In this document: one piece after another, positions 1-64,000 of the stretch
Numbering within the stretch: position 1 is the stretch's first letter
Layout: each line of letters starts with the position of its first letter
Assembly (NCBI GenBank): GCA_964188305.1
Contig: OZ076885.1
Strand: one strand, 5' to 3'
DNA from: Podarcis bocagei
Taxonomy: Eukaryota
Length of the DNA: 64,000 bases
Position numbers and translations under genes: made by a program
The notes under the pieces: model-generated
Seen by the model: the letters and a program-made list of their open reading frames with translations, nothing else
The model's database searches: none
Told to the model about the DNA's origin: nothing

Positions 1-315
1 AAGCTTTAGCAACTAATCCACACCTAATGACCCTCCTAAGTGGTACTCAGAATATCACTCAAGAAATCACTCAAGATATCCCTCAGGTAATTAATGAACA
101 AAAGAAGAAAAGACACACTAACCTGGGAACTTCCTCTCTGCCCAGAACGTTGGAGGCTATACACCACACCCCCTCAACAGTATTTATAGGAACTCAAACA
201 CTGAGATCCTGCTCTGTTCCAGTAACAAGAAGCCGAAAGCACCAGCCTGAAGATGACGAGTGAGACCTCGTCGAAACGTCGCCTAGACACCCCAACTCTT
301 ACACGGGAAGACACC

Positions 316-503
316 NNNNNNNNNNNNNNNNNNNNNNNNNNNNNNNNNNNNNNNNNNNNNNNNNNNNNNNNNNNNNNNNNNNNNNNNNNNNNNNNNNNNN
401 NNNNNNNNNNNNNNNNNNNNNNNNNNNNNNNNNNNNNNNNNNNNNNNNNNNNNNNNNNNNNNNNNNNNNNNNNNNNNNNNNNNNNNNNNNNNNNNNNNNN
501 NNN
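316..503. other. Assembly gap (188 N)
   Basis: Run of N inside the repeat array. Confidence 1.
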
Positions 504-975
504 GGTACAGGAATGCAGGTTTTGGTGTCTTCGGGTGTCTTCCCGTGTAAGAGTTGGGGTGTCTAGGCGACGTTTCGACGAGGTCTCACTCGTCATCTTC
601 AGGCTGGTGCTTGTTCCAGTAACAAGAAGCCGAAAGCACCAGCCTGAAGATGACGAGTGAGACCTCGTCGAAACGTCGCCTAGACACCCCAACTCTTACA
701 CGGGAAGACACCCGAAGACACCAAAACCTGCATATATATATATATATATATATTTGCTTTCGTAGATTTTCACGGGTACAGGAATGCAGGTTTTGGTGTC
801 TTCGGGTGTCTTCCCGTGTAAGAGTTGGGGTGTCTAGGCGACGTTTCGACGAGGTCTCACTCGTCATCTTCAGGCTGGTGCTTTCGGCTTCTTGTTACTG
901 GAACAGAGCAGGATCTCAGTGTTTTCAAACACTGAGATCCTGCTCTGTTCCAGTAACAAGAAGCCGAAAGCACCA

Positions 976-1013
976 GCCTGAAGATGACGAGTGAGACCTC
1001 GTCGAAACGTCGC
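976..1013 (+). ncRNA. Minimal hammerhead-ribozyme-like motif (identical copies 245-282 +, 567-604 -, 642-679 +, 838-875 -)
   Basis: gc-CUGAAGA-u-GACGAG[ugagac]CUCGUC-GAAAC-GUC-gc: conserved core, perfect 6-bp stem II, palindromic ACGU at stem III, only about 2 bp of stem I. Confidence 0.55.
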
Positions 1014-1063
1014 CTAGACACCCCAACTCTTACACGGGAAGACACCCGAAGACACCAAAACCT

Positions 1064-1067
<4 letters not shown>

Positions 1068-1111
<44 letters not shown>
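1068..1111. repeat. (TA)n microsatellite (another at about 732-753)
   Basis: Direct reading. Confidence 0.95.
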
Positions 1112-1114
<3 letters not shown>

Positions 1115-3524
1115 CACATTCTTCATTAGATAACTACCTTCTGTCTGTATTCACTGACAAGAAGTTTTTGCAAACCCCTTAAAGCAGAACTTTATCCTGG
1201 GTTAGTCAAGTCATTGGAAGTACAACCCCATACATGTCAACCATGAAGCCAAACTGAGTTCAAAGGCACTTCCTCTCAAATAAGTGGATGCAGGATTTCA
1301 TCCTCGTTATCTCACAGAAATCAAGAAGCCTTTTGCAAAGTTTGGGTGTGTCAGGTCAGCCCACCCACAGCACGAGACACTGAGCCGGGGCGAGGGCTGA
1401 TTTTGATACAATATTTTCTCTTCATACTGAAGTATCTGCTTAACCGGTATCTTAACTGGAAAAGTAACTTTTTAAAATTAATGGTGAAAGTTGTGATGTT
1501 CTTTGTCCCAAGACCCCATATTTCTTTCTGAAAAAAATGAAAGCATGCTATTTCCCTTTCAAAAACTGAGAGTCACATGCTAGTAGCCAAGCTCTGCAAA
1601 TCAAAGCAGTGGATTGGGCGGGGGGGGGACATTTCGGGGGGGGCCTGTTTTACTTCAACTTCCAAGGTAACTGTTCCAACTTTTTAAAATGTATTATATA
1701 AGGGGTTCAGTATATACTGTCAAAATGTCCTTGAATGCAAAACGCGGTCTAAGTTCTTTAGATTCCCACCTATCCCATCAGTTGCTCCACCACTGAAATC
1801 CTTCTCAGTGAGCCCTCTGAAGCACAAAGGACAGCTGCACCCCAGAAACTAGCCAGAGAAAGCAGGAAATATGATGATGGGACTTCAAGATCTGTTTCAG
1901 AATATGTTTAAAGTATCTTTAACAGGTATGTCAATTGGTTCTGAAAGCAGCCACCAGAGCAGCAGGAAAGTTATCCTCAACCCTCGAAAATGTTCCTAAC
2001 CTCACTCTCTTTCTTTTCTTTTTTGGATAATTTAATTCAAAAAACATTTATTCAGAAGTTACAATACAGTTGCAAAACATTTTCAGTCCCTATACCCCCT
2101 CACTCTTTAAAGTGGCCCAAAGCCCTTGTCCTCTTCCATGCAACTTGGCTCAGTCCACCCTGTGGTTCCCCCTCAGAAACGTATTTGCCTAGAAGAGACT
2201 TTCTACTCCCAATCCATATATTCCCCTTCCTCTTCCCAAATCGACGAGTGATTTTCGAGGGTTGGCTCTTTTTAGGTGATGTGTCATGCAGGCTAATGGG
2301 CTGCCATGCTAACTGAAGCCAAAGCAACATACAAAAGTGTCTGATGACAAGAAGGAAATACAACCAATGGCAGCTGGGTAGTTCTCTCCATCCATTTTAG
2401 TTGATTACTGTTATAGAAATTGTGACTCAACTGTCAGACTGCTAAAAGACGTGAGTTGCTCAAGTATCTGCAATAGTAAGAGAAGCAACAGTGAGACCTA
2501 GCATACCACCCTATGGGTGGAAGGGAGGAGCAATTTCACCAAACTGCTCTTAAATATAAAATTATCCAAAGCACTTTCACAAGTATGGTCATCTGGAACA
2601 GCACGGCTTGAACTATATCCTCTACTGGGAATGCCTGTCTGTGATGGATAAAACCACCTTTCTGCTGTCCCTGGAACATTATATGCTGGGCATTTGCTCA
2701 GTTTGTATGGATTCACCAGAGTAATGTTAATGTACAACCTGATACCTGTTATGGGGGTGAGGGGATGTTATATTTGTTGTTCTATATAAAAAGCCAATAT
2801 GAATTGTTTCTTTCAGAAAAGAAGGAAATGTTTGTATTAACTTTTTCTTGGAAAAATCCTCGATATTTATGAATGTATATTCCTGTGAAGTGCAGTCTAA
2901 CAGATAGACAACAGAAGTGGTTCTTAATTCCGATCATCTATTACGCAGTGATCTGAAGATCTTATATCTTATAATCAACAATATCACTTGGAAACCTATT
3001 TGGACACATGGATGTCATTTATTAATGTATGTGTTAAAACTAGGTTTGATAGTTATAATTTTTGATTGATTATTCTTATTGTTAATGGGTGCTGCTGGTG
3101 TTTTTTCGGTCTTTTCCCTCTTTCTTGTTCTTTTATTATATCTGCATTAAAAAAATCCACTAATAAAAATGGAGTGGGGTGGGGATTAGTTGCCCTGAAT
3201 GGAAGAAAGGGGTGTGAATGTAAGAAGCGGAGGTAATAGACAACCATACGAGGAATAAGCCTGGGGTTACAGAGTTTTAGATGAAGCAGCTCCTGTACTG
3301 ATGGTTGTAATGCACAATGTAAGAAAGGAGAAATAATTTCACAAGAATCTGAAAATAAGGGAAAGGTGCAGATTCAAGATAGAGGTGAAAGAAGCTGGAT
3401 GTGGCTGAAAGTCAAAAGGATGGAACTTGGTCCATTCAGTTCTCTGTATTTCCAAGCTTCACCTGGAAGCCCAAATCCCTGCTATCATAGGACAGTTGTA
3501 TTTTGAGGGCAACCACCAGGGCTC

Positions 3525-3632
3525 TGAGTTTGACTAAGCTGCGGGAGGCAATAGAAGACAGAAGTGCCTGGCGTGCTCTGGTCCATGGGGTCACAAAGAG
3601 TCGGACACGACTAAACGACTAAACAACAACAA
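3525..3632 (+). mobile_element. RTE-BovB LINE 3' end with 11-bp target-site duplication
   Basis: gtccatggggtcacaaagagtcggacacgactaaacgactaaac(aac)n; caccagggctc at 3514-3524 and 3633-3643. Confidence 0.85.
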
Positions 3633-3659
3633 CACCAGGGCTCGTTTTATATGGCCCTC

Positions 3660-5750
3660 CCTTGCCTGTGACATCTCAGGAGATTGGTTGCTTCATCCTA
3701 ACAACAGATAAAGCTCATGGGGAATATATGCTTTCGCAGGAAATATTTAAATTTAACTCCTCTTGGTTGGCACCCATTTTGGCTAAGTTGTTCTCTCATA
3801 TCAAGTGGACAGGGAACATTCCTGGTGGATGGTGGTCTAATATTATTGTTCCTCTGTAAAAAGAAAAAAGAAAAAAAGTGATCCTAAAAATCATAGCCCA
3901 GTTAGTCTCTTGGATACTGGGTCAAAAGTCTATGGAAGGTTTTTGTTGAATAAGCTTCAAACCTGGGCTGAGCAAAATGACATCTTAGCTGAAGAACAGG
4001 CTGGGACCCAAAGGAAAGGAAAGCGATAATTTGGGCAGAAGCTTGGCTGCAGGAGTTGCCAGAAGGGAAGGTATATAAAAACCAATAAAAGGAAAGCAGT
4101 AAGTTTAGTTTATGAAAGTCGTAAGAATCAACAACCAGCTACTTTGACAGTGTTTGATGCAGAAAAGTTACGACAGGGTGGAAAGAGAATTTTTTAATGG
4201 TGTTTTAAGTAAATTTGAAGTAGAAGAAAAAAGTCACTGTTGAATAACAGCATGTTATCATAAAGCAAGTACAAAACTATTAATAAATGGAACAATGCAG
4301 AAGTAAGTCTAGTTAGAAAGAGGGACCAGTGAGGAATGTCTATTTTTCATCTACATTTTTTGTTGTTTTTGTTGGGAATTTTGGCTTAGCTATAAGAAAT
4401 AAACCAGCAAGCAAAGGGAAAGTTAGATATGTCAAAAACTGAAAGTACTTAAGAGGGTGGTTCAGGAAACAGGAAGGTATCATGATATACGATAAATAGA
4501 TCCAAAACAGAATTTATTTGGTTTTGCTTAGAAGAGGACAAAGATACTATACAGAATTTGTTTGAAAGTAAAGTGGCATTAACACCTGTTTGATTTTATG
4601 GCATGTGGCTAACATCCAGTTTAGAGGATCTATATCCTCTCAGTTAATTTTGGTCTAGTTATAAAGACCGTTAAGAAGGTGTTTGTGATATAGAATAATT
4701 TAAATATCTCTTAGTTTGTAAGAATATCATTAGTGAATATGTGCATATTGCTGAAGTTGCTTTACCATTTTCAAAATCAACACATGAAAAGAGAACCCAA
4801 ATGGAAGTTCAGTTACAGTAAAAAAAAGGTGGGGTGGAGAGATATAATAGTTATGCAAATGTGATGTTAGATTGATTTTAATGATAATTGACTGTACTTG
4901 AGAATCTAAGAGCAACAATTGGCACACATCCCTCCTGGATGGTAAGTTTAAGGTAAGCAGGTCAAAGAAGTAGTACTTGTTCATAATCATGAGTTGATTG
5001 AAAAAGGGAATACCATAAAATTTCCAATATATCAATATTTTCAATCCATAAATTGGGCACAAGATAAAAGAATAAGGGAATAAATGTTAATGCAAGGAAA
5101 GTGACCTCTAACATGTAGAATTTACTGATAAACGTAAATCAATGGAAGAACATGCATTGTGATATACAGTCTACTGATCTAAATAAGGAAACAGTGAGAT
5201 TGTGGGAATATATACGGGAGAAGAGTGTGTGGAAGACATTAAACATAAATTAATTGGAAAATTCAAATGAAACAATAGCCAGATGGTACATGACTTCATG
5301 GAGGATGAAACATACTTAGTTAGAAGGCAAAATGAAAAGCTGGAGATATAAATATCACAAGACAGATATGATGCAAATTCAGTGCAAATATCCAGTTATT
5401 CATAGGTGCAGATGGTAGCAACTTTTAAGGAAATAACAAGGACAGAAGTCCTGTTGGATCCTACCAGAATTCTATTGGGATTTATAAACGGAATTGGATC
5501 AGAAACAGAAAAAATGAATTTGTATTTATCAATAGCAAAAATATTAGCAGCTCAATACTGGGGCGGGGGTGGGGCGGAGAACGTAGCAAAGGTAATAGAA
5601 TGGGAAATTGTGTTGGACTCTATTCAACTGTTGTTGGCATCTGTCTCGGGAGACAATGAAAGAATGTGCCTTCATGGATAAAGTCAAACGCCCGGAGAGT
5701 TATAGCACCTGCTGTGGTTGCATTTAAATCCATGAAATGAACATACCGAA
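3660..5750 (+). mobile_element. Degraded LINE reverse-transcriptase remnants, probably more than one element (partly L1/Tx1-like)
   Basis: Broken RT-like peptides IIVPL...DPKNHSPVSLLDTGSKV...ILAEEQAG and FDAEK; A-rich plus strand; many stops. Confidence 0.4.
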
Positions 5751-6416
5751 AGACAAGTGGGAAAACGGTAGAAAAAGGTGATTGAAAGCAGGAAAAGATG
5801 TTGGAATAGTTCTACTTTGATAAATTTCATTCTGTTTCTCACCCAGTATGTTTATGGATTTAAAGTCCAACAAAATTTCCTATTCCATGACCTTTTGCTA
5901 CTTTTACCTTTTTAGATACTACAGTAAGGACACTATTTTAGGTACACTGAAGTACATTAATTTAAAACTGGTCTTTTTGATGCACTAATCAGATTTGGGG
6001 ATTATTAATATGTGTTTTTACTATTGATAAGGCTGCATCCTGTGGCTCTTGGGAGGGCAACGGATACATCAGCTCCCCCCACAAAAACATTTGCAGCCAT
6101 GCCAGCACCAGAGACACAGTCTTGGTAGGGCCAAGAAAAAGGGCGTGACACCCCTTGATATATTATAATTCAGTGGTTTCACATTTCACAGCAAGAAGCT
6201 CAAGGCAATCACCTGGGGAATGTACCGAGGCCAAAGATTTTTAGCACATTCTGTGTGTCAATTGGCTTATCAATCCCAGGATGTCTGTGTCGTCCAGCAA
6301 CTGTTTTTTTTAATTACATAATTATCACTGCCTATATTTCATTTCCCTCTGACTTCATTGCTTACAAACCTCACTTCCCCAAATGAAGTTACCTGTAACT
6401 CAGGATAACACTTCAT

Positions 6417-6495
6417 GCATTTGATGAAGGGGACTGCAGTCCATGAAAGCTTATGCCATGCGACATTTGTTAGTCCTTAAGGTGTCACAAGGCTG
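6417..6495 (+). mobile_element. Short Penelope-derived element with degenerate hammerhead motif
   Basis: gcat-TTGATGA-ag-GGGAC tgca GTCC-at-GAAAGCTT-atgc followed by the family tail ttgttagtccttaaggtgtcacaag. Confidence 0.6.
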
Positions 6496-7105
6496 TTTCT
6501 TGTTTCTGATTTACTAAAGTAATGTGTATTCTTTATTAGACCTTCCTGTTTCAGTATTTGATATTGCACAGTAGATCGCCCCCAGTCTGCTGCCAAATCG
6601 TAGGATTTGGGGTTATTAACAACAAAGAAAAAATGTTGGATTTGGAATAATTTTTCTGATAACAGCAAAAAGAAAATGTATAGCTGAACTGCATCTTATG
6701 TGTACAGAATCATAGAATTGTAGAGTTGGAAGGGAAGTCCAACCCCTGCAATGCAGGGATCCATGTAGTTCCATGATTGCTTTTGGAGACATTTTTCTTT
6801 GCTACAGTGCAGATGGCTTGTATTTTTCTACTATTCTTACATAACAGCCCTCTAACAGGCAGTATCTGTGAAGATCACAAAGCAATCAAAAAACAAAACA
6901 TTAAAATACAGTATAAAACATTAAAAATGATAGAGAATTGATTAAAAAACTGAAGCACAATTAAAACACACTTTAAAACTTAATTTAAAGGTGAGAGGCC
7001 CAGTTTTACCCCACTCACATTGCTTTTACCATCTTCATAAAAAGAATACTGAAGCTTTTTCATAACACGGCTGCTTTTACCACCAAGGGGAAAAAGAAAG
7101 AAGTA

Positions 7106-7302
7106 CAGGAAACCCACCATTTACGCAGTTCAACATGTGCTCAACCATGCACGCGCGCATTGTGTCAAACCCAAAAGTGACCCAAAAACCTCACAGAAAG
7201 GGGCAGAGTGGAATGGGGTGTTTGCATATATTTGAAACATCATTGGAATTTCATTTAAATGTGCCTTGGTATGTAACCTCCACGTAAATGGGGGGTTGCC
7301 TG
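7106..7302. mobile_element. Tc1/mariner (Tigger/pogo-like) MITE
   Basis: TA-flanked; TIRs CAGGAAACCCACCATTTACG / CGTAAATGGGGGGTTGCCTG (18/20 match). Confidence 0.75.
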
Positions 7303-7864
7303 TAGCCACATCTTTTCCTCTGCAGTGCTAAAAGCAGCTGAGGCAGGAATGATATTCGTCAAGAAGGCAGCACAAGGGTTAAGAAGCTCCTGTCCTATGG
7401 CAGTGTCCCTCTTTGAATTGCTGTCTCAGTAGCTGAATTGCCGCTTTTTAAAGGACTCGTGCAGGAGCGGCAGGTGCAGTGGGGCAGCAACACACCAAGA
7501 AGGGAGGGGTGGCAAGGCTGGGACTGTGGGGCACATGGGCAGAATCAACCTGGCCCTCCTGCCAACCTTGCCACTGCCTGGGCCCACTCCTGCCCTATCC
7601 AGTAAAGCATCCAATATGGCACTGTTGAGAAGCAGGTGGAAAAATCCAAACCCTTAATAATATTGCTACATATTTCCCTAATAAGGCACAGAGGTACATA
7701 GCCATAAGCAAGGACAGCACTGGGCGCTCCAAGTCGATGGTTTTAACTATCTAACTGCCCCGAATTGTGGCCTAAGTCAAGAACCCTCATTACATGGATT
7801 CCAAGTCTTTCCTGAACGCCCTATTTATATTTGAGGTAGATCTCTCGTTAACAAAAGGCAATGA

Positions 7865-8295
7865 GTAAAAACAGGGGTGTGCAGACAAACTCAGCTATCA
7901 AGGTGCCAGTATATGGGCCCATCTTCATACCTTTTCATGATTAGCACAAAGGTCTGTAGAGGAATTTTACGCATGTCCAAATGAACGCACTTCGAAACCC
8001 TCCCACAAGTGGGACCCTGTCTTATCTGACCTAGGAATGACCTCATCTTCAGACCTTTGCCCAATTGGTCCAAAGGTCTGAAGGGGTTTTTGAAGCAGAT
8101 TCAGTTGAATAGACTGCGAAACTCTCCCATGGACGGAAAGCCAGTGTTATCTGGGAGAGTCTCTAAGTGTGCTCAAATGAAAGCATTTCCAAACCCTCTC
8201 CAGACCTTTGCACTAGTGCAAAGACCTAAAGACCAACCTGCACGTTGGAGACATTGGGGTGGACCTTATATATGTGCCCCTGACCCTGTTTTTAC
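7865..8295. repeat. Old ~430-bp fold-back (palindromic) element
   Basis: Terminal gtaaaaacaggg/ccctgtttttac and central cttcagacctttg/caaaggtctgaag; ORFs 7891..8073(-) and 8057..8314(+) translate to similar peptides. Confidence 0.75.
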
Positions 8296-8386
8296 ACATT
8301 GTGGGTTCAGGTGAATGCAATTTGCAAAATTTTGAAAATATACCAGAAGTGGAAGAGGTGTTGTTTATTTTTTATTACATACATAC

Positions 8387-8568
8387 CACTGAGTAAAGGT
8401 CTGTTGAGTATATAGAGAGGGGGTAAATCTTCTATCTCTGCTATTCGCTGGTATACTGCTCTGGATAGATGGTCTCCATGGTACAAGCTCCCCAAGATAA
8501 TGCTAGAGAAGTAAATTGGCTCAACAAAGAGGGTAAGTAATGCTCCTTGAATACCAAGCACGTTCCAT
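8387..8568 (-). CDS. ADARB1: ADARB1 exon (182 nt), deaminase domain, includes PPLY motif; last ADARB1 exon found in the window
   Basis: tttag|ATGGAAC...CAGTG|gtatgt; [60 protein letters not shown]. No downstream ISNAEARQPGK-type exon was found in 1-8386. Confidence 0.97.
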
Positions 8569-10519
8569 CTAAAGGGAAACAAATGACACCATTTTGAATT
8601 AGGCCTACAAACAAAACAAAAAAAATATGAGTGACTATAGGAGAGTGGGGCAGATACCCTGCAAAAATGGTGGTGGCACCAGATGTGTCAGGGTGAGCTT
8701 CCTACCCTAGCTGTGCTTCACTGTGTCTAAGGGCAAGAGAATCTCCTTTGAAGCCTAGCGAAGGTAGCTGAGTGACAACAAACAGTGCTAAAGGGCCATC
8801 ATTCTGCAACTCACATAGAGCCTACAGACTGTTCTAAGCCAAGGCTTAGAAAACAGCAGCATCCTCCCTCTGACAGAAGAGGCAGAGGGAGGATTTGCTT
8901 CTACGTTTTAAAACACTAGCAGATCTTTAAAATAATTAAAAACCAGTAGACCTCAATGGATAAGAAAAATAGCCATTTGGGAGATGCTGAAAGGTCATCA
9001 CAGGTGAAAGAAATAGGTGATTCTAGCACAAGTGCTGTAAGGGCCCAATGTCCCCTTGGCTTTCCTGTTTAGAATATCTGCTGTTCTATTCATTTGAGTA
9101 TCAGGGTTCAAATCCCCACTCAGTATTGCATTCCAATTGATGCACAATCATTTGCAGGAATTGCACTGGCCCAGTGACTATAAATTGAGCCCATCACAAC
9201 CACTTCCCTGTTTATATATCCTTTGACAAAAATAAAGCCCCATGTTAAGCTTTCAGAACATTGTGATGTGCAAACCACATGCCACCCCACATCCCAGATT
9301 TCAATGTTCCCAGGGCCCTATACCATTCCCCCACTCCCACTGTATACAGTTCTGGGTGTTTTCCACCTTTCTGACACCCACCAGCTAAGTTTCCTGAGTG
9401 AATACTACATTTGCATTGCTCTTTTAGTCACTTTCCAGCTCAGTCTCTGCTCTACGGTCATGGCTAGACACCTCACATTTATATTTAACTAAAACATTTT
9501 AATGTTTCAATACAGTAAACAAAAACAAATAAACAATGCAAGCCACTGTCCCTCCAACATTTGTCCACTGCATTTTGAGAAAAGACATTTGCTTTCATAT
9601 AACACGGCATACACCCACTGAGTAGTTCTCTTTCTTTATTCTCTCCCACTGAAACTCCTTAACTCCCAAACAAACTCAAACCAATAACATATCCGTCCTC
9701 CCTCCGCCCCATCTCCCTCTGCCTTCAGGTGACATTCCCACAGGGAGACCTACATGGAGAGGATATATCTCTTCTCCCAACATTTTAGCCTATCAATACT
9801 AAACTCAAGTGTTTTCAGTCACACCTTAATCCCAAATGTATAAGTGAAAGATAACTGCAAACTCAGCATTGCCCAAGCAGTAAAGCTTATCTGAGTTTTA
9901 TGCTCTTGTGCACATCCGTTTTCTATTTAACCATTTTGTCATGCCTAGTCACACTTTCCCCCACTGATGAGGTTGAAGCTGGGCAAAAACGGAGCAAGTC
10001 TGCAAACTTTCTGAATACAGCACCCAGGCCCCTCTGAAGGGGAAAGGGCAGGTACTCTTGCTCTGGGCCTGGGAGGGCTAAGCTGCTTGGGGGCCTTTGC
10101 CAGGCTGCTTTTGAGTTTGAGTTAAGCACTAGATTACACTGCCTCTCAATATTAACTTCATTGTAGACACAATACCTTCTTTATATTGGAAAAAACCTTT
10201 AGAGAAGTTTCTTCTAGGCATATATAGCTTAAACACATGAATACAAGTACTCAGAGGCTCAAAAGGAAATCTCAGTGCTGCACTAGCTTTATTTCCCTTG
10301 TCCTCTTAGTCCTTTTTCACTCCCCTCCATGTCCCACACTGTCCTCTGTGTTCTTTCTGTCCCTCTGTTCCCTACTGTGCATGAAAGACAAAATAAATGA
10401 GGGAGCTATAGGATGAGGTATGGTGCATAATTCACTGGCCAAGGTTCTCTGATTGATTTATCACTCTCAGGGATTGCCAGGTGTAAAACAAGACAATTTT
10501 TCTCTAAATAATATAAAGC

Positions 10520-10600
10520 AGCACAATCCTAACTATGTCTACTCAGATGTAAATCCCATGCACATCAATGGTGCTTACTCCCATGTAAGTGGGGTTAGGC
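10520..10600. repeat. Short semi-palindromic interspersed repeat (similar copies near 27940-28070, 31390-31500, 39240-39320, 44030-44110)
   Basis: Recurrent caatcct...tactcag..gtaa.tccca....tcaatgg..cttactc...gtaagtg..ttagg pattern; family not identified. Confidence 0.45.
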
Positions 10601-11815
10601 TCCCATCCTTACTGTGCTAAATATCCGGAAAATCCAGCAAGCTTTGCTCTACAATCCTCTGCATCATTTTAATGCTTGTGGGGCTGGTTCAGGTTGCTAA
10701 CATTCGTAATCCACACAACCAAGTGATTTGTGTTCTTGCTTCCAGAAACAAGGTGCCCCCCCCCCTAAAGCAAAATATTGCCCTTGCAAGAATATACCTA
10801 GTTGTTTGCTAAAATGGTACTTTCCCAGTTGGGTGCATGTGTAAAGCAACAATTTTTTTGTTTTAGAAAAGTGATTCACACTAAAGCTTGCTAATGGCGA
10901 AAAGGTCATGAAAGTGCTTTAAGCCCGTCCTCGTGTGCTGCACTGACTGGCCCAATTCAGGAGGCTGCTACCTGAAAAAACACCTCTTCTGGTGAGTGGA
11001 CTGGACTTTAAGGGCATCTTCACAGACTCTCCTCAGTGCCCCCTCCTGCTGAATTTGGAGAATGGCAACAAGGGGAACAGCAGTTTGCCTGCTTTACTAG
11101 ACACGTGAAAACTTTCCCTCAAAGTGTTTTTAGCTGTAGTTTTAAGAGTAGCTGCTTTCACAGTCGGTGCTTTTATTATTCTCAATGGGGATTTTCTGTT
11201 CATTTAACCTTCTGTTTAAATTGGAATTTTGTTAATTAATGCAGTTTCAGTATTTGCATCTCGTAGTACTATATGCTGTGCTTTAATTGTAAGTGACCTA
11301 GAAGTATCTTGTGTTAAGTAACATCTACATTTAACAAAGAACAACGATAAATAGTTAAGTAAGAAAAGGCATGAACTCAGCCCTTTGTTGCTATCTTGAG
11401 TTTGTTTGCTTGGGGGGGGGGGTCACACTTCTCCCCAATCCAGTTGTATTGAAAACTTGGACCTGACAATCAATTTCATTTGGCAATTCTTACTTCTCTT
11501 CCTGGGGACACTTTTAACGCAACTTCTGTCTGAAGCAGGAAATAGTCTCTATGTGTTGTCTCTTTCCCCTCTTTCTTTCTTTCCAACCACTCCATTTAAT
11601 TTCCCCTCCCACCTAGCAGTCATGTTTTTTCCTTTCAGACTTTCTGTGCTATTGAGTCTCCAGTCGCCTAGGGGGGTTTCCTCCTCTCTAGGGTGTTTTG
11701 TTTTTTTGCTTTAAGAGGTGCCAAGTAAGGTGTCTGATGACATCCTGACCCCCATGGTGTCACACTGACCTGGGGACCCTCCATCTAGCAATATGGAAGT
11801 TGGACAGAGGAGAAA

Positions 11816-12014
11816 CAAAATAAAAAAAATTCCTTCCAGTAGCACCTTAAAGACCAACTAAGTTAGTTCTTGGTATGAGCTTTCGTGTGCATGCACACTT
11901 CTTCAGATACACCCGAAAGCTCATACCAAGAACTAACTTAGTTGGTCTTTAAGGTGCTACTGGAAGGAATTTTTTTTATTTTGACTATGGCAGACCAACA
12001 CGGCTACCTATCTG
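11816..12014. mobile_element. Penelope-derived element with perfect 70-bp inverted repeat (11816-11885 / 11914-11983)
   Basis: The arms are exact reverse complements by reading. Shares the tail ttagttggtctttaaggtgctac with the elements at 6417 and 26800. Confidence 0.75.
11873..11910 (-). ncRNA. Minimal type I hammerhead-ribozyme motif, sense to ADARB1 pre-mRNA
   Basis: GUAU-CUGAAGA-a-GUGUG[caug]CACAC-GAAAG-CUC-AUAC: intact core, 4-bp stem I, stem II of at least 5 bp, palindromic AGCU at stem III. Confidence 0.65.
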
Positions 12015-12034
12015 TAAGAGGAGAAACAGTTTAC

Positions 12035-12203
12035 CTGGCTATCTTATCACTGCACGACATAGTAAGCAATCTTTCTCCCTGTAGGACTCCATCCCACGTC
12101 TGGATTGTAGTTGTAGATCTGACAGGGATTGTTCCTTCCCCAGATTCGATTTTCGTCCGTAGCTGTCCTCTTGCTTTCCGGTTTGGATGTCTGTCTCCCT
12201 GAT
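12035..12203 (-). CDS. ADARB1: ADARB1 exon (169 nt) with base-flipping GEG loop and SCSDK zinc ligand
   Basis: cttag|ATCAG...GCCAG|gtaaa; [25 protein letters not shown]...[12 protein letters not shown] (ORF 12031..12231). Confidence 0.97.
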
Positions 12204-12726
12204 CTAAGTGACAAAAGCAACCACTGTTCATGCAAGGAAAAACTATGCTTTCTAAGAAAATTCAGCCCTGTTTTCCATTACTCATTTGGGACGACAGCAG
12301 TTAGGAAAAAAGTGGTGTGAACTAAAAAAAAAAACTTCTAGAGTGCTTCATTTATAGAAAATCACGTCCAATACTTTTTTGCAAGGCTTATTTCACACTG
12401 TTCTACATGGTACAACCTTTTATTTATTTTAACAGAATATCCCATTTTCAAACTGAAATTTCCAATATGGCTTACAAGCAACAATAAAGCCATGATGAAA
12501 TGATCCATAGATGCATAACAAATTAATTCCTCCACAATCTTTGTAATGTATGAAGTGGAACTGAGGTGTTAGACCTCCTAGATAGTGTTGCTTTTATAAT
12601 ATGAAGAAAACTAAACAATTTAATTTTCAGTAAATAGCCAATCTAGATTTTCATAAACTACGAAAGCTATTTTCAATAAATTGTTTTCTCTCAAACACCC
12701 CCATTACTAGCTGAAACTTGTCTTAC

Positions 12727-12875
12727 CTTCTTGTGCTGCTTCATGTGGTGAGAAAATCCGAGCATCGCCACAAGGAGAGGTGCTGATATAGAGATGAAAC
12801 TGTACATTTTCTCTCAATTTAAACCCGCTCCGTTCTGATTTGATAAAAATAGATTTTTGCTGATCTTCCTTACTA
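12727..12875 (-). CDS. ADARB1: ADARB1 exon (149 nt) with SPCGDARIF zinc-ligand motif
   Basis: tttcag|TAGTAAG...GAAG|gtaaga; [49 protein letters not shown]. Confidence 0.96.
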
Positions 12876-14084
12876 CTGAAACAAAGTGCAACAATGTTAT
12901 TAAAAAGGTGTTTTGGTTTTTCTAATTACAACAAGCAAGACCCAAAGTTTACCATAACTTGATTTTAACTCTTATGGTGTAATACGCTAACTGAGTCTAG
13001 GATTGTTTTTTCTTACTTAGCGGAACATTTTGCTGAGCAAGTTCCACATATAGCAGAATGTGTAGGGTCCAAGCTCCTTTGTCTAACAACCTCAAGGAGC
13101 ATTTTAATTTATCTAAGTTCTCCCTTTCCCATTCATTAAAAATTGCTGCAGAGAGAAATAAAGGTATTACATAAAAGTGGGAAGATATACAGTTTAAGAG
13201 CACTGTTTTGTATCAATCAAGGTAAGTCCAATTTGCTCCAAACATGAAAATTTCATTTAAGCCAAGGTTATAAGTTTTGTATGGTTGTTGTTTTGCTTTG
13301 TTTTGTCTTTTGCAAGGGCAATGGAATAAGATATCAAATATATACATCTGTTTCCATGTCTTATTGATCCATTTATAGTGGAAGCGTAATTAAATGAAGT
13401 CCCTAATTTGTCCAGAGGGATTAATCAGCAAAAGCTCAAATTTCCTATGATTCACTTGGAAGATCTGAAACCTCACTATGTAGTAAATCAATTGCTGCAA
13501 TGTTGGCATAGATATTGCAACAGTCAGGTATAAAACTGTTCACTGTCATATACTGCTCAATATTACCTATCTTAATTCTTGTCATCACTGCATCCTGCCT
13601 AATAGCCTCTCCAAAAGGCTTATTGAATAAGACCAAAGAGAACATTTCTGGGCCCTCCCCAAATCCGGAACTTTTTGGATCTTATACTATTGACATTAGC
13701 CTGAGCAGTTGGTTGGGCATAAAAGAACTAGATAGCCTGGAAGAAGTCAGGGCCAAATTGCATAACTCATAATGATTTTATGACAGTCTCCAGGACAAAA
13801 GTCCTCTCTGTGCCAAGTGACAATTCTGTGGACAAAATATTCTTTTGTTTACAGTAATGAAGTATATTTAGAGATAAGAATATATTATCCGCAATCTGTT
13901 TATCTGAAATAAATTTTGATCATAACTGATACAAAAGCTACTTATTATTTTGAGCTTTGAGGCTATTAAGGATGTAAACATGTTACCTTCCGCATTCAGG
14001 AGGGAGGTTTGCTGACACATCTAAACTGGGGTGCCACCCCTCCCCTGTTTGAGTACGACTGTTATTTTTGCTTCCCTCCAAATA

Positions 14085-14411
14085 CAGTGGTGCCTCGCAA
14101 GACGAAAAGAATCCATTCTGTGATTCTCTTCGTCTAGCGGTTTTTTCATCTTGCGAAGCAAGCCCATTGACGGATTAGCGGATTAGCGCTATTAGCAACT
14201 TATCTGCTGATCGGATCAGCTGATAAGCGGCTTAGCGGCTTAGAAAAAGGGGGGGAAAGGGGAAAAAAACCAGCAGGAACTCGCAAGACATTGTCGTCTT
14301 GCGAAGCAAGCCCATAGGAAATTCGTTTTGCGAAGCACCTCCAAAGCGGAAAACTCTTTCGTCTAGCGGGTTTTCCGTCTTGCAAGGCATTCGTCTTGCG
14401 GGGCACCACTG
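14085..14411. mobile_element. Tigger/pogo-like MITE family A (327 bp)
   Basis: TA|CAGTGGTGCCTCGCAAGACG...CGTCTTGCGGGGCACCACTG|TA. Confidence 0.9.
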
Positions 14412-15026
14412 TATAGGCGATCATCCCATTTTGCCTCTACATACTTTAAGGCCCCTAAATTAAAAAGCAGTTTCCAGGATGTAGCAGAGGGAGCCACTCA
14501 AAAGGAAACAGATATTTTAAAAACCAATATAAACATATAGATTTCACCCAGATGCACTTTATTTTATTTATTTGTTTGTTTCATATAATTTATAAACCAC
14601 TCAGAGGGTTTATATTCCAGCTATTCTTCTGGTCACCAATTCTGACTTTTAATGTACGCTTCAACGTAAAACAAACCATATGCTTCCAACTGTCAGTTCA
14701 GCATATGTTAAATATGAAATCTTACACATTATGAATTCTTTGAAAAATAAAAGGGCAGGATTGCACCAATGCAGGACAGTTTATGCCAAAGATGTAAAGA
14801 AATATTTATACTAATGCTAGTGTCATATCCATGTTCCAGAATAAGGCAACTAGCTATCCATTTCTGCTGATATTAGGACCCCGGCACCACTTATCTGAAG
14901 TTGCATCATCATCACAGAACCTCACAGGATCACATCCCAAGACTGTAATCCTAAGCACAATGTGATCAATGGAACTTTCTTCTGTGCTGAAAACTGGGAT
15001 GCAAGGGAATTTCTCTTTAAACTTAC

Positions 15027-15195
15027 CATAAGAGCAGTTCAAGTTGTGTATAGAGAAATTTAAGCAAGCATCTACGTGCTATAATTTCTGCATGGCAATC
15101 GTTCAATGCAAGACCACGATCACTCATATATTCTCCATTAATGCATTTTGTTCCTGTAGAAACACTTATAACCTGAGCATCCTTCACATCAGTAC
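15027..15195 (-). CDS. ADARB1: ADARB1 exon (169 nt) with catalytic zinc-binding HAE motif
   Basis: cccag|GTACT...TTATG|gtaagt; [42 protein letters not shown] (ORF 15023..15226). Confidence 0.97.
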
Positions 15196-16599
15196 CTGGG
15201 AAGACAAGTTTTAAAAGGGAAAGCATATAAAGATATTTTTAGAAGACTTGTTTGGTGAAATATGGTAGCCTTCTTGAATGTCTTCTTGAAGGTGTGGCTT
15301 GGGGGACCTTCCTGCACCAGACGACCTTCAGCTACATCCTAGTCATATATATTCTGAAGGCATACTTGGGGTGGAAATGAAGTCACACTAATATCTGTTC
15401 ATGCAACTTGGGTTGCCTTTAAAATTCTGGAACTACATAAAAATTCAGCAAAGTATTAAAAACTACAGAACCTCACATTTTGTGGTTTGAGTGTCAATTA
15501 CTCAGTTTGGGGGTGGCACAAAATGCTGGGTTTGTAGCACAAAACGTTGGCATCAGTTTGGGGGGAATCCTGAATTTGGGGGTAACACATTAATGAAGCT
15601 GTGTCTCTCCCGCCCCCCTCTTCCGCCCCCCGCCAACAAACTCCAAGAGGACTAGGTTGGGAGACTCTATCCACCCACAACGGCAATATCGCTCCATTTT
15701 CTATGTGCCTCTTCATCCAAACACCAAACCCTCCTCCCCACTCATTTACCTGCTTTGTACAAAAATTAAATAGATTTAAACAGCTGCTGCCACATGACGT
15801 TTGAGCTTAAAATTGGGGTTCTGTTTCAATCCACTAGAGATATTAGCGAACCATTAAAGCAAATGTTTTACTTTACTGGGACAGAAGATTCAATTCTAAC
15901 ACACACACAAAACCCATTTCCTCAACTTTAGTATGCTAGGAATCAATTTTTCAAAAGCTAAATTTTGAGTGCTTGTCTAATGTATGCTGGGTACTGTCTG
16001 CAGAACACTAGAAACCACGGTGAGATTGGGTTTCTTGATAGAAGCAATGCTTTCCAGAGACATTCTCTGAACACGCAATGCCCAGCCATATACACCTGGC
16101 ATCCTGTATATTTCAACTGGAAATTCCAGCCTCCGGCCTACAGTCATTGGTTACTAAAAGGGAGAGAGAGAGATTTTTCTCCCTCTTGCATAATACTAGG
16201 ATATGAGCTCATTCAACGCAGCTGAGGGTTCAACCACACTTCTGCTTGTCCTGTGCCGAGAAAGGACAGGGCTGAGCAGTTTTCTGCTTAATCTGCACTT
16301 TCTGAGTGTTTCCAGCCCTTGCCCCACTCCTTTCCCAGGCAAAACCCATCCATTAGTTTTAAATCAGAACTAATGGCAATCTGCAGAAAATCCAATTGCC
16401 CTTTGCTTCGATGGAGTGCTAAACCATGGTTTTCCCCAGAGGAAGGCAGGAGGGCAAGAGGAAGTGTGGAAGATCCAAGGCAGACAAAAGGAACATAGTT
16501 AAAGTATCAAATTCACTACCACATGATATTGTGATGGCCATCCATTTTTATGGCTTCCAAACAGCACGTGCACTACCTGCCGTGCCTCTGACTACAAGT

Positions 16600-16836
16600 C
16601 GGGAGAGGGCTGTAGTGTTTTGCTGCATGGTCTCTGTGAGAACAATGACAGAGCGGCTGCCAAGTCTCATCAAGTCCAATGACCATTCCCCCTTCCTTCT
16701 GATCCATGTGGGTACAAATGATACCACCAGATTCATGGAAGATGGAGCAAGTTTGTTTTCTGCTGCTTCAGAGTGTAGGATCCAAACCAATGAATTCAAA
16801 TTACAAGAAAGGAGACTCCAGCTCAACATTAGGAAG
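16600..16836 (+). mobile_element. CR1 LINE fragment: ORF1 esterase-like piece joined to the ORF2 C-terminal piece
   Basis: TERLPSLIKSNDHSPFLLIHVGTNDT followed directly by EDGASLFSAA...TNEFKLQERRLQLNIRK in ORF 16426..16881. Confidence 0.65.
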
Positions 16837-17288
16837 AGGCTGCAGAGCTTGCCTCACAAGAAGGAAATGAATTTTTATTAAAAATGAAAGCTATGTTTTT
16901 TGTACAAGGACACACTCCTAATATTTGCTGAGAGAGAGAACCTAAAAATGTCACTCCTCTGACAGCACGGATTCTGTCAGTGAAATGGGAAGAGAAGCCA
17001 TTTTCAATGCTTCCTCCTCCCACCTCTAAATCTGTTCCCCCACCATCTAGAAGCCTCAGCACTACCTGAGCAACACCTCTTGATACAACCTGTTATATTT
17101 AGAGACAAGCAGTTTGGATTAAATTTCATAATCCTATTTTATGAATGAAGACATCTCAGTATTTTAAAGCAATCGAAACTATATATGAAATGTAAATATT
17201 CATTCACCTTTACCATTTTATTTTGTAAAAACAACAGAGGACAAAAGGCTGTATCAGTTGGGGAGGCATGTTTTTGGTTTGTTTTTAC

Positions 17289-17403
17289 CTGTTGTCATGA
17301 CTACTCCAGATAGCACTTTTCTACGTGCATGGGGCGATGTAAAATTATCTGTCAAATCGCTGAATTTATCTACCACCAAGCGTGCAACAGCATCAGCTAA
17401 AAC
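17289..17403 (-). CDS. ADARB1: ADARB1 exon (115 nt), start of deaminase domain VLADAVARLVVDKFSDLTDNFTSPHARRKVLSGVVMTT
   Basis: ttgcag|GTT...ACAG|gtaaa; manual translation matches ADAR2; phase 0 in, phase 1 out. Confidence 0.96.
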
Positions 17404-18748
17404 CTGCAAAAATCACACAAATATATTGGACAATTCATCAAAACAGAGCTGCCTTTAAAACATTTCAAAATGGATTTAAAAACCTGTATGGTATTTTTAT
17501 TTAATTAGTTATTAAAGTTCTATACTGCTGTTCATCCAAGGATCACAGGGAATCTTTGTAATATTTACTAGAATTGATTGGTGCTGTTGTTTCGAATTAC
17601 TGCTGATTCAAAGTGTTGAAGAGTTTATATCCATGCCCTTCAGGCATCTCTACAAACTATACTGCGTTTTTATGGAAGCCCTTAGTGCTGATCATGGAAC
17701 AGATAATTTTAAATTCAGGGAGTGAGGCTGCATGCACAACATTCAATTTTTAACTAGGCTCTAGCCTTCATTATGAGATCTTCTGTAGAAAATTTGAGGT
17801 ATCTAAGATGGTATTTCCATGGAACGCATCCATAATTGGCTTGTAAAGCATATTCAAAGGGTAAGAACTAATGGAATTCAAACCAGAAAGTTGTACCAAG
17901 TGGTGTTCCATTGAGGTTGGTCTTGAGTCCATTATCATTCATTACATTCATTAGTGACTTGAATGGAGTGAACAGTACCGCAACCAGATCTGCAGAGAAT
18001 GCCAAATTTGGAGGGATTGCAAATACTTTGGTGGATCATGTAAGTTTATAATATATATATAGATATATATATAACAGAAACTGAAAAGCCAAGCAGACTA
18101 CAATAAAGCATAAACTGAACATATTAAATATAAATATATAGAAAAAGACACTGAGTCATAAAGTGGTAACTCTTTGGCTAGACATTAAGACCAGCAATAA
18201 GGATTTTGAGATTAAAGTGAATTGTAAACTGAGTACAAATTAAACGTATGCTTTGGGGGTAAACTGTGCCTTGTATGTAGAATTATACAAATTTATGGGT
18301 GACATGCAACTGAGAAGAGTCTTCGTTGCTTGAGGAATAGGTTGGAGAAGGGTTTAGATCTAGGATCTCCTGTCTCATAATGTAATCTTACATTGCCTGA
18401 CCCTTAAGGATCCCTTGCATTATGCGAGAGCGGCATAAATATACCTTCTAAATATACCTGTTATAATAGGATTCAAATTTAATTTGCAGGAGATTTTAAG
18501 CCTCTTTAAAAGTGATTAAAAAAACCACTCACTTTAAGAACTGGGCCATTGTCGGACTTCCCAACAATCTATGATTGATCTGGAATATTCTAAATTAACA
18601 TTCTTGAAAGGATAAAAACAATTGGTATTAGTTAGAGAAGTTTACAATCTGAAACAGGTGGGGAACCTTTTCTAGCTCGAGGGCTGCATTCCCTTCTGAG
18701 TCACTTTCCAGAGAAATTTGTTTTAAAGGCTGAGTACATTTTTAGGAA

Positions 18749-19094
18749 GGGATGCGGGTGGCGCTGTGGGTTAAACCACAGAGCCTAGGACTTGCCGATC
18801 AGAAGGTTCGCGGTTCGAATCCCCGTGACGGGGTGAGCTCCCGTTGCTCGGTCCCTGCTCCTGCCAACCTAGCAGTTCAAAAGCACGTCAAAGTGCAAGT
18901 AGATAAATAGGTACCGCTCCAGTGGGAAGGTAAACGGCGTTTCTGTTCGCTGCTCTGGTTCGCCAGAAGCGGCTTAGTCATGCTGGCCACATGACCCGGC
19001 TGTACGCCGGCTCCCTCCGCCAGTAAAGCGAGATGAGCACTGCAACCCCAGAGTCGGCCACGACTGGACCTAATGGTCAGAGGTCCCTTTACCT
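18749..19094 (+). mobile_element. Full-length Sauria SINE with TSD
   Basis: tRNA-like head (ggtggcgctgtgggttaa, ggttcgaatccc), core cctgccaacctagcagttc..gtgcaagtagataaataggtacc, 3' ccctttacctt; tacatttttagg duplicated at 18735-18746 and 19095-19106. Confidence 0.9.
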
Positions 19095-19300
19095 TACATT
19101 TTTAGGGGGGGGTTAAAACAAAAGCATAAAGTGAGTGGAAAAGTTTCATGTAAATTCTCTCTGATTGTTTGGATTCCACTACTACTCACACTATCATTTA
19201 CACAGCACTCTTAATTTATAGTCACAGCAGCCATACGTAGGCTATAGTATGGGCACAAAAAATAGTGTGACAAATGGAATTAAGGTCACTTAACATACTA

Positions 19301-19607
19301 CCGTGTATTTCCATGTATAAGATGACCATTTTCTTGAAAATCTTTCGTGATAAATTGGAGGTCATCTTATACATGGGTTAATGTGGTAAGTAAGCAAGGG
19401 CTGGTGGAGCTGCGGCAGTAGCAGGGGACGGAGGCAAAGCGGCTGCTTGCCCGCTCTTCTCGGTTTAGGAAGAGTACATGGTGAGTCCTCTACAAACTTA
19501 CAAAAGATACTCAACAACTGTTTTTGCAATTTCCCCCAAAAATCCCAACTTTCTTAATTTTTAAATTTCTTAATTTGGCGCTCCCCAAAATACACGGAAA
19601 AATACGG
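19301..19607. mobile_element. Tc2/pogo-like MITE (degenerate)
   Basis: TA|CCGTGTATTTCCATGTAT...ATACACGGAAAAATACGG|TA. Confidence 0.6.
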
Positions 19608-21562
19608 TATTTACCAGGAAATCAATATGACCTATGTTCACTTTCATTCTTTTCAAACTGAATCAGGAGCTTTATAGGCTTCAAAGAGTTTGTATAAAAA
19701 TACTTAACAGCTATTGCCTCTCCATCTTCCCAAACCTGTGGCTAATGTATGCAGAAGGAAGACTGAGACGACAATTGGAGGAGGCAGTGCCTGCAGACAG
19801 CTCCCATGGCAGCTGACTCCATGAGATCTAGAAGGGGGCATCAGAAGGTCACTTCCCACTGACCCCTCCTGCAGGATCTTGTTCCCTAACCCCTGTAAGT
19901 TTTCCATTGTTCTTTCTACCTCCCCCGAATTCCAGTACTTAGTTGCTCTGACTGGTCATCCTGGTTGCTTATTTTCTCTCTCTCTTCATGTTGCCTATTT
20001 CTGACCTTCAGTTGCGATGTGCGGTTAATGGTGCTCAGGCAGTGATGTCTGATAACCTCAGGTACCACAGCATTGTGCAAGCTAGGTTTGGGAATCGGAG
20101 CAGAGTGTGGGTTCACCACATGCTTCCTTTGGAGGCCTGCTTTGACAGCACAGGTGTATTGTGTTCAGCTAAGACAGATCTATGAGCAACACTGCACTGA
20201 ACTGGAGGAATTAAAAATGCTACCTACCACAAGTTTCTTGATCCAGCAAGATGGTGGAGGCAATGCTCATAGTTTCATTGCTTCCAGGATCCCTAGTCTC
20301 CCCTCTACAAAGGCAAGGTAGCCATACAGTGGGAAGATGAGTGGCACCACAGAAAGTATGAGCACTAATTTCTCTCATAAAATTGCATGTAGCACTGCAT
20401 TCTATAAAAAATAGAGCAAAGTATACTACAGTATATGGACATTGTTAGAATGGGATCAAAACCTGCCCCCAAACATTGGAGTGTCAGGAATAGGGACATA
20501 TTTGTCTCCTGCAGAGACCATGGAATAAAATAAGGGGTGGTATCCAACTAAAAACTTCTGCTAGCGCAAGGACTTTTGGCCATGCAATAAAACTTCCTCT
20601 CCCTCTCCTCTCCCCACATATCCTCCTTAAATCTGTTCTGGGGGTTCCCTCAGTCCTTCAGAACAGATGTAGGGAGGGAGCAGGAGTAGAGGAGTGGGAG
20701 GGAAGCTCCACTGAACAGGCAGAAGTCCTTGCACTCAGGGAAAAATATGGCTAGGCACTGCCCAAGGGTTGAACCATTAACAGGGTCCAGTGGGTGGGTG
20801 GCTTTTTTCAACTCTACCGTGAGCAGTTGGGGGAACAATGTGCCTATGTGTGATTCTTTACCATCTTCCTCAGAAGAAAATGACAGTCTTTCACCTCAAG
20901 CGAGAACTTTAAAGGGGTGCCCTCAGGGTCTGTGTTGGACTAGAGGCAAACACTATCTATTGAACAGACTTGTCTCTGATGGCAGAGCTCCCAGTGTATG
21001 GATGGGGCGAAGGGGGGCTGCTACTAATGTCAGAGGTACAGCGGTATACCAGTGTAGTTAGCCCTTAAAAGATGTTGTTGCCTAGGTAAGTCACACCAAT
21101 CCTTGCCTCTGTATATCCAGTTCTGTGTAGCAGAAACTCCTTTCTGCAGAGCTGCACATTGCTATTATACAAGGCAATGGTGGCTCATCAGCAAAACAGC
21201 CCTGCTGCATTGGAAATACATCACCTTATAATGCCAGGGAAATGCTACAGTTCGTGACATTGCAATGATGTGCAGTTCATGTATACTGCATTCTGCTTCA
21301 CCTGCTCATTCAGTCAAATCATACATTAGGTTAACTTAATTTCTCAGGAAGTATAAAATATTCTGCCCATTCACAGCATCAAACATAAGAGAATTAGCAG
21401 TATAACTGGATATTTTGTACCGCTGCCAGAAATAACACACTGAAGGAACCCAAATACAACAAAAACCTATTTAAGCACTGTTAAAACGAAAGGTTGTAAC
21501 TTCAGTATTTTTTAATTAACTCATTAGCCCATTCTAACACATAAAGGGAAATGTTTTCTCAC

Positions 21563-22491
21563 CTGAGGCAGGTGTAACTGAAGTCCTTCACTAGGAATAG
21601 GTTGGTGAGATGGTGTTTGATCCAACTGCATGTTAAACAAGGATGCAAGAGCTGACTGAGCAGCCCGTGCTTTTGCAAGTTTTTTGTTTCTTCCAGATCC
21701 TTCAAACGTTTGGCCATCCACTGACACAGCCATTACAAAATTCTTAGCGTGACTCTCTCCACTTTCTGAGAGAAATTCATACTTTAAGCCTGGTCGAAGT
21801 TCATTCAGTATCATGACTGGATTCTTCCCACTTGTTGAGGGGTATGGTGATGGAGTAGGGAGAGACGACTGTACAAGGCTACAGGCCGCAGAAGATGACA
21901 AATTATAGTCTGCACTGGAGCTAAAGGAACCATCTCCGTTGGAATCCAGATAAAAGGAAAGATCAGACTGGGCGGGGTTTTCAAAGCCATTGAAGAGGGT
22001 ATCTGGGAAATCTGCCTGATCAGAGGTGAAGTCCGTATTTACGGAAAGAGTTCTTCCCATGGCAAGATGTGCTTCGGAAGCATTTGGAAACTGAACAAAG
22101 GACCTTAGGGCCTTCTCAGCTGCATGGAGCTTGGCTTTCTTTTTTGTAGGGCCGGAGCCTTCAAACAGCTGCCCATTAACCTCTACTGCCATCACAAAAA
22201 TAGGGGCATGAACGGGTCCTGTTTGGGAGAGAAGCTTGTATTGCAAGCCAGGCTTGATTTCATTCAGCTGCATGAGAGCATTTTTGGGCAAGACCGGCCC
22301 TGGTGTTTTCTTCCTTTTCTTTGTGCGGAACTTGGCGTGGCCATTGCTTCCCTCTTCCAAGGGTCGTTTCCTGCTGCCAGCGCCACCACCATTGGAGAGC
22401 TGGTTCCCCTCTCCGGCGCCTTGCACACTCCCATCTTTAGGTGAAATGTTGTCCATGTTGCGGTTCTCTTTAACATCAATGCTGCCTGAAC
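21563..22491 (-). CDS. ADARB1: ADARB1 large exon (929 nt): basic NLS-like segment and both dsRNA-binding domains
   Basis: cacag|GTTCAGGC...CCTCAG|gtgag. Translation includes [22 protein letters not shown]...[18 protein letters not shown] and [19 protein letters not shown]...[18 protein letters not shown] (ORF 21524..22456). Confidence 0.98.
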
Positions 22492-22540
22492 CTGTGGTGC
22501 CCAGAAAGAGTAACTTACAATGCCTTCGTTGCAGGACCTT
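22492..22540 (-). promoter_or_regulatory. ADARB1: ADAR2 auto-editing cassette: AA pseudo-acceptor (22540-22539) plus 47-nt alternative extension (22538-22492)
   Basis: ttacatttacaa|GGTCCTGCAACGAAGGCATTGTAAGTTACTCTTTCTGGGCACCACAG|GTT: exactly 47 nt between the AA and the normal acceptor, closely resembling the mammalian self-editing cassette as I recall it. Confidence 0.9.
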
Positions 22541-23182
22541 GTAAATGTAAAATTTACAGATTCCTTTATCTATCTTTGCAACTGGTTAAGTGATGTGTGC
22601 TCAAATAGTAATATCTTTATTAGGTGTAATAGGCAACTCAGAAACATACACTGAGTAAATATTCAGACATCTGATATTGGCATATGCTGATAAAAAGTTT
22701 TAATTCTGCACCAAAACACCTATTAGTATTTATATGTTAAATTACCCTCCCTAATTCTAAAACAAAAATAAATGAGCCAGTAACTGCCAAAATGTTGTAA
22801 CCCCAATTTACATTCATTTAATATCCAATTAACCTCAAACATCAGAATCCACAGGGCAATCACTTAAGATTATCTATGCAGGTAATATCAGGCACCTGCT
22901 CATCTGTATATTGAGGAAGATCCCTCTTCCTTTGAGAAAAGGAGAGTATACTATTTCTTGCCTGCAAACATTCAAGTTATTGACTTATACAGTAAAACCT
23001 GCTTTGTGCTTTATGTGGTAGTCATGTTACACGGGTGCTCCAGAGCAGACAACTCCAGAAGTAAGCTGAATGCAGGATCGCTGTTTAAACAAAGGGCTGG
23101 TTTACAGGTGACACTAAAGAATGAAGTTTCTAAACCAGAAACTTCAAATCACAGGTTAAGAACCAGGCTTGTTTAACTAATC

Positions 23183-23318
23183 CAGCCATAGGCAAACTCG
23201 GCCCTCCAGATGTTTTGGGACTACAATTCCCATCATCCCTGACCACTGGTCCTGCTAGCTAGGGATCATGGGAGTTGTAGGCCAAAAATATCTGGAGGGC
23301 CAAGTTTGCCTATGCCTG
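23183..23318. mobile_element. hAT MITE (136 bp, almost fully palindromic)
   Basis: 8-bp TSD aactaatc at 23175-23182 and 23319-23326; TIR cagccataggcaaact/agtttgcctatgcctg. Confidence 0.9.
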
Positions 23319-24571
23319 AACTAATCAGAACTCGTTTTAAACTACGGTCTAAACCAGGATATTTTGAAAATAGACGCTGCCAAGTCCTTCTGCCAGCCAT
23401 GCAAGAGGAGAAGGAAGCTCAGACGCATTCCAATTTGTGCACCTAGGGCTAAAGCATGGTTTAGCATTATGTGCACCATAGCCCTGTCTGTGGTTAGCGG
23501 AGTAAGGGAAACTGAAAGTAAAGGCTCCCAAAGTCCTCCTCCCTGCCCATGCGCAGAGTGCTCCATGGTGAAACGTTACATCTGAATGCAGTGAATATGC
23601 GGAAGGCAAACTGGGTGAACATGTTCTCTAAAGATATTGAGGGAGCAAGAACATGGCAGAAAGCCAAGTCCCTGACACTGAGTGCTCATAGGCATTTGAC
23701 ACCTGCATGCGTGGAAGTCCCTTCACCTTGATTCTGAATGTGCAGCTGCCAGAGGGCAGACCAGAAGACAGTGGCGTGCTGGAACAGCCTCATGTGCTGG
23801 GTGGATGTTTGAGGCAGGTCACTGAAACACCCTTAAATTCATATCCCTGAATATACAGCGGGCATCTTTCTTATAAACCCACTACCATGTAGCAGGTAAA
23901 CATATTCTAAGTAAATAGTATTTATGACATTTACATTTCTAAACACAAATCCCAACATATGTAGTGGAGTTCTCTGTTATAATCTCACTGTCATGTAATG
24001 TGCAAAGGTGTTCCAATTAGAGATTTTGTAGTGGACTTAAAGATAAGATAGATCTATCTATTTGTAGCTTTCAGCATCCATCTGAAGGTACAAACCTGCG
24101 GGGATGGAAGAGTAAAATAGGGTCTTTAAAAACCCCAGCCTCCACCCCAACCCCATGACACAAAGGTGCTGTAGAAGGATGCACACAGACATGTCTTTCA
24201 TGTCACTGGTAGGAGAGGATACTTTTCTCTCAGCTCAATTCTCCCACCCCATGATTGCTTCGGCAGTGGAGGGGGGCCTCCCTTCACCACCAAAGTTGGG
24301 CCCAAGCCCACTGCAATAATCAATTATTGGAATCCACCCCACCCCCCAGAAAACAAACTCTCATACCTTGTTCATCAGCAATTATATGCCATTTCCTATT
24401 GGAACCCCCTACTGTTACAAACTGCTGCTCAGCCACAGTCACATATAAAGCTACTAAATAAATAAACAAGACACTACTTTGAAGCAGGTAGATGGAATAT
24501 GTAAACTTCAAATTCTAAAAGACTAGAATTCCAACTGTCCTACTAACCAACTAGGCACCTTATCATAAATA

Positions 24572-24752
24572 CAGGCAATCTTCATTTTGCGCGGGGCTAC
24601 ATTCCAGATCCCTGCGCATGTCGGCGGGGCCCGCGTAAAGCGTTCTGTCCCTGCCCCGTCCTCATTCCACCCTTTTAGTGACGTTCTAGGGTCACTTCCG
24701 GGTTGGGCTCCGTGCATGTGTGAGCGATTGCGTGTCAGTCGGGAGTTGCCTG
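24572..24752. mobile_element. CpG-rich TA-flanked MITE, ends related to 7106-7302
   Basis: TA|CAGGCAATCTTC...GGGAGTTGCCTG|TA. Confidence 0.6.
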
Positions 24753-25133
24753 TATTAAACATAAAACTTTTCAAGAGCTGTATATTCAGAATGTAAAAAA
24801 AAAGGTTATTGGGGCAGTAAACTTATTTGACTATATTAAAATACTTATCTGAACATTACATTAGATGGACATAATACTTTTAAACACTGATGCCTTGGTA
24901 GTAATACAGAAATTCAATTTTCTAAACACTTTGTTACAAATGGCAAGCTTCTTTAAATATGCCAAACATGAAGCAATACAATTAAACATAAAATAAATTC
25001 TACTTTGCCGAAGAACCCCACCCAATCTCAGATGCCTATAATATATTCACACCATTGAGGAGGCATGATTAAGATTCAAAATTTGCTGCTCTGGAAAGTA
25101 TATTTAAATTTGTGTTAAATCCTACAATTAAAA

Positions 25134-25242
25134 GCACACAGACACCACTTCACCCAGTTGACAAAGTTGATGGAACAGTTATTAAATTTTCATTTATAAC
25201 ATCCTCCAGCAAAAGCTCGATAAGTTACTCCTTTCGGTGCTC
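25134..25242 (-). promoter_or_regulatory. Editing-site complementary sequence (ECS) for the auto-editing site
   Basis: Imperfect inverted repeat of 22495-22600. Plus strand gcacaca..ccagttgacaaag..taaattttcatttataacatcctccagc..taagttactcctttc aligns with minus-strand gcacaca..ccagttgcaaag..taaattttacatttacaaggtcctgcaac..taagttactctttc. Confidence 0.85.
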
Positions 25243-26799
25243 AAAATAACAGAAAAATAAAAGAGAGTGGATAGAAACATACAGGTTAAAAAGAGAAGAA
25301 ATAAATGTAAAATAGTGGCAAATAAAATGAAAGGAATCAATAGTTTTTCAAATTTTTAAGAACTATTTCCTTTGAAACACGTTCTGTTATATCTTAGATT
25401 TTACCTCAAATAGAAAATTTTATATGTGTACAGACATAGCCTTTTCAGAGCAGTTACATCTGCACAAAATGCTATTAAGCACACGGTTGATATTATTTGC
25501 AACATAGCAATAGCAGCAGATCAGACATGCAGATTTATTCCACCTTGAGGGAATAAATTTAAGACTGCTATGTAAGGTGATGATCCTAGAGACACACATT
25601 TGCAAGTAACCTCCCCCTTCAAGTATACATGATCGGAACCAGATTATCAAGCAATTCAGTTCCTTAGAGAAATTTATAAAATAGATTGTTCAAGATGCAG
25701 GCTTTTCGTTAACCAGTCCTGAAATGATGAAGACAGAACATTCGGAAAAAGGGCTAGTCCTTGAAAGAAGCTAAGGAACATAAATACCCAGCCTGTTGAA
25801 ATATTTGCTCTTGAAAATCATTTTCCAATTAAGCATAAACTTCCATTTGAAAACTGTAAATTCAAACATTATAGGTTTCAGTTTTTTTAAGTCCACTGCT
25901 CCTTCTTTTCTTTCTTATTAAGTGCTGAGGCTTTCAAAAATGCTTAGCCGCACACTTTCTTTCCAAAAAGGAGCTTTTGTGAATTTTTGGCCGTTTGATT
26001 TGCAAGCAGGGCAAAATTAATTGCCAGAGCTCTAGTGTCAAATCACTAAAATGACAGCATAACTGTATGATGTTTTCAAACAGTTCATGTGGGTTTTTTG
26101 GGGTACATCCCATCCTACACACTTCCTCTTTCTTTATGAGTTATTGTTTGGGCCTTTAGATCCTTAAATAGAAGACAAGTGATTTGCAAAATGTGGTACT
26201 GAATTAATCAGGAGCAGTCTATGAAAATGTCATATAAATGAAGATAGTCATTTTAAAAACACAAAGTGTGGGAAATACTTTTGGTATTTCTCATTTCATC
26301 AACTCAAGAGCAATATGCATAGCACACACATCATCCACAGTCTTCAATCATACAAAGATGTGATTCTTTATGTATTCAATGACCAAAATGCGAAGAGCTA
26401 TTGAGCGGCAATGGCTAGCAAGATTTTTTACTTTTATATTTAGATCAGTTAGCATTTAATCATAGAATCGCAGAATTGTTCTCTTCACTTCAGTGTACCA
26501 TGTGTACACTGCACAGGCCGCAAACTCCCTGGGTTTATAGAATTAATTGTGTGGTTCTCTGGATCTTCATCAGTATATTTTTGCTCTCTCTTGTATTGTA
26601 CAGACAAATAAAATGCAAAAAGGGGAATTATCCCCCCAAGAGAAAGACTCAGGCTGGAGATTTGACTTTTTCAGAAAGTCAAAAATGGCATGGTGGAGAC
26701 AGGATTGCTATGGTATAAACAATTATGCAACATTTGTTGGTGGCAGAAAGAGGTATACAATTTCCGGAGAGGTTGTCCTGTTAGTCTCTTGCAGACAAA

Positions 26800-26892
26800 A
26801 CAATGAGTCTTGTGGCACCTTAAGGATCAACCAATTTATTATGGCATGACCTTTCGTGGAGGGCAGTCCACTTCATCAGATGAATGAAGTGC
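26800..26892 (-). mobile_element. Short Penelope-derived element with hammerhead-like core (26845-26882)
   Basis: Minus strand CAU-CUGAUGA-a-GUGGA[cugccc]UCCAC-GAAAGGUC-AUG plus family tail ccttaaggtgccacaagactc. Confidence 0.6.
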
Positions 26893-28329
26893 ATATATGA
26901 TAAAATGCTGACACCCTGCTCCAGTGCCACCAAGTAGGGTAGCTCACTGGCAACAGGCACACACTCATGTTAATTGCCACTACCTGCTTGTCGCCTAAGC
27001 CAGGGCTTGTGGGAGTCCTACTGACATATGGAGTCTTCTCAGAAGTAGGGAACTCCCCTCCCAATCTCCCATCCACTTTAGCCCAGTAACACATCTCAAA
27101 CATCAAAGCAACATGGGAGCACAGTACTTGAGTGTGTTCAGAAACCCGTACAGTCAACAAATCAAAAGGAGTATTATACACTATGTGAGAATATTGGTCT
27201 ATCAACAACTGGGCAAACCAAGCCATGTGTTAAACATGCTTTCCTTCTTTTTCACATATGCTCATCTGTATCAGCCTTCTCCAACCTGGAAGGCTGATAT
27301 ACATCAGAAGCAAGGGAGGTGCCTGACCTATGGTTGCAACTATGCCATACTTCCACAAGAAGGAAAATGCTAGCTAAAATGTTCCCAGAATAAAAAGAGA
27401 GAAACAATCATGACATTAATCACAGCTGTTGAAAAGTGCTATGGTCTTTAAAATGGCTAAAACCAGCCAAAAAACCAAAGGGGTATAAAAACCCACCTCG
27501 TGATCCCAAATGATACTGAAAATATGGTGTTACTGAAGTCTGGCTGGTTTCACAAAACCACTGCGGGTGCACATTTTAATGACATGCCCAGGCATTGAGC
27601 ACAAATACTTTAGCACTTAGTAGTAAAGGCAGATAAGAAGGGATCATTAACCCTTATACTTTTGGAAGGAAATTCACATATGCATCCATGAAAAATTGCT
27701 ACCTTGTCTGCTGTGGTAGGTAAGCATGAACCAGGTATCAATGCACATTACCCAGGAACATGTATTCTAACGGTAGTGAAGATCTGCTATGACATCAGTC
27801 CTATAGCCAATATTCTTAGATATTCTAGAAACTGCATTTTAATGTGAAAACTGACTTAAAGGAACGGAGGATGAAAGTTAGGAAGGTCAACAATAAAATA
27901 AAAAGGTGTGACTCAGTGACCACAGAAATTTAAGCAAGACTATGCACATCTATTCAAAAGTAAACCACATCAAATACAGTTAGGCTTACTCTCAGGAAAC
28001 TGTGTCTAGGACTACCACCTTGGGCTTAACTTAGTGGGGCTTAGTTCTGAGTAAACATGCATACCGTTGGGCCTGCACACCCATTGAAGACAACAGCTCC
28101 TAAGCACATGAAGCATTTAAAACTTATTAATTTCAGTGGTAATTCAGTATTCTTTTTCCAGGACTGTACAAATTATTATAACATAATTCTTTCCATAGAA
28201 TAAAAGTAGGGAACTCCTCTGAATGTCAGGCGGGATTAGAAGCAAAAGGTGACTGACTTGAAAAGGGCAAGCACTAAGCAGCTGCAGAAACAGTAATGGG
28301 TTTAGCACTGTATAACATGAACATCTTAC

Positions 28330-28357
28330 TCATATTCTCTTCATCATCTTTGTCCAT
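28330..28357 (-). CDS. ADARB1: ADARB1/ADAR2 first coding exon, coding part (MDKDDEENM + 1 nt); whole exon probably 28330-28401
   Basis: Minus strand reads ttccag|AAGG...CACA ATG GAC AAA GAT GAT GAA GAG AAT ATG A|gtaag. Matches the vertebrate ADAR2 N-terminus MDIEDEENMS; phase 1 joins the next exon in frame. Confidence 0.93.
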
Positions 28358-28825
28358 TGTGAAAAAGTTCTTCAGCCTCTAGACTGGTGTAGAGTTTCCT
28401 TCTGGAAGACAAAATGTGGAATCTTGGTTATCTGTATATTTTGAATGTTTCAGCTTGCGTGATTAAGATGTCTGAGAATTAGACCAAAGTAGCTAATTTT
28501 CCAATTTACATCTGACCTGTTTTTATCCAGCTTGAAGAATATATTATGTATCCCACACTTTCTTAAAAACAAGGGGTAGGGTTTTTTCTACATGAGATTT
28601 CCCCATTTTTATCCTAATAAAAGCTCTGAGGTAGAAACTGACTGAGTGGGGATTTGAACTCAGAGATTTCTGGTGGAAGATTATAACCAATAAGGAAGGG
28701 GCAGCTAACCATCTCCAGGCCAAGGCCACAATGAACCACAGCCAGCTTTCTGGAGGCTGAAGTGGGGGTGGCAAGAATGGCTGTTAGCTGCCTTCTAAAA
28801 GGGGATGCACTGGAACTGTCATATA

Positions 28826-29051
28826 CAGTGGTACCTCGGGTTACATACGCTTCAGGTTACAGACTCTGCTAACCCAGAAATAGTGCTTCAGGTTAAGAAC
28901 TTTGCTTCAGGATGAGAACAGAAATCGTGCTCGGGCGGCATGGCGGCAGCAGGAGGCCCCATTAGCTAAAGTGGTGCTTCAGGTTAAGAACACTTTCAGG
29001 TTAAGTACAGACCTCCGGAACGAATTAAGTACTTAACCCGAGGTACCACTG
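28826..29051. mobile_element. Tigger/pogo-like MITE family B
   Basis: TA|CAGTGGTACCTCGGGTTA...TAACCCGAGGTACCACTG; internal ttcaggtta repeats. Confidence 0.88.
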
Positions 29052-30317
29052 TGTGTGTGTGTGTACACACACACACCACAACAATGGAAGCATCATTTAA
29101 ATAAATAAATAAAGACAACAGGGGAAGGGGGGGCACAAAATCACATTTGGGTGGACAGATATAGCCCACAGGCCACAGGTTAGCAACTCCTACACTATAC
29201 CAAGCAGATTGCATGATCAGCCCAGAGCTACACTGCCTGCTTTCCTAATTCTTGGCCACTTCCTAATTTGGCCACTGCTGCCAAATGTGTGACTTTTGAA
29301 TCTCTGAATCTCCCGATCATTATCTGATGTTGAAAAATACATGCATTAAAGACAATTAGCAATATATCACATCCATACTGGGTACTTTCTTGTCATATGC
29401 GGCAAGATACCAACTATGCCTATCCTTGGTTGTTTAGAACAGTATTTTTATTGTATTTTCAATAAAGTGCGGCTAAAGAAAAACAGTCCATTCGCAGAGG
29501 TTATTGCAAAGCATACATAGCTTGATACACAGAAGAGATAGGCTTGGAATCACATAAAGGCAGGGGGAGAAATAAAAAGGTCAGTTTGCCTTTTTCAAGT
29601 AGTAGACTCCCAGTCTGGAAGGACAGGGGTGTCTGCTCTGCACACACATAAAGCATCCTCATGCAAATTTCTGTATTTTGCTTTAAGATGTACTGTTCCT
29701 GTGTCTATATTTCACACTGCATTGAAAAAAGTAAATCTTTTTATGCTCAAGTAAAAGACTGGTCTGATTATTAGTGAAAAGGGGAGAGGAAGGGTAGCAA
29801 ATCCCAGGTCCAGATAGGATTCCAAATAGGCTTAACAGCCTTATTCCCTGCTCTATTGCTGTGCAAACTATTAAACTCTACTGCAATAGGCTTTAAAGAG
29901 ACAGTCAAGCCTCACAGATTTGAATGTAGGTCCATTCAAAGTGATCTAAGGATGTCCAGTGAAATAAGTGCTGCAGAGGTTTTTGAATGCTGACAAATTT
30001 TTACCACACTTAGTATCCTATGGACAGAGTCACTTATATGATGTCTCAGCATAAAGTCAACTTTATATGTATGAATACATGTTGCAAAGAAAGTGATTTA
30101 ATTTTGTTGCCAAGGGAGCAGATAAAACTTTTTCTGCCTGTCTGACTATTGACCTAATTCTGCAGCCTCACATTCAAACTGTGCTCAGAATCGTTTCTGC
30201 TTAAGAATAGCAACCCTGAGTGTCTAGGGGGCAACATGAGTAAAACATTATTTATCTTTACAGTCGAAAGCTCTTCTGTAGCTTACCCCTTACACTTTCA
30301 AAATATATTTTCTTATA

Positions 30318-30644
30318 CAGTGGTGCCCCGCAAGACGAATGCCTCGCAAGACGGAAAACTCGCTAGACGAAAGAGTTTTCCATTTTGGAGGTGCTTCGCA
30401 AAACGAATTCCCTATGGGCTTGCTTCGCAAGACGACAATGTCTTGCGAGTTCCTGCTGGTTTTTTTCCCTTCCCCCCCTTTTTCTAAGCCACTAAGCCGC
30501 TTATCAGCTGATCCGATCAGCAGATAAGCCGCTAAAAGCCGCTAATAGCGCTAATCCTTCAATGGGCTTGCTTCGCAAGACAAAAAAACTGCTAGACGAA
30601 GAGAATCACAGAACGGATTCTTTTCGTCTTGCGAGGCACCACTG
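30318..30644. mobile_element. Tigger/pogo-like MITE family A (327 bp), inverted relative to 14085-14411
   Basis: Same TIRs and TA flanks; ORFs 14200..14424(-) and 30236..30527(+) give near-identical peptides. Confidence 0.9.
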
Positions 30645-30660
30645 TACTACCTATGCTAGT

Positions 30661-31070
30661 TAAAGGTAAAGGGACCCCTGACCATTAGGTCCAGTCGTGC
30701 CCGACTCTGGGGTTGCGGCACTCATCTCGCTTTACTGGCCGAGGGAGCCGGCGTACAGCTTCCAGGTCATGTGGCCAGCATGACTAAGCCGCTTCTGGCA
30801 AACCAGAGCAGCGAACAGAAACGCCATTTACCTTCCCGCTGGAGCGGTACCTATTTACCGTATTTTTTGCACCATAACACTCATTTTTTTCCTCCTAAAA
30901 AGTAAGGAGAAATGTCTGTGCGTGTTATGGAGGGAATGCCTACGGGTGGCATGCCTACAGATTTTCCTCCTCTAAAAACTATGTGCGTGTTATGGTCGGG
31001 TGCGTGTTATAGAGCGAAAAATACGGTATCTACTTGCACTTCGTGCTTTCGAACTGCTAGGTTGGCAGGA
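30661..31070 (-). mobile_element. 5'-truncated Sauria SINE, interrupted by a MITE
   Basis: Reverse complement of the 18749 element; aaaggtaaagg tail at 30662; core ggtacctattTA|...|TAtctacttgcac split by the insertion. Confidence 0.88.
30858..31026. mobile_element. Tc2/pogo-like MITE (169 bp) nested in the Sauria SINE
   Basis: TIRs CCGTATTTTTTGCACCATAA / TTATAGAGCGAAAAATACGG with TA duplication of the SINE target. Confidence 0.88.
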
Positions 31071-31667
31071 ACCTAGGTAATTAGTTGAGGTAATTGCAGT
31101 TCCAGTGTCTAATTGCATCAAAAGTTATATTGTTGTTAAAATGATTGAATTGCTTAGTGATTATGATTTCTGTTGCCTTTTCCATCTATGAGGTCACCAC
31201 ATTTTACATCCCAACATAACAGATTCATGAGTCTTATTTATAGCTAACCATGAGCCTCAGCATGCCAAGGCAACCTTAAATGGATTTTAAAAACACCGTG
31301 CTAGATGATAAATGACAGCACTGAGCTCTATAAAGATATGTCAAACATTAAGTAAACAAAATATGCACAGTACTCTTTAAAAATTTATGGGTGGTATTCA
31401 TTTACTTAGAGTAGACAAAATGAAATTAATGGGCCTAAATTAGTCATGTTCACTCATTTCAATGCATCTATTCTGAGTAAAACTTAGTTGAATGCAATCC
31501 TACGCCTATTTAAATAGAAATCACTAAAAAAAGCATTTTTATCAATATAAAAAGCATAATGTGTCCTTAAAGTAGAAGGAGGATTTCTCATGTATGTTTT
31601 GGTATAGATACCCCTTGAAGAGTCACAAAGCTATTTGGCATAGTTAAATAATAATAATATTTGCTAC

Positions 31668-32576
31668 AGTGAAGGCGGTGACAGTCCTGTGTGAGTGTCT
31701 GGAGGCGGTTGGAGGATGGATGGCGGCAAACAGATTGAGATTGAATCCTGACAAGACAGAAGTACTGTTTCTGGGGGACAGGAGGCGGGCAGGTGTGGGG
31801 CATTCCCTGGTCCTGAATGGGGTAACCGTGCCCCTGAAGGACCAGGTGCGCAGCCTGGGAGTCATTTTGGACTCACAGCTGTCCATGGAGGCACATGTTA
31901 AATCTGTGTCCAGGGCAGCTGTGTACCAGCTCCATCTGGTACGTAGGCTGAGACCCTATCTGCCCGCGGACTGCCTCGCCAGAGTGGTGCATGCTCTGGT
32001 TATCTCCCGCTTGGACTACTGCAATGCGCTCTACGTGGGGCTACCTTTGAAGGTGACCCGGAAACTACAACTAATCCAGAATGCAGCAGCCAGACTGGTG
32101 ACTGAGAACGGCCGCCGAGACCATATAACACCGGTCTTGAAAGACCTACATTGGCTCCCAGTACGTTTCCGAGCACAATTCAAAGTGTTGGTGCTGACCT
32201 TTAAAGCCCTAAACGGCCTCGGTCCAGTATACCTGAAGGAGCGTCTCCACCTCCATCGTTCTACCCGGACACTGAGGTCCAGCACCGAGGGCCTTCTGGC
32301 GGTTCCCTCACTGCGAGAAGCCAAGTTACAGGGAACCAGGCAGAGGGCCTTCTCAGTAGTGGCGCCCTCCCTGTGGAACGCCCTCCCACCAGATGTCAAA
32401 GAGAACAACAACTACCAGACTTTTAGAGGACATCTGAAGGCAGCCCTGTTTAGGGAAGCTTTTAATGTTTAATGTATCATAGTATTTTAATATTCTTTTG
32501 GAAGCCGCCCAGAGTGGCTGGGGAAACCCAGCCAGATGGGCGGGGTATAAATAATAAATTATTATTATTATTATTA
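31668..32576 (+). mobile_element. L2-type LINE, 5'-truncated, with uninterrupted 267-codon ORF2 C-terminus and (TTA)n tail
   Basis: WMAANRLRLNPDKTE, LGVILDSQL, SRLDYCNALY.GLP, LQLIQNAAARL, HITPVLKDLHWLPV are L2 RT C-terminal motifs. Confidence 0.92.
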
Positions 32577-33640
32577 CACCATTACACAATAGTTAATGAA
32601 CAATGGCATGACCGGCAACTCATATTCTGCTATTTTATAAATCTCATTATTGTCATTTTCTCTCCATGAAAATCCAGCATGGAACACTTCCAGGAAAGTC
32701 AGGGTCTTCTGGTTGACAGGCTACCTGATGACTACATGAAACTAGCATAGGATTCTGGAACTAAGGATGGATGAACGTGTCAATTTCTGTTTCTCTTAGT
32801 TTCTAGTTTTTCCAATCTTAATTTCAGTTCCACAACAGTCTGCAATTTCTTTTTTTTTGGGGGGGGTGATGAAATCCTCATGAAAATTCATCAGCATTTT
32901 AGTGTAGATTTAAGAAGACAAGACTAGCCAATGGCCCACCTCGTCTAGCATCCTGTTCTCAGAGTGGCCAATGAGATGCCTGTGGGAAACCAGCGAGCAG
33001 AACATGAGCGCAAAAGCAGCCCTCTCCACGTCCTCCTTTCCAGCAACTGGTATTCAGAAGCACTGCTGCCTCCAACTGTGGAGGCAGAGAATAGCCATCC
33101 CGCCTAGTAGCCACTGATAGTCCTCTCCTCGTGAATTTCTCTTACAATACACATTTTTGCAAAGCAATTTTCCCTAATACAATGTGTTTCGGTATATTAT
33201 TTTCACTAATATATGCACAAGTTACCCTAATATATACATTTTGTACACATTGCTTGGCTGGAGAGCTGCACTGAAAAATTCAGAGAAGTGCCCTTTTCAA
33301 AGCTGGGCTGAGTTTTGGTTTGTTTTTTGTTTCAGAAAGTGTGGATTTTGTAAGTTTGCCTTTAAATGTAAACTGAATCCAATTTATTCCCAATCCCTGT
33401 TTGTAGGTGTGATTCCTCAAAATGGTTGCTTGGTGAGACCAGAATCCATGTATACATGATAAGTTATTCTGCCTACTGACAGGGACACATAACATAATAA
33501 AACAACACAAGACTAACCCTAGAAACTGTCAGTAATGATGCCAAATCTGGTTTCCAAACCTATCTACCAGGAGTGCAAACTCACTGCTGGGAAAGGAGAA
33601 ACTACTGTAGAATCTTATCATCATTTAAAGAAGTTCTTAC

Positions 33641-33696
33641 CTGTCCTAATGGTTGCTTACCTTCTCTGAGTATAAATGCCCACACAGGTCTTCAAC
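33641..33696 (-). other. Candidate small 5'UTR exon of ADARB1 with two alternative donors (36 or 56 nt)
   Basis: tatttcttcctag|GTTGAAG...GAGAAG|gtaagc and, 20 nt further, GACAG|gtaaga. Splice signals only. Confidence 0.3.
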
Positions 33697-33788
33697 CTAG
33701 GAAGAAATACAATATTTTTAGAATCTAAAGGAGAATGCAACACAAGTTGAATGAATGAAAGAGGCACAGTCAAATTTGTGTGATTATA

Positions 33789-34424
33789 TAGGGTTGCCAT
33801 ACATCTGGACATATCCGGAATACTGCAACCGCAAGCAGTGTCTGGTTGGAAATCGACGAAAGGTCCATGTCGGGGAACTGTCATCAGTGCCGGAGTGAGA
33901 GAGCAAGCTCCAGAGGGATCCCAGAGAGCGTCCCGGGATTGGGAGAGGCAGCCCATTTTCTGGGGAAGGGAATCAGCTTAGCTCCAGTGGAGAAGGGGGG
34001 CAGATGGGGGAATCAGAGAGGCGGTCACATGACTCCTTGCCGGGGACAAGGGGGAAAGGAAGGGTCCTCCGCTGCCTACGCCCTCCTTGCGCAGAAGGCT
34101 TCCGCGCAGGGAGAGTAGGAGGAGACTGGGCGTCAAAGAACTTCTTTGCTGGAAGAAGTTTAAGAAACACCCACTGACGGATTCTGCCAGCGATTGAGAC
34201 AGCCACGGGTGAGTGGCTGTCCGGACAGAAAAGGTTCACTTAGCCAACCCAGCCAGGTGTTGGCACAGGCTTACGCACGAGCAACCCCTAGAACCATTAC
34301 AGTCCAGGAAAATCCGGACGTATGGCAGCCCATGGCAGCAGTGTTATTTTTGCCAACAACTTTGGCCAAAAAAGCATCAAACTTTTCTGTCCAGATTTTC
34401 ACTTTCCGAAATATGGCAACCCTA
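33789..34424. mobile_element. Non-autonomous hAT-like DNA element
   Basis: TIRs TAGGGTTGCCATA / TATGGCAACCCTA; subterminal tccgga repeats; TSD unclear. Confidence 0.65.
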
Positions 34425-34766
34425 GATTACCCTAGATTACTTTCGTGATAATGCATTACTTAAGTATTTATTCTTTAGAAGCAGGTATTTGGTAGCATGA
34501 TAGGTATGGCGGGGGGGGGGGAGAAGAGTTCTATGATCTCTAGTCTGTTGCTGCTGGATAATGGAAGAGCGGTTCTTTTATTACAGAAACTGTGTCCCAA
34601 CACCACAATTTGTAGCCTGCCCTGCATTAGACTAAAAAGGAGGCATGCATCCTCTTTAATGAAGACTCGGGTGCATCATCTTCCCTTCTCTTGTGGAACC
34701 CACAGCTCAGATCTCACAGACACGACAAACCTGAGTTGCACCACTTCATTCTTACATCATTGAATA

Positions 34767-35008
34767 CAGTGGTACCTCGGGTTACATACGCTTCAGGTTA
34801 CATACGTTTCAGGTTACAGACTCCGCTAACCCAGAAATAGTGCTTCAGGTTAAGAACTTTGCTTCAGGATGAGAACAGAAATAGTGTGGCGGCGGTGCAG
34901 CCACAGCAGGAGGCCCCATTAGCTAAAGTAGTGCTTCAGGTTAAGAACAGTTTCAGGTTAAGAATGGACCTCCGGAACGAATTAAGTACTTAACCTGAGG
35001 TACCACTG
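34767..35008. mobile_element. Tigger/pogo-like MITE family B
   Basis: TA|CAGTGGTACCTCGGGTTA...AACCTGAGGTACCACTG|TA; same family as 28826. Confidence 0.9.
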
Positions 35009-35952
35009 TATGCTTCCATACACAAATATTTCCTGCATACAGGAAGCTACCATAGCAGAGAAAAGGCTGAGCTAGAGCACTTTTTCCTGGTATACTAGCT
35101 TTGTATCCAAGATTATCATACTACCTTCAATATATTTTTATTAGGACCCATCAAAATATCACAAAATTGTGAGCAAATTCCAGTTTTCCAGGACTCTTTA
35201 TCAAGCCATATGTTGAACAAAGAAACTGGGTGGGTAGAGGGAGAGAAAGTATGGGGTTTTTATTTCCAAGTCAGCAGTTCTTAAGGTGGAGTGTCAACAG
35301 TGTCATGTAAACATAACTGGACTTTATTTTAAGTATTTGGAGAAAAAGTGAAGCTTTTTTTCGGGCCAATACTGTATTACCTGTAAGGGGAAATGGACGG
35401 ATAAAGAAAGCAAAACATATGCAACCAATTACGCATCTCTCCGTCTTGTCTTTGTCTCTCAGTAGAACACTATTCAATACAAATTACCATCCCATCCCCC
35501 CAAAAAACAAAACCAAGAGCAAGCTTGTTTGTGCAGGTTGAGAATCCTGTGGGCCTGCCTGCTTCTCCATTAACTTTATCACCCATATTTCCGAGAAGAG
35601 AGACAGACACATTCTCTTGCCCAACAAACACTCTGGTTTCCAGAGGGGCAGACATGTTAGATTGTTGCAACAAAAAAGGAGGAGGATCTTTTGTTATAGC
35701 AGAAGCTTTTGTGGACTAGAATCCACCGTAAGATGCATGAAGTTGTCCGCAGCTGGCAAAGGAGCTTACATTTGTCTCTACAGTGAGGTGTGTACCTAAC
35801 ATGCCAATTCATGCACCTAATGAAATAGACGGTCCACAAAAGTTTATGCCATACTAAATTTGTTAGTTTTAAAGATGGCAACTGACTCCTTATTTTGTTC
35901 ATTCTGCTCTCCTCTACAAAGCTTGGAGGTTTTTTAAGAATCATAAAAAGTA

Positions 35953-36199
35953 CAATCATACCTTGGCTCTCGAACGGAATCCGTTCCAGAAGTCCATTCA
36001 ACTTCCGAAAATGTTCGAAAACCAAGGAGCAGCTTCTGATTGGCTGCAGGAGCTTCCTGCACTCAATCAGAAGCCCCATCAGATGTTCGGGTTCCAAATA
36101 ACATTTGCAAACAGCAACACTCACTTCCGGGTTTGCGGTGTTCAGGAGCCAAAACGTTCAAGTCACAAGGCGTTTGACAAACAAGGTATCACTTGACTG
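35953..36199. mobile_element. Degenerate Tigger-like MITE
   Basis: TA|caatcataccttgg...aacaaggtatcacttgactg; internal gttcgaa-like repeats. Confidence 0.5.
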
Positions 36200-36884
36200 T
36201 AAAGGGAAACAAAAGGGGGGTTCAAATATATATCATTTGTAGCCAGAAGATGGTGCTGCTGTTGCAGTAAAAATCACCCACGTGATTCAGACCTGTCAAA
36301 GAATAGAGCACTGTACTACATTGGTAGAAAAAGGGAATGTAAATGCCTTAATGGGTCAACAAGACCGCCTTTACACTTGTGCGTAAAATTCTAATAGTCA
36401 TCTTAATTAACTACTAGAAACAAAAGAAATAGCCAAATCCAAATCTTCTTTAACCCAAATCCATCAATTATACAAAAACATAAATCACTCAGAGCATGAT
36501 TTAAAACAGCACAACCAACCTTACACATTACATAGTACTGTTAAACAGCACCATATTACAAAGAAGTGAAATGCTACATTTATAACTTAACTCAAACCCC
36601 ATGTTATCTGGCTTTATTCCCTCCCCACTTCCATGGTCCTGAATTTTGCTGGGCCAATTCCATTTTTTAATAGAACTATGACAAGGAAGCTGGCAGAATC
36701 AAATACGCTCCTAAGGGTCTGGCTCGTCAGCAGAAAGACCAGCAGGTCCGCTTTGTCCCCAACCCCTATAATAGTTCCAGTGGTGTACAGAGCTCAAAAA
36801 CTAAAGGAAGGCATACTTGGAGCAGTGTATTTTTTGATTAACCATGTGTCAATCATCACAATTTTATAATAAGGAGGGATTAAA

Positions 36885-37138
36885 AAATACAATACTTTGG
36901 CCACCTCATGAGAAGAGAGGACTCCCTGGAAAAGACCCTGATGCTGGGAAAGATGGAGGGCACAAGGAGAAGGGGACGACAGAGGGCGAGATGGTTGGAT
37001 GGTGTTCTTAAAGCTACTAGCATGAGTTTGACCAAACTGCGGGAGGCAGTGGAGGACAGAAGTGCCTGGCATGTCTGGTCCATGGGGTCACGAAGAGTCG
37101 GACACGACTAAACGACTAAACAATAACAACAACAACAA
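36885..37138 (+). mobile_element. RTE-BovB LINE 3' fragment
   Basis: YFGHLMRREDSLEKTLMLGKMEGTRRRGRQRARWLDG and the BovB 3' tail ending (aac)n. Confidence 0.9.
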
Positions 37139-38573
37139 ATACAAATACAGTGCTAAAAGGACACAAAACCCTAGAGAAATACCTTGAATGCTTTCATACA
37201 AAACTGTGAATGAGTTTGAGGGAGACCCTCGCCCATCATCCATCTCTGGTTGCCCTTCTCCTTCCTCCCACCATTCCATCCTTGCTCTCCAAAGATAACA
37301 TTACTTTGCTCATCCTTAAGGCTGATAAAATGAGGAAACACCTATCTGCCACCAACACACAGTGTACCTGAACCCATGGTTCTAGATTAGAAAGCAACAA
37401 AGCATGCTTTCCATGCTTCTCCTCAGCACAGCTAGCAAAACAAAAACAGATCTGTTCTAAGACTGGCATAACAGCAGCATGAGTTTCCATGTGCCTCTTT
37501 CTCTGCCTCCCTTTTGACTTAAACAGGCTGCAGCACTTAAGATAAAAAGGGGAAACACAATGAGCAGTCAGAAAGGCAGCATCTAGATATCCTTCCCTCC
37601 CACCCTTTGCTCTGCAATTCAAGTGCTCCTCCAGCTGCACACCAAAGGGATTTCTCCCACATTTAAGATTCAGAGATTATATTGTTATCCTGAGCTGCCG
37701 CCCACAAACTAAAAAACAGCAAATAATAGGAAACCAATTTTAATAACATTTTTATATGTCAAAAACAGAAGCAGTCAACTGGTGGCTCATCAGCTTTATC
37801 TGATCCCCAAGTAATTTTATCTGGTGCCTGATGTTCCTACTATACAGGGCTAGCAAAAAGCATTTTATGGCTTGAAGCAAAGGATCAAATAGTACTTCCT
37901 TTCTGCCCCATCCCCTGCCAAAACAACCTCACACACATTTTGGCCTGATAAAGCTGTTCCTAACAAGTTGATGCAGAATGTGAACTCTGGAAATCCACCA
38001 AAACCCATTTCCTTATTATTAAAATCTGATGTCTTTACTGAGCTGAGCTCCTGGCCCTAAAAACAGGCCAAAGTGTGCAAAAAAGGGATACTTGAACAAC
38101 CTAAGACTCTCCCCTGGTGGATCATAACACAACATCCAACTAGTCCTGTGCCAATCATGCAAAATGCGAGTGCAAATTACGTCCCACCCAGGCAGAAGCA
38201 GCCAAACTCCAAACTCCTGCTTCCCATCCTCCCACCCTATGGAGAGAGCCATGGTGGCTGCTTGAGTGGGTGTGCTCTGGCATCACTGTGTATACTGTGA
38301 TGCAGAAGGCTGTTCTGGATAAATACCCTGATATCACTGGATGCCTCTGTGTCTGTATGGCAAATGGGTACCATTGCTGACAGTCCCTGATTGGCAGCCT
38401 GTGGCAGAGATGAAGATGCACCTCTTTGCCCTGGCCTTTGAAGGAATATATATATGGACCGACCCTATTCTTATGGTTGTAAATTGTTTTAACTCATTTT
38501 AATATTATATTTTCATATTGCTGCAACCCCACCTTTGGACTTTATGGTGAAGTAAGGATTAGAAATCCTACTA

Positions 38574-38864
38574 CAGTGGTGCCTCGCAAGACGAAATTAA
38601 TCCGTTCCGCGAGTCTCTTCGTCTTGCGGTTTTTTCGTCTTGCGAAGCACGGCTATTAGCGGCTTAGCGGCTATTAGCGGCTATTAACGGCTTAGCGGCT
38701 ATTAATGGCTTAGCGGCTTTAAGAAAAAGGAAACAAACTCGCAAGAACTCGCAAGACGTTTCGTCTTGCGAAGCAAGCCCATAGGGAAATTCGTCTTGCG
38801 GAACGACTCAAAAAACGGAAAACTCTTTCGTCTTGCGAGGCATTCGTCTTGCAAGGTACCACTG
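38574..38864. mobile_element. Tigger/pogo-like MITE family A variant
   Basis: TA|CAGTGGTGCCTCGCAAGACG...CGTCTTGCAAGGTACCACTG|TA; internal ggctattagc repeats. Confidence 0.88.
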
Positions 38865-39574
38865 TATTGTGTTACTAATAATAATTCAATCAGACATGGG
38901 TGTCTGATTGTTCACCATTTTGTTAAGTGCATGTGTTTTAAAGTATTTCCCCCCTCCTATCTCAAGCTAAGCTGACATAGGATCTGGAAGGCTTGCTGCT
39001 AACATACAGGTAGTGCACCTGCGAAAAGTTCAGGATTCCTCAGCCCCAATACATAAAGATAATGTTCAGGAGCAAAAACCCATTCTGAGTTGAAGACAGC
39101 TATTTTTCAAAGGCTATGTTACAAATAATATTTATTTCATCTTGTTGCTTTATTTTTCCACTGAGATTACTGAATCATTACTGGATAGTTTATTGAAAGA
39201 AAATTCACAAATAAGAGTTTGAAAGATATTTTAACAGTGCAGTTCTAAACATATGTACTGAAAAGTAAGTGCCACTCATTCAAAAAGGCTTCCTTCCAAG
39301 TAGATGAACACAGCCTAAGCACTTAAAATGGATTAAAACATAAACTGATCGTCTTCACTCATTTTTACAGGCTTCACCCTTTGCATGAAATATGCTTTCT
39401 ATCTGGGCCATGCACCCAAAATTTTGACCAATAAAATTATAAAACAACAGGCATTGCCCCATCTAATTTCTATTTCTTTTCACAGGATTCAGGAAATGCA
39501 GCAGAAATAATGTCTCACTGGACTCAAATACCATGTTGGTGCATTGCCGCTTCTCTGTGGTTCATATATCTAAT

Positions 39575-39900
39575 AAATTTGTTCCACGGTCAAACAGCTC
39601 TTATTGTTAGAAAGTTCTTCCTAATGTTTAGTCTGAATCTCCTTTCTTATAACTTGAAGCCATTGGTTCGGGTCCTACCCTCCAGAGAAGCAGAAAACAA
39701 TCTTACTCCATCTTCCATGTGACAGCGCTTGAGATGTTGGAAGATGGCTCTTATTTCTCCTCTCAGTCTCCTCTTTTTCAGGCTAAACATACCCAGTTCC
39801 TTCCACTATTCCTCATAAGGCTTGGTTTCCAGACCCTTTACCATCTTGGTCACCCTCTTCTGCACACATTCCAGCATGTCAATATCCTTCTTAAAATGTC
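39575..39900 (-). mobile_element. CR1 LINE ORF2 3' fragment
   Basis: HFKKDIDMLECVQKRVTKMVKGLETKPYEE and further CR1-like sequence on the minus strand. Confidence 0.85.
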
Positions 39901-40984
39901 TTTTTTTATTTCTGTCCTCCCAGATTGACAAAACTTGTCTCAATGTAATATTGAGGGGAGAGAATATAAAAGCATATGTCCTCAATATGCATTTGTCATC
40001 TTCCACGCCATGACTTTCACTCAGCCAAACACTATGCCGGTATTGAAACGTGGCTTCTGATCTAACTTGTTTGGACGAACCAAAATTTACAAATGGCAGC
40101 ATCTAACAAGTGAGCAACCCTGCCCACCTGTAAAAATTGGCATGGCAGGGATGGGGAAATAAGAATCTGGTCTGCACCTGAAAAGTTTCTCCACCCAATG
40201 TAAATACTCACCTGGCATCCATAGGCAACACAGAACTCTGTGCAGAGTAAGCAGGCTGCCAGCAGGGCAATGGGTCACTCCATCTCTCCTCTGTGTTCAT
40301 TATAGAACTGAATAAATGTTAGCTAAAGTATGGTGTACTTTGAATGATACACACCAATCAAGTTTTGCATTTGTCTCTTATGTAAATGAAGCAATCACTT
40401 CTTGCTGTATTGTTGCAGTAAAAAAGCAAGGAATTTTGAGTTTTCAAAGGTTCTCCACCCCACTCCCCCCACCAACTGTAAGTATGTTTACATCTTACTA
40501 GGTCTGAACTTTCAAACTTCATTTCATGCTTAATTTTTTTTCTTTGAGAAAGGAAGAAAAGGCAGAAGCTACAATCACCAAACAGGAAGTACCTTACATC
40601 CCTCTAGAATCTCCAGCCTGCAGATGACCTTCTGCAGGCAACAGATAATAAGCAATGTATTATATTTTAACAGCTTATGAATAAACGGATATTGTATTTC
40701 CTTAAATGATAAAAATAGGAAAGGAAGAAGGTGACGAAGTAAGAGACTTGGATATCTCAAAACATTTAAAAGGATTCAGGCCACATTCACACCATGACAC
40801 ACTTCTCCTCCAAAGAATTATGGGAGTTGGGTTTTGTTAAGGGTGATGAGAGTTGTTAGGAAGCCAATTATACCTCCCAGAGCTATAATTTCCAGAGTGG
40901 CTTTAACGATCAATCCTTCTTCACAGGGAACTCTGGAAAGTGTAACTCTGTGAGGGAAATAGGGACCTCCTAACAACTTAGTGT

Positions 40985-41334
40985 GGGACGCGGGTGGCAC
41001 TGTGGTCTAAACCACTGAGCTTTGGGCCTGCTGATCAGAAGGTCGGCAGTTCAAATCCCCACATTGGGGTGAGCTCCCGTTGCTTAGTCCCAGCTCCTGC
41101 CAACCTAGCACTTCAAAAGCATGTCAAAGTGCAAGTAGATAAATAGGTACCCCTCCGGCGGGAAGGTAAATGGTATTTCCGTGCGCTGCTCTGGTTCGCC
41201 ATGCTGGCCACATGACCCGGAAAAACTGTCTGCGGACAAACGTCGGCTCCCTCAGCCAGTAAAGCAAGATGAGCGCCGCAACCTCAGAGTCGTTCGCGAC
41301 TGGACTTAACAGTCAGGGGGCCTTTACCTTTACC
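40985..41334 (+). mobile_element. Sauria SINE, apparently inserted in an older inverted-repeat element (about 40779-41438)
   Basis: Same head, core and acctttacc tail as 18749; flanks ggccacattcacac / gtgtgaatgtggct are inverted repeats. Confidence 0.85.
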
Positions 41335-44300
41335 AATTTAGAAAGAAACTTGTTCTCAAAGTTCCCAAAATCTGTGGTGGAAGCCGTGTTAAGTTGTATC
41401 ATAGCACTTTAAATGTACAGTATAGTGTGAATGTGGCTGCATGGTTCCTTGCTTGTCAGAGAAGAGAAATGGGCCTGACAAGCAGACTTGCTAAGTCTCA
41501 CCTATATTTGATGCAACTCAGTATCCCACACTGGTACAGACATTGGGCTACAACCACAAACGTCTCAAAACCAGAAACTCCAGAGTTTGTTCTAACAACA
41601 AAAATAGAATCCCGTGGCACCTTAAAGACTAAAGAAGTCTTGTGGCAGAGCCCTGTTCATCAAATGAATCCTCCAAACGTGACACAAAATTCTTTACAGT
41701 CAAATCTGGAGCCACCTCTTTCTGATCACAGCACTTAGTCAGGAGCACAAACCATAGTGCAGGAGACAGAATGGTGGTACAGTTTGTTTGCAATGACAAA
41801 AGCATGTAGACTATCATTCCAAAAACACTTAGCAAACAATGAAAATAACCTGCCAGGTACATGCGCAAGGAGTGTATCAGCTGGTTCTTGTATTATGAAT
41901 ACAAAGCAAAAACCATTCAAGTTGTTTGAAGAGAAATGGCACAAGTAAAACTTTAGATGTCAAGGCTAGACTGATTTTTCCACAAATAGGCCATAATTTT
42001 AAACTCATACATATTTTGTAAGTGCATCCAACCTTGCCTAGAAACCAATGATGATCCAGACAAATGCATAATTCCCTGAAGGCGACTATTCCAGAATTTG
42101 ACATCTTTAAGAGCACATTCATATGCCCTAGATACAACAGCTGGGTAGCTTTAGGGTTTACTAAAGTCCTCCTACACTGCCATACTATGAGATACATCTG
42201 CCAGTCCCAGCCCTGATGTTCTGTCATGAGAATCAAGTATATCCTTACCACAAAGTGGTAGTGTGGGTATGCCAGAGGGAAGAGCAGATTTACAACAAAT
42301 CCCATGCTCTTGTAGACCTCACTCCCAACACCTGTACTGCAACAGAAGAGGTGATGCACCTTAAATTTCAAACTCCATGTATGCCAGGATCCCTGTTGCC
42401 TCCAACCCATAGAGTGGTGATGGTGGTTGTTAATTGAATTTATATACACTCTGGAGGTCTCAGAGCAGCTCACAGAACAAAATCAGAACACAAAACACAT
42501 ACCGTAATCAAAATAAAAACAAGTGGTTGCTACTATGCAAGGTACACTCTGTGCAGCAGATTGTGGTGCAGAGTAGTGATATCATGGTGCTGTTTCTGCA
42601 TCAGCAGGCATTAGATTGGCTCCTTTCACACCTGGCTGACACGGGGATATCCCTGGCATGCCAATCTGTGATTGGTGGGAGTTGACAGTGTTTCCATGGG
42701 CACACCAGGTGTGGGGATCAGGGTTGTTCTGCTGTTTTTTTGTGCTGATAGTGCACAGAATCCTGATTAAGTTATATTGGCATACATTGACGGTCAGATT
42801 GCCACAATTATAGGATTGTCAGGTAATAGTGAGAAATCTTCGCAACCTAATGCCTTCTATACCCTGCTTTCTTCAAGATAATTATCTACAGACTCAGAAA
42901 ATCACAACAGAAGGCATCCAGTATGAAGCCTAGTGCTGCAATTAGAAAAGAAAAAAGGAAGGAGACATACAAATTATCCACCTATAAATAAATAAGAAAT
43001 TCAGGATGATTCTGTGCAAAATCAGTACAGCTAAAATAACTTGCATTGCCTTCTGCTGTAAGAAAAGAAGTAAGACCAGAACGCAGGCAACAGCATAGGT
43101 TTTTACATAAATTGCCATTCTGCAGTTTGTGTTTGAACTGCCTAGCATTCATATATTTCACCAAGTGATCTTACAGTGATCCAAAGGAATAATCACAGAT
43201 CCACAAAAACAGGCATCCAAGGTACAGATTCGAATAGATCTTCATGGTATTTACATGGGATGCCAACCAAACCGCCATCAAATCACAGAACAGGGCTGTG
43301 GGCACAGCTGAACAGTTGCAAAAAGAGGGCTGCTGAAGGGCTGAGTAGAGGCCAATGGGCCCAAGGTTTCACCAGCCCTGCTTTAGATGGTGCACAAAAC
43401 AAAGCTCCATGCCTGTAATCTAATGACTGAAAATACAGTAGCAACAGATAGAAATACTATATCTAGTCAGATATGACCACAGTACATTTTAATTATTCAA
43501 TAACCAGTTTTCTGTTGCTCTTGAAAGTAGTGCAAATGAAAAACCTCACTATAAATTATCTTTGGTTGATCATTTATTTGCCAAGTTTGATTAAAAAGGC
43601 AGGATTCAGTAATTTAGATCCACCTGCCCTGCAAAATGGTGTTGCCATCAGCATTTGCCAAACATAATAATGCCTTAAAGCAACACGTGTCTTTTGTACT
43701 AGTAAGAGGTCATTTGAAAATCAATTGTGCATTCAATTACTTTTCTGTTCTATTTTGAACAGCGTTACTTGTTTCATAATCGTAATGGTTTTATCTGTTT
43801 GTATATTTTTTATAATTGTATATTCTACTGTAACCTGCCCTGGGACCTTATGGTGAAGGACAGGTAAGAAATTATTACAAATAAATAAATACTCACTAGT
43901 AGCTATTTACCACCATGAATTTGAGCTAAGACTCAATTGTTTGCTCAATTTATATCAAATGAAATGGGAGGGGAGAGAGTGGCACCATGCAGCAAAACAG
44001 GACTACAACACCCATGCCTATCTTAGGCTAAAGTCCTAACCCACTTAGCTGAGAATATGCTCCAATGATTTTAGTAGGACTTAGTTCTGAACAGACATGG
44101 TTAGGAGTGAACTGTTAGTAATGAAAAATAAATCCTAAATTTGTGCAAATTCATTTTCAACCCCATGAACTATACTGCAAAATATGGCATTCCTGGATTA
44201 CATTTAAAAGTATAACACTTAAAATATATTTATTTTATTAGTTTGCAGCATTAAGAACATAATACACACATAAAATATCCCCCAATGCAGAAGATTAAAT

Positions 44301-44959
44301 TTAGATAATATATCCAAAATAATTTTCAAGTAATTAGTTCAAGTAATAGTTCCTATCCCTGACAACCATTTCTATTGAATGACGTACAAGCAGGTCTTCC
44401 TATCCGAACACAAGGTGTTTTCAGGAAATTGTTTGTTAGGCAAGCATTTGCACATGGAGCCTGATGATTTCCATTGATTCCTATGGGAAGATTTCTAATG
44501 AGTTCCTGACCACATATGTTTTATCCCAAACTGATGAAAAAACAAGGAAAATCCTCTGAAACCTTGCAAAAGGAAACAAGGGGGGTGGGGAATGCTTTCT
44601 TATTTGTCTGATCTCCCTATTCCACCTGCCATGGTTTCTGGCCAAATGGCTGTTGCTGACCAGTAACACAAAAGAGCAAGGCTTCTTTAAAGCTGCTTAT
44701 TTGTTTACAGTACTGCACGCAGGTCCAGCTGTTTGGATATCTGAATGTGCAGTGTGTACAGTGAGGATTGGGTACTATTTCCTCATGTTTGGATAAGTCC
44801 TTTTTTTGTATAACAAGTGTTTGAATAGAGGGACCGATCTTCTCATTGTACTATGCAGGTGTACTCCTCCCAGCAGTCATTCCTCCTCTGGTCACTACTG
44901 TGAGTACCCAACCTGACTGATTGACTCCAATGCTGTAGTTCTCGTCGTAGGGTTAACGT

Positions 44960-46230
44960 CGCCTGGCTCCGACCTCATCAGCCGAAAAGCACTCTTCACG
45001 CTGCTCAATAAGAAAGGATGCCCACCTAAGCGCCACAAGATTATGGTGTCCTTCCACGAGATGCACGGCACCGCCCAGTATGATGACTCAGTACTGTATG
45101 ATGCTCAGATGCTTTCCCGATAAAGAATGGTGTGAAGCAGGGCTGTGATCTTGCCCAAACTCTCTTTAGCATATTCTTCTCCCTGGTGCTCTCACATGCC
45201 TTCAACTCAACTTAAGGCGGTGTGTACATCCATTCAAGGAGTGACAGGGGTCTGTCCAAACTGGCATATCTCCACACCAAGACAGAAGTGTCTTATCCGA
45301 GAGATGTTGTTTGCAGATGACGTGGCCTTGACAGTGCACTGCAAGGAAGCTCTACGGTGTCTCAGAAACTATTCTGCACAATCCTGCATGGAGTTCAGCG
45401 TTACCAACATCCTCAGTCAGGATGTCGCCAGCATGCCATGCATCAGCACTAGTGACCACATGCTTGAGATGGTAGATGATTTTGTCTACCTGAGCTCCAC
45501 CATAACCAGCAACCTCTCCATCGACACTGAGCTGGACAAGCATACTGGCAAGGCAGCTACAGCAATGGCTTGCTTCTCCAAAAGGGTCTGGGAGAGGGTG
45601 ACATTAACGACCAATGCAAAAATAAAGATCTACCAGGCTTGCATGTCGAACACACTGCTTTATGGTACTAAGACTAGTAATGACACCTCAATGCCTTCCA
45701 CATGTGCTGTGTCAGGAAGATTTTGGGCATGACATGACAGGACAGAGTGTCAAACAAAGACATGCTCTCCCAAGCCCACATTCCCAGCATGTTTGCACTC
45801 CTGTGTCAGCAACGCCTACACTGACTTGGTCATGTCCCAGAATGGAAGAGGGCATGATCCCCAAGGTCATGCTCTATGGGGTGCTGGCTTCAGACACCAG
45901 ACCCGGTGGCAGACCAGCTCTATGTTACAAAGATGTCTGCAAACATGACATGAAGGCTGGCAACATTAACCCTGCCGTGTGGGATGCCCTTGCAGATGAC
46001 CACAAGCACCTGGCGACAATCAGTCAGGTTGTGTATCCACACCAGAGGACAGAGGAGGAATGACCGCTGGCAGGAGCACAGAAAGAAGAAATGCCATGGT
46101 GCATCTGAACCAGGTGCCTTCATCTGACCCAGCTGCAACCAAACATGTCTCTCTCGTATCACTCTGTACAGCCACAGCTCTCCAACAGTTCAACTTTACA
46201 TCTGAAGGCGCACAATGTTGCATTTGCAGA
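44960..46230 (+). mobile_element. RTE-clade LINE fragment (not BovB), frameshifted
   Basis: GVKQGC, LFADDVAL, VDDFVYLSSTITSNLSIDTELDK..GKAATAM, LLYG, PKVMLYG.L...RP.GRP.L.YKDVCK.DMK. Confidence 0.85.
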
Positions 46231-46561
46231 CATCTTTTTAACACATCAAAGCAAGCATGTACATCATCAATAGAAGGGCCCCAACATCCCAAAAAAAGCA
46301 CTTGAGAAAATGAGGCTACACTCCTTTGCCTATTTTTCTGCAAGAAAGTACCAATGAATGTAACTGGCTGCATTTCTAAACAAACATGCAGAGGATTAAA
46401 TTGAACTGGACCTACAACGCTAACCCTGCAAACCATGGTTATGAACACAAGCTGTGAACATCCATTAGGTTTTGTAATGTAACTTTTGGTGATGAGGGTT
46501 CAAACTGTTTACTATGTGCTTTCCGTGATGCTAGCTGCTTTCTGTCTCAGCAACATTTATG

Positions 46562-46990
46562 CTGGTTTGGTCCACAGAATGGAAAGTGGCAAGCTCCCCA
46601 AGGACGTGTTCTACAGAGAGCTGGCTTCAAGCTCCAGCCCCAATGGCAGACTAACTCTGTGTTACAAAGATGTCAAAAAACGTGATATAAAGGCTGGCAG
46701 CATTAACCCTGCCATGTGGGAAACACTTGCAGATGACCACAAGCACCTGAGACAATCAGTCAGGTTGTGTATCCACACCACAGACCAGAGGAAGAACGAC
46801 CACTGGCAGGAGGGCAGAGAGAAGAAACACCATGGCACACCTGCATCAACACAACTAGACACCTTCATCTGTCCCAGCTGCAACAAAACATGTCTCTCCC
46901 ATATCAGACTGCATAGCCACAGCTCTCCAACAGTTTGACTTCACCCCTGAAGGTGCAGTCTTCCACTGCTTCCCAAGATAGACAAATGCC
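46562..46990 (+). mobile_element. Second RTE 3' fragment of the same family
   Basis: RMESGKLPKDVFYRELAS...YKDVKKRDIKAG...FICPSCNKTCLSHIRLHSH (ORF 46486..46938). Confidence 0.8.
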
Positions 46991-47049
46991 AACCAGGGAA
47001 GAAGAAAAAAACAGGTGCTTTGAGTACATCTATGTGGTGGGAAAATGGA

Positions 47050-48030
47050 ATACAATATATTTATTTATTAAAAAAATTATATACTGCTATCTCATAAAGA
47101 TAAATCACAACAGTTTGCAACAATATAACAAAACCAAACAATAATATTATAAAAAAGTTAAAAACATGTTAAAAGCAAACATAAATTAAAACAAAGATCA
47201 ATAGACCACAGCGGGGGGTGTACTCTTAATTGCCTGCATAGGCCTGGTGGAATAGGAAGGGTTTTAGCAGGCGCTTAGAAGTTGGTACAGAATCATAGAA
47301 CTGTAGAGTTGGAAGGGTCCCCAAGGGTCATCTAGTCCAACCACCTGCAATGCAGAAAGGCTCCCGCTAAATCTCTATTGGCAGGGTGCTCCACAGGAGT
47401 GGACCTATTACATTAAAGGTTTAGTTTTTCACTGTTGTCATATCAGCCTCACAAACTCAAAGAACGCACAAATATACTCCAGCAGATAATCTCGGTGTTC
47501 GAGCTAGAATAGAAGGGTTCAGGTGAACCTTGATGTATCCTGGATCAAAGTTGCTTAGGGCTTTGAAAATCAATAAAATAATGGTGAACCTGGCTCAGCA
47601 GCGGATAGGCAGCCAGTGTAGCTGTTTTAATAATGGTGTCTTATATTCTCAACCAGAAACTCCCATCAGTATTCTTGTCACAGCATTCTGCACAAGTTGT
47701 TGCTTCCTAACCAGACCCAAGGGTAGCCCCACATAGAGTGCATTGTAGTAATCCATCCCCAAAGTGAATGGAACAGTGGTCAGGTTATCCCTGCCCAGGA
47801 ATGGATGTAGTTGGCGAACCAGATGAAACTGCTAAAAGGCACATGTAGCTACAGAGGCCGCTGGTGACAAAGATGTATCCCAGAGTACACCCAAATTACA
47901 CAGACTGCTCTGAAGAGATTGCTCCTTCAGAAAGAGTGCAGCTCCCATCCAGAACAGGCAATTTGCCAATTTCCCAGACATGGGAACCACCCACCCAAAG
48001 GGCCTCCATCGTCCCAGGATTCAAACTCCC
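47050..48030 (-). mobile_element. Degraded L2-type LINE with a short CR1 3'-end fragment inside (about 47288-47355)
   Basis: Reverse complement of DYYNALYVGLPL..LQLVQNA..LKQLHWLPI type sequence; agaatcatagaactgtagagttggaaggg. Confidence 0.6.
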
Positions 48031-49689
48031 TCTCCCCACCTCATCTCTTGCCAGGCTTTGCCTGCAACATATCACGACACTGGCTCCTATAACCAACTTC
48101 TCCTTAGAACTGGCCTGACTCAGTAAATGCAGCACTGAACCATGGATTATTATTTATGAGTCATTTTTCTTTTAATTGAAATACTAAAATGATGTATAAT
48201 TAAAACAACATAAACAAATTTGGAAAATTATTGAGAATGTGATATAAAAGTAAAATGATTGTGTTTGTAATTTGAAAAAACAGCAACAAAAACAACAATT
48301 CATTACTTGACCATAACCAAGTAATTACTTTGCACCCTTAGATTCACAAGTGTAAAATGGGAATTAAAGTGATCTATTTTAGACTAGAGGGCTACTGTAT
48401 GGATGAAGAAACATGGAGAATGGAGAGCAACACAGAGTAAGTGACACAGAGATCATTAAACAAAGAAAGGTTGCTTAACTTAGATCTACCTGAAAATCAA
48501 GGAAATTATTGGAAAGTAAGAGATTCTAAATACAAATGGATTGCCAGAGTAATATTTTCAACATCCCAACTTCAGTTACATTTTGACCTCACTGAGCATT
48601 CAAAAATACAGTTTCTCGTTCTCACACCCAAGTAGCATTCATCTCACATTTAAAATTATGACACTTTGTGTCGTTCTGAGCTTCAAAGAACTGAAAGTAT
48701 TCTGTTACCCTGAAATATTTCAAAACAATTACAGACTCAGAAAAACTCTAATATAAGCATCCCATACATGCTGCTGACTAAAGAAACAGTCATTGTCCCC
48801 AGCTTGTTGTTGGCTTTTATTAAATTTTATTATTTGTTTTTAGTCACCCTGAATGGCACAAAGAAGGGTGGAATATAAATATTATAAATAAATAAATAAA
48901 CAAGACATTTATATTAATTTTGCACTCTACCAGTATCCCCAAAATCTTTAACCCTTGGATTTACTTATTTCATAATAAACAGAAACACATAAATACATTC
49001 CTGTTGTCCTACTATTCCTCAAGAAAACAAGCAAAGAAATGCCCTATGAGAATTTCTACAAAATACATGTATTTCAATTCATAATTCGTATTTCCCAATT
49101 TCTGAGCTGTAGCTGTAGTTGCCCCTCTCTTGTTGCTTTTTGTGTATACATTAAGAGTCCTTGTTTCTGCTAATGCGAAAGCCGGAATCACTCTTAATAA
49201 AGGCCATAATGTTTTGAGAAGGTTTTTTCTATCTGTAACCGTCTCACTGTATTTACAGGCACTCACGTTTTCTATGGAAAGCAGGGGAATTCTCCCTATT
49301 TGTAACTCTCTTTCCTCAAAGCAAAATATTTATTGGCATCAGTAGTAGGTGCACTGTAGAGTTTATCTGAATCTATCCTCAGGAAAGTGAACTAAACCCA
49401 TGTTTCTATTTTAATCCTATTTTAAACAAAGTTAAAGTAATTTTAACACTGAATACTTTAAGCTCATTTTGATCTTTTTCGCAGCTGAACCAAGACATTT
49501 AATCTGACCAACTGTTACTCTTTTATAATCCATATTGCAAACATGCTGCTGACTAAAGCAATAGTCACCGAGCGCCCAACTTGAATCAGCTATTCTGTAT
49601 AGATTTCTAGAATCAGCTGCGATTCAGCTTCTTACATGTTCACTAGGGAGGAGAAAAGGATCCCCGTGTAAACAGGTAGGGAAGAAGGA

Positions 49690-50830
49690 GAGCAGGTGCG
49701 CAGAAGCAAAGAGCCAGCTGCCTCCCGGGGGGTCCCAAGGAGACGCTCCGGAGTCAAACCGGAGACGCTCCGAGTGGAAAAGGCCAACGAGGCCCGTCCG
49801 ACTCTCCCCGCGCCCCCCTCGCGCCTTCCCCTGAGGTGCTGGCTTTCTGCTTGCAGGGACCCCCGGGTAGCTTGGGCGATTAAAAGCGGCCCCTCCATCC
49901 TTCCCTGCTGCTGCTGCTTCTCCTCCTCCGCCTGAGTCCTCCCCGGCCGCCGTCACGTGTGGACGCGGCCGCTTCCTCGGCGCGTGGAGGAAGAGCGAGC
50001 GCCGCGCAGGCCCGGCCAGCGGGGCGGGCGAGGGGCTTTGCCGCCCCAGCCTTCGCCTGGCTGCCTCCCCGCCGGAGGACGGCGCGCCCGGGAGACGCGC
50101 GGCGGACCTTGGACAGCAGCAGAAGAGGCGGAGGAGGAGGCGGAGGAGGCTCCCTGGCGACCCCGCTCCCTCAGGCGCTGCACCTGCCTCCGCCGCGCGG
50201 CTCCCCCTCGGCCTGGGACGAGGCCCGGCAGAGGCGGGAGGAGAGGTGGCCTACCTCGCAGGGCGCCCGGCGGAGGCGACCACCAAGACGCTTCCCCGCC
50301 GCCGCCGCCGGATCCGCGCAGCCTCCCGCCTCTGCCCCTCGCCGCCGCGCCGGCCCAGTCAGTCAGTCAGTCAGTCAGTCAGCCGAGGGCGGGCGCGCTC
50401 TCGCTCCTCGCTCGCTCTTTCCGTGGCCGCGCCCGGCGCCAGCCCCGCGGGACGACGCTGCGACGGGCGGCCCTGTGTCGCGCGGGAGGAGCGAGGGGCG
50501 GAGCCCAGGGGAAAGGACCGCCCAGCAGGCGCGGCTGAGGCGCGCATGCGTGGCTGGGGGGGTGCGCGTCCTCTGCTCTTTGCCTCCCTCCCCCTCCCCC
50601 CCTCTGGACCCCGCGCGCGAGGCTCTCCGTGGGCGGGAAAAGCGGGAGGCCCCGTGGGAGGGGGGAGGGGGCAGCCGCTGCTCTGGCTCGCCTCAGAAGA
50701 GTCCCCTGCTCCCTGTAATCGAGGATGATCCCGCAGGGATCCGCCTCCGGCCGTCTCTTAGTCCCCCCGCGATCCCAGGAGCGCGACGTGGAAGTGTGTG
50801 GACACCCGCAAAGGTCAGGGATGCTTCTCA
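49690..50830 (-). promoter_or_regulatory. ADARB1: CpG island; probable ADARB1 promoter and first non-coding exon
   Basis: The only extended very GC/CpG-rich block, upstream of the first coding exon. Contains GGGCGG boxes, an NRF1-like GCGCATGCG at 50542-50550, and a candidate minus-strand donor GAG|gtaggc at 50255/50254. Confidence 0.8.
50356..50382. repeat. (CAGT)n microsatellite in the CpG island / putative exon 1
   Basis: Six full CAGT units plus CAG. Confidence 0.95.
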
Positions 50831-53269
50831 AACCGCCAAGAGGCAAAGCCAGCGAGTCCCAGATGCACCAGTTCTCCACAACAAATGCATCAAACAGGGT
50901 GTGCAACCCAAGTGAATCACTATTTTAAGCCATTGGGGGGGGGGGCGAGATAAAACCCATTCTTAAATCTTCCCTACTGAAAATGACCTAAAAGTGTTAC
51001 ATTTGGACAGATCGCTCCCATAGCTAATGTTGCATCATCTCACTATTTGCAGCAAACATATATGTACATTCTTTTCCACGGTTAACTTTTGTATACCTCA
51101 GAGCACCAAAGATTATTTCCTAATTGCTTACTGATCTGCTGGTGAAGCAAGTTTTCTCCTGACTCCCCTTTGAACTGTCAACATATCCTTTAACATCCTT
51201 TTGACACTAATCAATAAGTTACATTTATTTTTTTATTTAGCTATTTACCCACAACCTAAAGCTATTCCACCCCCACCCCCCATGAAATGTTCCTATAAAC
51301 GCCAGGCCATCTCTTTTCTCTGCCTGGAGAGGAACAGATTGCTCTTGCCAGAGGTCAGATGTGATGGACTTGAGAGGGCTTCCCTGCTTTCCACCATTCT
51401 GTCTGTCTTGACTGCCCCCACCCCCGTTTCTTTTTCATCCTGCCTTCCTAAACTTTCTCTCCAGGCTTCCCCTATCAGCATAAAATTAGGCAGAAGAAGC
51501 TTGGTTCCACACCTCTGATCCAGTGGGGGGGGGCAAGCAGTTGTAGACAACCTTATTTTAAAAGTTCTCTTCATGTAACTTTAGCACAGTTGCAATCTCT
51601 GTATATCATTTGTATCAGGAGTGGGGAGATGATAAATTATGCTGCACCATGCAGCACTGGTGCCTGCTAGTTGACGAGGCTCTTGCAAATAAAGCTACTG
51701 GACTTTAGCAATGTGCTTCTTGTGCTCTTGCGCAAAGTGCAAGCCCAGGTTGATACAAAGCAGTTATGCCTTTACTATTAAGAGAACTTCTGTGTGCATT
51801 CTTGCTTTGTCAAATTTAAGTCAACTGTCCCTTGATTTATATCAGAGACCGTTGGGTCACGAGGCCACCAGCTTTGGGCAAAGCTGTTGCCAACAGTTTG
51901 GACTCCAGCTAAGGTTGCCCACACCAAAGGGACCCTCCATTTGACATCTGGGATGGGACACAATCTTCTGATGAAACACTTGTTTTATCCACAAAGGTTG
52001 CAATGTGCCCAGAGAAAGGCACAACCCTTTTTCAATTAGATGCATGTTTCTGGCTGACCATATTCTCCACCTTTCTATAGCTTTATATCTACCAAGAGAG
52101 CTCTGTATAATAAAGGGGCTCTATTCACTCTCTGTTTCCATGGCTTTCTACCCTTCTCCCAGAAGCAGAAGCATGTTGGAAACAGATGCTGCAGCAGGGC
52201 TTCTCGGTTGCTCAGCATGGCAGTGCCAGGGAGCCCAGGAAGTGGTGGCAGGAGCCCAGTGCCTGCAGAACAGGGTCGTCTTTACCTGGGGTGGAAGAGG
52301 TGCGGGGCACCCGGGCGCTGAATTCTGGGGAGCGCCACCTAAGCTCTTAACTATCTACCTGTTATGAAATAATAAATAATTTTCATCAAGCTAGAAAAAC
52401 AAAATACATATATACCTAGGTATTACCAAAGTGTATACCTACTGTTTCACTAAAAGACTTTCGACTTTGTGCACTCATTTAACAAAGATGCGCCGCACCA
52501 GCAGCGGCTCTTGTCATTCACACTTGCGGCGCTTGTCAGACTCAACGACAGTGCTTGTCATTCTCAATAGCGCCGTGCACACGAAATTAACTCTTACATC
52601 AAAATTTGTTACGTATTGTATTTAGCTACACTGCTATGCGGCAGCAGGGTGAGCAGCACCTTTGACACAACTGATGTTTCTCCTAAGTAGGTGCCTAAAC
52701 AATACTTATAAGTTTAAGTGTGGTATTGTTGTATACTTAAGTATAAGTGTATTGTAAATAAATGAGCAAATAAAAAAGTTTGTTTCCTTTCCCTCCCTCT
52801 CATAAACAAGAGATAAGGCATAAGCATGGTGTCAGACATAAGCATAATAACGATTAATTTGGGGGCTAAATTAAATTTGGGGGTGCTGGGCGGATCTTTG
52901 CACCCTGGTGGCACATATGCTAAAGAATGCGCTGCTGCAGAATGTGGGAGTCGAAGCGAGTGAGGACATCACATCCTCACCCCACTGCATGCAACCTGCA
53001 ATAGCACTGGACCAGGGGAAAAGTTCTCTGCGGGACCAAAAAGGGGCATCCATATAGTAGGCATCTTGCTTTATAGCTAGCAAGTTTCTCGTGCCTCACG
53101 TTGTCCTGCCACTGCTTTGCTTTCCACAGCTTAACCTAGACACGCAGTGTTGCCACTTCACATCCCAGACCCCATGCACCACCCCCCAGCCAGCCCCACA
53201 AAGGCTCTGCATCCAAGCTCATGCGTTCTGGTGAGATACAAGGGGGAAATGCTGTGTATATGACTATAG

Positions 53270-54070
53270 TAGTAGTAGTTTTCAATTTATATACCGTCCT
53301 GTATCCAAAGATCCCAGGGAGGTGTACATCATTAGAAACACATGACGAAACATCGATGATAAAAACATAATAAAAAGCACACTGGCAGCCTAATAATGAA
53401 ATAGTCATCGTAATACCAGTCTTCTCCCCCACGCTTTCACAGGCCATTGATTATTTAATAGCCATAGGCCTGGGTAAAGATGAATGTTTTTGCCTGGCGC
53501 CTAAAGACATGTCACGATGGTGCCAGGAAAACCTCTCTGGGGAGTTCAGAAAAGGCCTGTTCTCTTCTTGTCACCCTCCGAACCTCTCTGGGAGGGGGGC
53601 ATAGAGAAGGGACCCCAGTGACAAGTGCAGGGTCCTGGTCAGTTAAGCAGCCCTTAAGGTATTGAGGTCCTGAGCCGAGTAAGGCTTTAGAGGTCAACAC
53701 CAGCACTTTGAATTGGGCCCAAAAACTAATGGGCAGCCAGTGACAGGGTTAGTGTCATACAGGGCCGTAGCTAGGGGGGTGAGGTGGGCCCCCACCAGGG
53801 ACGCAGGCAATGGGGGGCACAAAATCGGCTAAAAATATGTCCATAAATATTGATTATTGCCTCATAAGAAATGGTTTTAAATAGAGGGTGAATTGAATGG
53901 GGGGGGTTTGGAGGGGAGGCGGAAAGAAGAGCCAGTTTGTGGCTGGGGGAAACAATCTTGACGGTTCTGCCAGGGGCGCAAGATCACCCAGCCACGGCTC
54001 TGGTGTTATCTGCTCAAAGTGTCTTGTTCTGGTGCAGACTCTGGCCATTGCATTTTGCACCAGCTGTGGT
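53270..54070 (-). mobile_element. Degraded L2 fragment interrupted by a hAT-like insertion (53760-54002)
   Basis: VLTSKALLGSGPQYLK and QNAMARV...EQITP; insertion ends cagggccgtagct / agccacggctctg with imperfect gtgtcata/gtgttatc flanks. Confidence 0.55.
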
Positions 54071-55927
54071 GGGAGAAGATTTTAGTGGAGAGGGACTCTA
54101 AACTGTTTCTATTTGCTTTGTGGAAGTGTGATGGAATGCCTATAGGAAAGTCAACGGCAGAAGGAAGTAGACGGGGAGAAGACAGGGAGGTAGAGTAAGT
54201 GAGAAGATAGAAGAAGCTGTGAGTAGAGGAATTCGTGAGAGAGAAAATTGTGAAAGATGAACTAGGTAACAGGACAGGGAGAAAAAGGCACCAGGAGGCA
54301 ATGAAAAAGAGAGAGAGAGCAAGAGAGAGAGAGAGAGCAAAAGGAAAGACAGACACTAGTTTTGATTTAATAGCAATGTGACACTTTATTGCACTGAAAT
54401 ACCTTTTTAGGATTAACAATGTGCATTATTAGCATTATTAAGTATAAACAAAAAGTTAAAACGGATCCCATGTTAGGAGTCAGAAGTTGGTCTTGGATTT
54501 GGACAGATTGCTGGCTTATCTCAATTCATAATAGAAGGCCTACAAGTGCTGAATCCTGTCATTACAGTTTGCAAACTGGAGCTGTGAAAAAATAAATGTA
54601 GAGGGGAGGGCTTTCTCTCTGATCCCACTCCTCCCCAATGCACTTTCACATGTCTGAATAGTGCTTTTGTAATTCACAACATTAACTTCAATTTAGATAG
54701 CGTGCTCTGTCTCTAAGCTCCTATCTTCGGTGACCTTCTCTTAGGCTACAGCATTCTTATTGGTACTCAGTTTACATTAGACCTGGTCTCAGGGCTGAAG
54801 CCTCCCATATGAGAAAAGCGTTTTTATCCAGGTTCCTAACAAAGTACTTTTAAATTGTTATTTGCAAAGTTAGTTCATTCTTTCAGACTTAAAACTTGTT
54901 TAATTGAAGCTTACTGAAACTACCAAGTTGATTTCAATTTTAAAAGTGAAAGTGGTACTTTTCTGCTGGGTATCGTGCCCGGCTGTTGAAGGAGAATCCT
55001 GCTGACAGGAATGTGTGCACAAAATGACAGCTTCGGACTTCTCTTTTATTCCAGCTGTTTCTTATTACTTTCAGCTTTTGCAGGCACTTAAAATAATGCC
55101 ATTCACTATGCTTTGCTTCTGTAAGACTCCATTCTCTGGAAATAGTAGATAATTTATAATTTCTTGTCTCCAAAGGCAGGTAAGATTGGGATCATGATGG
55201 GAGGAATATCCATCTCTCCTTGATTGGTCCTGCTTTTCAATATGCAACTGTAAATGTTTGTGTAATCTGTCCTCCTGTTAGAGCTATGATGATATATAAT
55301 TCCAAATAAATATACCTATTCACTCATTGTCAATGTTAGTATTTTTGTTGACTGACAAATAATGTTGTTTATTTGCTTCATGTACTTAATGTGGTTTTAA
55401 ATATGCCCAAGAGGCTCTCTTATTCTAAACACATTAAATCAATATAATTTACTTTCAGCTAATGGCCAGGATCCAAAGCGCTGCACAACTAGTTACATGG
55501 CAGGGGGCCACTTTTGGCAAATGTTTCTTCAACAGAATCCTTGCAGGTCACAATTCAAGCCAATTGTGAAGCAGAGCAAAGAGGATTGTGAAGTAGCCTG
55601 CCTTTGCAATGTTCAGTGAGAAGAAACATTATTTTAAAAATAATATGGGACTATCTTTATAGACTTTGAAATATCTCTTTGGATCCTGGCAAATGTGTTT
55701 GACCCCAGTACTGCTGGTAGAACTTTCTTTTTACCCCTTGGATTATCTATCTAGTCTTGCAGAATATTTCTTTGGCCATTCACTCTGTAACTAGACTTTG
55801 TTGCTGTTTAAGGATATAATTTAAGAGCCTCATCCGTCTGCATATTAAGAATTGAGCTGCCTCATTCCACTTCAGTGAAGCAATAAAATGTTTTCTGATG
55901 AATCACAGTGAATGCCATATGAATATT

Positions 55928-55987
55928 TATAGACATCTTAAGTTTTCTATAGACATCTTAAGTTTTCTATAGACATCTTAAGTTTTC
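55928..55987. repeat. 20-bp tandem repeat x3 (tatagacatcttaagttttc), followed by (GAT)n at about 56025-56046
   Basis: Direct reading. Confidence 0.95.
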
Positions 55988-58900
55988 TTAAGTTTTTCCA
56001 ACCAGATCTACAGGGTATATTTATGATGATGATGATGATGATGATGTTAAAGAGGAGTAAGCAGAAACTTTGATTCCTGGGTTTGAAATTGACCTCAGGT
56101 TTGTTTTTGGTTACAGCTCATTGTTAGTCTGGAAAGAGTATAAACAGAAGCCTGGGTTCAGATGACTCACTAAGTTAAACCTTGGCTTAGCTCCTGGAAT
56201 TCAGTGGGGCTTACTTCTGAGTAATGCACAGAAGTTGCCACGCAGGACAGTTAACAAGGGCCCACCTAAATTTGCAGACCTTTGAGGAAAGATTATTTCC
56301 TTCCCCCCAGCTTATTTACTTCTCCATCTTTTTTTCTAGAATGTGGAAAGTGATGTGTGGCTACTACATAGAGTAGAACCTGGAAAACCAGGGTACCACT
56401 CACCACTCAACCATGAAACTCCCTGGGTGACCTTGGCCAGTCACTCTCAGTCTATCCTTACAGAGTTCTTGTGAAAAGGGGAGAAGGAGATCCACCAACG
56501 CCTCCTTGAACTTTTTGGACAAAAGGTGGAACTGATCTTAAAAGTAATAATAAAAATAAAAAGTATGTGTCCACAAAATTTTTAGCAGGGGCAGAAAATA
56601 GTACAGGCGCCTGCCTGGTGTCAGTAGACAGGAAGTTCCAAAGCACAGGTTCGCTGTCAGGCTAAGGAATCCTCCACAGGTGCAGAGGGGGTCTTATACG
56701 GCACCTGTGGCACTTCTGGTTCCACTGACCGAAGCAGCGGATGGGTACATGGGCGGTAAGGCAATTTCCCAGGGAAACTGGTCCCAAGTTGTCAAGGGCT
56801 TTCTGCTCTAATTGTAACTCCTTGAACTGGCCTGGTAGCAAATCAGCAGTCAGTGAGAGTCTCCGAGCAGAGGAGTTAGATGCTGACAGGATTTTGTGGT
56901 TTCCCTCAGGTGCCAAAATGTATTGGGCTGGCCCTGGTTCCAGTATAATGGACTGATTTGCAGCCTATATTATTGTAGCTAGCTGATTTAGTCAACCCTG
57001 GCTGCATGCACCCAGCAAAGGTAAATGGACTTGCTACACTCATTTCCTTGCTTTCTCAAATGTGAAGGTAACTTTGTGGCACTGCAGCAGCAGCAGGGAT
57101 GGGAAGGGGCACCTGCAGTTTTGGCAGCATGCATTAGTGCACTGTGTTCACCTTTAAAGTATAGTTTTTACCTTAAGCAAGGTGGTACCAATAGGAATCG
57201 CCATAAAGACTTTTAGGGGTTATGTCCTCCTTCAAGGGTATATTTCTGGGCTCCTTTATTTGAAATCAAATGCTGTGTTTAAGGTTGGTTGTGTGCCAAT
57301 GCACTACTGCTCTTCAGTAACCACATTGTGCTGCAAGTGCTGACTGGTTCTTTGGCAATGCACATCCCAAGTGGCAGAATCCTTGAGAGTCTTATGACTG
57401 GTAATGAGATAGGGAGTAGATGGACCACAGATCCGAGCAAATCTGTCATGTCCTATGTCGTCTGTCTGTGGTCTCCCTTCTAAACCAGAGATGGATGGAA
57501 ATAGGATATGACTCCGTTGTCCCATGGAAGCAATGTAAAGAGACTGCAAAGCCCTGTGCCCATGATGTGACTATACACCAGACCTGACGTCTGCCAGTTA
57601 TTCATAAGTGGATCCATGAACAGCAAAAATATCTGTTAGGCAGGATGTGTTAGTTTGAAGAGAGAATCTTCTGGGTGACTTACTGTACTTCCCACTCTCA
57701 AGAAATGTCTGCTTCAGGTTTGTCATGTGCCTTTCATCAACAAGTGTCAGATTCATGACATGATCACAAATATAAACAGTGGAGAAACACACATGCAGAG
57801 TAATGCAATATTTCACCCCACTTTTCCAAGCAAGTAGAAGTGCTGGGGTATTGTTGGTGTTGTTGTTGGCATCTGTCTGTCTCAAGAAAAAAAGGAGAAT
57901 GTCTCAGTGGATGAAGTCAAACTGCTGTGTCAGCAGCACTGAAGTGACCTCCTGGGGCACAAGCTTGGGCTGTGTGTCTAGAGATCCTGGGCTGCCCATG
58001 ACAAGACCCCCCGCCTCACTGATGTGGTCCAAAGGAAAGCAGAATAACATGTTCAGCACCGGCTTGGCTGCAGGAGTTGTGGGAAGGAGGGATACAAGGT
58101 GCCACCCTACAGACTTTGGGACTCCACTCCATATTTTTGTAGGGTTTATTCCTTCGCCTTTTCTTCTCCTGAAGATATCCCACATGGCAGCAGAGGGTTA
58201 GGATCAGAGTTTTCCTTCTCCTAGATGGACTACGGTACCTTCCGAAGTAGATGAGCCCCATCTGCTCTCACCTCCCTCCATAGCATGTGCAGAAACTGCC
58301 TTCTTGACCATTGGACCCACTCTTGGTCTCGTCCGCTCAATCCACTGGAGCCTGTCTTCACATGCTGGGGATGTCTCTATCTTATCAAGGGTGTGAGACC
58401 CATGGGCTCCCCTCACCTAGTTTAGCCAGCCAGTATAAGCTGTTTCCTGTTGCATATAGACAGCTTCTAGGAGCCACAGGTGAGAGCTGAGTGCAGGGTG
58501 GGGACCAAAGGTGGTCAAACAACTGCAGAAGGAGCACAATGTATCCCTCACCAGAGGTACTACCCCTCCTATAACACCCCATACAGCCCAGTGCCCCTGA
58601 GAAGCAGAATTCTTCCCTCTACCTTTCACAGAAGGAAATGAAAGCTTTTGTGGTGTTAGATTAATCTCTGTACTATGTCTTTATATAACAGAAATGACTA
58701 CTTTTTAACTTCATTTGAAATAAAGCTCAGTGCACACACGTTGCGTTTTCTTGCAGCGCAGCAATGAAGGGTAGACTCCAGAAGGGCACTTTAGGCTAGA
58801 CGCTGTTCTGTATGAATCGTATTCCTTCTCCCTGCTGCTCCCTGTCCGTCCTTCTCCTTGCCAATGCCCTTCCAAGGACAGGCAAGAATGACTGTGAGCG

Positions 58901-60619
58901 CTGCTGCGTCTTGGCTTGCCAGACTGCTGCTTCTGAATGATCCATCATGGCAGGTTTTCAGGCAGCGGTAGCTTCAGAACCAGGCTACAGAAAACAGATG
59001 TATTTAAACTAAAAAGGCAGGCCAAGCTTTGAAGCAATAGTAATTAAAACAATTTGATTTATTGAAAATGCAGGAATCAGATGCAATGCATTACATCTGC
59101 ATAGATGTGTCTGCACCTGCTGGGAATAGCTGCACTGTCTGTGCGTCATCTCCATGTGGTGTCCCGTTCGTTGTCCTGGAAAATGTCACTGTCTCAATCA
59201 AGACAAGCATCCTGCAGTCTTCTTTGCACTGTCTGAACAGCATCTCTAGGAATGTTGCCTTGCCAAGCTTCCTGCTTTTAAACTGCAGGTGGAGAGGAAA
59301 TTTGAATGCAAGTGGGCACCCCAGACTATCATTTCCACTGGCAAGGTAGAACGCAGTTGAAACATTGCCTTCGTCATGTTTCCTTCAAATTTGTCCTTCA
59401 TTTGTCTTTCCTTATTTTATTAGCTAAGTTTCTAAGATTTTTGGAAACCATATATGATGCCAGTGAAGAAAAAGAAGCTATAAGCTGTTTGAGATTTGGG
59501 GTGGAGGGAAAGGCAGACTTTACCAGGCCGCAGAGAGCCAGGTGGTCCCTGCTCAGGCTGCAATCCCATCACCCTAAGGAACAAAATGAGGCAAAATTGC
59601 CACTGAAGATTTTTATGGGAACTTGTTCCATAGGTAACTATTGTCCAGATCTCGTGCAAATTGCTTGAGCTGATCAAGACCAGTGTTTGAGCAGAACAAG
59701 CACATTCTGAGCAGCCAGTTGCTGGCCCAGCTCCTTCCTTGGAGCAGAGAATGTGCTTGCACAGTAAAACTACAGTAGGACTTGCAGTTTTTGAGAGAGG
59801 GAAGCCCCCAACTCCCTCAAGAACTTCCTGTCTTCGAGTTCCTTATGTATAAACAGGAGGCAGGTGCTGCAAAGGACAAGGCGCCATCATAATCAGGGGC
59901 ATTGATCCCAGGGGCAGCAGGAGCCTGCGTTACAGAATAACAGCACACCAACTTTGTGTGAGCAAATATTTATCTCACAAACATACTTAGCATGAGGCCA
60001 TGCCCCGCTGTAAAGACAAATCAGGCTTCTGTGTTTTGAAAGCTACAAAATGTATTAGCACAGGGCTTTTATTATTTGCCAACATGGAGCCATATGTCTA
60101 GGACTTGTGGAGTTTGATGAGGCCACTTTCTGCCATCACGGCCACAGTTTGTCTCCCAACCCTCCTGCTAAGGCAGAATCTGCTGCTCGCTAACAGCCAC
60201 AACAGCTGCCAAGAAGCCAATGCAGAGCACAAAATGTGGGCTATTGTGCACGTTAAGCTTCATTTCTATTTCTCCTTCCAACATCAAACCTCAGCTAACA
60301 TAAAGGTTGGAAAACACAACCTGCTCTAAGAGGGAACTAGTTGAGTGAGCCAGGAGAGCTTGCAGATTGCTGCCCTCCTATTGATTTGTGGATTTATTAA
60401 ATTTCCATCCTGCCCTTTGTCCCAAAGGAGCCCAGGGCAGCAAGCACCAAAGTGATAAAACAATAGAACGAAGCTCCTGCTGGTTCTAGAAGACAGTAGG
60501 GCGGGGAGTGGGGAGTCCACTGACTCATCTGTGGGATGAACTGTAATTCTATGTTGTGAACTGCCCTGAGATCTGAAGGGTGACATACAAATTTAATAAA
60601 CAGCCACAGCCTCTTCCTC

Positions 60620-61190
60620 GGCCACCTGGCATGCATTCCTCCATCTTGGACTGCCCTGACTCTCCCTGCTCCCCCGGTGGACAGCGTCAAACCCCATAAA
60701 TTGCTAGTCACTCTCCTGGCCTCCTGCCTCCCCCCCCCCCACACCCTGCCAGTCACTCACTTGAGAACCTTGACCAAGGGAAAGAGACTGGCAACTGGCT
60801 GGCAATTGCTCCATTAACCTCTGAGGGCCAACCATTCTGTAGAGAGGGAAATGTGCTAAGAACCTCAACCACAACGGGAAGTGATCTGAACATGACAAAA
60901 GACTGTTGTCAGTATCCCCCACTTTCAGCTCACCCTCTTCCTGCCCAGTTGAGAAAACAAGGTCCATCGTGTGGCCTGCCACATGCGTTTGATATGTTGT
61001 GACAGCCCCAGGGCCTGAGTTACCCCAGAGCCGACTGCCTCAGCATGACCCCCGGGACCAACCACAGTTTGGCTGTCCTCAACGCCACCTCAGCTCAGGT
61101 AAGGAGACTGCAGGGCAGCGAGATGGGGGGTAAGCCAGCAGCACCCCTCATTTGTCCCAGTTTACCCAACACTAGGAACACACCCTCTAG
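60620..61190 (-). mobile_element. Degraded L2/CR1-type endonuclease region
   Basis: AGHTMDLVFST...LSCSDHF in ORF 60704..60982 resembles APE-domain motifs. Confidence 0.55.
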
Positions 61191-64000
61191 AAAGTTGTGA
61201 GAAACAGTATTTTTCAGCCATCAAATGTCTGGGCAAACAGGAATGTTTTTAAGTTGCTCCTGAAAATTATACCGAGGGAGACAGAAAGCAAATAGGTTGG
61301 GCTCTGTCAAATTGTTTTCATGCCAGCAGCAATATTGCTGCTGCTTTTTATTCAGGAGAAAGACTAAGAGAAGAACCAAATTCTGGTTTGAAAGGATAGC
61401 CTGTTTGCCTAATGAAGGACCCCATGACCTCAGTGGCAAGACAAAGAAGCCTGAATCAGGACAGCGCGGAATGTGTGTTTGGAGAGGGGGGGCGGATAGT
61501 GTTTTCCTTCACCATGGGACTGAAGGTCAAGTAGCACGCTAATGGAAGCGAGATATTAAATGCAACTGTGGTAGATCACAATTCAGGCGCACACATTCTA
61601 CTTTTAGTATTGATCATTGTACATACATCCTCTCTGGTGTATGCCTGCTCTCTAAAGTCATTTCTCCAGCAAACCTCTCTCTCTCTCTTTGTATAGTAAT
61701 TTACTTGCTAACTGATTTGAGCAGGGGAAGCAGACCCCGTGTGCATCAGGGAAGACCATAGCAGGCCGCTGTGCAGCTGTGGGGGCCATGGTGTGTCCCC
61801 ATACTATAGATCTTAGCCTGCTTTATTTCCACACTTGTTTTGATTGGCCCTGAAGAGGGACCACAACAAACCGTCTTTTGTTTGTGAAGCATCACTGTAC
61901 TGGGACTTCTCACAAACACTGGTGCCACACTGTATAAAACAGAAAGCCATATCTCGCCCCTGTATGCCTTTCCATGCCACATGCCCCTGCAAAGGGCAAT
62001 AGGAGTGGAAGGGTCTTTAGTCCTATGGAAAGTGGGCAGTGCTTGAAAGGTCACTTTTGAAACATCTGTGGACATACACCTCCACATCTGTGCGGACAGT
62101 TACTACGAGCTAATGGAGAGAACATTCAAACCATCAGGCCAAATGGAAAGACATTCACCTTGGTCAACTCACTGAGTTGGTGCTTCCTTCTGAAAATCCT
62201 GCCCACACCCAAAACTCATCAACTTTCAAAAACAATGGTAGGATGTGTTTAGATTTGTCCAGTGTTTGGTGCTCTGTGTATGCATCCATAGCAATGATAG
62301 TTCTTTAATATGTCATGTTATATTTAGACAAGTCTAGAAAGTTTGTATGAGTTTTAATGTTAATCTATTCTATTGTGGTTTTAAATTCCTGTATGTTTTA
62401 AATTACGGTTGGAAATTTTTAGTGGATTTTTAAAATTGTTTTATCTTTTTTGTAAGCTGCATTGAGTTTTTTTTCTACCACCAAGTGGTATATAAATTTT
62501 ATGAAATCCATCTATCAATGATTCACTGCAGTGGCTACCGAGTGCTCAGTGGCGGCTGCTGCACATTTGCTTATTTTCCTGCAAATTCCTTGTTCATCCT
62601 TCCTTCTGTTTAGCCTCTTCTCCTCCTCCCACAGCATCAGCTCCGCTTGTCTTTCTGCCGGCCTCTGCGATTCCTCAGCAGCAGAAGCACCTGCACCAAG
62701 GCAGCCGCAAGATGTGCAACTTCTGCCCATCTGCCACTGAAGCACACAGCAAAACAGTATGGTAATTTTAACCTTTTTCATCTTTCCAGATTTCTCTGGC
62801 CGTGTCCCTTCCCCCTTCCGCACACACACAATTAACAGTGCACAGGCTCTCCTGTTGTGACGAACAAAAGCAACAGTGTTCATTTTATTAGGAAATTAGT
62901 CCAAAGCCCTCATTAACGAAGGGCTCAGCGAGCCTTTGAGCTGCAGCCGGCTTCCACCCTACAAACGGTCTGGGCAACGGCCCTTCATTGTGGTGGCCGC
63001 ATGAGATGCTCTGACTGATGGGCTAACCCAACTCTGAGCGTGACAGCGGGTTGTCTCTATAGAAACTAAGGCAGGCTGGCTTTTGCTATTTTTAGCTGCA
63101 AGGACTCAGGGGCGCCCAGCACATCTCCATGAAGCTGCATCATCTTGCATAGTCACAGGGAACCTTTTGGAGCAGAGAAAAATAATGGAGAAATTGTTCC
63201 TTTCCCAGAACTTAACATGAGTGCTGCCATTTTCAGAGCCATTTTACAAGATATGAATGGAGTAGTTTGTGTACTTTTTCCCACACAATCAAATTATACA
63301 TATAAGAATCTCACTCTATGATTCTGCTTAGTTATAATCCCCTCACCCTGAAATAGAGCCGTGCTGGCACATGGGGGTGGGCTGACCCTGAATCCTGGCA
63401 AGGCCTTGGGGGGGTCTGAATCTGGGCAATTCATCAGTTGCTTGCTTTGGACGGGGTTTTACTCTTCCTGAAAGAGCAGCTTTGTAGTTGGGGTGCTAGA
63501 TCGGGGATTATTGGTTTGTTTTTGTTCTTATGTGTTTTGTGTACTGTAATCTTATGTTGTGAACTGCTCTATGGATACAGGGCGGTATACAAATTTAATA
63601 TATAATATAATTAAACAAACAAACAAGGTTCAGGTGACCTCATTGGCTGTATGAAACGCCTTATAGCAGTTTTGGCTGGTAAGAACTACAGTATAGCCAT
63701 TTCTGGCCTAGCATTGCCTGACCACTGTTGCTTTTTTATACTAAACTTTATTGAGAGTTTTCAACAAAAGATACAATAAAAACCAAAGCAAACTAAAGAA
63801 GAAGAATAAAAACAAAACAGGGAGAAGAGAAAAATAAGACTATGAATAAGAGGGAGAAACCCTATATGTATATTGAATACCAAGCCCTCTATCACAATGA
63901 TATGTTGAGCCTTATTCCACATACAGAAGAGTGCACCCTCCCATCTCTCACCTGGGAGCTTCCCCCTCTTCTGTCAGCCCCACACCTGAAGAAACCTCTC

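What the first reader, a model, noticed from the sequence alone, without database searches (positions are those of the whole stretch)
22492..25242. Complete ADAR2 self-editing feedback duplex in a lizard, with the ECS located 2.66 kb upstream
Seen: an AA dinucleotide (22540-22539) exactly 47 nt before the dsRBD-exon acceptor, and a ~105-nt imperfect inverted repeat at 25134-25242 that can pair with 22495-22600 in the pre-mRNA. The -1 A at 22539 aligns with 25199, and several differences are G:U-compatible. Known: mammalian ADAR2 edits this AA to AI, creating a proximal acceptor that adds 47 nt and frameshifts the mRNA (negative autoregulation). Inference: the circuit is functional in squamates. 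The mechanism is not new, but the squamate ECS is unlikely to be annotated.
Basis: partly seen in the sequence, partly recalled or inferred. Interest (0 to 1): 0.85.

Follow-up and report, generated by a model that had tools for sequence, protein, structure and literature searches.

The report
Lizard ADAR2 self-editing duplex, conserved
The lizard gene for the RNA-editing enzyme ADAR2 carries the same long-range intronic RNA duplex that lets the mammalian and fish enzyme edit and switch off its own messenger; it is real and strongly conserved, but it is the expected copy of a mechanism known since 1999.

Summary
ADARB1 (ADAR2) lies on the minus strand. An AA at 22540-22539 sits exactly 47 nt before the dsRBD-exon acceptor (AG 22493-22492). 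An upstream intronic arm (25132-25250) pairs with 22481-22602.

- Cofold energy is -94 kcal/mol, z = -10 against shuffles, and this is the best partner among 2112 windows of the 64 kb.
- The duplex survives a global fold of the 2.8-kb segment, with P(22539:25199) = 0.97.
- Using the AA as an acceptor shifts the frame and ends translation after 100 aa.

I fetched eight orthologous loci: Gekko kuhli, three unnamed amniotes, carp, toadfish and two more fish-like loci. All have the AA, a 47-nt cassette, a U opposite the -1 A and both arms. ECS-to-site spacing ranges from 0.43 to 5.6 kb. In the 5.8-kb lizard intron only the two arms align to any other species, and in most comparisons they are better conserved than the coding exon. 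Of 86 consensus pairs, 7 show compensatory changes and 18 one-sided changes.

This is the squamate orthologue of the known vertebrate ADAR2 autoregulatory element (rat 1999; +47 transcript seen in zebrafish). Editing and the +47 mRNA in lizards remain untested, because no transcript data were available. Real but ordinary.

The parts
28330..28357 (-). Coding part of the upstream ADARB1 exon. ATG is at 28357-28355 and the last exon base is 28330; donor GT is at 28329-28328. It encodes MDKDDEENM plus the first base of codon 10.
   Evidence: Sequence read; translation joined to the next exon gives an ADAR2 N-terminus.
22492..28329 (-). Intron of 5838 nt that holds both arms of the duplex. Only the two arms align to other species.
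   Evidence: blastn of the whole intron against nine loci finds only 25327-25035 and 22623-22492, plus up to 22736 in the closest squamate.
25132..25250 (-). Editing-site complementary sequence (ECS), the upstream arm of the duplex. U 25199 lies opposite the -1 adenosine.
   Evidence: Cofold, shuffle and window scan, global fold. Identity to the other loci is 77-92%.
22481..22602 (-). Editing-site arm of the duplex. It covers the AA, the 47-nt cassette, the normal polypyrimidine tract, acceptor AG 22493-22492 and the first bases of the exon.
   Evidence: Identity to the other loci is 84-97%.
22539..22540 (-). AA dinucleotide, the -2 and -1 sites. Deamination of 22539 would give AI, which is read as a 3' splice-site AG.
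   Evidence: Sequence. Both A's pair with U 25198/25199. AA is invariant in all nine loci.
22492..22538 (-). 47-nt cassette included when the proximal AI acceptor is used. It carries adenosines at +10 (22529), +14 (22525), +23 (22516) and +24 (22515), the positions edited in rat.
   Evidence: Length and sequence. Rat sites are listed in PMC2694175. The cassette is 47 nt in all nine loci.
21563..22491 (-). Large ADARB1 exon encoding both dsRBDs (929 nt). Donor GT is at 21562-21561.
   Evidence: ORF, homologues annotated as double-stranded RNA-specific editase 1 with dsrm domains, donor sequence, tblastn.
22264..22266 (-). Premature TGA reached in the +47 reading frame. The predicted product is 100 aa and has no dsRBD or deaminase domain.
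   Evidence: In-silico splicing and translation.
22454..22456 (-). In-frame ATG (Met22) downstream of the cassette. It is a possible re-initiation codon in the +47 mRNA, as proposed for rat Met25.
   Evidence: the rat analogy comes from PMC2694175.

Best explanation
This is the squamate orthologue of the vertebrate ADAR2 (ADARB1) self-editing autoregulatory element.

In the pre-mRNA, an intronic ECS (25132-25250) folds back over 2.66 kb onto the region just upstream of the dsRBD exon (22481-22602). This forms an imperfect duplex of about 86 bp. That step is shown thermodynamically and by conservation.

The next steps are inferred from rat, mouse and zebrafish. ADAR2 protein binds this duplex and deaminates A 22539 (site -1). 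The resulting AI dinucleotide is read as an AG 3' splice site. The 47 nt 22538-22492 are then added to the mRNA, which shifts the frame after codon 9 and ends translation at TGA 22266-22264. The product is 100 aa with no dsRBD or deaminase domain.

More ADAR2 activity therefore gives less productive ADAR2 mRNA, which is negative feedback. Weak re-initiation at Met22 may give some leak.
For: Anatomy:
- AA lies 47 nt before the acceptor.
- The upstream donor is at 28330.
- The +47 frame gives a frameshift and a 100-aa product.

Duplex:
- Energy is -93.8 kcal/mol with 22539:25199 paired.
- z = -10 against shuffles, and it is the top partner in the 64 kb.
- It is retained in the 2.8-kb global MFE with P = 0.97.

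Host gene:
- ADAR2 with dsRBDs and downstream deaminase exons.

Orthology and selection:
- Both arms are found in Gekko kuhli, three other amniote loci, carp, toadfish and two further fish-like loci.
- All nine have AA, a 47-nt cassette and U opposite -1.
- The arms are the only alignable parts of the 5.8-kb intron.
- The site arm is more conserved than exon 2 in every comparison, for example 90% against 70% with carp. The ECS arm also beats the exon in seven of the eight.
- The alifold consensus has 86 pairs: 51 invariant, 18 one-sided, 7 compensatory, with 97% of cells paired. That compares with 35-46% for slid registers. None of 1000 column permutations reached the observed pairing, and 12 of 1000 reached 7 double changes.

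Literature:
- Mechanism and rat sites -2, -1, +10, +14, +23, +24 are given in PMC2694175. All six positions are A in the lizard.
- A +47 transcript was sequenced in zebrafish (PMC4018279).
- Autoregulation in mice is described in PMC4761006 and PMC9479739.
Against: - There is no direct evidence of editing at 22539 or of a 28330-to-22538 junction in any squamate. No transcript data could be reached, and none of 120 homologous database proteins carries an exon1-cassette junction.
- Use of the site varies between species: about 80% +47 in mouse brain against about 15% in human (PMC2694175). A conserved structure therefore does not fix the strength of the feedback.
- Covariation is modest because both arms are nearly invariant, and the permutation control ignores phylogeny.
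- The proximal acceptor has a poor polypyrimidine tract, although this is also true of the orthologues.
Confidence: 0.85

Rival explanations
1. The duplex is the true orthologue and may be edited, but in squamates it is used so little that it is not a meaningful feedback loop. This would resemble the low human level. Its conservation would then reflect another role of the same duplex, such as masking or timing the normal 3' splice site.
For: +47 inclusion differs about five-fold between mouse and human (PMC2694175), and a review doubts its relevance in humans (PMC9479739). The duplex also covers the normal polypyrimidine tract and acceptor at 22510-22492. The squamate loop is about twice as long as in the other amniote loci.
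Against: The AA, the exact 47-nt length and the adenosines at all rat editing positions are invariant from fish to lizard. Splice-site masking alone would not require this.
Confidence: 0.12
2. The two conserved islands are DNA- or RNA-level regulatory elements with separate functions, such as an intronic enhancer or splicing enhancers. Their complementarity would be incidental to function.
For: Most paired columns (51 of 86) are invariant, so sequence-level constraint cannot be fully separated from structural constraint.
Against: Where the arms do vary, pairing is kept. There are 18 one-sided G.U-type changes and 7 double changes, and 93% of cells in variable pairs remain paired, against 26-52% in slid registers. 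Spacing varies 13-fold while the arms stay complementary. The mouse ECS deletion is reported to abolish autoregulation (Feng 2006, as cited in PMC9479739).
Confidence: 0.02
3. The inverted repeat is a chance match or a transposon-derived repeat.
For: The intron is AT-rich and holds many short inverted repeats.
Against: z = -10, and it is the best partner of 2112 windows. There are no other copies in the window. The element is orthologously conserved in eight other vertebrate loci.
Confidence: 0.01

Closest known systems
Rat/mouse Adarb1 self-editing at the -1 site (Rueter, Dawson & Emeson 1999; Dawson 2004; Feng 2006 ECS-deletion mouse)
   Same: Same gene and same intron, the one before the dsRBD exon. 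An AA becomes an AI proximal acceptor, and a 47-nt frameshifting cassette is included. An upstream intronic ECS forms a long imperfect duplex. Adenosines sit at -2, -1, +10, +14, +23 and +24, and there is a downstream in-frame Met.
   Different: The ECS lies 2.66 kb upstream in the lizard and Gekko, against 1.3-1.5 kb in the three other amniote loci sampled. I did not align a named rodent sequence. The second cassette base is G (G.U with the ECS) in the squamates and A (A-U) in most others. Editing has not been demonstrated in the lizard.
Zebrafish adar2 +47 transcript (PMC4018279; gene structure from Slavov & Gardiner 2002)
   Same: A 47-nt intron-derived insertion that depends on editing of the upstream A. 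The cyprinid (carp) locus aligns to the lizard arms at 90% (site) and 86% (ECS) identity.
   Different: Spacing is 1.1 kb in carp. Fish have duplicated adarb1 genes.
GRIA2 Q/R-site exon-intron duplex with intronic ECS
   Same: A long-range imperfect duplex that directs site-selective ADAR2 editing, conserved across vertebrates.
   Different: The GRIA2 edit recodes an exon codon and its ECS is downstream. Here the edit creates a splice site and the ECS is upstream, with both arms intronic apart from the first exon bases.
Drosophila Adar S/G auto-editing
   Same: An ADAR2-type enzyme that tunes itself by editing its own transcript (PMC9479739).
   Different: The fly edit recodes a residue that lowers activity. 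It is not an edit-created splice site and the element is not homologous.

Membership tests
Vertebrate ADAR2 (ADARB1) self-editing -1 site / ECS autoregulatory element | The host gene is ADARB1 and the site lies in the intron immediately upstream of the dsRBD-encoding exon. | tested here: met
   The exon 22491-21563 encodes two dsrm domains. The best hits are double-stranded RNA-specific editase 1, with 94% identity to Gekko kuhli. Deaminase exons lie downstream.
Vertebrate ADAR2 (ADARB1) self-editing -1 site / ECS autoregulatory element | An AA dinucleotide lies exactly 47 nt upstream of the canonical acceptor. | tested here: met
   AA is at 22540-22539 and AG at 22493-22492. The cassette is 47 nt in the window and in all eight orthologous loci.
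Vertebrate ADAR2 (ADARB1) self-editing -1 site / ECS autoregulatory element | Inclusion of the cassette shifts the reading frame and truncates the protein before the dsRBDs. | tested here: met
   The +47 product is 100 aa and ends at TGA 22266-22264.
Vertebrate ADAR2 (ADARB1) self-editing -1 site / ECS autoregulatory element | An upstream intronic ECS forms an extended imperfect duplex that includes the target A. | tested here: met
   Energy is -93.8 kcal/mol and 22539:25199 are paired. z = -10. The duplex is kept in the global fold with P = 0.97.
Vertebrate ADAR2 (ADARB1) self-editing -1 site / ECS autoregulatory element | Both arms are homologous to those of species in which the +47 form has been observed. 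| tested here: met
   The arms align to the cyprinid (carp) locus at 90% and 86%, and to seven other loci. The +47 transcript is documented in the cyprinid zebrafish. No named rodent sequence was aligned.
Vertebrate ADAR2 (ADARB1) self-editing -1 site / ECS autoregulatory element | Adenosines are present at the additional rat editing positions (-2, +10, +14, +23, +24). | tested here: met
   22540, 22529, 22525, 22516 and 22515 are all A. The positions come from PMC2694175. Taking +1 as the first cassette base is my inference.
Vertebrate ADAR2 (ADARB1) self-editing -1 site / ECS autoregulatory element | Pairing is maintained by substitutions across species. | tested here: met
   Of 86 pairs, 18 are one-sided and 7 compensatory, with 97% of cells paired. 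Slid registers give 35-46%. The signal is modest because the arms are nearly invariant.
Vertebrate ADAR2 (ADARB1) self-editing -1 site / ECS autoregulatory element | A-to-I editing occurs at -1 in vivo and the +47 splice junction is present in mRNA. | not testable with these tools
   No lizard RNA-seq was available. No exon1-cassette junction peptide appears among 120 homologous database proteins.
Vertebrate ADAR2 (ADARB1) self-editing -1 site / ECS autoregulatory element | Removing the ECS abolishes -1 editing and raises ADAR2 protein. | not testable with these tools
   This needs a minigene or a genome-edited animal.

The most novel reading that the evidence does not exclude
The doubled ECS-to-site loop of about 2.6 kb was found only in the two squamate loci with enough upstream sequence, the window and Gekko kuhli (L003, the closest squamate, has too little). 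The other amniotes sampled have 1.3-1.5 kb. Squamates also have a G.U instead of A-U at cassette position +2. Together these might retune how fast the duplex forms relative to splicing. That would give squamates a different ADAR2 feedback set-point, and the lineage-specific spacing would act as a natural dial for editing level.
Probability: 0.08. Interest if true: 0.4.

Novelty: new member of a known kind. Interest (0 to 1): 0.25.

Why it matters
The finding supplies an unannotated but precise regulatory annotation for squamate ADARB1: the ECS, the -1 site, the 47-nt cassette and the premature stop. It also adds comparative data. The two arms are the only conserved islands of a 5.8-kb intron. 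The cassette length is fixed at 47 nt in every locus sampled, fish and amniote. Loop length varies freely from 0.43 to 5.6 kb.

These data support an ancient ADAR2 self-editing switch under strong purifying selection, which speaks to doubts raised from the low human usage. They do not reveal a new mechanism. A practical point follows for annotation: ORF callers routinely extend the exon into this conserved intron arm.

Tried and rejected
- Chance or transposon origin of the inverted repeat is rejected.
- Rfam has no family for this element. The only sub-threshold hit in 21400-28600 is an unrelated mir-5408-like hairpin.
- Fetching marsupial, frog and sturgeon loci and a 20-kb ENA locus failed, either with no DNA or not on record. 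Named tetrapod outgroups are therefore missing. L002, L005 and L006 are placed only by a protein tree, as amniotes near the bird and marsupial references, with L006 in a long-branch clade.
- L003, the closest squamate, has only 556 nt upstream. It covers the site arm but not the ECS.
- I looked for exon1-cassette junction peptides among 120 homologues. There were none, only genomic intron read-through ORFs.
- I did not spend a further 5.8-billion-protein search on the frameshifted peptide. Gene callers would not report it, and the spliced query has no reference.
- Feng 2006 (PMC1346902) and Slavov & Gardiner 2002 are not held. Their content is cited only through papers that quote them. My recollection of Dawson 2004 (ECS about 1.3 kb upstream in rat) is unverified here.
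- A local-only fold of the site region pairs 22539 with 22558, but the long-range duplex wins in the global ensemble.

Full report
**Observation.** The gene is on the minus strand. Reading 22700-22300 in that sense shows an intron ending in a polypyrimidine tract and AG at 22493-22492. An exon follows that translates to an ADAR2 N-terminal region ([20 protein letters not shown]...). AA sits at 22540-22539, so the stretch 22538-22492 is exactly 47 nt. The upstream coding exon runs from ATG 28357 to 28330, with donor GT at 28329-28328.

The large exon 22491-21563 encodes two dsRBDs. Its best database relatives are double-stranded RNA-specific editase 1 proteins, with 94% identity to Gekko kuhli. 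Deaminase exons follow downstream at 17406-17287, 15196-15029, 12886-12728 and 12237-12034.

**The duplex.**
- The repeat finder recovers the core inverted repeat 22505-22554 / 25184-25233.
- Cofolding 25125-25250 with 22480-22610 gives -93.8 kcal/mol. It is one continuous imperfect helix from 25132:22602 to 25250:22481.
- A 22539 pairs with U 25199 and A 22540 with U 25198, and there are many G.U pairs.
- The duplex energy of -92.5 compares with -39.8 +/- 5.2 for 300 dinucleotide shuffles of the ECS (z = -10.2).
- Among 2112 overlapping 120-nt windows of the transcript strand across the 64 kb, the two ECS windows are the best partners (-85.9 and -83.0). The next is -63.9, and the background is -36.4 +/- 7.3.
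- A global MFE fold of the 2801-nt segment 25270-22470 keeps 86 long-range pairs. In the partition function their median probability is 0.99, and P(22539:25199) = 0.97.

**Consequence of using the AA as an acceptor.** Normal splicing joins 28330 to 22491 and gives [24 protein letters not shown]... Joining 28330 to 22538 instead shifts the frame after codon 9. The product is 100 aa and ends at TGA 22266-22264, with no dsRBD or deaminase domain. An in-frame ATG (Met22, 22456) lies downstream of the cassette. This parallels the rat Met25 that has been proposed as a re-initiation site (PMC2694175).

That review lists the rat editing positions as -2, -1, +10, +14, +23 and +24. Taking +1 as the first cassette base, which is my inference, the lizard has A at all of them: 22540, 22539, 22529, 22525, 22516 and 22515.

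**Comparative evidence.** I searched the database with the exon-2 ORF as protein query. Using those hits and one metagenome pattern scan, I obtained genomic loci for eight other species.

| Locus | Source |
|---|---|
| L001 | Gekko kuhli |
| L002, L003 | two Logan contigs |
| L006 | ENA contig |
| L004, L005 | two metagenome contigs |
| L007 | Cyprinus carpio |
| L008 | unnamed NCBI assembly |
| L009 | Thalassophryne amazonica |

A protein tree with named references places the loci as follows:
- The window groups with L003 and Gekko, that is, with squamates.
- L002, L005 and L006 fall among other amniotes.
- L004, L007, L008 and L009 fall among ray-finned fishes.

blastn finds the site arm in all loci at 84-97% identity. 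It finds the ECS in every locus with enough upstream sequence, at 77-92%.

The whole 5.8-kb lizard intron was then used as query. Only 25327-25035 and 22623-22492 align to other species, extending to 22736 in the closest squamate. The arms are therefore isolated conserved islands.

The arms are mostly better conserved than the adjacent coding exon. Against carp, the site arm is 90% identical and the ECS 86%, while exon 2 is 70%. Against Gekko the figures are 97%, 90% and 86%. The one exception is the ECS in the closest-spaced fish locus L004.

Every locus has the AA, a cassette of exactly 47 nt, a U predicted opposite the -1 A, and a duplex of -86 to -107 kcal/mol. The distance from the ECS to the site varies widely:

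| Locus | ECS-to-site distance (nt) |
|---|---|
| L008 | 427 |
| L004 | 613 |
| carp (L007) | 1104 |
| three non-squamate amniotes (L002, L005, L006) | 1343-1490 |
| Gekko (L001) | 2625 |
| window | 2660 |
| toadfish (L009) | 5565 |

**Covariation.** RNAalifold on the nine concatenated arm alignments gives an 86-pair consensus.
- 51 pairs are invariant, 18 change on one side only (mostly G.U exchanges), and 7 show double changes. Overall 97.0% of cells are canonical pairs.
- Sliding the 3' partner by 1-3 columns drops pairing to 35-46%.
- Column permutation gives 95.4 +/- 0.3% pairing, with 0 of 1000 permutations reaching the observed value. It gives 2.9 +/- 1.4 double-change pairs, with 12 of 1000 reaching 7.
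- The signal is real but modest, because both arms are almost frozen. The permutation control also ignores phylogeny.

**What it is.** All testable defining features of the known ADAR2 self-editing element are met. The features are the host gene and intron, the AA at -47, a frameshifting cassette, an upstream ECS duplex that includes the target A, conserved secondary editing adenosines, and homology to the element of lineages where the +47 form is documented.

The literature retrieved here describes the mechanism and its extent:
- In rat, the edit turns AA into AI and 47 nt are included, which causes a frameshift and premature termination (Rueter 1999, via PMC2694175, PMC4761006 and PMC9479739).
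- Mice lacking self-editing overexpress ADAR2 (Feng 2006, as cited).
- The +47 transcript was sequenced in zebrafish embryos (PMC4018279).
- Slavov & Gardiner 2002 compared editing-site sequences across vertebrates. That paper is not held here.
- I found no paper addressing squamates, and Rfam has no model for the element.

**Shown and inferred.**
- Shown: the anatomy, the thermodynamic stability, the uniqueness within the window, the orthology, strong purifying selection on both arms, and a fixed 47-nt cassette length.
- Inferred: that lizard ADAR2 edits 22539, that AI is used as an acceptor, and that this lowers ADAR2 output.

Usage differs about five-fold between mouse and human, so the strength of the loop in squamates is open. 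No transcript data were reachable. The 120 homologous proteins contain only normal N-termini or ORFs that read from the exon back into the conserved intron arm, and none has an exon1-cassette junction.

**Verdict.** The finding is the expected lizard copy of a well-known, deeply conserved regulatory RNA structure. It is useful as annotation and as a comparative data point, but it is not surprising to a specialist.

Noticed in passing
window 23178-23323: A near-palindromic hairpin with 63-nt arms (86% complementary, 20-nt loop) lies inside the loop between the ECS and the editing site. It scores below threshold for Rfam mir-5408 on both strands (43 bits against a gathering score of 90). It has no other copy in the window and is absent from the Gekko and other loci. 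It may be a lineage-specific insertion that contributes to the longer squamate spacing, and it could itself be an ADAR substrate.
   Followed up: partly
window 22513-22518: A consensus 5' splice-site hexamer GTAAGT sits 20 nt into the 47-nt cassette. It is unchanged in eight of the nine loci (L008 reads GTATGT) and is paired with the ECS. This is the basis of another first-reader note (s1-359630) about a 20-nt micro-exon. Its conservation cannot be separated from the duplex constraint.
   Followed up: partly
P0009, P0016, P0018, P0019, P0022, P0025, P0032, P0047 and others: In many species the exon-2 reading frame stays open through the 47-nt cassette and the upstream site arm, giving peptides such as ...[23 protein letters not shown].... 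Automatic ORF callers therefore extend ADAR2 exon 2 into the intron in dozens of database proteins. This is an annotation artefact caused by the frozen intron sequence.
   Followed up: partly
L009 65586-65618 and 82252-82284; called genes at L009 1-9117 and 82252-84913: The toadfish locus shows a second dsRBD-containing gene fragment downstream, a deaminase-domain fragment upstream on the opposite strand, and two matches to the upstream-exon probe. This suggests tandem or assembly-duplicated adarb1 copies.
   Followed up: no
window 316-503: This is the only run of N in the window (188 bases). It is far from the feature and was left untouched.
   Followed up: no
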